From assembly GCA_016211185.1 (NCBI GenBank), contig JACQST010000059.1, forward strand, positions 1 through 33,993: a stretch of DNA of 33,993 nt, in the 5' to 3' direction. This document shows positions 1 to 33,993 of this stretch, one piece after another. The notes below the pieces were generated by a model that saw only the letters and a program-made list of their open reading frames with translations, did no database searches and had not been told where the DNA came from. The position numbers and the translations under genes are program-made. The DNA comes from Candidatus Woesearchaeota archaeon (GTDB lineage Archaea > Nanobdellota > Nanobdellia > Woesearchaeales > UBA10216). The stretch's first letter is position 1; each line of letters begins with the position of its first letter.

Positions 1-4
1 CCAG

Positions 5-36
5 TCAATGCAGGAACAACTCCTGCATTGATTTTT
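5..36 (+). terminator. Terminator-like hairpin followed by T-run
   Basis: Perfect 11-bp inverted repeat TCAATGCAGGA-acaac-TCCTGCATTGA (5-31), then TTTTT; lies downstream of the minus-strand dinB stop. Confidence 0.35.
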
Positions 37-112
37 CTAAACACTTTCAAGTGAAGAATCATCCAATCGGAGATACTGATGCAGGATTCATAGAGACCGG
101 ATGCTTGCCGTC

Positions 113-1186
113 TCATGCCAGGAACTCGCTGACAGTCCTCTGCATGGCCTTTCTGGGCTTCAGGCTGGAGACCCTGACTCCTATCTGCCTTATTTTTCTT
201 TGCCCAAGGAACTGCTGAAGAAGGCTTTTAGCGGTTTCCGTTATCGCCTCCGGGCCTTTGCTTTGTGCCTTGAGGGTTTTTTCCCTTGTATGCGTCTCGA
301 AATTGGAATACCTTACCCTTACCCCTGCTGTCTTGAATGTAAGACCTTCGCTTTCCAGGGATTCTGATATGTCTTCTGCCATCTCCTCTATCTTTTTATG
401 GAGCTGCGCAATATCTGCAGTGTCTTTCTCAAATGTTGTGTTGCGGTTTATTGACTTTATTTCGTGGCTTTCCTCGACTTCCTCCCAGTCTTTTCCCTGT
501 GCTGCGTCGTGGATGTATGCTCCGTATTTGCCGAATTCGCTTATCAGGACCTCCCTTGCCTGTGCTGCGAGTTCGCCTGCGGTTCTTATTCCGAGCTTCT
601 GGAGCCTTTCGTTTGTTTTTGGCCCTATCCCCGGTATCTTTATGGCTGGCAGGTTTTGGAGGAATTCTTTTGCTTCGTGAGGGGATACTTTGGTTATGCC
701 TCCGGGCTTTTTGGTGTCTGAAGCGATTTTGGCAATTAGCTTGTTTGGCCCTATGCCTATGCTGCAGCTCAGGTTCTCCTCTGTGTTTATCTCTTTCTGT
801 ATGTCTTCAGCAATCTTGTGGGCATGCTCGTAGTCTTTTGCGCTGCTGCTTATGTCGAGGTATGCCTCGTCTATGCTTGCCTGTTCGAATCTTTCACAGT
901 AAGCTCTTAGCCTGCCCATTACCTGTTCAGAGGCTTCGATGTAAAGGGTCATGTTTACTGGCAGGTATGTTGCCTGCGGGCATAGCCTGTACGCTATGGA
1001 GATGGGCATTGCAGACTTAACTCCGAATTTGCGGGCCTCGTAGCTCGCTGTGCTTACAACACCCCTTCCGAGACCCTGTTTAGGCTCTGCTCCCACTACG
1101 ACTGGCTTTCCTCTCAGCTCGGGGTTGTTTCTTGCCTCTACCGAAGTGAAGAAGCTGTCCATATCAACATGAAGGATTATTTTCAT
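113..1186 (-). CDS. dinB: DNA polymerase IV (Y-family, DinB/Dbh)
   Basis: IILHVDMDSFF, SYEARKFGVKSAMP, SIDEAYLD, KLIAKIASD..KPGG, IPGIG and little-finger RQIGVRVS. Start set at ATG 1186, 31 nt from TTTATAAA (1217-1210). Confidence 0.95.
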   Translation of the reverse strand: MKIILHVDMDSFFTSVEARNNPELRGKPVVVGAEPKQGLGRGVVSTASYEARKFGVKSAMPISIAYRLCPQATYLPVNMTLYIEASEQVMGRLRAYCERFEQASIDEAYLDISSSAKDYEHAHKIAEDIQKEINTEENLSCSIGIGPNKLIAKIASDTKKPGGITKVSPHEAKEFLQNLPAIKIPGIGPKTNERLQKLGIRTAGELAAQAREVLISEFGKYGAYIHDAAQGKDWEEVEESHEIKSINRNTTFEKDTADIAQLHKKIEEMAEDISESLESEGLTFKTAGVRVRYSNFETHTREKTLKAQSKGPEAITETAKSLLQQFLGQRKIRQIGVRVSSLKPRKAMQRTVSEFLA

Positions 1187-1251
1187 GCGCCTTCTGATGT
1201 GCACGCAGGTTTATAAATGATTTGAAGGCAGGTGTCCAGTGGGCAGTGCCT

Positions 1252-1305
1252 TTAGTTGAGTGCGGCATTGACGGCATCTCGCTGAACCCTGACGCCATTA
1301 TCAAA
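1252..1305 (+). pseudogene. Remnant resembling the C-terminus of phosphoenolpyruvate synthase
   Basis: Encodes LVECGIDGISLNPDAIIK, matching the PpsA C-terminal motif LVxxGIDSISLNPDA; the rest of the gene is absent. Confidence 0.6.
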
Positions 1306-1417
1306 GAAGTAAACAAAAAGCATGGTTCAAATTTAAGCCCAAGGCTTAGAGCCGCACCGGGCCATTTAGCTGAGCGAAAGGCAAACTGTTTAGAAAGAGC
1401 TTAAAATGGCTGTCTGA

Positions 1418-2134
1418 CTACAACTCAAGCCTTCTCTGCTTGCTGTCGAACTTCTCGAGGTATTTTGGCGGGCTTATCCTCCTGAACTCATATCCGAGCT
1501 TCTGAAGCATCTCCTCTGCTGATGGAGTGAGCCTTGGCGCGGCTATTATTCCCCTGATGCGGCTGAGCCCCTTGTCGTGCTTTACCTTGTCCGCATATCT
1601 CTTTAGCTGGTCAACTGCCTTCGGGTCTGCAGCATAGCGCTTGCATTCAACCACCACAAGCGTTCTGTTCTGGTCGTACCCGAACACGTCTATGAACCCG
1701 AACTTCGTGTGCTCCTCTGTGCTCAGCGGCCTGAACCCTTTCTCTATCAAGTCTGGGTCGTTGTATATCATCTGGGACATCTCCCGTTCAGAGCCGGTTA
1801 TCTGAAGCTTCTGCCCGTCTGACAGCTCGTGCGCCCTGAAAAAGTGTATCCTGTTCAGCGCTATGTTCATGTATTCCTTTTCATTCCTGCAGCTTAACAA
1901 GGTCCTGTTGGCTTCGGTTGTTATATCGTATCTTGTGCCTTCCTTCATGTAGTTTACCGGTGTGCTTCCATGGGGCTGGTGCACCAACAGCGTTTTGTCT
2001 GCCTTTATCATTATGATGCGGTCACCATCTGGCAGGAAACTCTCTGCTCTTCCGCTGTAGGATATGTTGCAGTTCGCCGCTATCATCACTGTTTTTCCGT
2101 TCTGCAACGCATTTGACAACTCTGCAGGGTTCAT
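1418..2134 (-). CDS. nucS: Endonuclease NucS/EndoMS
   Basis: Y.GRAES.L..GDRII.IK.D.TLLVH, PVNY, and RecB-like G.IDV.G.D...VVVECKR, AV.QL.RY. Confidence 0.93.
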   Translation of the reverse strand: MNPAELSNALQNGKTVMIAANCNISYSGRAESFLPDGDRIIMIKADKTLLVHQPHGSTPVNYMKEGTRYDITTEANRTLLSCRNEKEYMNIALNRIHFFRAHELSDGQKLQITGSEREMSQMIYNDPDLIEKGFRPLSTEEHTKFGFIDVFGYDQNRTLVVVECKRYAADPKAVDQLKRYADKVKHDKGLSRIRGIIAAPRLTPSAEEMLQKLGYEFRRISPPKYLEKFDSKQRRLEL

Positions 2135-2276
2135 AGCCTTTCTTCCTTTTTGGTTAGTATTTATGTTTTTGCCACTCTCCAGCGCACTTGTAAATTCTAA
2201 ATTTGCACAAATCAGCCCGAATAGGATAACTTAATAGTGACGAAAACTTTAAATACGTGTGCTTTTTCCTGAAACT

Positions 2277-2795
2277 ATGCAATCTTACCTTGGGGATAAA
2301 AGCTATTCTGAGTTGCATTATGCAAGAATGCCTCGGTTTGATGAGCAGGCTGACCCGTATGAAATGGCAGCCAGACGTTATCTTGAACTTGCCGAGTATT
2401 CTGCCGAAGGCCTTATACTCCTTAGGAATCCCGGGCTGAGGAGTGCTTATAACCCTGATATGCAGTATCGTCGTGGCTTGGGCGGCGCGCTGGCATATTT
2501 GGAAGGCTTCAGGGAGTTCTCCGAATTAACAGGGGCTTCAGTTCCTGTTGATAGAGTTTCTTCAACTGCCCAGAGGGTTTACGGCATTGCCTTGGAAAAC
2601 CTGTTTTTCCCTCTTGTTGAGAGGTGGGGTAACTCTTCTTGGGTGCATAGGACGCGAAGGCTCGCAAATGACATAAAGGGAGCTGTCGGCACAGAACTTC
2701 AGTTACAGTTAACACCGACGGGAGCTGAGCTTGAGAAAATAATCTCGTTTGCTGTTGCAAGAGGCGTGCCTGTGTATAATATGCAGGATGTTTAG
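2277..2795 (+). CDS. Hypothetical protein
   Basis: ORF with TTTAAATA at 2248, 29 nt before ATG 2277; no clear family. Confidence 0.65.
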   Translation: MQSYLGDKSYSELHYARMPRFDEQADPYEMAARRYLELAEYSAEGLILLRNPGLRSAYNPDMQYRRGLGGALAYLEGFREFSELTGASVPVDRVSSTAQRVYGIALENLFFPLVERWGNSSWVHRTRRLANDIKGAVGTELQLQLTPTGAELEKIISFAVARGVPVYNMQDV

Positions 2796-2824
2796 TGGCT
2801 GCTTTTTTTGCGGTTACTTTGCTT

Positions 2825-3472
2825 TTATCTCATGGGCACAAACACGAACTCGCCAAGTTCCTGCTTCTGCAGCTTACCTTTCTTCTTTGTGGCTTTGGTT
2901 AGTGTCTGGCTGTAGGTTCCGCCTATTGGAGCAACTATTATGCCGTTTTCCTTGAGTTGCTCTATCAGAGCGTTCGGTATTTCTCTTGCTGCGGCAGAGA
3001 CAACTATCCTGTCGTATGGCGATGCCTCTTTGTAGCCCTTGCTTCCGTCCTTGCATATGACTCTGCAGTTTTTTATGGCTGCCTTTGCGAGGCTTGCGGC
3101 TGCTGTTTGTGCAAGTTCCGGTATGATTTCGGTTGAATATATTTTTCCAGGGCTTATTGCCTTTGCTATTATCGCGGCCTGGTATCCAGAGCCTGCCCCG
3201 ACTTCAAGGGCATTCATGCCTTTTTTCAGCTCAAGTGCCTGAGTTATTATCATTACTGTTGTTGGCTGGGAGATTGTCTGTCCTGCCGAGATTGGGAGTG
3301 CGTTGTCGTGATACGCCTGTTCCCTGTATTGCTCAGGCACGAATATCTCTCTAGGAACCGAGCTGAATGCCTTTAGTGCAGTATTGTCTGTTATGAGGCC
3401 TGTAGTTTTCCATCTGTCAAGAAGTAGCTTCCTTTCTTGTTTCAGCCTTTCGGCCTGATTATCCCGTACCAT
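2825..3472 (-). CDS. pcm: Protein-L-isoaspartate O-methyltransferase
   Basis: VPRE.FVP, AY.D.ALPI..GQTISQP, LEVGAGSGYQAA, PYDRIVVSAA, FVFVPM. Confidence 0.95.
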   Translation of the reverse strand: MVRDNQAERLKQERKLLLDRWKTTGLITDNTALKAFSSVPREIFVPEQYREQAYHDNALPISAGQTISQPTTVMIITQALELKKGMNALEVGAGSGYQAAIIAKAISPGKIYSTEIIPELAQTAAASLAKAAIKNCRVICKDGSKGYKEASPYDRIVVSAAAREIPNALIEQLKENGIIVAPIGGTYSQTLTKATKKKGKLQKQELGEFVFVPMR

Positions 3473-4098
3473 TGGTATATTGCCTTTTCAGCTGCCCGGA
3501 TAAGGTCTTCGCCTCTGCCTTTTACTGTTGCGCAGTTTCCCCTCAGCTCTATGCCTGGCTTGTCGTCTGTTTTTATGTATATAACTGAAAGATTGCTGTT
3601 TGATTCCCTGCACGTTATTATTGGCCGTTCGCTGCATGCCTCTGTTGTGTTTGAGGTGCAGGCAGCTACCGGCGCAACATCAAATGTGTTCACAAGGCTA
3701 AGGCTGAGCTCTGTTGCTGAAAGCGCAGTGTATTCCAGCCCGCTCTCTGCAGGGTCGAATGTTATGTATGTCTGTTCTGTCGCGAACCATTCATCATCTC
3801 CTGACACAGTTATGTTTTCCACTTGCAGGGGGTTGTAGTGCAGCCTCAAGTTGTATAGCTGCCTGTCTTTTTCCCATTGCGTGTTCCACAGCCCTGCATA
3901 GTTCTCAAACTTGAAGCCGTTATAGGTTACTGTTTCCGGCCCTGGCTGTGGGGCAAGCAGCCTGAAGCTCAGCACAACTATTGTCAGGATTATTACTGCT
4001 GCGGCAAGCATTAGGAAATGCTTTGTGCTGCTGTCCTTCTCCTCTTCATGTGCTTGGCTCTGCTCCTGCGTGTTTTTTTTATCCTGCTCTGTTTCCAT
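3442..4098 (-). CDS. Membrane-anchored Cys-containing hypothetical protein (paralog of 4079-4660)
   Basis: Single N-terminal TM helix; TYNGFKF, PIITC, C.TVKG...L.RAAE..IY.WYGI. Confidence 0.8.
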   Translation of the reverse strand: METEQDKKNTQEQSQAHEEEKDSSTKHFLMLAAAVIILTIVVLSFRLLAPQPGPETVTYNGFKFENYAGLWNTQWEKDRQLYNLRLHYNPLQVENITVSGDDEWFATEQTYITFDPAESGLEYTALSATELSLSLVNTFDVAPVAACTSNTTEACSERPIITCRESNSNLSVIYIKTDDKPGIELRGNCATVKGRGEDLIRAAEKAIYQWYGIIRPKG

Positions 4099-4660
4099 CA
4101 GTCACTCCAAGCAGCCTGTAGAGGACTGCATCCCTTGCCCTTACAAAATCGTCCTGGCTTTCAGCCTGTATTACTATGCAGCCGCCTTTTTCGTAGATTG
4201 CCGAATCTCCTTCCTGCATCAGTATGACTGGCACAAAGCTGGTTGCGTTTTCGCAGGTTATTACAGGAAGCCCTGTCGAGTTCTGCAGGAAGCCTTGTAC
4301 TGAGAATATTCCCTTGTGCTCAAGCAGCGCCTTGCTTATGTCAAACTGGACTGATGCGATTGTTCCGGAATGGTTGCTGTAGTAGTCTGACGTCATGTAT
4401 GCCATTCTTGTGTCCTTGAGCCTGTCTGTTGCGGTTTGGTTAAGCAGCTCTTTTATCTCGTCAGGGAAGTATGTGAACGGAACGTATTTCCCGTCTATCC
4501 TTGTTACAAGGCTTCCATCCAGTTGCCTTTCGAACCTGTGGCCATTGTAGCTTATTGCTGATGTGCTGCCGCCGTAGTTCACGAACACAAACCCTATGAC
4601 ACTTGTTACTGTGATGAACCCCACTACCAAGGCAAGCAGCACTTTCTTTGCGTCAGCCAT
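4079..4660 (-). CDS. Membrane-anchored Cys-containing hypothetical protein (paralog of 3442-4098)
   Basis: N-terminal TM; SYNGHRF, PVITC, CIVIQA....F.RARD.VLY.LLGV; ATG 4660 is about 31 nt from an AT-rich TATA-like element. Confidence 0.8.
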   Translation of the reverse strand: MADAKKVLLALVVGFITVTSVIGFVFVNYGGSTSAISYNGHRFERQLDGSLVTRIDGKYVPFTYFPDEIKELLNQTATDRLKDTRMAYMTSDYYSNHSGTIASVQFDISKALLEHKGIFSVQGFLQNSTGLPVITCENATSFVPVILMQEGDSAIYEKGGCIVIQAESQDDFVRARDAVLYRLLGVTDGNRAG

Positions 4661-4770
4661 TAATTTTGAAGAAGGAGTCCTCTTTTTAATAGTTTTGCTG
4701 GCTTGCTGCACATCGCTTCATAATTGGCAGGCAGGAATATTTATATAAGCAGACAGTCCTTCGCAGACTG

Positions 4771-5463
4771 ATGGGTGCGCATGGATCTCTTGTAAAGCTT
4801 GAGGATGTCTGGAAGACTTACCTGCTTGGTGACGTGCGGGTTGATGCGCTTCGCGGGCTTAGCCTTGAGGTGAGGAGGGGAGAGTTTGTTGCTGTCCAGG
4901 GTCCGAGCGGAAGTGGCAAGTCCACTGCCATGAACCTTATCGGTTGCCTTGATTATCCGAGCAGAGGCAAGGTTTACCTCGATGGCCATGACATTGCGCG
5001 GCTGTCAGAGAGTGAGCTTGCGCAGGTGAGGGGCAGAAAAATTGGGCTGGTTTTCCAGCAGTTTAATCTTATACCCAGCCTTTCCGCACTGGAGAACGTT
5101 ATGCTTCCCATGATTTTCCAGGGAACTGTCCGTGATAAGAGGTTTAAGCGGGCTGAGATGCTGCTCAGGATGGTCGGGCTTGGTGACAGGTCCAGCCACA
5201 AGCCCAAGGAGCTTTCCGGGGGACAGCAGCAGCGTGTCGCCATTGCGAGGTCATTGGCAAACGACCCTGAGCTGATACTTGCCGATGAGCCTACAGGCAG
5301 CCTTGATTCTGCAACAGGGATTCAGATAATGGATTTGCTAATAGAGCTGAGAGGGAAGGAAAGCAAGACTGTTGTTCTTGTAACCCACGAGGACAGGCTC
5401 GCTGGCATGGCTGACAGGGTTGTCTACATGGTGGACGGGAGGAACGTGAGGAAAAATGCTTAA
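4771..5463 (+). CDS. ABC transporter ATP-binding protein (LolD/MacB/SalX-like)
   Basis: Walker A GPSGSGKS, Q-loop FQQFNL, signature LSGGQQQRVAIAR, Walker B ILADEPTG, H-switch VTH. Confidence 0.95.
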   Translation: MGAHGSLVKLEDVWKTYLLGDVRVDALRGLSLEVRRGEFVAVQGPSGSGKSTAMNLIGCLDYPSRGKVYLDGHDIARLSESELAQVRGRKIGLVFQQFNLIPSLSALENVMLPMIFQGTVRDKRFKRAEMLLRMVGLGDRSSHKPKELSGGQQQRVAIARSLANDPELILADEPTGSLDSATGIQIMDLLIELRGKESKTVVLVTHEDRLAGMADRVVYMVDGRNVRKNA

Positions 5464-6673
5464 GACTTCTCTCTTGCTGATTTTTTTGCTGGTTATGGTT
5501 ACAGTGCCTGCGCATTCGGAGATTCCGCAGGCCTCTGACATCAAAGTTACCCTTATTAACCAAGAGCCTGTTCCAGCTGAGCCTGGTGAGCACGTCATAT
5601 TGAGGTTCAGGATAGAGAATTTGGGCAGTGACCCTGCCAATGACGTGCGGTTCTCGCTTGTGCCCAACTTCCCTATCAGTATTCCAGAGTCTGAATCTGC
5701 TGAAAGGAACATCGGGACATTGGCCGGGCGCCAGAAGGACCGTGTTGGAGCTGTAGTGAGCTATGATGTTGTTGTTGACCCTGCTGCCGGCGAAGGCAAG
5801 GCTGATGTTTTTGTGAGATACTCTTATGGCTCGGTTGATGCCCGCACAGGCCCCTTTAACGTCAGCATCAGGGCAAGACAGGCTTCTGTGATAATAAGCT
5901 CTGCAGTGATGAGTCCTCCCGAGGTCCTTCCTGGCGGCTCTTCAAACCTGACGCTCATGCTTGTTAACACAGGCAAGAGCCTGCTTAAGTCTGTCCATGT
6001 CAAGCTTGAGCTCTCAGGCTCTGATTTGCCTTTTGCCCCGTTAGGCGCTGCGCAGGAGAAGTCAGTCGGGCAGCTTCTTCCTGAAGAGCCTTTTGCCATG
6101 CAGTTCGGCCTGATTGCGCTTCCAGAGGCTTCTGCCGGGGTTTATAAGATTCCCGTCAAGCTTAGCTATTCAGACCAGGTCGGCAAGAACTTCACACGGG
6201 ATGACATCATTTCCATGGCTATCGGTGGCGAGCCTTCAGTTATGCTTCTGGTTGGTGACGGGGTTGTTTTGAAGGAGTCTGAAACTGGCGACCTGAATGT
6301 CCAAATCGTCAATAACGGCCTTGTTGACCTGAAGCTTGCCACGATTGAGCTTGAGAAGTCGCCTGATTATGAGGTTTTGTCTCCGGCCCGGGTCTACATA
6401 GGCGACATTGATTCTGACGACTTCGACACAACCACATTCAAGGTTTACTTCAGGAAAAACGGGGTGATAAGAGTTCCGTTCACTGTCTCGTACAGGGACT
6501 CGAATAACGTTGAGCACGTTGGCAGGTTTGTTCTTGAACCAAGGGTTTTCAGCAGCAGCGAGGCGTCTGACTACGGATTTGAAGGCAGAGGATATTCCGG
6601 AATTATTGTGGCGGTGATTATTGTTATCTCTGGCCTCTTCATCTACAGCAGGTTCTTCAAGAAGCGACAATGA
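5456..6673 (+). CDS. COG1361-like S-layer-domain membrane-anchored protein (ABC accessory)
   Basis: Signal peptide, Q.P.PAEPG...L.F.IEN.G repeats of Ig-like domains, C-terminal TM plus basic tail; lies between ABC ATPase and permease. Confidence 0.8.
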   Translation: MLKTSLLLIFLLVMVTVPAHSEIPQASDIKVTLINQEPVPAEPGEHVILRFRIENLGSDPANDVRFSLVPNFPISIPESESAERNIGTLAGRQKDRVGAVVSYDVVVDPAAGEGKADVFVRYSYGSVDARTGPFNVSIRARQASVIISSAVMSPPEVLPGGSSNLTLMLVNTGKSLLKSVHVKLELSGSDLPFAPLGAAQEKSVGQLLPEEPFAMQFGLIALPEASAGVYKIPVKLSYSDQVGKNFTRDDIISMAIGGEPSVMLLVGDGVVLKESETGDLNVQIVNNGLVDLKLATIELEKSPDYEVLSPARVYIGDIDSDDFDTTTFKVYFRKNGVIRVPFTVSYRDSNNVEHVGRFVLEPRVFSSSEASDYGFEGRGYSGIIVAVIIVISGLFIYSRFFKKRQ

Positions 6674-7893
6674 TGCAGGACTATTTTTGGCTGGCTCTGA
6701 AGGGCATAAGGAACAGGCAGCTCAGGAGCTGGCTCACCATGATAGGCATCTTTATAGGGGTTGCTTCTGTTGTTGCGCTTATCAGCCTGGGACAAGGCCT
6801 TCAGGATGCCATCAACAGGGAGTTTGCCTCGTTTGGCGTTGACAAGCTCATCATCCAGGGAAAGAGCGCTGGCTTTGGCGCACCAGGAACCTTTTCAGCA
6901 GGCAAAGTGACTGAGCACGACATTGATGTTTTGGAGAGAGTTTCCGGCTCTGAAGTTGTTGCAGGAAGGCTGATTAAGACTGCGACGATAGGGTTCGGTG
7001 ATGAGCAGCAGGCCAGGGCTGTTCTAAGCATGCCGTCTGACAACAAGAAAGCTGAGCTGATAACTGAGGCTAACAACTACAAGATTCTGGATGGCCGCAT
7101 GCTGAAGGGCAGCGACAAGGACAAGGTCGTGGTCGGGTATTACTATGCATATGGCAGCAAGCTTTTCGCAAAGCCAGTCCTCACAGGGAACAAGGTAATC
7201 ATCAACGGCAGGAAGTTTGAGGTTGTGGGGGTTCTTGACAGGCTCGGAGACCCTTTCAGGGACCGAGCTGTTTTGATGAATCAGGATGTCATGGATGAGT
7301 TCTTTGAGACAGAAGGTGAGCTAAGCCTCCTTGTGGTTCAGGTGAAGGAAGGGCAGGACATGAACAGGGCTGCTGACGACATTGAGAGAGCCATGAGGAA
7401 GGACAGAAACCTTGATGAGGGCAAAGAGGACTTTGAAATCCAAACCCCACAGCAGCTCCTGCAATCTGTTACTGTCATAATAAATATTGTCCAGGCAGTT
7501 GTTATAGGAATAGCTGCCATAAGCATACTTGTAGGGAGCATCGGTATAATGAACACGATGTATACCGCTGTGATTGAGCGCACAAAGGAGATAGGCATAA
7601 TGAAGGCTACTGGCGCAAGGAACGAGCACATACTGCTCCTCTTCCTAACAGAATCAGGTCTTCTTGGAATGGCTGGCGGAGGGATTGGAGTGCTTATCGG
7701 CGTCAGCATAGGCAAGCTTGTTGAGTTCTCCGCATCCCAGTCCCTTGGCTCTGACCTCCTGCAGGCTTCTTTCCCATGGTACCTTATTGTTGGCGCCCTC
7801 CTTTTTTCCCTGGTTGTGGGCGCAATATCAGGAGTCCTGCCTGCCATGCAGGCCTCACGGCTGAAGCCTGCTGATGCGCTGAGGTATGAATAG
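6670..7893 (+). CDS. ABC transporter permease (MacB/FtsX family)
   Basis: RSWLTMIGIFIGVASVV, GIMNTMYTAVIERTKEIGIMKA.GA, PA..ASRL.P.DALRYE. Confidence 0.95.
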   Translation: MMQDYFWLALKGIRNRQLRSWLTMIGIFIGVASVVALISLGQGLQDAINREFASFGVDKLIIQGKSAGFGAPGTFSAGKVTEHDIDVLERVSGSEVVAGRLIKTATIGFGDEQQARAVLSMPSDNKKAELITEANNYKILDGRMLKGSDKDKVVVGYYYAYGSKLFAKPVLTGNKVIINGRKFEVVGVLDRLGDPFRDRAVLMNQDVMDEFFETEGELSLLVVQVKEGQDMNRAADDIERAMRKDRNLDEGKEDFEIQTPQQLLQSVTVIINIVQAVVIGIAAISILVGSIGIMNTMYTAVIERTKEIGIMKATGARNEHILLLFLTESGLLGMAGGGIGVLIGVSIGKLVEFSASQSLGSDLLQASFPWYLIVGALLFSLVVGAISGVLPAMQASRLKPADALRYE

Positions 7894-7907
7894 GAAAAGT
7901 TATTACG

Positions 7908-7979
7908 ATGCTTGCATCTGAAAAAGTTCTCGAAAGGGAGTGGGACAACAAGGCAGATGAGAGGTGGAATGATGTATGA
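7908..7979 (+). pseudogene. C-terminal remnant of an antitoxin
   Basis: MLASEKVLEREWDNKADERWNDV* resembles the 'LASE..L.+.W.....+.W' tail of antitoxins preceding MazF-type genes; it overlaps the toxin start and has no DNA-binding domain upstream (in-frame stop at 7887). Confidence 0.6.
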
Positions 7980-8067
7980 GCAGAGAGACATCGTCCTTGT
8001 TCCATTCCCTTATTCTGACCTTACAGGTGCCAAGCAGAGGCCTGCCCTGATAGTTTCGAATGAATAA
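7969..8067 (+). pseudogene. Truncated PemK/MazF-family toxin
   Basis: RBS GAGGTG (7961-7966); MMYEQRDIVLVPFPYSDLTGAKQRPALIVSNE followed by TAA TAA after 32 codons. Confidence 0.85.
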
Positions 8068-8341
8068 TAAGCTACTTGCAGCATATCGCGCAGGGTTCTG
8101 AACCGATCCTATTGGTGAACATACCAAAGCACTAGTATCTTTAACGTATGGCCTTGAACCGTATACAGTGGTATAACCGGTAACAGCTGCTTGAAATCCA
8201 AGTGCTGTATTGCATGTATTGAGCATGATCAGAATTCCACTCAATAAGTTAGAGGTAGCTCACTATCACCACTCATAGAAGATGGTGGAATTCTGAATTC
8301 AAAGGCAACTTTTATATATAGCCTGTTTTTCCTTCTCCCCC

Positions 8342-8938
8342 ATGAATTTGATCTCTTTCGGCAAGTGGCCTGTTGATGACGTAAAGGTCAAGGACAGCGG
8401 GCTGGTTGACTACGTTACTATAAAGAACGTATACGTTCCAAGAACAGGAGCCCGCTACAGCAGGCAGAAGTTCCACAAGTCAAAAGTGTTCATAGTTGAG
8501 CGCCTAATAAACAAGCTCATGGTGCCTGGGCACAGGGGGAAAAAGCACAGGATAACCTCATACACCGTAACAGGGAAATCAAGCCAGGCCTACGATGCGG
8601 TTGAAAAAGCATTCACGCTCATAGAGGAACGCACAAAGACAAACCCTGTAAAGGTCTTTGTTGAGGCGCTTGAAAACGCAGCCCCAAGGGAGGAAATCAT
8701 ATCTATAGAGTATGGAGGCGCGCGATACCCCAAGGCGGTTGACTGCTCACCCCAGAGAAGAATAGACCAGGCACTCAAATACATGGTTCAGGGAGCATAC
8801 CACAGAAGGTTCAACACAAAGAAAGGCATAGTCCAGTCCCTCGCGGACGAAATAATAGCAGCACACCAGAGAAGCCCTGCCTCAAACGCAATAGCGAAGA
8901 AGCTCGAGATAGAAAGGCAGGCTGATGCAAGCAGGTAA
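8342..8938 (+). CDS. rps7: 30S ribosomal protein S7 (uS7)
   Basis: FGKW, F.KS.V.IVERLINKLM, NP..VFV.A.ENAAPREE, YGG..YP.AVD.SPQRR.D, E.ERQA.ASR; TTTATATA 31 nt upstream. Confidence 0.97.
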   Translation: MNLISFGKWPVDDVKVKDSGLVDYVTIKNVYVPRTGARYSRQKFHKSKVFIVERLINKLMVPGHRGKKHRITSYTVTGKSSQAYDAVEKAFTLIEERTKTNPVKVFVEALENAAPREEIISIEYGGARYPKAVDCSPQRRIDQALKYMVQGAYHRRFNTKKGIVQSLADEIIAAHQRSPASNAIAKKLEIERQADASR

Positions 8939-8959
8939 TCTGCCGGAACAAAAAACTTC

Positions 8960-9607
8960 TTACAAGGGGTTAATCCCGGATTTAGCTGCTGCTACAAGCG
9001 CATCATATGCCTGCACTGCCGATGCTGCGGCGTGTTCATTATTCCACGAGACGCCTGCCAACGGGTGCTGCCCTGTCCTCTGCTCAAGCCTAACCAGGAA
9101 ACCGATATTGCGCTCTGCAAACTCTGCAAACCTCCCTGCTGTCTTCGTAGGGTCATCAGTTGCTATTGCCAACTCATAAACAACTGACATGTATCCAGTC
9201 ACTGCTTCAGGTGACAGATCTCCTCTAGCCATCTCGTGCAGGTCTGTAGTTGACTTTGCAAAAAGCCTCCGCAGATTAGGGTTTTTCATTTTCATATAAC
9301 CGATTCTCAGGCCAGGCCTATCGCTGTACTCATACAAAAACTCGAAAAATGAATAATCTCCGACTGTAGCCCTTGACCTCAAGTATGCTGTAAAGCGAGC
9401 CATCTCTTCCCTTTCCCAACCCGAAGTCACTATGTATTCAGCAACCCGCCCAGCCATTTCCTCTGCATCCTGAGGCCTGACAGGCTGCATCCTTTCAGAA
9501 TCAGCAAATCCGCCAAGAGCTTCAAGAATGTCTCTTTTTGCTTTTATGACTCTACGCTCTCTTATTATTGCATCTCTCCTAATTATGTCTTCAAGGTCAT
9601 CAGCCAT
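8960..9607 (-). CDS. Hypothetical protein
   Basis: 215-aa ORF filling the gap, with an AT-rich element about 30 nt upstream; no family recognised. Confidence 0.7.
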   Translation of the reverse strand: MADDLEDIIRRDAIIRERRVIKAKRDILEALGGFADSERMQPVRPQDAEEMAGRVAEYIVTSGWEREEMARFTAYLRSRATVGDYSFFEFLYEYSDRPGLRIGYMKMKNPNLRRLFAKSTTDLHEMARGDLSPEAVTGYMSVVYELAIATDDPTKTAGRFAEFAERNIGFLVRLEQRTGQHPLAGVSWNNEHAAASAVQAYDALVAAAKSGINPL

Positions 9608-9665
9608 ACCGGAACAGCAGAAAGCAGCCCTTTTTAATTTTTCCTATATGCATGTTTATACACGC

Positions 9666-11588
9666 TCAAATCACAACTATGCCCTTGAGCTTGAACCCGT
9701 AAATAAAGATGCGGTCCCACAGAAAACTCTTCTTCCTTGTAACCCTCACAGAAAAACCAGCCTGCCTGAAAACCTGCTCAATCCTGGCGTCATCAGCAAG
9801 CCACTCAAGCGAGGGAAGAAGATGGAAGAAGTCAGAGTACTCCACAAAACAAATCCTGGCATCAGGAGACAAAACCCTGTACATGTCCTTCAGGATGCGC
9901 TGCATGTCATGCATGTATCCAAGCATGCCAACAGACACAACAACATCAGCCCTGTGCACATCAGGGTGGAGCCTGTAGAACTGCTCAGGGTCATGGATAA
10001 GCCTTGCCTCGCCATACACCCTGCCTTCAGTCTCCCATCTCTCCTTCTCAATCCGCTTCATGGTTATCTTCAGGTCATTCTTGGAGAAATGAGTCGCATA
10101 CACCGCGCCGTCAGGCCCCACAGCCCTCAACAGCGAAGTAGTTAATGTCCCGACGCCACAGCCAAACTCAATGACTGTCTTCCCATAAAGGTCACCGAGA
10201 AAGCTCATTATCTCCTTCCTAAGCCCCTTAGGGTAGCTGAACCTCTCTGTAAAGAAGCTGAGATAGGAAAAAAGGTCATTAATCTCTGTAATCATCTGAG
10301 GGTCATAATATATCTCAATCAGGAAATACAGGGGAATCCCCATGAGGATTAAGGAAATGCTCAGCTTCAGCAAAGTAGGGCCGTTCTGCGTTGTAAGAGT
10401 GCCGATAATTATTGCGGCCAGCAGGGCAACAGCCACCAGCACAGGACCAATTTTTCCGAAAGGAACCCTGTAGAGCCGCTCAACATGAGGGTCCTTGAGC
10501 CTCAGAATCGGAACAGTCAGGATAATAGGGATATACATGATAATGGCAAGAGGAATCAGGATGCTGAGCAGCACCTCATACTGGCCAAAGCCAAGCAGCA
10601 GAATAAGCATAGTTATCGCAGCCTGAAACATTATGGCCTTATAAGGAGTCTTGAACTTGGGGTGTATCTCGCTCAGCCTGCCAAACTGGAGCTTGTCCCG
10701 AGCCAAGGCAAGGGTCAACCGGGGTATAGTCACTATGCCTGAAGCAGCCGAGCCAAGAAGTGTGATAAAAATGCCCGCAATGATGATGCCCTCGCCAGCA
10801 GAGCCAAACAACACTTGGGCAAGAGCCTTGGTAGGCGAACTCATTGAAGCAAGAGCCTCATACCCGAACACCCCCAGGCTGACAAAAATGATTCCCGCGC
10901 CAAGCAGAGCAATAACAACAGTCCCGTTTACAATAGCCCGCGGAATAGTCCTCCTCGGGTCTTTTGTCTCCTCAGCCAGATAAGTCGCGGCCTCCCACCC
11001 AAAATAAGCCTCCATAAGGAAAAACATGCTCGTAAAAACAGTTGCAAAACCATGCGTGGCGAGTGGCACAAAATTCGCAGCAGCCACATTAAAGGAGCCC
11101 TTGCCAATCAGCGCCGCAAGCACAGCAACCATAACCACGGCAAAACATATCATTATGAAAGAAGTAGCCTCTATCCCGACGTAAGCTATAAGGTTCAGCA
11201 TAACTATGAGGATAAGGCTGAGAAGAAACTTCGTCGTGGTTAAAGAGTCAGGAATCAGGAGATTAATCGCGGCGACAATCATGACGACCACAGAAAGGTT
11301 GCCGACCAGCCACGCAGTCCACCCTATCATAAAAGACATGAACCGGCCATACGCCTGCTTGCTATACTCATACACGCCCCCGCTCTTGGGAAACATGCTC
11401 ACAAGCTCGCTAAAGCACATAGCTATGTAAATGGAAATCAGGGAAAGAATCACCCACGCAACCATTGAAAGGTTCCCGGAATACCTTGCGCCTATGCTAG
11501 GCCCGAAAAATATCGCTGTCCCTATAATGGAGCCTATGGACAGGCAAAGAATAGTCCAGTACCCAAAACCCCTCTTCAGCTCATACAT
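9666..11588 (-). CDS. APC-family amino acid permease fused to a C-terminal class I SAM-methyltransferase-like domain
   Basis: LKR..G, IG.IIG.AIF, ELVSMFPKSGG.YEY, YFGWE....LAEE.KDP.RTIPRAI, about 12 TMs; C-terminal VIEFGCGVG, VGPDGAVYA, RVLSPDARICFVEY. Confidence 0.88.
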   Translation of the reverse strand: MYELKRGFGYWTILCLSIGSIIGTAIFFGPSIGARYSGNLSMVAWVILSLISIYIAMCFSELVSMFPKSGGVYEYSKQAYGRFMSFMIGWTAWLVGNLSVVVMIVAAINLLIPDSLTTTKFLLSLILIVMLNLIAYVGIEATSFIMICFAVVMVAVLAALIGKGSFNVAAANFVPLATHGFATVFTSMFFLMEAYFGWEAATYLAEETKDPRRTIPRAIVNGTVVIALLGAGIIFVSLGVFGYEALASMSSPTKALAQVLFGSAGEGIIIAGIFITLLGSAASGIVTIPRLTLALARDKLQFGRLSEIHPKFKTPYKAIMFQAAITMLILLLGFGQYEVLLSILIPLAIIMYIPIILTVPILRLKDPHVERLYRVPFGKIGPVLVAVALLAAIIIGTLTTQNGPTLLKLSISLILMGIPLYFLIEIYYDPQMITEINDLFSYLSFFTERFSYPKGLRKEIMSFLGDLYGKTVIEFGCGVGTLTTSLLRAVGPDGAVYATHFSKNDLKITMKRIEKERWETEGRVYGEARLIHDPEQFYRLHPDVHRADVVVSVGMLGYMHDMQRILKDMYRVLSPDARICFVEYSDFFHLLPSLEWLADDARIEQVFRQAGFSVRVTRKKSFLWDRIFIYGFKLKGIVVI

Positions 11589-11656
11589 CTTGCAAGCTGA
11601 ACATTAAAACGGCAATATTTAAAGCCTCCGCTCACTCGCATCTGCCTAAAAGTTTT

Positions 11657-12361
11657 ATGTCCGCAAAACAAGCCCCGCAGATGAACCGATACATCCAGAC
11701 CTACCACTTGCTCCGCAGAAGATACGGAAAGCAGAGCTGGTGGCCCACAACAACAGATAACAGGCCTTTCGAAGTAATGGTCGGTGCCATACTTACCCAG
11801 AACACCTCCTGGCGCAACGTCGAGAAAGCCATAGGAAGCCTTGCAGCCCAAGGGCTAATCGACCCTCAAAGGATGGCATCTGCCCAAAAGGAAAAGCTTG
11901 CCGAAGCAATAAGGCCATCAGGCTACTACAACCAGAAGGCAGAACGGCTTCAACTCCTGGCCAGGCACGTGATTCAGAACAGAGGAGCAAAAGCCATGAA
12001 GAAGAAACCCCTCTCTCAGTTAAGAGAAGAGCTCCTCTCAATCAAAGGCATAGGGCATGAAACAGCCGACTCAATACTGTTGTACGCCCTAAACAAGCCA
12101 GCATTTGTCATCGACACCTATACAAGGCGAATATTCACAAGGCTCGGGCTCTGCAGGCCAGAATCAGGCTACCATGAGCTGCAGGAACTAATCACCAGAC
12201 ACCTTCCAGTCAGCACACAGCTCTACAGCGAATACCATGCCCTCATAGTCCAGCTTGGCAAGGAACACTGCAGGAAAAAACCTGAATGCAAAGGATGCCC
12301 GCTCCAAACGAACTGCCAATTCGGAAAAAAAGATTTAAATAGTCAGCTTCGGCCTTGCTGA
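11657..12361 (+). CDS. Endonuclease III-related HhH-GPD DNA glycosylase with [4Fe-4S] motif
   Basis: WWP, FEVMVGAILTQNTSW.NVEKA, IRPSGYYNQKA, LL.IKGIG.ETADSILLYA, C-x6-C-x2-C-x5-C. Confidence 0.92.
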   Translation: MSAKQAPQMNRYIQTYHLLRRRYGKQSWWPTTTDNRPFEVMVGAILTQNTSWRNVEKAIGSLAAQGLIDPQRMASAQKEKLAEAIRPSGYYNQKAERLQLLARHVIQNRGAKAMKKKPLSQLREELLSIKGIGHETADSILLYALNKPAFVIDTYTRRIFTRLGLCRPESGYHELQELITRHLPVSTQLYSEYHALIVQLGKEHCRKKPECKGCPLQTNCQFGKKDLNSQLRPC

Positions 12362-12371
12362 CCTGAAAAAG

Positions 12372-13019
12372 ATGGTTGCGCTCATGGACTCAGGCTGGAT
12401 AATAGTTGTAGTTGTTCTCGCAATCCTCGTATCCTTCTTCCTCGCCCACAAGCTGTTCCAGGAAGCATTTGAATTCATGGGAATAGCAGTCTCCATAATA
12501 GGCATAGCTCTTGTCGTGTCAATAGTAGTGGTGGCCTTTGACGCGGTCAGCTTCAAAAGGTCATTCCCCGGCTCCGAGAGCCTACTCATAGTCATGGATG
12601 AAAAAACCCCTGCCGCAGCAATACTCCTCAAAAAAAACGTGCCTGAACCAATAGAGCAGGAAAAGCTTGCACCGCTTGCCACAAGCATAAACGCAAAAGA
12701 CTACAAGACAGCCCGCGGCACAAACTACAAACTAATAATAATAAAGAAAGCCGCAATAGATGACTTAAGCCAGAAGACAGCAGGCAACTCAACAAAATCA
12801 CCGCCTGAAGAGCAAGCCTTCATCGCCAGCTCGCTCTCAGGACTGGCAGCAGAGCCATCACTGTTCATAGCCGAATACAGGAAAGGCAACATAATCGTCT
12901 ATCCTGAAACCCCCATGTTCAAGGCCATAAAATACCTGCCTGGATTCGGAAACTACGCAAAGGACTCAATCGGAGGCTTAAAAGGCCTCCTTGGAAGAGA
13001 AAATGAGACACAGCCTTAA
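12372..13019 (+). CDS. Hypothetical membrane protein (2 N-terminal TMs)
   Basis: Two hydrophobic segments then a soluble domain ending G.IIVYPETP.FK; packed in an operon. Confidence 0.8.
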   Translation: MVALMDSGWIIVVVVLAILVSFFLAHKLFQEAFEFMGIAVSIIGIALVVSIVVVAFDAVSFKRSFPGSESLLIVMDEKTPAAAILLKKNVPEPIEQEKLAPLATSINAKDYKTARGTNYKLIIIKKAAIDDLSQKTAGNSTKSPPEEQAFIASSLSGLAAEPSLFIAEYRKGNIIVYPETPMFKAIKYLPGFGNYAKDSIGGLKGLLGRENETQP

Positions 13020-16000
13020 GACATGCCAATGGCTACTATGCATGCTCGCGATAGCAGCGCTTGCCAAGGCAGACACCCAGGCATACAGCGGGAGCATATA
13101 TTCAGGCAACACAATAACAGTCGACAAACAAGTAATGATAATATACCTCAGCAGCTCCCAAAACGGGATAGTGGCGGACTACAGCGGCAAGCTCCTCAGC
13201 GTAGCAAACAACAGTTGCGAATCAACAGACTACTTCAAGCTCTGCCTGGACAACATAGAGATGGACTATGTCACAAGAAAAAAGAAGATAGCCATAAGGG
13301 CATTCTCAACAGTGCCTGAAATCACCATAACAAGAACCGCCTCAAAAACAGACCTTATAGTAGGCGAAGAAGCCATCATGACAGTCAAGATTTCAAACAC
13401 AGGAGGCATCGCAAGGAGAACAGTATTTTCAGACGAATTTCCAGAAACGTTCGAGGTATACGATGTTGAAGACGCAGAGCTAAAAGGCAACACAGTATAC
13501 TGGTCAGGCGAAATAGCTCGCTCAGGCTCAAAGGAGCTGAGCTTCAAACTCAGGCCAAAGGACGCCTATAAGGGAGGCCTTAAGGCAAAACTGGACTACT
13601 TTGACGGCTACTCAATGCAGAGCGCGCAATCCAGCGAGATATCCCTTGAGGCAACACACTTCTTCAAGCTTGAAGCCCGCCTTGGAAAAACAGAGGCATA
13701 CGTAGGCCAGCTAAACAACCTGACAGTCAACATATCCAACAGGGGCAACAGCACAGTAAACGCAACACTCGAATTCACATTCGATGAAGGCACAGAACTC
13801 ATGACCCTCCCGGGAAACCTAATCAGGACAGCTAAAAACAGCTACAGGTGGAACGGCGAGCTAAGAAAAAGAAACCTCTCAAACAACAGGATATTCTCAA
13901 AAGCCCTGTTCTTCGAATTCAAGACAAACAGGATAGGCGCAATAGACACAACAATCACAGCACAATACACAGACCTCTCCACATACGAGAAAGTCCGGCT
14001 GCCAGACGAGCGGAAAACAATCAGCGTAACAGACAAGGGACTAATGGCAAGGTCAAGCCTGTCTGACAAAATAATCGAGCCCGGCCAGAGACACACCCTG
14101 AAAGTCTGGGTGCAGAACCTAAACCCGTACTCAGATATAAGGGACGTCAGGGTATATGTGCAAACAGGGCTTGCATACCTTCCATACCTCGAATACGGCA
14201 GCTTCAAGGCAGGAGAGCAGAAACAGGTGATACAGAAAGACATATTCGCGCCAGAAGCCAACACCACAACAGGATACGCACTTAACCTGAACGTAACCTA
14301 CAAGCTGGCAGGGGAAAGCTTCTCCTACACATTCAAGGACACAGTATCAGTAGTGCCGCCAAAAGACCTCACAATAACACAGAACCCCTCAAAGAGCACA
14401 GTAGAGTCAGGCGAAACATTCCAGTTCACAGTGCTCCTCCAAAACAACAGGGCAACAGGACTTGGCAACATCAAGGCATACGACACCCCGCCACCCGAAT
14501 TCTCAGTATCAGGGCCAGCCACAGCCATCATAAGCCTCAGCCCCGGAGCAACAGCGACCGCATACACATACAGCATAACCGCACCCAGGGTAAACGCAAA
14601 AAAAGAGTTCACAATAAAAACCAGCGCTCAATACAGTGACCAATACAACGACGAGGTATTCGCAAAGTTCAACACATACAACTACTCAAAGGAACAGGCC
14701 ATAACAGTAAACCCGCCGGACTTCCCTGTGGCAGCCACCGCAGCGATGAAGGAATCAGATGTATACATGGGCGGCGCATACGACGTCAATTACGTCATAA
14801 GGAACGGCCACAGCAGCCTCACAATGACAGAGCCAGCCCTATACTTCCCCCTGCAGCCAGAATTTGACACCATAGAATCAACCAACCATTCGCTCCCAAG
14901 CATAGACCCAGGCGAAACAGTCTACATAAGCTCAATGCACAAAGTCAGGCCAAAGCTCAACAGCTCACAAAAGATAAAAGGCGCATACCTCACATTCAAG
15001 GACAAATACGGCACATTATACGGGTACAACCTCTCAGACGTACCCGTAACGGTCAAAAACAGCTTTCTGTCAGGGCCCGCAATAATCCTTAACAAGACCG
15101 CTCCCGAGCAGGCAAACGACACAGACCAGGTCCAGATAAGAATAAGGGTACTAAACACAGGAGACAGCACAGCATTGGTCGACGTAGCTGATGGCCAGCA
15201 GGCATTCAGCACAGTGGTGAAGCCAGGCACAGAAGCAGTCCACCAATACAGCACAATACTCACAGAGGAAGGCACACAGAGCCTGCCAGCAGCAACAGCA
15301 AACTACACCTATGAAGGCAGAAACCTGCACACAGCCTCAGAAACAGCAACAGTAAAAATCACAAAAAAACCCCTTGTCCAAGTGGAACTCACAGCCCCGG
15401 AAAAAGCCAACACAGCAGACGGCTTTGACGTCAAGCTAAAGATAAAAAGCACAGTGACAGAGCCATTACAGGTAACTGTAACAGACAGGGCCAGAGAATG
15501 GCACATTGACAACTTCACAGGCCAAAAAGAGCTCACATACCACACCCAACTGCCCACAGGGCAGCATACGCTCGGGCCGGCAACAGCCACATACAATCAC
15601 AGAAACCACACATACAGCACAGAAACAGGCACAGCAACCATAACAGTCACAGAAAAAGAACTCGTAACCATAGCAAAAACCGCATCAAAGACAACAATCA
15701 GGCCAAAACAGGAAATACAGGTTACACTAAGCCTAAAAAACCAGCAGGAAGAGCCTGTAACGGGAACAGTCACAGACAGCGACAAAAACTGGGAAATCGA
15801 TCTGGCACCGAACGAAGCCCGCAACATAACCTACAAAACCAAGCCAGACCAGCCAGCACTAAAGCCAGCAACAATAACAGTAACTTACAAAAACGCAACA
15901 TACACCTTCAGCTCAGAAGAGGTACAGATGAACATAACAGGCAGGAAACTAAAGGACAACGCAACAAACACCACCGCAGCTCCTGAAGCAGAAGCCGCAC

Positions 16001-16074
16001 AGGATGACGGGATTTTCAAAAAGATTATAAATGCAGTCATCAAAGTCCTAACCTGGCAACGCAAGCCGGAATGA
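13003..16074 (+). CDS. Large secreted/surface protein with tandem Ig-like (DUF11/BatD/CARDB-like) repeats
   Basis: Signal peptide (ALAKA|D); repeated 'I.K.A...V....V.L.I.N.G' and 'L.PATA.Y.Y' units; many N-x-S/T sequons. Confidence 0.85.
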   Translation: MRHSLKTCQWLLCMLAIAALAKADTQAYSGSIYSGNTITVDKQVMIIYLSSSQNGIVADYSGKLLSVANNSCESTDYFKLCLDNIEMDYVTRKKKIAIRAFSTVPEITITRTASKTDLIVGEEAIMTVKISNTGGIARRTVFSDEFPETFEVYDVEDAELKGNTVYWSGEIARSGSKELSFKLRPKDAYKGGLKAKLDYFDGYSMQSAQSSEISLEATHFFKLEARLGKTEAYVGQLNNLTVNISNRGNSTVNATLEFTFDEGTELMTLPGNLIRTAKNSYRWNGELRKRNLSNNRIFSKALFFEFKTNRIGAIDTTITAQYTDLSTYEKVRLPDERKTISVTDKGLMARSSLSDKIIEPGQRHTLKVWVQNLNPYSDIRDVRVYVQTGLAYLPYLEYGSFKAGEQKQVIQKDIFAPEANTTTGYALNLNVTYKLAGESFSYTFKDTVSVVPPKDLTITQNPSKSTVESGETFQFTVLLQNNRATGLGNIKAYDTPPPEFSVSGPATAIISLSPGATATAYTYSITAPRVNAKKEFTIKTSAQYSDQYNDEVFAKFNTYNYSKEQAITVNPPDFPVAATAAMKESDVYMGGAYDVNYVIRNGHSSLTMTEPALYFPLQPEFDTIESTNHSLPSIDPGETVYISSMHKVRPKLNSSQKIKGAYLTFKDKYGTLYGYNLSDVPVTVKNSFLSGPAIILNKTAPEQANDTDQVQIRIRVLNTGDSTALVDVADGQQAFSTVVKPGTEAVHQYSTILTEEGTQSLPAATANYTYEGRNLHTASETATVKITKKPLVQVELTAPEKANTADGFDVKLKIKSTVTEPLQVTVTDRAREWHIDNFTGQKELTYHTQLPTGQHTLGPATATYNHRNHTYSTETGTATITVTEKELVTIAKTASKTTIRPKQEIQVTLSLKNQQEEPVTGTVTDSDKNWEIDLAPNEARNITYKTKPDQPALKPATITVTYKNATYTFSSEEVQMNITGRKLKDNATNTTAAPEAEAAQDDGIFKKIINAVIKVLTWQRKPE

Positions 16075-16083
16075 GGTGACAAA

Positions 16084-16440
16084 ATGGGCTTCTTTGACAA
16101 AGTCATGTTCTGGAAAAAAAAGGACGACCTGGCACTTGACGGCAACCTTGCAACAGGAATGGACACCCAAAACCCGTTCCCTGCACAAAACCAGTTCCAG
16201 CCAGCACAGCAGCAGCCATTCCAGCAGCAGGGCTTCTACGGCCAAGGGATGCAGCAGGTGCAGCCCCCACAGATGGATGCCTTCCAAAGCTCAAGCGCAT
16301 ACGCAGCAAGCAGACAGCTTGAAGTGGTATCAGCAAAGCTTGACGCGCTCAAGGCAGCCATGGACTCGATGAGCCAGCGCCTCTCAAACATAGAAAGGGC
16401 ATTCCAAGACGATTTCTACAGGAAACGGGGAGGATGGTAA
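16084..16440 (+). CDS. Gln/Pro-rich low-complexity protein with C-terminal coiled coil
   Basis: RBS GAGGTGA upstream; MGFFDKVMFWKKKDD, Q-rich linker, LEVVSAKLDALKAAMDSMSQRL. Confidence 0.85.
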   Translation: MGFFDKVMFWKKKDDLALDGNLATGMDTQNPFPAQNQFQPAQQQPFQQQGFYGQGMQQVQPPQMDAFQSSSAYAASRQLEVVSAKLDALKAAMDSMSQRLSNIERAFQDDFYRKRGGW

Positions 16441-16877
16441 AAACAAGAAAACCAGAACCAGACCTGCTGCTCACAACAATAGCTGTGCTTGCTTTTGACA
16501 GGCTCACGAAGCACTACGCACAAAACCTAACCGAGCCAATAAGCATAACACCACTGCTAAGCATAAGCCTCGTAAGAAACACAGGAGCAGCATTCGGAAT
16601 ACTCCCCGGAACATCACTCATACTGGCTGCAATAGGCACAGCAGTAATAGCAGCAATCCTACTCAGCTACAGAAAGCTGTCTGCGACCCGGAAAACCCGT
16701 ATAGCAACAGGACTCATACTGGCAGGCACAACAGGAAACCTCATCGACAGGCTCCTCCTTGGATACGTAATAGACTTCATAGACCCAAGCTTCTGGCCCG
16801 CATTCAATGTTGCGGATGCTGCACTGACTGTTGGAGCTGCAATCCTCCTAATCCACATCTACACAAAAAAGAACTAG
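16434..16877 (+). CDS. lspA: Lipoprotein signal peptidase (signal peptidase II)
   Basis: D.LTK, NTGAAFG, GNLIDR, GYVIDFI, FNVADA with both catalytic Asp residues; 4 TMs. Confidence 0.92.
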   Translation: MVKTRKPEPDLLLTTIAVLAFDRLTKHYAQNLTEPISITPLLSISLVRNTGAAFGILPGTSLILAAIGTAVIAAILLSYRKLSATRKTRIATGLILAGTTGNLIDRLLLGYVIDFIDPSFWPAFNVADAALTVGAAILLIHIYTKKN

Positions 16878-17218
16878 AACGACTCAAACTCCTCAGCTTC
16901 CTTCAAATGGCCATTCTGCTTCAGCCACTGCACCTGAGCCTTGGAATACTTGAAGACGATATCGCCCTTCTCATTCCCTGAAAGCTCCCAAGGCTCAACA
17001 AGAACCGTATCACCCTCCCTAATCCAAAGCCTCCTCTTCAGCCTCCCAGGAACCCTGCAAATCCTCGGCTTGCCATCAAGACACCTCACCCTCATCCTGG
17101 TGCCGCCAAGCCTCTGCTCAACAATACCAAGAGCCTGCGCCCCCCTCGGCAACCTCGTCTTCCTGATTTCCTGCTGAAGCTCCTCCCTCTGCTCCTCAAT
17201 CTGCTTCTTAAGACCCAT
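16874..17218 (-). CDS. eif1a: Translation initiation factor aIF-1A
   Basis: GIVEQRLGG.RMRVRC.DG..RICR.PGRLK.RLWIREGD.VLVEPW; TTTAAATA 30 nt upstream of ATG 17218. Confidence 0.96.
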   Translation of the reverse strand: MGLKKQIEEQREELQQEIRKTRLPRGAQALGIVEQRLGGTRMRVRCLDGKPRICRVPGRLKRRLWIREGDTVLVEPWELSGNEKGDIVFKYSKAQVQWLKQNGHLKEAEEFESF

Positions 17219-17328
17219 CAAGCCAATGACCGCCCAGCCCTATTTAAAGTTTTGTAATCTTAAAAACCCTAAAAAGCAAAGTTTAAATACCTGAAATTTA
17301 GAAGCAGAAAAAAAAGGAGCGTGCATGA

Positions 17329-17679
17329 ATGCTTTCTGCCTTGGTCGGGCTGTTTAGGAGAATCACCTTCTTTGAGAAGGCAATACTTGTCGTGGGCCTG
17401 TTCACCATAATAATCGGGTTCTACTTCATACAGAAAGTCTTCAATGTTGACCAGCGCCTAAGCTGGCTTATGCTAATAGCCATATTCAGCTGGCTATCAC
17501 TCCTCATACTGATAATACTGTCCAGCCTCAACGCAGAAGTAAGGGAAGACCTCTCCTCGGTAATAAGGGAAAACGCAGAGGAAACAAGACTTCTAAAGGA
17601 AATAACCTACGAAATGCTCAGCGAGCTAAAGTTGCTAAGGCAAAGCATGAAGGGCACAGGAAGCAAAAAGAAGCCCTGA
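17329..17679 (+). CDS. Hypothetical membrane protein (2 TMs + coiled coil)
   Basis: Two hydrophobic helices, charged helical tail; TTTAAATA and a GGAG RBS upstream. Confidence 0.75.
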   Translation: MLSALVGLFRRITFFEKAILVVGLFTIIIGFYFIQKVFNVDQRLSWLMLIAIFSWLSLLILIILSSLNAEVREDLSSVIRENAEETRLLKEITYEMLSELKLLRQSMKGTGSKKKP

Positions 17680-17680
17680 A

Positions 17681-18223
17681 CTACACATAATCCCTAATCC
17701 TGCCCTTATACTCCTCATAAAGCAGCCACAAAACCAGCAGCACAGCATCCAGAACAGCAAGAAGCATGAACCTGTAAGGCAGGTCTGAGCCCAATACTGA
17801 TGAGGGAACTGCCAGGCTGACAAGGTCAAGCCCAAAATCCTCTGAGTTGAACGGGTAAAAAGGCATAACCGTGCCGTTAATTGTCCCGTCAAGAAAAACA
17901 TGAGACAGCGTGCCAAACGCAAAAAGCAGAGCATACACATGCATGGACTTAGTCCTGAGCACCTTCAGGAAAAGAAAGAAAAACATAACTCCAATAACTG
18001 GCAAAACCAGAGAATGCGTAACGGTGCGGTGAATGCTCGTTATTGGGACAGAGCCAAAATGCGAAGCAACTATGAAGACAGGAATGTCCAAGTCAGGAAG
18101 AAGGCCTGAAATCCCGGCAAAAAGAGCCATCCGCCTGGAGATTTTCCTGCCACGCCTCCCGAAATTCCTGTACATATCCGCCAAAAGAAGCGGGAAAAGT
18201 ATATGCGCTACCGCGAAAGGCAT
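17681..18223 (-). CDS. Membrane-bound metal-dependent hydrolase (YdjM-like)
   Basis: MP.AVAH, GLLPDLD, HR..THS, SH.FLD, PFYPF. Confidence 0.9.
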   Translation of the reverse strand: MPFAVAHILFPLLLADMYRNFGRRGRKISRRMALFAGISGLLPDLDIPVFIVASHFGSVPITSIHRTVTHSLVLPVIGVMFFFLFLKVLRTKSMHVYALLFAFGTLSHVFLDGTINGTVMPFYPFNSEDFGLDLVSLAVPSSVLGSDLPYRFMLLAVLDAVLLVLWLLYEEYKGRIRDYV

Positions 18224-18261
18224 CTTAGCTCCTCTTTTTCACAAACAAACAGCCTTAAAAA

Positions 18262-18984
18262 TCAGGCAACTTGCGTATATAAAGGATAAGGGTGCTTCGT
18301 TGCAGCCCTCTGCTCCGGGCCAAGGTTCCTCATTAGCTCCTCTATGTTAATTACAGGCCTGCTGAACTTGTCGTAGTCCTCCATCATCCTTGGGCAAGCA
18401 GTGTTGACATAACACTCAATGAACGGAAAGTTCTGAAGCTCAGTGAAATCAACAGTGTCAGAAACCAGATAGTAGTAGTTCTTGTCAGGGTAAATGCGCT
18501 TCAGAGCCTGCCCTGCCTTCAAGTGCAGCTGGCCAGGCTTGGTAGAGACCAGTATCCCTATCTCTGTTGAGTGCAGAAACTTGGCGTATGCGGCCTTTAT
18601 CTTTCTTTGCTCCTCCTCAGCCTCATATGGGTCAAGCCTGTAGAAGTGCCTGTTGACAGGGTCAAAGACAAAAAGCTCCTTCCCCGACGCCAAAGTGCCC
18701 CTCGGGTGAAACCTCCCGGTCCCGATGAAGAGAACCGCTTCGATATCCGAATCAGTGTTAGCTGGAAAGTCGCAGCCATACATCTGGCCGGCATGCTTTG
18801 AGTGGAAGCCCTTAATTATAGTTACCCTCTTACCGGCGGCCTCAAGCTGCGTCCTCACATCCTCCAGCCTGTGAAGGTGCTGGATATTAGTAACGAGCCC
18901 AATACTCATGGGAAGCTGCGCAACATGAGCAGCCTCAAGAAGAATCTCAGCATCAACCTTTGCCTCAATAAAGAACGTTTTCAT
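18262..18984 (-). CDS. dph2: Diphthamide synthesis protein Dph2, short form
   Basis: IGL.TNIQH, GQ..GCD, FIG.GRFHP, GILVSTKPGQ, VNTACPR. Confidence 0.85.
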   Translation of the reverse strand: MKTFFIEAKVDAEILLEAAHVAQLPMSIGLVTNIQHLHRLEDVRTQLEAAGKRVTIIKGFHSKHAGQMYGCDFPANTDSDIEAVLFIGTGRFHPRGTLASGKELFVFDPVNRHFYRLDPYEAEEEQRKIKAAYAKFLHSTEIGILVSTKPGQLHLKAGQALKRIYPDKNYYYLVSDTVDFTELQNFPFIECYVNTACPRMMEDYDKFSRPVINIEELMRNLGPEQRAATKHPYPLYTQVA

Positions 18985-19362
18985 CTACTGAAGGAGGACC
19001 GCGTTTATTGCGCCCTCCTGTCCCGGCCTGTTAGTAACCCTTGCCTTCCCAAGGTCAGTATCAATAACAGAGCCCTTCGTGATTATGTTCCTCCTGATAA
19101 AATGCTTGCTCGCAGGGTTGCCAACAACAGCCTTGATATTAGCCTTGACATACTTCCCTGACCTGGCATCATAAACATTAGCAGTGCCAGCAGCCATAAC
19201 CCTCAACTTAACCCCGCCACCCCTGATTCTTGTCCTCTTAATCTGGCCTTCACCAACACGCGAAAAAGTCGGCTCACTGCCGATCTCGCTCAGCCTCTTG
19301 TCACGCAGCTTCTTATACCTGCCACCAGAAGGACTCCTTCTCGATTTAGCCTGAGTAATCAT
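18985..19362 (-). CDS. rps8e: 30S ribosomal protein S8e
   Basis: Q.KSRR.PSGG, KR..EIG, R.RGG..K.R, NPA...F.RRNIITKG.VI.T..G.ARVT.RPGQ.G.INAVL; start set at ATG 19362 from TATA spacing. Confidence 0.97.
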   Translation of the reverse strand: MITQAKSRRSPSGGRYKKLRDKRLSEIGSEPTFSRVGEGQIKRTRIRGGGVKLRVMAAGTANVYDARSGKYVKANIKAVVGNPASKHFIRRNIITKGSVIDTDLGKARVTNRPGQEGAINAVLLQ

Positions 19363-19484
19363 ATACAGGAAAGGCATTCATAAGTTATTTATAATATTTG
19401 CGGTGCCACAAATAGGGCGCATTTCACAAACTTTATATATCAATCAATTTCTTCGCACATTATCGATTTTTGAGGGGTTTTTGA

Positions 19485-19709
19485 ATGGAACTGGAGAGAC
19501 CTTTGGATGCGCTCAACGATGCGCGCAACAAAAGAGTATTAGTGGAGCTGAAGAACGGAAGGCAGTACGCGGGCAAGCTGAAAGCATTTGACATACACGT
19601 AAACATAGTGCTTCAGGACGCTGAGGAACGCGCTGAAGGAGAGACAAAGAGAAAGCTTGGCGTAACCTTCATAAGGGGAGACACAATCATACTGATAACG
19701 CCGGAGTAA
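19485..19709 (+). CDS. Sm-like archaeal protein (Lsm/SmAP1)
   Basis: RPLD.L, VLVELKNG..Y.G.L.AFD.H.N.VL..AEE, FIRGD.I. Confidence 0.95.
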   Translation: MELERPLDALNDARNKRVLVELKNGRQYAGKLKAFDIHVNIVLQDAEERAEGETKRKLGVTFIRGDTIILITPE

Positions 19710-19716
19710 TGGTGAA

Positions 19717-19881
19717 ATGGTAAAGGGAACTCATTCTATGGGCAAGAAGTCCGGCAAGAAAAACACCATCTACTGCAGGCGCTGCGGAAGCAAATCATAC
19801 AACCTAAACAGGAACAAGTGCAGCAGCTGCGGATACGGAAAATCAGCCAGACTAAGAGGATACAACTGGCAGAAGGGCTGA
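19717..19881 (+). CDS. rpl37e: 50S ribosomal protein L37e (54 aa, absent from the ORF track)
   Basis: Manual translation MVKGTHSMGKKSGKKNTIYCRRCGSKSYNLNRNKCSSCGYGKSARLRGYNWQKG*; GGTGA RBS; conserved lsm-rpl37e synteny. Confidence 0.96.
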   Translation: MVKGTHSMGKKSGKKNTIYCRRCGSKSYNLNRNKCSSCGYGKSARLRGYNWQKG

Positions 19882-19884
19882 TAG

Positions 19885-20109
19885 ATGAATCGGGACTGTA
19901 TTTTTCAAGGACTCGGGCAAGAAGACCTCGCCAGAGTTGCAGGACAGACAATCCCCAGATACTCAAGAAGTATACAGCAGGGTGCTGATGCCTTAACCAA
20001 TCTTATACTGATGGACGAGTCCCCAGCCCATCATTCAGCAGATTTCTTCGATACAGCCAAGAACATGCAAATGTGCGAAAAGTTCGAGAATTTGCCGACA
20101 CAAGAATAA
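19885..20109 (+). CDS. Possible small hypothetical protein or gene remnant
   Basis: 74-aa ORF starting 3 nt after rpl37e; no motif recognised. Confidence 0.3.
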   Translation: MNRDCIFQGLGQEDLARVAGQTIPRYSRSIQQGADALTNLILMDESPAHHSADFFDTAKNMQMCEKFENLPTQE

Positions 20110-20218
20110 GCCAAAAACTGGCGTTACTTATATTGATTCGGCAATCGGAACTAAAACCAAATCAAGAATTCAGGCAGACAAGAAAACTCCTTGAACAAGA
20201 AACAAATGGCGAAATTCG

Positions 20219-20668
20219 CTATCCATACCTCTCGCCCTCAACATTAGCCTCCCTGAGAAGCTCCAGAGTCTCCTCATCCATAGAATAACTCTTGTTATAG
20301 TAAACCTTCCTTATGCCTGCGTTGATGATTGACTTTGCGCAGTAACGGCACGGACAGTGGCTCGTGAAGATTGCGGCGTCCTTTGTCGCTATTCCTTGGT
20401 ATGCTGCCTGAACAATGGCGTTCTCCTCGGCATGGACACACATGCACTCATGCAGCCCCTCGCCGCTCTTAACACTTGATGCACAGCGCTCACAGCCGCC
20501 CTCATTGCAGTTTTTCACTCCGCGAGCAGTGCCATTATAGCCTGTCGAGATAATCATATTGTCCTTAACGACGACTGCTCCAACCTGCCTCCTGACGCAA
20601 GAGCTTTTCTTGGCAATGAGCCTGGAAACCTCAATAAAATACTGCGTCCAACTGATTTTTTCCTGCAT
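20219..20668 (-). CDS. dCMP deaminase (ComEB/Dcd1-like)
   Basis: SW..YF, S.C.RRQVGAV.V, STGYNG, CVHAEENAI, PCRYC.K.IINAGI; RBS GAGGTGA. Confidence 0.94.
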   Translation of the reverse strand: MQEKISWTQYFIEVSRLIAKKSSCVRRQVGAVVVKDNMIISTGYNGTARGVKNCNEGGCERCASSVKSGEGLHECMCVHAEENAIVQAAYQGIATKDAAIFTSHCPCRYCAKSIINAGIRKVYYNKSYSMDEETLELLREANVEGERYG

Positions 20669-20674
20669 AAAAGC

Positions 20675-21229
20675 TCACCTCCACACAACCCTCAGCACGC
20701 GAGCCATCTGCTGAGCACGCGCCCTGAACTCATCAATGGTGCCCTCGTTAACAATGGCGTAGTCAGCCATAGCTATCGGGGAAGCTTTGTCAATGTTCTC
20801 AATCTCCGCTATGTCCCTTGACCTCGCCTGCTCCTCAGAAAGGCGACGCTCACCCCTGAAAGCAAGACGCCTATATCTGGTGGCAGGCGACGCATAAATG
20901 GCAAGAAGCACAAGACCTGGAAATTTAGGCTTCAGATAGGTGTATTCCTGCCAGCTATACAAGCCGTCAATAACCACGTCAGAACTACTTAAGGTATCCC
21001 TTATCTTGGGCTCGTTCAGCTTGGCATAAGCATCCATGCCGTGCTCAACACGCAACGTTTCCCTCACAACAGACTCGTTCTCCTCATTGATATCAAGCCC
21101 TCTCCTCTCAAGCTCGTCCATAGTAACAGCGCCGAAACGTATCTTCCTGTATCCTTCCTTCTCAAAAACCTCTGTCGCGGTGCTCTTCCCTGCGCCAGGC
21201 ATCCCCACAATCGCGATAAGCCCATGCAT
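20675..21229 (-). CDS. P-loop kinase, UPF0200/dephospho-CoA-kinase-like
   Basis: IAIVGMPGAGKS, LR.EHG..A.A, VVIDG, RY.RL..R, RD..E, I..ADY.I.NEG. Confidence 0.88.
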   Translation of the reverse strand: MHGLIAIVGMPGAGKSTATEVFEKEGYRKIRFGAVTMDELERRGLDINEENESVVRETLRVEHGMDAYAKLNEPKIRDTLSSSDVVIDGLYSWQEYTYLKPKFPGLVLLAIYASPATRYRRLAFRGERRLSEEQARSRDIAEIENIDKASPIAMADYAIVNEGTIDEFRARAQQMARVLRVVWR

Positions 21230-21295
21230 AACGCGAAGTTGTCCACGAAGATTTAAAAAGGTTTTTGGAAAGTTGGAAATACAGAAGAGCAAAAA

Positions 21296-21562
21296 TTATC
21301 TGCCCAAAAGCCTATACGGGAGTTCACAGCCTATAACACCTGCAAGTCCATAAAGAACGCCAAGAGGAACTGCATTAATGCCCAGCTCGGGATTAGCGGT
21401 AACCACGACAGCTGAACCCGCGCAACCCGCAACAATCGGATAAGCATATTGCCTGGCCAATCTCATGGATGCCAGTGCCAAGCCGCTACCAACTCCTATT
21501 GCAGCACCAACACCCAAACCAATCGGATTGATGTTGCTCACCAAGTCCTGAATTCCGTCCAT
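21296..21562 (-). CDS. Small Gly-rich hydrophobic membrane protein
   Basis: 88 aa, about 3 hydrophobic segments; TTTATATA 31 nt upstream. Confidence 0.65.
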   Translation of the reverse strand: MDGIQDLVSNINPIGLGVGAAIGVGSGLALASMRLARQYAYPIVAGCAGSAVVVTANPELGINAVPLGVLYGLAGVIGCELPYRLLGR

Positions 21563-21615
21563 GCGTTACCTACAAGAAGACCTAATATATAAATGTTTCG
21601 TTACTAAGCAGTAGC

Positions 21616-21726
21616 AATAACGCTAAAAAAATCCGTTACGCTAAAAACGCAGCGTTTTTGGCTCTTAAGGGGAAAACTTAGGGTGTGGTACCCACAGAGC
21701 AGGGTAACTAGCCTGCAATTTTTTCT
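21616..21726 (+). ncRNA. Candidate structured RNA or REP-like multi-hairpin element
   Basis: Four abutting stem-loops (21640-62, 21663-83, 21684-96, 21699-716) followed by a T-tract; G-U pairs form on the + strand only. Confidence 0.35.
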
Positions 21727-21732
21727 TCCTTG

Positions 21733-23157
21733 TTAGTATGTGGTGTTTATCTGGTCCTGCTCATACTTCAAGCCTTTTTTCAGGGCAAGCTCTGCCCTCA
21801 TCAGCTCCTGGCCGATGTAGATGGCATGGCTGATGTCGCTGGCCTTCTGCTCCAGCACAATCCACCTTGAAGCCTCCTGAGAACTCGCTGCTAAGAACTC
21901 CTCAAGCCTCTGGCCATCAGGCGAAAGATGAGTTACCTTTATCCTGCCGCCCTCAACTGATATGTGAATGTTTCCCCTCGGGTCAAGGTTTCCAGTGCTC
22001 CTTGGAAGCTCAAAAGAAATGTTCTTATCCAAAGGATACTCCCGAAGGACTTCCTGCGCCTGCCTGAAATGCCTCTCATAAACATGCGCACTGGCAGAAA
22101 TCATGATGGTTTCGCCGAGCTCTTTTCCTGTCTCTGCGCATAACTGCTTCTGAAGCTTCCTTAAAGCATAAGCGTTCTTAGGCCACGCACCATAGATGTC
22201 GTTGCTCCTCAAATAAGCAATCAGGTAAAGCTTATCGCCCTGAATTATCGCCTGCACAAGGTTAAGGCACGGCGGGTTAATGCTGTCCATATCCAAGTTG
22301 ACGTCCCAAGTGACAGCAACAGCCCTCCTGGTATGGGGATGCTCATTAAGCTTCCGGGCAATTTTACTAATCTGGTCAACCCCCTTATGAGACCTTAGCC
22401 TCTGGCCATAAGTATATGTGATTTCAGGAACCTTCTGGTCAGTAAGAACCTGTGGATAATACTCCTCAAGCTCCTCCTCCGGAAAAGCAAAATAGGGCTT
22501 CCATTGGGGCTTGTCAGGGTCCTCATGAGTAATTATGGTTGAAAGGCAGATAATCTCCTTTTGCTTCTCCTCGTGCTGAGACTCCTTGAGAGCTCCGAAC
22601 TTCATAATCGTGCTTAGAGCCTGAAGCCATGCCTCGCCAATTGTCCTTGCCCGAATCTTGAAAACAGGGTCAGTGGGGAAATTCATCGGAACCTCAACCC
22701 TCGCCTCAGGAAATGACTCAGGGCTCCCGTAGCCCGTCTTTAAAGGCAGCCCTGCAATAACCTGCTTCAAGACGCTGTAGTCTGTAACGTTCCTGGCGTC
22801 AATGACATCGACATTCTTCCTGAAGCTCTCAACAGCATCCAAAGGAATCTCATTATCCACCCGCGCACCACTCACTCCCCTTACCGAACGTTCATCATCC
22901 ACCCCTTTTTCCTTTAGGCTGATAAGTGCCTGTCCGCTCTGGCTCCTGTCCTGGCCGCACACAACTATGTAACGGATGTTCTTGTTGAAAAGGCAGTACC
23001 TGAGAACAGTGTTAAGCCCGGCATCCTTTGAATAAAGCTGGCCGATAACCGCATAGCTGTCTCTGTCCAGATGCCTCTCAACAATCTCAAGCGGAGTCCA
23101 CAAAGTGCAGACTGCAACATTACTCTTCTCGTTACCAAGCTTCACAGACTGTTTCAT
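21733..23157 (-). CDS. thyA: Thymidylate synthase with N-terminal MtrA-like and C-terminal DUF4346-like domains
   Basis: TS core: YTYGQRL, TRRAVA, NPPCL, RSNDIYGAWP.N, SAHVY. N-terminus: VAVCTL, N.NIRY.VVCG, GQAL..L...GVD, AVE.FR..V.VID. C-terminus: DP.GN, SHA.Y.G.EL.RAE.AL..G..Y.QD. Confidence 0.88.
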   Translation of the reverse strand: MKQSVKLGNEKSNVAVCTLWTPLEIVERHLDRDSYAVIGQLYSKDAGLNTVLRYCLFNKNIRYIVVCGQDRSQSGQALISLKEKGVDDERSVRGVSGARVDNEIPLDAVESFRKNVDVIDARNVTDYSVLKQVIAGLPLKTGYGSPESFPEARVEVPMNFPTDPVFKIRARTIGEAWLQALSTIMKFGALKESQHEEKQKEIICLSTIITHEDPDKPQWKPYFAFPEEELEEYYPQVLTDQKVPEITYTYGQRLRSHKGVDQISKIARKLNEHPHTRRAVAVTWDVNLDMDSINPPCLNLVQAIIQGDKLYLIAYLRSNDIYGAWPKNAYALRKLQKQLCAETGKELGETIMISASAHVYERHFRQAQEVLREYPLDKNISFELPRSTGNLDPRGNIHISVEGGRIKVTHLSPDGQRLEEFLAASSQEASRWIVLEQKASDISHAIYIGQELMRAELALKKGLKYEQDQINTTY

Positions 23158-23197
23158 GCGGACAAGTTCCTTTTACTTCTATAAAATTGTTGCTACA

Positions 23198-24334
23198 TTA
23201 CGCATAGAATCTTTTGCCATTCCTGTAATCCCTTGCAAGCTCCCTTAACTTTTCAGGTTCAGCATGTATGCCCTTCTTTTTCAGCAGCCCTGAAACTCGG
23301 CCGGATGACAGGAACTGGAGGAACTGGGTGGTGTTTTTAGGCTTAACTGTGATGTGGCACCTCTCAAAGTCAATCATTACAGGCTTGCCGCTCTTAATGA
23401 CTATTATGTGCTTCAAGGGATGATGCATCTCCTCCTTGCCCACGCCCATCCTGTCCATCAGCAGACACTGCCTCAAAACTTCCTTCACAACCTTTACAGC
23501 AGCTTCAGCACTGCACGCTTGAAGGAAATCACATATGTATTGCCCCTCCACAAAGCGGTATGCAAAGAAGCCATTGCCTGCAAAAACCAGCTCAGGACCG
23601 ATGCCCTTCCTGTTAAGGCGCCGAAGCCAAGCGGCCTCGTTAGAAACCCTGCCTTTGGCCTTTGAGTCAGGCCTCTCGGCCTTAACAGCAACCTTCCTTT
23701 TCCTGTAAACTGCAGTGTACACAACTCCCCTCTTGCCCCTGGCGAAAAGGCGGACTGCACTAGCGCCTTTTTTCTCCAACTCCACCAGAAGGGGTTTCTT
23801 GGCTATCAAGTAGCAGTAAAGCGTCTCAAAAAAGAACCTCTTCTGCCCTATTACGCTGAAGTCATAGCAGTTGTCCTTGATTATTCTCTCCACCGCATGG
23901 TTCGTTGTAAGGCTGCTCGCTACAAGAATAATCCTCCCGTCGGGCTTCAGGAAATTACTGCTTGCCCTGATAAAGCGCTCAACCGTCTCATAGCCCTTCC
24001 TGCCCCCGTATATCGCCCTATCCTCAATCCCTTTATCCTGAGGAAGATACGGCGGGTTGAAAATGATTGTATCAAACTGCCCCCTGATGCCCTCAAAAAG
24101 GTCTGCCCTGCGAAACTTTATCCTGATACCCTCACTTGCAGCATTTGTCCTTGCCGCATGAAGCGCAGCATCGCTGATGTCTGTCGCTGTCGCTGATTTC
24201 ACGCCCTCTTTCTTCGCTGCAGCTATTGCAAGGATACCTGTTCCTGTGCCCACCTCAAGGACGTCCCCTACTGCATGCTCCTTCACAGCTTCAAGAAGAA
24301 GATAGCTGTCCTCAGCAGGGTTGTAGACTGCCAT
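23198..24334 (-). CDS. HemK2/PrmC-like methyltransferase fused to a COG2112-like Ser/Thr protein kinase domain
   Basis: VY.PAEDS.LL, VLEVGTGTG, FD.IIFNPPYL, GG..G; then FARGKRGVVY, VAVK, NEA.WL, IDFE. Confidence 0.87.
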   Translation of the reverse strand: MAVYNPAEDSYLLLEAVKEHAVGDVLEVGTGTGILAIAAAKKEGVKSATATDISDAALHAARTNAASEGIRIKFRRADLFEGIRGQFDTIIFNPPYLPQDKGIEDRAIYGGRKGYETVERFIRASSNFLKPDGRIILVASSLTTNHAVERIIKDNCYDFSVIGQKRFFFETLYCYLIAKKPLLVELEKKGASAVRLFARGKRGVVYTAVYRKRKVAVKAERPDSKAKGRVSNEAAWLRRLNRKGIGPELVFAGNGFFAYRFVEGQYICDFLQACSAEAAVKVVKEVLRQCLLMDRMGVGKEEMHHPLKHIIVIKSGKPVMIDFERCHITVKPKNTTQFLQFLSSGRVSGLLKKKGIHAEPEKLRELARDYRNGKRFYA

Positions 24335-24408
24335 TATAGGCAAGCCTGTTGAGCTTGTTAATAAGCTATTTGTATTATGAAACTTGAAGTTATCAAAACT
24401 TTAAATTT

Positions 24409-25041
24409 CTATCCCTCTGCCTTGTATAGCCTTTCGAAAATCTCCTTCCTGATAAAAGTTGTTTTGCTGAGGCGCTTCATTTTCTCTTCAAGATCAATAA
24501 TAATCCACTTGTTCTTCCTCTTCTGCCTTATTGCCTCCTCAACAATTCCAGCCCAATCAATATTTTTCTCTGCCCTTACAATTGTTTCCATGTCCTCGTA
24601 ATCCTTTTCCCGGTCAGTGACTGATTTCAGCATCATCAAGAGCTCCACTGGAGCTGTAAAAACAGTCAGTTCATTCTTACCGATGTAATCGTGCCTTTGC
24701 GTGAACCTGCCGAATTCCACCTGAAAGCCAAAAACGTCCTTAACGAAAAGGTCGAACCGATCCTCTCCTCTGGAATAAATCAGGGGCTTGTTTCCAGTTT
24801 TTCCCCTTTTCCCCTCAAAAACAGTTCTTATTGATTTCTCCGAATATCCCAGTTTCTCTATAGCACGAATGAAGGTCGCCCTATCCTTCCTGTTCATGAA
24901 TACCATATCTATGTCCTTTGTTGAATTCTTGTATCCCCTGAACATCATGGCAGTGCCTCCTATTGCAAGGCACTCCACATCCTCACCCAAATAGTCAGCT
25001 ATCAACCTGAACAAGTCCTCCTGATCCTGCGTGCTTATCAA
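24409..25041 (-). CDS. Nucleotidyltransferase (DUF6036/AbiEii-like)
   Basis: LAIGGTAM...G....TKDID, L...K..T.R.KD..D; TTG start overlaps the upstream stop. Confidence 0.8.
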   Translation of the reverse strand: MISTQDQEDLFRLIADYLGEDVECLAIGGTAMMFRGYKNSTKDIDMVFMNRKDRATFIRAIEKLGYSEKSIRTVFEGKRGKTGNKPLIYSRGEDRFDLFVKDVFGFQVEFGRFTQRHDYIGKNELTVFTAPVELLMMLKSVTDREKDYEDMETIVRAEKNIDWAGIVEEAIRQKRKNKWIIIDLEEKMKRLSKTTFIRKEIFERLYKAEG

Positions 25042-25505
25042 TTCAAGTACCTCTCAGGCATTCGCCGAACCCTCATATATCCCCTGGCTTGCTTGTACAG
25101 GGCAACAATGCTATCTTCAACGCCCTGCTTTTTCGCCAAGTCAAACAGACGTTTCCAATCGCGTACATGCCTGAACAAGTAAGATGTTGCCTGCAACGTC
25201 CTTGAATCCCCTATCCTCACCCCGTCAATTATGGCGTGCTCTATTGTGTAGTTGCCGCTCACATAATGCTCAAATCCCGGCCGCAGCTTTTCAGGGCTAT
25301 ACCTGTTTACTATGTCGTAGAAACCATTGGTTTTTCTCTTTGGAAGCTCGTGAATAGCGTATATTCTTTTCTGCTTCCCCCCACCGCTAACTTCTACAAG
25401 CCCCTTCTTCTTGAGCTTTGAAAGAAGGTTGATTGCAGACTGCCTGCTCAACCCGCGCTCACTTGCAAACCGCTCCACCGTATATTTTCCTTCCTTAATC
25501 TCCAT
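25038..25505 (-). CDS. Winged-HTH protein, AbiEi-like putative antitoxin
   Basis: N-terminal wHTH (LSRQSAINLLSKLKKKGLV), C-terminal T.EHAIID; coupled to the NTase; TTTAAATA 32 nt upstream of ATG 25505. Confidence 0.7.
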   Translation of the reverse strand: MEIKEGKYTVERFASERGLSRQSAINLLSKLKKKGLVEVSGGGKQKRIYAIHELPKRKTNGFYDIVNRYSPEKLRPGFEHYVSGNYTIEHAIIDGVRIGDSRTLQATSYLFRHVRDWKRLFDLAKKQGVEDSIVALYKQARGYMRVRRMPERYLN

Positions 25506-25629
25506 ATTCACATTATGCATATTAAGTGATATTTAAAGTTTTCTTTTTTATTGTTATCCGTCTTCTTATGCCTTTTCATAAACATCAAAGAACCCAAAAT
25601 ATAGATAACTGCGTAGCTCTTCAAAGCCC

Positions 25630-28077
25630 CTACCTCGCCCTGAATCCCCGCATAAGCAAGGTATTGGCAACCACGCTGACAGAGCTGAACGCCATGGCAG
25701 CGCCAGCAATTATGGGGTTTAGCAGGAAGCCCGTGAACGGGTAAAGAAGGCCGGCAGCAATAGGTATGCCTGCTGTGTTGTAGAAGAAAGCCCAGAACAG
25801 GTTCTGTTTTATTTTTCGGACAGTGTAGCTGCTTATGTCCATGGCCGTAACAACCTTCTTCAGGTCTCCCTTGACAAGCACAATGTCCCCTGCCTCTATT
25901 GCTATGTCTGTGCCTGTGCCCATTGCTATCCCTATGTCTGCTGCTGCAAGCGCAGGGGCGTCGTTAATGCCGTCGCCAACCATCGCCACGCTCATTCCTT
26001 GGGCTTTGAGCTTGTTCACTTCCTTTTCCTTGTCTTCCGGCAACACCTCTGCAAGCACCTTTTGTATGCCTGCCTGCTTTGCGATGGCCTCAGCAGTCCT
26101 TATGTTGTCGCCAGTAATCATTATCACTTCCTTTCCCATCCTCTGCAGCTCAGCTATTGCCTCAATTGAGCCTTCCTTCAAGGTGTCTGCAACAGCCACC
26201 AAGCCAGCTACCTTGCTGCCATGTGCAAGAATCATAACCGTCTTCCCCTGTCCCTCGAGCAGGCCTATCTTTTCCTCAGCATCCTTCAGGGAAATCTTGC
26301 TGTCAGCCATCAGCTTCCGGTTTCCAAAAAGAATCTTCCTTGCCTTGTATGCAGCCTCTATTCCTTTGCCTGTTATTGACTTAAAGGCTGATGGCTCCGC
26401 AATCTCAAGATTTTCCTTCTTTGCCTCGCTGATTATTGCCTCTGCCAAAGGATGCTCTGAACGCTTCTCAGCTATTGCCGCAAGCTTTAGAACATCTTTT
26501 TGTTGCAAAGCAAAACCAACAACATCAGTCACTTCAGGCTTTCCCTTGGTTATTGTACCGGTCTTGTCAAGGACTATTGTGTCTGCTTCGCGCGCCTTCT
26601 GAAGGGCAGCTGCTGTCCTGAACAAAATTCCCTGCTGAGCGCCAAGCCCAGTCCCCACGATTATTGCTGTAGGCGTTGCCAGCCCCATGGCGCACGGGCA
26701 GGCTATTATGAGGACTGAAATAAAGATCATTAACGAGAACGCAAACCCTGCTCCGGAAAAAAGCCACGCGCCTGCAGCTATAAACGCAATTACAATCACA
26801 GCAGGAACAAAATAAGCTGAAACTGAATCAGCCAGCTTCTGGATTGGCGCCTTGCTGCTCTGAGCCTGCTCCACAAGCCGTATTATCTGGGCAAGCATCG
26901 TGTCCTTCCCAACTTTTGTTGCATTAAACCTGAAGCTGCCTGTCCTGTTTATCGTTCCCCCGATAACAACGCTTCCCTTAAACTTCTCAACAGGAATGCT
27001 CTCACCAGTAACCATTGACTCGTCAACAGCAGAGCTTCCACTAATCACACGGCCATCCACAGGTATCTTCTGGCCAGGCTTAACTATAACTGAATCGCCA
27101 ACAGCCACTTCATCAATAGGCACATCCACCTCCTTACCACTTCTCACTACCGTGGCAGTCTTTGCCTGAAGCCCAATCAGCTTCTTAATTGCCTCAGATG
27201 TTTTGCCCTTCGCAACCGCCTCAAGAAGCTTGCCCAAGAGGATGAACATCAGAAGGAGGCCTGCTATCTCATAATAAAGGTCATGCATCCCGAAGCCTGC
27301 GCCTTGCATCATCAGGATAGTTATTGCTATGCTGTAAACATATGCAGCCCCAGTACCTATTGCTACAAGGGTATCCATGTTGGCAGTCCTTCCGAAAACT
27401 GCAGCCCTGAAACCCTTGACATAAAACTCCCTGCTCACCCATATGATGGGCGTTGTAAGGGCCAGTTGCATTATTGCATATGCCTCGTCGCCAATCTCAG
27501 GAAGCGGAAGCCTGAGCAGGCCTGACATCGCGAGATACGCCAGCGGAATGCTGCACACAAGTGAAATGAGAAACTTAGTCTTTAGCTGACTTATCTCGCG
27601 CTCCCTCTCCAGCTTTTCCCTATCCGTAGCTTCCTCCGCATAGTCTTGAGGCGTGTATCCTGCATTGGTTATCGCAGCCTTTATTGCCTTAAGACTAGTG
27701 ACTGAAGGGTCATAACTCACAGAAACAATCTTTGAAGCGTAGCTTGCCTCAGAAACCTTGACACCCCTAACCTTCATGAGCGCTGAATGCACAATCATTG
27801 CACAGTGCTCTGATGCCATGTCATTCACTGTGAGCTTTACTGTTGTGCCTTCAGAGCCCTGCATTGAGGCGGTGTATCCTACTTTCCTCACGGCGGTGAC
27901 TATGGCCTGTTCAGAGGTGCTTTTCCCGTCAAACTCAACAAGCGCCTTGCCGCTTGCGAAGTTCACATTCGCGCTTTTAACGCCTTTCTCTTTCTTCAGG
28001 GCTTTCTCTATGGTAACTGCGCAGCTTGCGCAATCCATCCCTTTTATGCTCAATACTGCTTTTTCCATTTTCTCCAT
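25630..28077 (-). CDS. copA: Cu(I)-translocating P1B-type ATPase
   Basis: [33 protein letters not shown] and MAFSS motifs; start at 28077 (or 28068). Confidence 0.95.
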
Positions 28078-28087
28078 ACATGCTTCA

Positions 28088-28369
28088 TCATAGCCTGTTG
28101 TAAACAGCTGCGAATAGGCTGCCCATGCCATAACCCAACGAAGCCACCACAACGATTCCGGTGGCAAATGACTGGAGGCTTATATTTACAGCCCATATTT
28201 CCGATACATCAATCCCGTGCATAAGCGAGTTCGAAATGAACACCATTGCCCATGTGGGAAGGACTACAACCGCAATCAGGCAAACAAGCGACAAAGCCAT
28301 AAGGCTTATGGCGAGGCTCAGCCCTGCCCTGTGCGGCTCTAACCGGTTTACATTGACATGCCCCTTCAT
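28088..28369 (-). CDS. Small membrane protein (DUF5676-like) upstream of copA
   Basis: Two TMs with a Cys, an MHG.D motif and G.LFA.VYN; RBS GAGGTG upstream. Confidence 0.75.
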
Positions 28370-28382
28370 TTAAAACCACCTC

Positions 28383-28423
28383 ATATATCTAAATCGTGAT
28401 ATATCCGAAATATTTAAATATTT
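28383..28423. promoter_or_regulatory. Divergent promoter with candidate operator
   Basis: Inverted repeat ATATATC-N8-GATATAT (28383-28404) next to the perfect palindrome AAATATTTAAATATTT (28408-28423), which offers TTTAAATA on both strands. Confidence 0.6.
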
Positions 28424-28441
28424 TGATTAGATGCTGGACTC

Positions 28442-28849
28442 ATGGCGGTAAGGATAAACAGCATGGTAAAGCTATACACGCTGCTGCTCCTCGCTGAAGA
28501 CTCAAGGCACGGCTACGAGCTGATGAAGCTGCTCTCAGAGCGGCTGGACAGAAGGATAAGTGCAAGCCAGGTCTACCCTTTCCTGTCCCTGCTCTCAAGG
28601 CACGGCATAGTCTCGGCAGGCCCCGCAGGCAACCGCGAGAAGAAATCATACACTCTCACCAAGCAAGGAAGCGTCCTTGTGCGGAACCTCCTCGGCAGAT
28701 TCGGGGAATTAGCCTACCGGGCTATAGTGCCAAACCTAACCACATGCGCACATTGCGGATGCAAGGTATACGGAGCACACACCCAGAAAATAAAGGGCAA
28801 AGAGCTTGCCTTCTGCTGCAAATACTGCGCACAGTCATACACAAGGTAA
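28442..28849 (+). CDS. PadR-family regulator with C-terminal TRASH metal-binding domain
   Basis: HGYELMK, S.SQVYP.L..L...G.V, R.KK.Y.LT..G; then CAHCG...FCCKYC. Confidence 0.88.
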   Translation: MAVRINSMVKLYTLLLLAEDSRHGYELMKLLSERLDRRISASQVYPFLSLLSRHGIVSAGPAGNREKKSYTLTKQGSVLVRNLLGRFGELAYRAIVPNLTTCAHCGCKVYGAHTQKIKGKELAFCCKYCAQSYTR

Positions 28850-28936
28850 ATGGGCACAACACAGATGGATGCAAAAAGCCTTATAGAAAAAAGCCACAGT
28901 TAACTTTATAAATCACCTTCTTATCCCGTTTCATTA

Positions 28937-28967
28937 TCCCGCAGCTTGACTGCCTCGGCAGGAGGGA
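28937..28967 (+). promoter_or_regulatory. Putative uL1-binding autoregulatory leader hairpin covering the RBS
   Basis: UCCC-GCAGCUUGA-CUGC-CUCG-GCAG-GA-GGGA; TTTATAAA at 28905-28912 places the transcription start near 28935. Confidence 0.5.
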
Positions 28968-28972
28968 AACAA

Positions 28973-29620
28973 ATGGACAAGAAGTCATTTCTGGAAGCAC
29001 TGCAGAAGGTCAAAGGATACAAGAGGAACTTCTCACAGAGCTACGAGCTTGTCATAAACCTGAAGGACATAGACTTGAAGAAAACAGACAACCAGATAGA
29101 CCTGTTTATCCAGCTTCCGAACGGCCGCGGGAAGAAAATCTCTGTCTGCGCGTTTGTCGACCCGCAGCTGCTTGACGAGGCAAAAGCTGCCTGCGACGAA
29201 GTAATACTGCAGGACAACTTCTCGGAATACGGCAAGAACAAGAAGGCTGCAAAGAAGCTTGCAAGAAAGCACGACTTCTTCATAGCACAATCAAACATCA
29301 TGCCACAAGTAGCAACATTCTTCGGAAGAGCACTTGGCCCGAAAGGAAAGATGCCGAACCCGAAGGCAGGCTGCATAGTCCCCCAAAAGACAAACCTTAG
29401 GCAGCTCAGGGAAAACCTTCAGAGAACAGTTAGGGTAAGCGCAAAGACAGCCCCAATACTGCAATGCATAGTCGGGATTGAAGGCATGGATGTCGAAAAG
29501 GTTGCGGAAAACGCGGTTCATGTTTACGAGCAGGTCATACACAAGCTTCCAAACGAGGAGCAAAACGTAAAATCATTACTGGTGAAACTGACAATGAGCC
29601 CACCGGTAGCTGTGAAGTGA
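28973..29620 (+). CDS. rpl1: 50S ribosomal protein L1 (uL1)
   Basis: KRNF.QS.EL.INLK.IDLKK, DFFIAQ, GR.LGPKGKMP.P, KLTM; GGAGG RBS before ATG 28973. Confidence 0.97.
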   Translation: MDKKSFLEALQKVKGYKRNFSQSYELVINLKDIDLKKTDNQIDLFIQLPNGRGKKISVCAFVDPQLLDEAKAACDEVILQDNFSEYGKNKKAAKKLARKHDFFIAQSNIMPQVATFFGRALGPKGKMPNPKAGCIVPQKTNLRQLRENLQRTVRVSAKTAPILQCIVGIEGMDVEKVAENAVHVYEQVIHKLPNEEQNVKSLLVKLTMSPPVAVK

Positions 29621-29625
29621 CTTCA

Positions 29626-30480
29626 ATGTACAAGCCCAAGGTTGCAAAGAAGAAGCTAGCGACTGTACAGCAAATACTCACGCTTGCAAAGACCCACCCA
29701 ATAGTGGGCATCATAAACGTCCAGAACATCCCGGCACCTCAACTGCAAAGGATGAGGCTGCAACTAAGGGATAACGTAACGATACTGATGGCAAAGAAGA
29801 GCCTCACATATCTGGCACTTGACTCTCTTGAGCATGAAAAGAAAGGAGTATCAGGCCTCAAGGCAAAGCTGTCGGGCATGCCTGCACTCGTGTTCACCGC
29901 ACAAAACCCTTTCAGGCTTGCATCAGTCCTGAGGAAAAGCAGGTCATCAGCGCCAGCAAAGGCAGGACAGGCAGCGCCAAAGGACATATGGGTTCCGGCA
30001 GGGCAGACACAGTTCACACCCGGCCCAATAATAAGCGAGCTGGCATCAGTCGGAATCAAGACAGGAGTTGAAGGAGGAAAGCTCGCTATAAAGCAAGACG
30101 TGCTGGTGGTGAAGGAAGGCGAGAAGATAAACCAGAAGCTCGCGGGAGTCCTCATGAAGCTCGGCATACAGCCAATCGAGATAGGGCTGGACATGCTCGC
30201 AATCTATGAGGCAGGAGTCATTTATGGAAAAGACGTCCTTGACGTACCAGAAACAAAGCACATTGACGACTTGAAGCGCGCCGCAGCAGAAGCAGAAAGC
30301 CTCGCAATACACATAGCCTACCCGACACGGGACAACATAAAGAAACTGCTGGCAAAAGCCCACATAAGCGCAAAGGGCCTCGCAATATCAAAGCAGCTAA
30401 TCTCAGACGCTCTGCTCCAGAAGCTCGTGACAGATGCAGAAAGAGAAGCGCTCGCAATAAGAAAGCTGATACAAAAATAG
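29626..30480 (+). CDS. rpl10: 50S ribosomal protein L10 (uL10/P0)
   Basis: LQ.MR..LR, NPF.L, APAKAGQ.AP.DI.VPAG.T.F.PGPIISEL, L.KLGI.P.EIGL. Confidence 0.96.
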   Translation: MYKPKVAKKKLATVQQILTLAKTHPIVGIINVQNIPAPQLQRMRLQLRDNVTILMAKKSLTYLALDSLEHEKKGVSGLKAKLSGMPALVFTAQNPFRLASVLRKSRSSAPAKAGQAAPKDIWVPAGQTQFTPGPIISELASVGIKTGVEGGKLAIKQDVLVVKEGEKINQKLAGVLMKLGIQPIEIGLDMLAIYEAGVIYGKDVLDVPETKHIDDLKRAAAEAESLAIHIAYPTRDNIKKLLAKAHISAKGLAISKQLISDALLQKLVTDAEREALAIRKLIQK

Positions 30481-30524
30481 GCAAAAAATAAAAACCTGAA
30501 CAATACTCAATGGAGGGATGCATG

Positions 30525-30827
30525 ATGGAATATGTGTATGCTGCAATGCTCCTGCACAAGGCAGGGCACAAGGTTGAGGACGCCACATTAAGCAAGGTCT
30601 TGCAGGCCGCAGGCATAAGCCCTGAGCCAGCAAGAGTAAAGGCCCTCGTGTCCGCACTTGAAGGCGTTGACATAGACGCTGCAGTCAAGGAAGCATCAAT
30701 TGCACAGGTTGCTCCAGCTTCAGCAGCTCCGCAGGCACCAGTTGCCAAGAAGGAGGAAAAGAAGGCTGAAGAGGAAAAGAAGAGCACTGAGCAGGCTGCC
30801 GCAGGACTCGGAGCACTATTCGGATAA
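30525..30827 (+). CDS. rpl12: 50S ribosomal protein L12 (archaeal P1)
   Basis: MEYVYAAMLLH, KVL.AAG, RVKALV.ALEGVDI, acidic hinge, AAAGLGALFG. Confidence 0.97.
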   Translation: MEYVYAAMLLHKAGHKVEDATLSKVLQAAGISPEPARVKALVSALEGVDIDAAVKEASIAQVAPASAAPQAPVAKKEEKKAEEEKKSTEQAAAGLGALFG

Positions 30828-30838
30828 GCAATGTCATA

Positions 30839-31732
30839 ATGCCAGAATTACCTGAGCTACTGTCAAGAATAAAGGCAGGCCAGACAAGAGCCTCACAACT
30901 AAAGGCAGAACTCAAGGCAATAATCCGGGAAAAAAAGGAGTGGCTGCATAAAGCACGGGAATTCAAGGCACAAGTTGATGCATGTATAGCGGCCATCAGG
31001 TCCCATAAGGAAAAGCGAGACCAGCTAACTGCTTCTGTCAAAACAAAGAAGGAACAGCTCGCAGCAACAAGAACATCCTCAACAGAGCTAAAGACAAAAG
31101 TCTCAAGCCTGGCCGCAGAAAGGGACTCGCTCACAGGACTCAAGAAAACACTCAGGCCAGACGCGCTGAAGAGCGAGATACAAAAAATTGAATTCAAGAT
31201 AGAGACAGAGGCAGTCAGCTTCCAGGAAGAACAGCGCCTGATGAAGGTAATAAAGGAAAAAAAGAAAGCACTAGCTGAAATAACAGGGCTGCAGCCAATA
31301 ATAACAGAGTTCGAGACCGCACGAGGAGAACTATCCACAACAAGGGACAGGATAAGGGAACTCAGGCTTGAAGTTGTTTCCGAGGCAATGCGCAGCCAGT
31401 CATTCCACGAGCAGATGCTCGCAAAAGTAAAAGAGCTTGAAGTCCTCAAATCACTGAGGGAAGAAGCGCACACACAACTAAACATGCTCCGCGAAAGGTT
31501 CGAAGCCAAGACACAGGAACTCGAACAGGAACTTGCCGCATTATCTGAACTAAGGACGCAAGCCGACGCAGCAAGAGCAGAACGGGAAAAACAGAGAACA
31601 GAAAAAGAAGCAAAGCTCGCAGAGGAAAGGGCACGCATGGCAGCTGAAAAGGAAAAAGAACTAAAACAGAAAATCCTCCAGGGAAAAAAGCTCACAACAC
31701 AAGACCTTTTGATGCTGCAGATGGAAGGGTAA
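30839..31732 (+). CDS. Archaeal coiled-coil protein (COG1340-like)
   Basis: Long heptad helices, LK.EI.KIEFKIETEA.SF.EE..LMK.I, C-terminal GKKLTT.DLL.LQ. Confidence 0.85.
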   Translation: MPELPELLSRIKAGQTRASQLKAELKAIIREKKEWLHKAREFKAQVDACIAAIRSHKEKRDQLTASVKTKKEQLAATRTSSTELKTKVSSLAAERDSLTGLKKTLRPDALKSEIQKIEFKIETEAVSFQEEQRLMKVIKEKKKALAEITGLQPIITEFETARGELSTTRDRIRELRLEVVSEAMRSQSFHEQMLAKVKELEVLKSLREEAHTQLNMLRERFEAKTQELEQELAALSELRTQADAARAEREKQRTEKEAKLAEERARMAAEKEKELKQKILQGKKLTTQDLLMLQMEG

Positions 31733-31811
31733 AAAACGAAAAACAGCAACCTTTTTATATAAGTAGTCTTTTTTTAGTAGTAAACTTATTAAAGCAACGG
31801 AGTGTTGATAA

Positions 31812-32603
31812 ATGGCAAAACTACCCAATCAAAGAGTCTTTCTAAGAGTCTTTCTGGATGAACTCGTAACAGGAGGCAACGCAGAGCTTGTCTCAGTCTC
31901 AGACCTCACAGAGCCTAACGCGACAGACCCTGAAGGAGTGCCGTGGAGAAAGCATGTAATGAAGGAATATGAAGTGCAAAAACATGCTATTAGAAGCGGC
32001 ACCCTTGCTCCAGGCAAAGAACTTCTTCCACAATATGCCATAGAGGTACTAAAAGACCCGACCGAAGAAAACTACACAGTAATGACATTAATATTTCCAT
32101 CGAATCATTCACACAGGTTCCAGGCTGTAGGAATGATAAGGCCTGATGTAGTAAGGCTCGGGGATGGAACACCTTACATTAAGCTGTGGTATGGGCCGAT
32201 TGTCAGAGAATCATTCAGAGGCACAAGCGTGCTAAGGTCAGGAAGAAATCTTACAGACATATTGATGACCGAAGCAATTGGAAGAATGAAACCTACGGCA
32301 GGCGAAGACCCAATGATATTTGTAGACAGCGACAACTCGCTCCATCCAGATCAATATTTAAGATACGGATTCACGCCCATGATAAGCGGGCTGCATGTCC
32401 CTGATTTAAGGGCAGAAGGGGCTGCAAAAGACGAGCCGTTCAGCACAGTAAGCCTTTATGTCAGGATGCCAAAAGGAAGAAAGCTTCCTCCGTCAAGAGC
32501 ATGGGAGATGGTCAAGGATTACCTCGTGAAAGGGTACGAAGCGCCTGAGAAAGGAACAATAACCCACCTTGCAGCAGATAGGCTCGCAAGGCAACTACTT
32601 TAA
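31812..32603 (+). CDS. Hypothetical protein, probable GNAT fold
   Basis: LWYGPIVRESFRGT...L...LM (motif A-like) and YLRYGF (motif B-like). Confidence 0.6.
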   Translation: MAKLPNQRVFLRVFLDELVTGGNAELVSVSDLTEPNATDPEGVPWRKHVMKEYEVQKHAIRSGTLAPGKELLPQYAIEVLKDPTEENYTVMTLIFPSNHSHRFQAVGMIRPDVVRLGDGTPYIKLWYGPIVRESFRGTSVLRSGRNLTDILMTEAIGRMKPTAGEDPMIFVDSDNSLHPDQYLRYGFTPMISGLHVPDLRAEGAAKDEPFSTVSLYVRMPKGRKLPPSRAWEMVKDYLVKGYEAPEKGTITHLAADRLARQLL

Positions 32604-32626
32604 GCAACCTGCTTCTTTTCTTATTT

Positions 32627-32848
32627 TCAAAAGTGCTCAAACACATAAGTCCATAGAAAGTTCTCCACAATAACAAACACGCCAAGGTAAAGAAGAAAGC
32701 CGGGCATCAGCGTGAAAGGAAGAAAAGCCGAGATGTCAACCACGCGCAATATCCCGAAGATTTGCTGAAGAAGGAACACGCATATCATGAACGTCAATGC
32801 ATTGGAGCCAATCGCAGCAGCCTTCCAGAAGGCAGACTCATGCTCTGC
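32627..32848 (-). pseudogene. Hydrophobic open frame lacking a good in-frame start (small membrane protein or remnant)
   Basis: Manual translation AEHESAFWKAAAIGSNALTFMICVFLLQQIFGILRVVDISAFLPFTLMPGFLLYLGVFVIVENFLWTYVFEHF*; TTTAAATA just upstream; nearest ATG (32841) is out of frame. Confidence 0.4.
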
Positions 32849-32883
32849 TCAGTATGAATATTTAAAGATTTTTGGTTGAACCC

Positions 32884-33264
32884 CTACTTATTCAGGCTAC
32901 GCTCAATCCCATAATAAAACTGTATCTCGTAGTGATAGGAGCCTCCACGTGCTACTGAGCGCCTCACCATCTCATCAGAAGAAACATAATCCCTGCCGTA
33001 GCTTCCGTTAACACGCTCCACAGGAACGCCATACAACGGAAACCTGTATCCATTCCTATGCCGGACAACAATGTCAGGAACACCATCAGAGTTCAAATCA
33101 GGCTTCGAACCAGATTCAAGACCATAAACATTGGAAGGACTCCTCTCAAAATCACGCCTGAAATCCCTCACAACAGTAGCAATACCGCAAGTGCTTCCGA
33201 ACAGCGCAAGGCCTATTATGACACCCAGCGTAACGTCCTCAAGAGACCTTTTGCCATTTGGCAT
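32884..33264 (-). CDS. Membrane-anchored hypothetical protein with DxNxDG loop
   Basis: N-terminal TM, DLNSDGVPDIVV; TTTATAAA 30 nt upstream of ATG 33264. Confidence 0.7.
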   Translation of the reverse strand: MPNGKRSLEDVTLGVIIGLALFGSTCGIATVVRDFRRDFERSPSNVYGLESGSKPDLNSDGVPDIVVRHRNGYRFPLYGVPVERVNGSYGRDYVSSDEMVRRSVARGGSYHYEIQFYYGIERSLNK

Positions 33265-33367
33265 AATGCAGGGCACCACGCACTTTTTTATAAAGGTTGC
33301 CTCAAAAAACCCCTTAAAAAACCTGAAAAGAATAGCTTTATAAATGAAGCCCTAATCTCTCCTGTGA

Positions 33368-33426
33368 GCTGATGACGGCAGACGCCTGAAGTAATGTGCT
33401 TCTGCCCGTTTGATGTTGCTGATAGG
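33368..33426 (+). promoter_or_regulatory. Kink-turn-containing 5' UTR of rpl7ae
   Basis: UGA-CGG...CCG-UUU-GAU geometry closing the GGCAGA/UCUGCC stem; TTTATAAA at 33338-33345. Confidence 0.65.
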
Positions 33427-33452
33427 TTATTGTTATTCAGGAGGACTTGAAA

Positions 33453-33788
33453 ATGGTTTCGAAGGAAGTTTCTGAACAGGCGCTCCAGGCAGTCGAAGTG
33501 GCAAAGGCTACAGGAAAGCTGAGGAAAGGCACAAACGAGGTAACCAAGGCCATAGAAAGAGGGCAGGCAAAGCTCGTTGTGGTCGCAACAGACGTAAGCC
33601 CAAAGGAAATAGTAATGCACCTTCCCCTGCTTGCAAAGGAGAAGGGCGTCCCTTGCGCAGAGGTATCAAGCAAGGAGGAACTCGGAGCTGCCGCAGGACT
33701 CGGGCTGCCGACAAGCAGCGTGGCCATAGTGCAGGAAGGCAACGCAAAGGACCTTATAAAGGAGATAGTCAGGGAACTCGGAGCTTGA
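33453..33788 (+). CDS. rpl7ae: 50S ribosomal protein L7Ae (eL8)
   Basis: [44 protein letters not shown]; GGAGG RBS. Confidence 0.97.
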
Positions 33789-33792
33789 AAAA

Positions 33793-33993
33793 ATGGCTGC
33801 AAAGAAGATGGTGAAAAAAGAGAAAGCTCCCGAGGATGCTGTCCTGAAAAAGCCGCAGGAGAAGCCGCAGCCTGCACAGGAAGAAAAAAAGGGAGGCCAG
33901 GTCTTTTTCTCACCAGCAGTGCCCGGAAGGGTTGTAGAGCTCGTGGGCAGGGCAGGCGTAAGGGGAGACGCGATACAGGTAAGGGTGAAGGTC
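33793..33993 (+). CDS. rps28e: 30S ribosomal protein S28e, partial (runs off the window)
   Basis: Manual translation MAAKKMVKKEKAPEDAVLKKPQEKPQPAQEEKKGGQVFFSPAVPGRVVELVGRAGVRGDAIQVRVKV; conserved position after rpl7ae. Confidence 0.92.
   Translation, partial: MAAKKMVKKEKAPEDAVLKKPQEKPQPAQEEKKGGQVFFSPAVPGRVVELVGRAGVRGDAIQVRVKV

What the first reader, a model, noticed from the sequence alone, without database searches (positions are those of the whole stretch)
21733..23157. Three-domain thymidylate synthase: MtrA-like (no cobamide His) + ThyA + DUF4346
Seen: the N-terminal ~130 aa follow the MtrA pattern, but the corrinoid-ligating His segment (EV.GH..GQ) reads QDRSQSGQ. The TS core keeps the catalytic Cys (PPCL) and the dUMP-specifying Asn (GAWPKN). 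The C-terminus matches DUF4346, also found on archaeal dihydropteroate-synthase-like and MtrA-like proteins. No DHFR gene is in the window. Inference: the flanking domains form a pterin-binding or recycling module, giving a self-contained dTMP pathway with the deaminase. I recall similar long ThyA proteins in other taxa but know of no function for the extra domains.
Basis: partly seen in the sequence, partly recalled or inferred. Interest (0 to 1): 0.75.

Follow-up and report, generated by a model that had tools for sequence, protein, structure and literature searches.

The report
Thymidylate synthase inside a B12-protein relic
This tiny archaeon's only enzyme for making the DNA base T sits between two halves of a module derived from a vitamin-B12-binding protein, and genomes with this design lack the usual folate-recycling enzyme, which points to an unstudied way of supplying its cofactor.

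Summary
The ORF at 21733-23157 (-) encodes 474 aa. It has an MtrA-like domain, a methanogen-type ThyA core and a DUF4346 domain. All ThyA catalytic residues are kept, and the MtrA cobalt-ligating His lies in a 2-residue deletion.

The design is widespread in DPANN archaea and CPR bacteria. I found no paper on it. This scan noted it before on other DNA: 37 findings in at least 35 genomes.

New results:
- I picked 27 genomes with the fused enzyme from a 201-genome phylum sample. DHFR occurs only in the 6 that also carry a classical thyA-folA(-glyA) cluster, and in 0 of the other 21. ThyX occurs in 1 of 27.
- MtrA+DUF4346 is an older two-domain module. It keeps the His/Glu cobalt-ligation motifs and lies beside a TS-like gene in 27 of 36 DPANN/CPR-type loci.
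- All 80 aligned fused proteins lack that His loop.

Best reading: this is the cell's sole, FolA-independent thymidylate synthase, and the relic module handles its cofactor. Which cofactor it handles is unresolved. Missing SHMT is phylum-wide and therefore not diagnostic.

The parts
21733..23157 (-). Whole gene: three-domain thymidylate synthase, 474 aa plus stop codon
   Evidence: ORF list. Pfam finds three domains. NCBIfam TIGR03283 scores above its cut-off. 117 of the 120 best homologues listed carry the same three Pfam domains.
22708..23157 (-). N-terminal MtrA-like domain (aa 1-150), Rossmann-like fold, without the cobalt-ligating His
22930..22959 (-). Loop aa 67-76 (CGQDRSQSGQ), the site where MtrA carries His84. 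It is 2 residues shorter here.
   Evidence: Alignment to 5LAA. The loop G68-G75 is 8 residues long in 80 of 80 fused proteins, and a non-conserved His occurs in 7 of 80. His-bearing relatives read CGKxSxGH.
22003..22662 (-). Methanogen-type short ThyA core (aa 166-385)
22267..22269 (-). Codon of the catalytic nucleophile Cys297 (motif PPCL)
   Evidence: Translation. The residue aligns with the catalytic Cys of L. casei ThyA and is kept in 80/80 family members.
21736..22002 (-). C-terminal DUF4346 domain (aa 386-474): three beta strands followed by two helices
   Evidence: Pfam PF14251 at aa 391-468. The domain-only model has pLDDT 84.7. Invariant in all 19 sequences of A2: D, P and G of the DP.G motif, H, G.E, A-E and Q; Y.QD is at least 90% conserved. 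These motifs are shared with the stand-alone and the MtrA-linked forms in that alignment. There is no PDB sequence match and no informative fold match.
20675..21292 (-). Downstream P-loop kinase-like gene (AAA_17/AAA_18), 205 aa
   Evidence: Pfam. The order TS, then kinase-like gene, then dCMP deaminase is kept in the three same-family relatives L030, L032 and L034.
20219..20668 (-). dCMP deaminase, 149 aa. It supplies dUMP.
   Evidence: Pfam dCMP_cyt_deam_1, E 1.5e-22. It is a conserved neighbour of the TS gene.

Best explanation
The gene encodes the cell's only thymidylate synthase. A short, methanogen-type ThyA core (Cys297 nucleophile, dUMP-binding Arg/Ser/Asn, Asp320) is nested between the two halves of an MtrA-like/DUF4346 module.

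The module descends from a two-domain protein that keeps MtrA's cobalt-ligating His84/Glu54/meander motifs. In other DPANN archaea and CPR bacteria that protein is a separate gene lying directly upstream of a TS-like gene. In the fused branch the His loop has been deleted.

Shown here: the architecture, the intact catalytic set, the loss of the His network, the descent from the His-bearing module, and the fact that genomes with only this enzyme lack FolA-type DHFR and ThyX.

Inferred: the core activates dUMP in the ordinary ThyA way, and the flanking module is a built-in cofactor station. DUF4346 begins where classical ThyA has its C-terminal segment, which by recalled textbook knowledge closes over the folate. 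DUF4346 would therefore sit on the cofactor side of the active site. The conserved crevice of the N-domain (W20, Y42, R53, D70, R113, D120, R122) would hold a second ligand that is not His-ligated. This ligand would return reducing equivalents or the one-carbon unit, so that no free dihydrofolate has to be recycled by DHFR.

My odds:
- It is the functional thymidylate synthase: 0.9.
- It works without FolA: 0.75.
- The module handles the cofactor: 0.55.
- The specific form 'pterin held and re-reduced in place': about 0.3.
For: Identity as a TS:
- Pfam and TIGR03283 score above their cut-offs.
- The catalytic residues are invariant in 80/80.
- The gene sits with dCMP deaminase and a kinase, or with Tmk in relatives.
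- It is the only PF00303 hit in the genome and there is no ThyX.

FolA independence, in a 201-genome phylum sample (all at least 90% complete):
- I took 27 genomes with a full fused ORF from the table.
- DHFR is present in 6 of 27. These are exactly the 6 that carry an extra full-length classical ThyA next to folA and/or glyA.
- DHFR is present in 0 of the other 21, which span 13 families.
- ThyX is present in 1 of 27, against 97 of 201 overall.
- FolD scores over its cut-off in 3 of 27 and GcvT in 0 of 27.

The module is under selection:
- Both flanking domains have invariant polar residues.
- The module persists with the same motifs where the TS core is degenerate or largely deleted.

Origin of the module:
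- His-bearing MtrA+DUF4346 proteins exist.
- 28 of 36 DPANN/CPR-type loci hold a TS-core ORF. In 27 of them a His-bearing module ORF was also called, mostly directly upstream on the same strand.
- 0 of 19 of those genomes have DHFR and 1 of 19 has ThyX.

Cofactor site:
- The Pfam TS match covers only profile positions 88-228 of 266. The classical N-terminal and C-terminal segments are therefore not detected, and the cofactor site may be built differently.
Against: - I could not inspect domain contacts, because no coordinates were available.
- An unrecognised DHFR analogue elsewhere in the genome, for example a short-chain reductase, cannot be excluded.
- The lack of SHMT is not specific to this enzyme. 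74 of 97 ThyX genomes in the sample also lack it, so these organisms have an unknown methylene source in any case.
- All 6 other genomes of the window's own family have SHMT. The three of them that carry the fused enzyme (G070, G120, G200) also have FolD; FolD was not searched in the other three. In the two loci fetched (G200, G070) SHMT and FolD lie in a long same-strand gene run, which Pfam shows to be a purine operon in G200. Folates are therefore used in this lineage. The operon's absence from this 90.65%-complete assembly could be an assembly gap.
- The sampled genomes are related to one another, so the counts overstate independence.
- The set of 27 was picked by hand from a table that left 104 matches unlisted.
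Confidence: 0.4

Rival explanations
1. Corrinoid-dependent thymidylate synthesis. The N-domain still holds a corrinoid without a protein His ligand, as the corrinoid iron-sulphur protein does (recalled knowledge). It relays the one-carbon unit as methyl-cobalt to Cys-activated dUMP, or relays electrons. Neither methylene-folate nor DHFR would then be needed.
For: - In 27 of 36 DPANN/CPR-type loci, a module that keeps the His84/Glu54/meander motifs lies in the same locus as a TS-like gene, mostly directly upstream.
- In the two CPR operons scanned, DUF4430 and DUF6580 genes precede it. From memory only, these are cobalamin-uptake-associated families.
- DUF4346 also occurs fused to a BtuF-type Peripla_BP_2 domain and to 4Fe-4S ferredoxins.
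- This reading would explain DHFR, ThyX and SHMT independence at once.
Against: - In the fused branch the His loop is deleted in 80 of 80 proteins. In the window's protein Glu54 is Lys44 and the meander consensus is changed, and position 44 is K in 42 and R in 10 of 80 fused proteins. The known cobalamin-binding mode is therefore lost.
- The fused core keeps canonical RSND with the pterin-contacting Asp320 in 80/80, whereas the TS-like partners of His-bearing modules read KTND in 26 of 28. The two systems may differ chemically.
- No DUF4430 or DUF6580 gene is found in this genome. The control for one search matched nowhere, so that absence is weak evidence.
- No methyl donor for cobalt is evident.
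Confidence: 0.2
2. Ordinary ThyA with inert or regulatory appendages. The flanking domains are evolutionary relics that serve only folding, oligomerisation or regulation. The core uses a folate or another pterin in the usual way, and the dihydropterin is reduced by an unrecognised reductase or exchanged with the host.
For: - All canonical ThyA residues are kept and the core scores as a TIGR03283 equivalog.
- Stand-alone short ThyA-type proteins exist without these domains.
- The cobalt-ligation motifs are lost.
- Same-family relatives use folates, with SHMT and FolD in a purine operon.
- DPANN genomes with ThyX mostly lack SHMT too, so unknown or host-supplied folate chemistry exists anyway.
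Against: - Both flanking domains carry many invariant polar residues, which is unusual for a passive appendage.
- The module survives with intact motifs where the TS core has decayed.
- DHFR is found in 0 of 21 genomes that have only the fused enzyme but in 6 of 6 with a classical ThyA. This reading needs an extra unknown enzyme to explain that.
Confidence: 0.3
3. Not a thymidylate synthase. Instead it is another TS-fold pyrimidine-modifying enzyme, a hydroxymethylase or a flavin-dependent hydroxylase, that makes a modified base.
For: - A flavin-using branch of the TS superfamily is documented (PMC13326640, passages read).
Against: - Asn328 is invariant. By established ThyA knowledge this residue selects dUMP, and cytosine-specific relatives carry Asp.
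- It is the only TS candidate in the genome.
- It is almost mutually exclusive with ThyX (1 of 27).
- It is linked to dCMP deaminase and Tmk.
- The Z differences partly reflect the shared short chain length.
Confidence: 0.05

Closest known systems
Methanogen-type short thymidylate synthase (NCBIfam TIGR03283, thy_syn_methano)
   Same: The core at aa 168-366 scores 178.8 bits against a cut-off of 174.55. It has the same short chain and the same catalytic Cys, Arg, Ser, Asp and Asn.
   Different: Those proteins are about 200-250 aa and stand alone, whereas here the core is nested in a two-domain module. [quoted passage not shown]
Cytoplasmic MtrA homologue / MtrA cobalamin-binding domain (PDB 5LAA, 5L8X; Wagner et al. 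2016, PMC4915002)
   Different: His84 is deleted, Glu54 is Lys, and the meander consensus is changed. There is no membrane anchor. The domain is fused to a TS.
Split system: His-bearing MtrA+DUF4346 gene followed by a TS-like gene in DPANN and CPR genomes
   Same: Same three building blocks, the same pyrimidine context (dCTP deaminase, Tmk, DeoC), and the same absence of DHFR (0 of 19) and near-absence of ThyX (1 of 19).
   Different: It consists of two genes. The module keeps the His/Glu/meander motifs in 35 of 35 proteins. The TS-like partner reads KTND instead of RSND in 26 of 28 and carries an insertion. No paper on it was found. Earlier notes of this scan describe it.
Bifunctional DHFR-TS of protozoa and plants
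   Same: A TS fused to a cofactor-recycling partner, which is the functional analogy behind the best reading.
   Different: There is no DHFR domain here (PF00186 not found). Foldseek aligns these proteins through the TS part only, with rmsd about 19-22 over the full length.
ThyX (flavin-dependent thymidylate synthase)
   Same: Its genomic behaviour is the same: present without FolA-type DHFR. It is almost mutually exclusive with the fused enzyme (1 of 27).
   Different: Unrelated fold. ThyX carries FAD, and no flavin-binding signature was found here.
Flavin-dependent dCMP hydroxylase of TS fold (PDB 9IQC/9IQU; 5hodCMP synthase, PMC13326640)
   Different: It acts on dCMP and uses oxygen. Here the dUMP-selecting Asn is invariant.

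Membership tests
ThyA-type thymidylate synthase (PF00303 / TIGR03283) | Sequence score above the curated family cut-offs | tested here: met
   PF00303 scores 74.5 bits against 24.3. TIGR03283 scores 178.8 bits against 174.55.
ThyA-type thymidylate synthase (PF00303 / TIGR03283) | Catalytic Cys nucleophile | tested here: met
   C297 in PPCL aligns with the catalytic Cys of L. casei ThyA and is kept in 80/80 family members.
ThyA-type thymidylate synthase (PF00303 / TIGR03283) | dUMP phosphate-binding Arg/Ser, and the Arg pair contributed by the partner subunit | tested here: met
   R317 and S318 are kept in 80/80, R277 in 79/80 and R278 in 75/80.
ThyA-type thymidylate synthase (PF00303 / TIGR03283) | Asn that selects uracil, and Asp that contacts the pterin ring | tested here: met
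   N328 and D320 are each kept in 80/80. The roles of these residues come from established ThyA knowledge.
ThyA-type thymidylate synthase (PF00303 / TIGR03283) | Classical folate-covering N-terminal helix and C-terminal lid | tested here: inconclusive
   The Pfam match covers only profile positions 88-228 of 266. The short methanogen-type family also lacks these segments.
ThyA-type thymidylate synthase (PF00303 / TIGR03283) | Obligate homodimer and dTMP-forming activity | not tested
   No dimer prediction was run and no assay is possible with these tools.
MtrA (cobalamin-binding subunit or homologue, PF04208) | Fold and Pfam score | tested here: met
MtrA (cobalamin-binding subunit or homologue, PF04208) | His84 as lower axial ligand of cobalt | tested here: not met
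   There is a 2-residue gap at the 'GH' position. The loop is 8 residues long in 80/80 fused proteins.
MtrA (cobalamin-binding subunit or homologue, PF04208) | Glu54 hydrogen-bonded to His84, and the meander consensus GAIPF(Y/F)XEN | tested here: not met
   Lys44 aligns with Glu54, and the meander reads GARVDNEIP. Position 44 is K in 42 and R in 10 of 80.
MtrA (cobalamin-binding subunit or homologue, PF04208) | Part of the MtrA-H membrane complex | not tested
   There is only one MtrA-type hit in the genome, and it is this gene. The other Mtr subunits were not searched.
DUF4346 (Pfam PF14251, 'PterinBD-DUF4346') | Pfam score and the shared motifs DP.G ... H..(L/I)G.E..(K/R)AE ... Y.QD | tested here: met
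   PF14251 scores 55.5 bits against 29.6. The motifs are shared with stand-alone and MtrA-linked forms.
DUF4346 (Pfam PF14251, 'PterinBD-DUF4346') | Pterin binding, as the Pfam name suggests | not testable with these tools
   There is no solved relative by sequence or by fold, and no paper was found.
Bifunctional DHFR-TS | A DHFR domain (PF00186) | tested here: not met
   There is no PF00186 match in the protein or in the genome.

The most novel reading that the evidence does not exclude
The MtrA/DUF4346-associated thymidylate synthases of DPANN archaea and CPR bacteria, split and fused, would be a third biochemical route to dTMP. This would be a ThyA-fold enzyme whose one-carbon unit or reducing power comes from a cofactor held by a corrinoid-protein-derived module: a corrinoid in the His-bearing split form, and a changed or His-off cofactor in the fused form. 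The route would need neither DHFR nor ThyX-type flavin chemistry.
Probability: 0.22. Interest if true: 0.9.

Novelty: new variant of a known kind. Interest (0 to 1): 0.68.

Why it matters
Only two routes to thymidylate are established, ThyA plus DHFR and ThyX, and both are drug targets. A large group of ultra-small archaea and bacteria carries a ThyA core tied to a module derived from a B12-binding protein. In the genomes sampled here they carry it without DHFR or ThyX. That makes the question of how these organisms supply and recycle the one-carbon cofactor directly testable with one recombinant protein.

There is also a practical point. The MtrA-like domain makes annotation pipelines call 'mtrA' in non-methanogens. 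This could mislead metabolic reconstructions and ancestral-state inferences of methanogenesis genes. For example, MtrA is inferred for the last archaeal ancestor in PMC13473441 (passage read). I did not test whether that inference is affected.

Tried and rejected
- Searching the C-domain alone in the 5.8-billion-protein index gave nothing, because too few exact words were shared.
- The ESM Atlas gave no usable hit for aa 385-474.
- The C-domain has no PDB sequence match even at E <= 10.
The queue was always full and the job never ran, so domain packing is untested.
- Model coordinates are not exposed to scripts, so I could not measure inter-domain contacts.
- Literature searches for 'DUF4346', 'PF14251' and 'MJ0757' returned 0 papers. 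The searches 'thymidylate synthase' + 'MtrA' + 'archaea' and 'thymidylate synthase' + 'corrinoid protein' returned only unrelated papers. The library lacks most subscription journals, so this is not proof that nothing is in print.
- I first read 'no SHMT, FolD or DHPS in this genome' as a sign of folate-free chemistry. I rejected that reading. SHMT is missing in 74 of 97 ThyX genomes too. All 6 other genomes of the same family have SHMT, and it lies in a purine operon in the relative scanned (G200).
- I considered a link to the heavy-metal ATPase four genes away, because His-bearing modules in free-living bacteria sit beside ArsR regulators and P-type ATPases. I rejected it because no such neighbour recurs in the 20 related loci.
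Full report
WHAT IS THERE. The ORF at 21733-23157 on the minus strand encodes 474 residues. Pfam finds three domains, all above their curated cut-offs:
- MtrA (aa 5-135, 57.2 bits).
- Thymidylate synthase (aa 244-378, 74.5 bits).
- PterinBD-DUF4346 (aa 391-468, 55.5 bits).

In the alignment to 5LAA, the MtrA segment 'cgsevqghivgq' faces 'cgqdrsq..sgq'. The MtrA structure paper (PMC4915002, passages read) defines the cobalt-ligation network as His84, Glu54 and the meander 'GAIPF(Y/F)XEN'. Here His84 lies in a 2-residue deletion, Glu54 is Lys44, and the meander reads 'GARVDNEIP'. In an alignment of 80 fused proteins (A1) the loop has the shortened length in 80 of 80, and only 7 of 80 have any His in it. 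The TS residues C297, R317, S318, D320, N328 and Y250 are invariant in 80/80. R277, H358 and Y360 are kept in 79/80.

HOW COMMON IT IS, AND WHAT IS IN PRINT. A search of the 5.8-billion-protein index gave 410 relatives at E <= 0.001 among 7,999 scored candidates. Of the 120 best listed, 117 carry all three Pfam domains. Their source names are Woesearchaeota, Nanoarchaeota, Aenigmarchaeota, Pacearchaeota, Patescibacteria/Parcubacteria, Chloroflexi and KSB1, and they are annotated only as 'thymidylate synthase', 'DUF4346 domain-containing protein' or 'hypothetical protein'.

Full-text searches for DUF4346, PF14251 and MJ0757 returned no paper. The searches TS+MtrA+archaea and TS+'corrinoid protein' returned only unrelated ones. 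The thymidylate-evolution paper PMC9931769 does not contain the words DPANN, fusion or MtrA. This scan itself has noted the architecture before on other DNA: 37 findings in at least 35 genomes. I used those notes as leads and tested two of their claims, described below.

IS IT THE CELL'S THYMIDYLATE SYNTHASE? The window lies in a 0.999-Mb assembly of 84 contigs that is 90.65% complete. This gene is the assembly's only PF00303, only MtrA and only DUF4346 match, and no ThyX is found. The gene is followed on the same strand by an 88-aa ORF, a P-loop kinase-like gene and a dCMP deaminase. The order TS, kinase, deaminase is kept in the three same-family relatives. In other orders a thymidylate kinase is the recurrent neighbour: families 3 and 7 together occur in 10 of 21 loci.

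THE CO-OCCURRENCE TEST. I searched 201 genomes of the phylum, all at least 90% complete, with the family profile. From the printed table I took 27 genomes whose match covers the N-, TS- and C-parts in one ORF. There were 22 single-piece matches and 5 with an insertion.

Rows I dropped:
- Degenerate or partial long ORFs: G072, G013, G065, G158, G099, G113, G060, G156, G150.
- All short or single-domain matches.
- In addition, 104 matches were not listed by the tool, so the set may be incomplete.

Results over the whole sample and over the 27:
- DHFR: 64 of 201 overall, 6 of 27.
- SHMT: 62 of 201 overall, 9 of 27.
- ThyX: 97 of 201 overall, 1 of 27.
- FolD over its cut-off: 3 of 27.
- GcvT: 0 of 27.

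A Pfam TS search on the 27 shows that exactly the six DHFR-bearing genomes (G097, G161, G192, G109, G169, G005) carry an additional full-length classical ThyA (profile 1-266, 292-336 aa). In five of the six it lies next to folA, and in four of those glyA is in the same cluster; in G192 thyA, folA and glyA are on different contigs. The 21 genomes with only the fused enzyme, from 13 families, have no DHFR.

DHFR therefore tracks classical ThyA (6 of 6) and not the fused enzyme (0 of 21). Two caveats apply. The genomes are related to one another, and a non-homologous reductase would not be seen.

A CONTROL THAT CUTS THE OTHER WAY. This genome also lacks SHMT, FolD and DHPS-type pterin-binding domains, and 18 of the 27 lack DHFR, SHMT and ThyX together. 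But SHMT is missing in 74 of the 97 ThyX-bearing genomes as well, so its absence is a phylum-wide puzzle and not a property of this enzyme. All 6 other genomes of the window's own family do have SHMT. In G200 SHMT and FolD sit inside a purine operon made of PurF, PurD, a formyl transferase, 5-formyl-THF cyclo-ligase, SHMT, FolD, PurM, PurL and PurQ. Of 13 ORFs in that region of G200 and 13 in the matching region of G070, only one each has even a weak tblastn hit in this assembly. The whole operon is therefore missing here, either truly or through the roughly 9% assembly gap. Folates are thus used in this lineage.

WHERE THE FLANKING MODULE COMES FROM. I searched a profile of 19 DUF4346 domains (A2) against 1.84 billion representative proteins. 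It found 2,112 proteins at E <= 0.001 and 1,071 at E <= 1e-10. I scanned 50 of the best 150 with Pfam, chosen to cover the intermediate and long lengths. The architectures were:
- Strong MtrA (E 1e-38 to 1e-54) plus DUF4346, 272-466 aa.
- Weak MtrA-like, a middle region, then DUF4346, 375-435 aa.
- TS plus DUF4346.
- The three-domain protein with an added Tmk or dCMP deaminase.
- A 4Fe-4S ferredoxin plus DUF4346 (4 proteins).
- A BtuF-type Peripla_BP_2 domain plus DUF4346 (1 protein).

NCBIfam also matches the C-domain to the tail of the archaeal dihydropteroate-synthase-like family TIGR00284.

Four of the five strong MtrA+DUF4346 proteins aligned keep 'GH' (His84) (P0261 has Tyr there); all five keep 'TEN' (Glu54) and a meander-like motif. 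The TS-linked branch has the 2-residue deletion.

With an alignment of five His-bearing proteins I fetched 80 loci from species-representative genomes and scanned their ORFs with my own profiles of the three parts. A TS-core ORF is present in 28 of the 36 loci from DPANN archaea, CPR bacteria or unnamed small genomes (L053-L088). It usually lies directly downstream on the same strand. It is present in 0 of the 44 loci from free-living bacteria (L089-L132). In L053-L088 all 35 module proteins keep the His and TEN motifs, and 27 of them have the TS-like gene in the locus. 26 of the 28 TS-like partners read KTND where the fused enzyme reads RSND, and all 28 keep the Cys.

The two CPR operons scanned read DUF4430, DUF6580, dCTP deaminase, MtrA+DUF4346, TS-like, (Tmk), DeoC. 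The two DPANN loci read MtrA+DUF4346, TS-like, dCTP deaminase. Of 19 such genomes, 0 have DHFR and 1 has ThyX; their completeness is not known. This confirms the earlier notes' claim of a split, His-bearing form.

It also adds a clean dichotomy:
- Split form: His-bearing module with a KTND partner.
- Fused form: His-less module with an RSND core.

Neither DUF4430 nor DUF6580 is found in this window's genome. The control for the second search matched nowhere.

THE MODULE CAN OUTLIVE THE ENZYME.
- In G007, G094 and G016 a 379-391-aa protein keeps the His-less N-domain and an intact DUF4346 but has lost the catalytic part of the TS. It still sits beside a kinase/dCMP deaminase gene in all three, and beside Tmk in G007 and G094.
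- In one family (G013, G065, G158, G099) the TS part is degenerate, with no Cys and no RSxD, while the DUF4346 motifs are intact.
- Stand-alone DUF4346 proteins of 105-121 aa occur in genomes with no match to the TS core of the family profile, including three genomes of the window's own family. Those genomes use ThyX.

The module is therefore under selection on its own.

HOW IT MOST LIKELY WORKS. Shown: an intact ThyA catalytic set, and a conserved two-domain module of corrinoid-protein ancestry whose known cobalt-ligation network is gone. Also shown: the genomic behaviour of an enzyme that needs neither FolA nor ThyX.

Inferred: the core activates dUMP through Cys297 as any ThyA does, and the module serves the cofactor side of the reaction. 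DUF4346 begins right after the last TS helix, which is where classical ThyA continues into the C-terminal segment that closes over the folate (established ThyA knowledge, recalled). Pfam detects only profile positions 88-228 of 266, so the classical cofactor-covering segments are not recognisable. The conserved residues of the N-domain (W20, Y42, D70, R122 and others) lie just after the predicted beta strands. That is the usual ligand crevice of Rossmann-like folds.

I commit to a built-in cofactor station that makes the enzyme independent of FolA. The most likely form holds a pterin and restores it in place (about 0.3). A His-off corrinoid relay is the main alternative (0.2). A passive relic combined with an unknown reductase elsewhere is the sober rival (0.3). 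The identity of the ligand is open. The DUF4346 fold has no informative solved relative. I could not examine domain packing, because no coordinates were available and the complex predictor was never free.

COMPARISON WITH WHAT IS KNOWN, AND VERDICT. The core is a member of the methanogen-type ThyA family, and all defining features I could test are met. The N-domain has the MtrA fold but fails the three cobalt-ligation features, so it should not be filed as a cobalamin-binding MtrA. The protein is not a DHFR-TS. Functionally it behaves like ThyX with respect to DHFR. The best structural neighbour of the core is a flavin-dependent dCMP hydroxylase (9IQC; PMC13326640, passages read). This shows that the short TS fold can work with a cofactor other than folate, although the invariant Asn328 argues for dUMP as the substrate here. 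The cofactor of even the stand-alone methanogen ThyA is unsettled (PMC9012536, passage read).

I rate the finding as a new variant of a known kind. It is real, widespread and uncharacterised, and it offers a directly testable question about a third way to sustain thymidylate synthesis.

Noticed in passing
window 9666-11588 (-): A 640-aa ORF fuses an amino-acid permease (aa 8-403) to a class-I SAM methyltransferase domain (aa about 457-598). This is an unusual pairing of a transporter with an enzyme.
   Followed up: no
window 23198-24343 (-): The 381-aa gene just upstream of the TS has an MTS/PrmA-type methyltransferase domain at aa 13-151 only. The C-terminal 230 or so residues have no Pfam match. 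From reading the sequence I suspect a small kinase-like domain, but I did not test this.
   Followed up: no
window 25630-28167 (-); loci L089-L132: A heavy-metal P-type ATPase with HMA domains lies four genes from the TS. In free-living bacteria, His-bearing MtrA+DUF4346 genes sit beside ArsR-family regulators (10 of 44 loci) and heavy-metal P-type ATPases (9 of 44 loci). This hints at a role for that module connected with metals or metalloids. The ATPase is not a recurrent neighbour in the 20 fused-enzyme loci.
   Followed up: partly
P0186, P0219, P0220, P0259; P0244: DUF4346 also occurs fused to a single-cluster 4Fe-4S ferredoxin (four proteins of about 194 aa) and to a BtuF-type periplasmic-binding-protein domain (368 aa).
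   Followed up: no
L025:5686-6339 (G007), L024:3552-4220 (G016): Stand-alone short TS-like proteins in these genomes read 'TPG' where the catalytic 'PPC' should be, so they lack the nucleophile Cys. G016 has ThyX. G007 has DHFR.
   Followed up: partly
L048:6372-7403, L049:5991-7235, L050:1092-2399, L051:3013-4260: One DPANN family has three-domain relatives with a degenerate TS part (no Cys, no RSxD) but intact DUF4346 motifs. G065 and G158 also carry DHFR, SHMT and a ThyA-like ORF of about 300-330 aa near them.
   Followed up: partly
L018:5998-6312, L019:5950-6264: Stand-alone DUF4346 genes of 105 aa overlap the end of an AP-endonuclease-2/UvdE-like gene and lie near dCTP deaminase and an RsmB-type methyltransferase.
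   Followed up: no
many genomes (e.g. G008:C12:113492-114772, G120:C4:250304-251620): Most ThyX matches in this phylum come as two Thy1 domains in one ORF of 450-630 aa. These are tandem-duplicated, single-chain ThyX proteins.
   Followed up: no
G000 whole assembly vs L026 (G200) and L027 (G070): The assembly lacks the whole purine/folate operon that its family relatives carry (PurF, PurD, formyl transferase, 5-FTHF cyclo-ligase, SHMT, FolD, PurM, PurL, PurQ). Only 1 of 13 ORFs from each relative has a weak hit. This is either a real loss or an assembly gap.
   Followed up: partly
L081:12-3110: The GyrB gene of a Nealsonbacteria genome carries an intein (Intein_splicing domain at aa 392-898).
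   Followed up: no
window 16434-16877 (+): A signal peptidase II (lipoprotein signal peptidase, Peptidase_A8) gene occurs in an archaeal context that includes S8e, L10P, eIF-1A, LSM and diphthamide synthesis genes.
   Followed up: no
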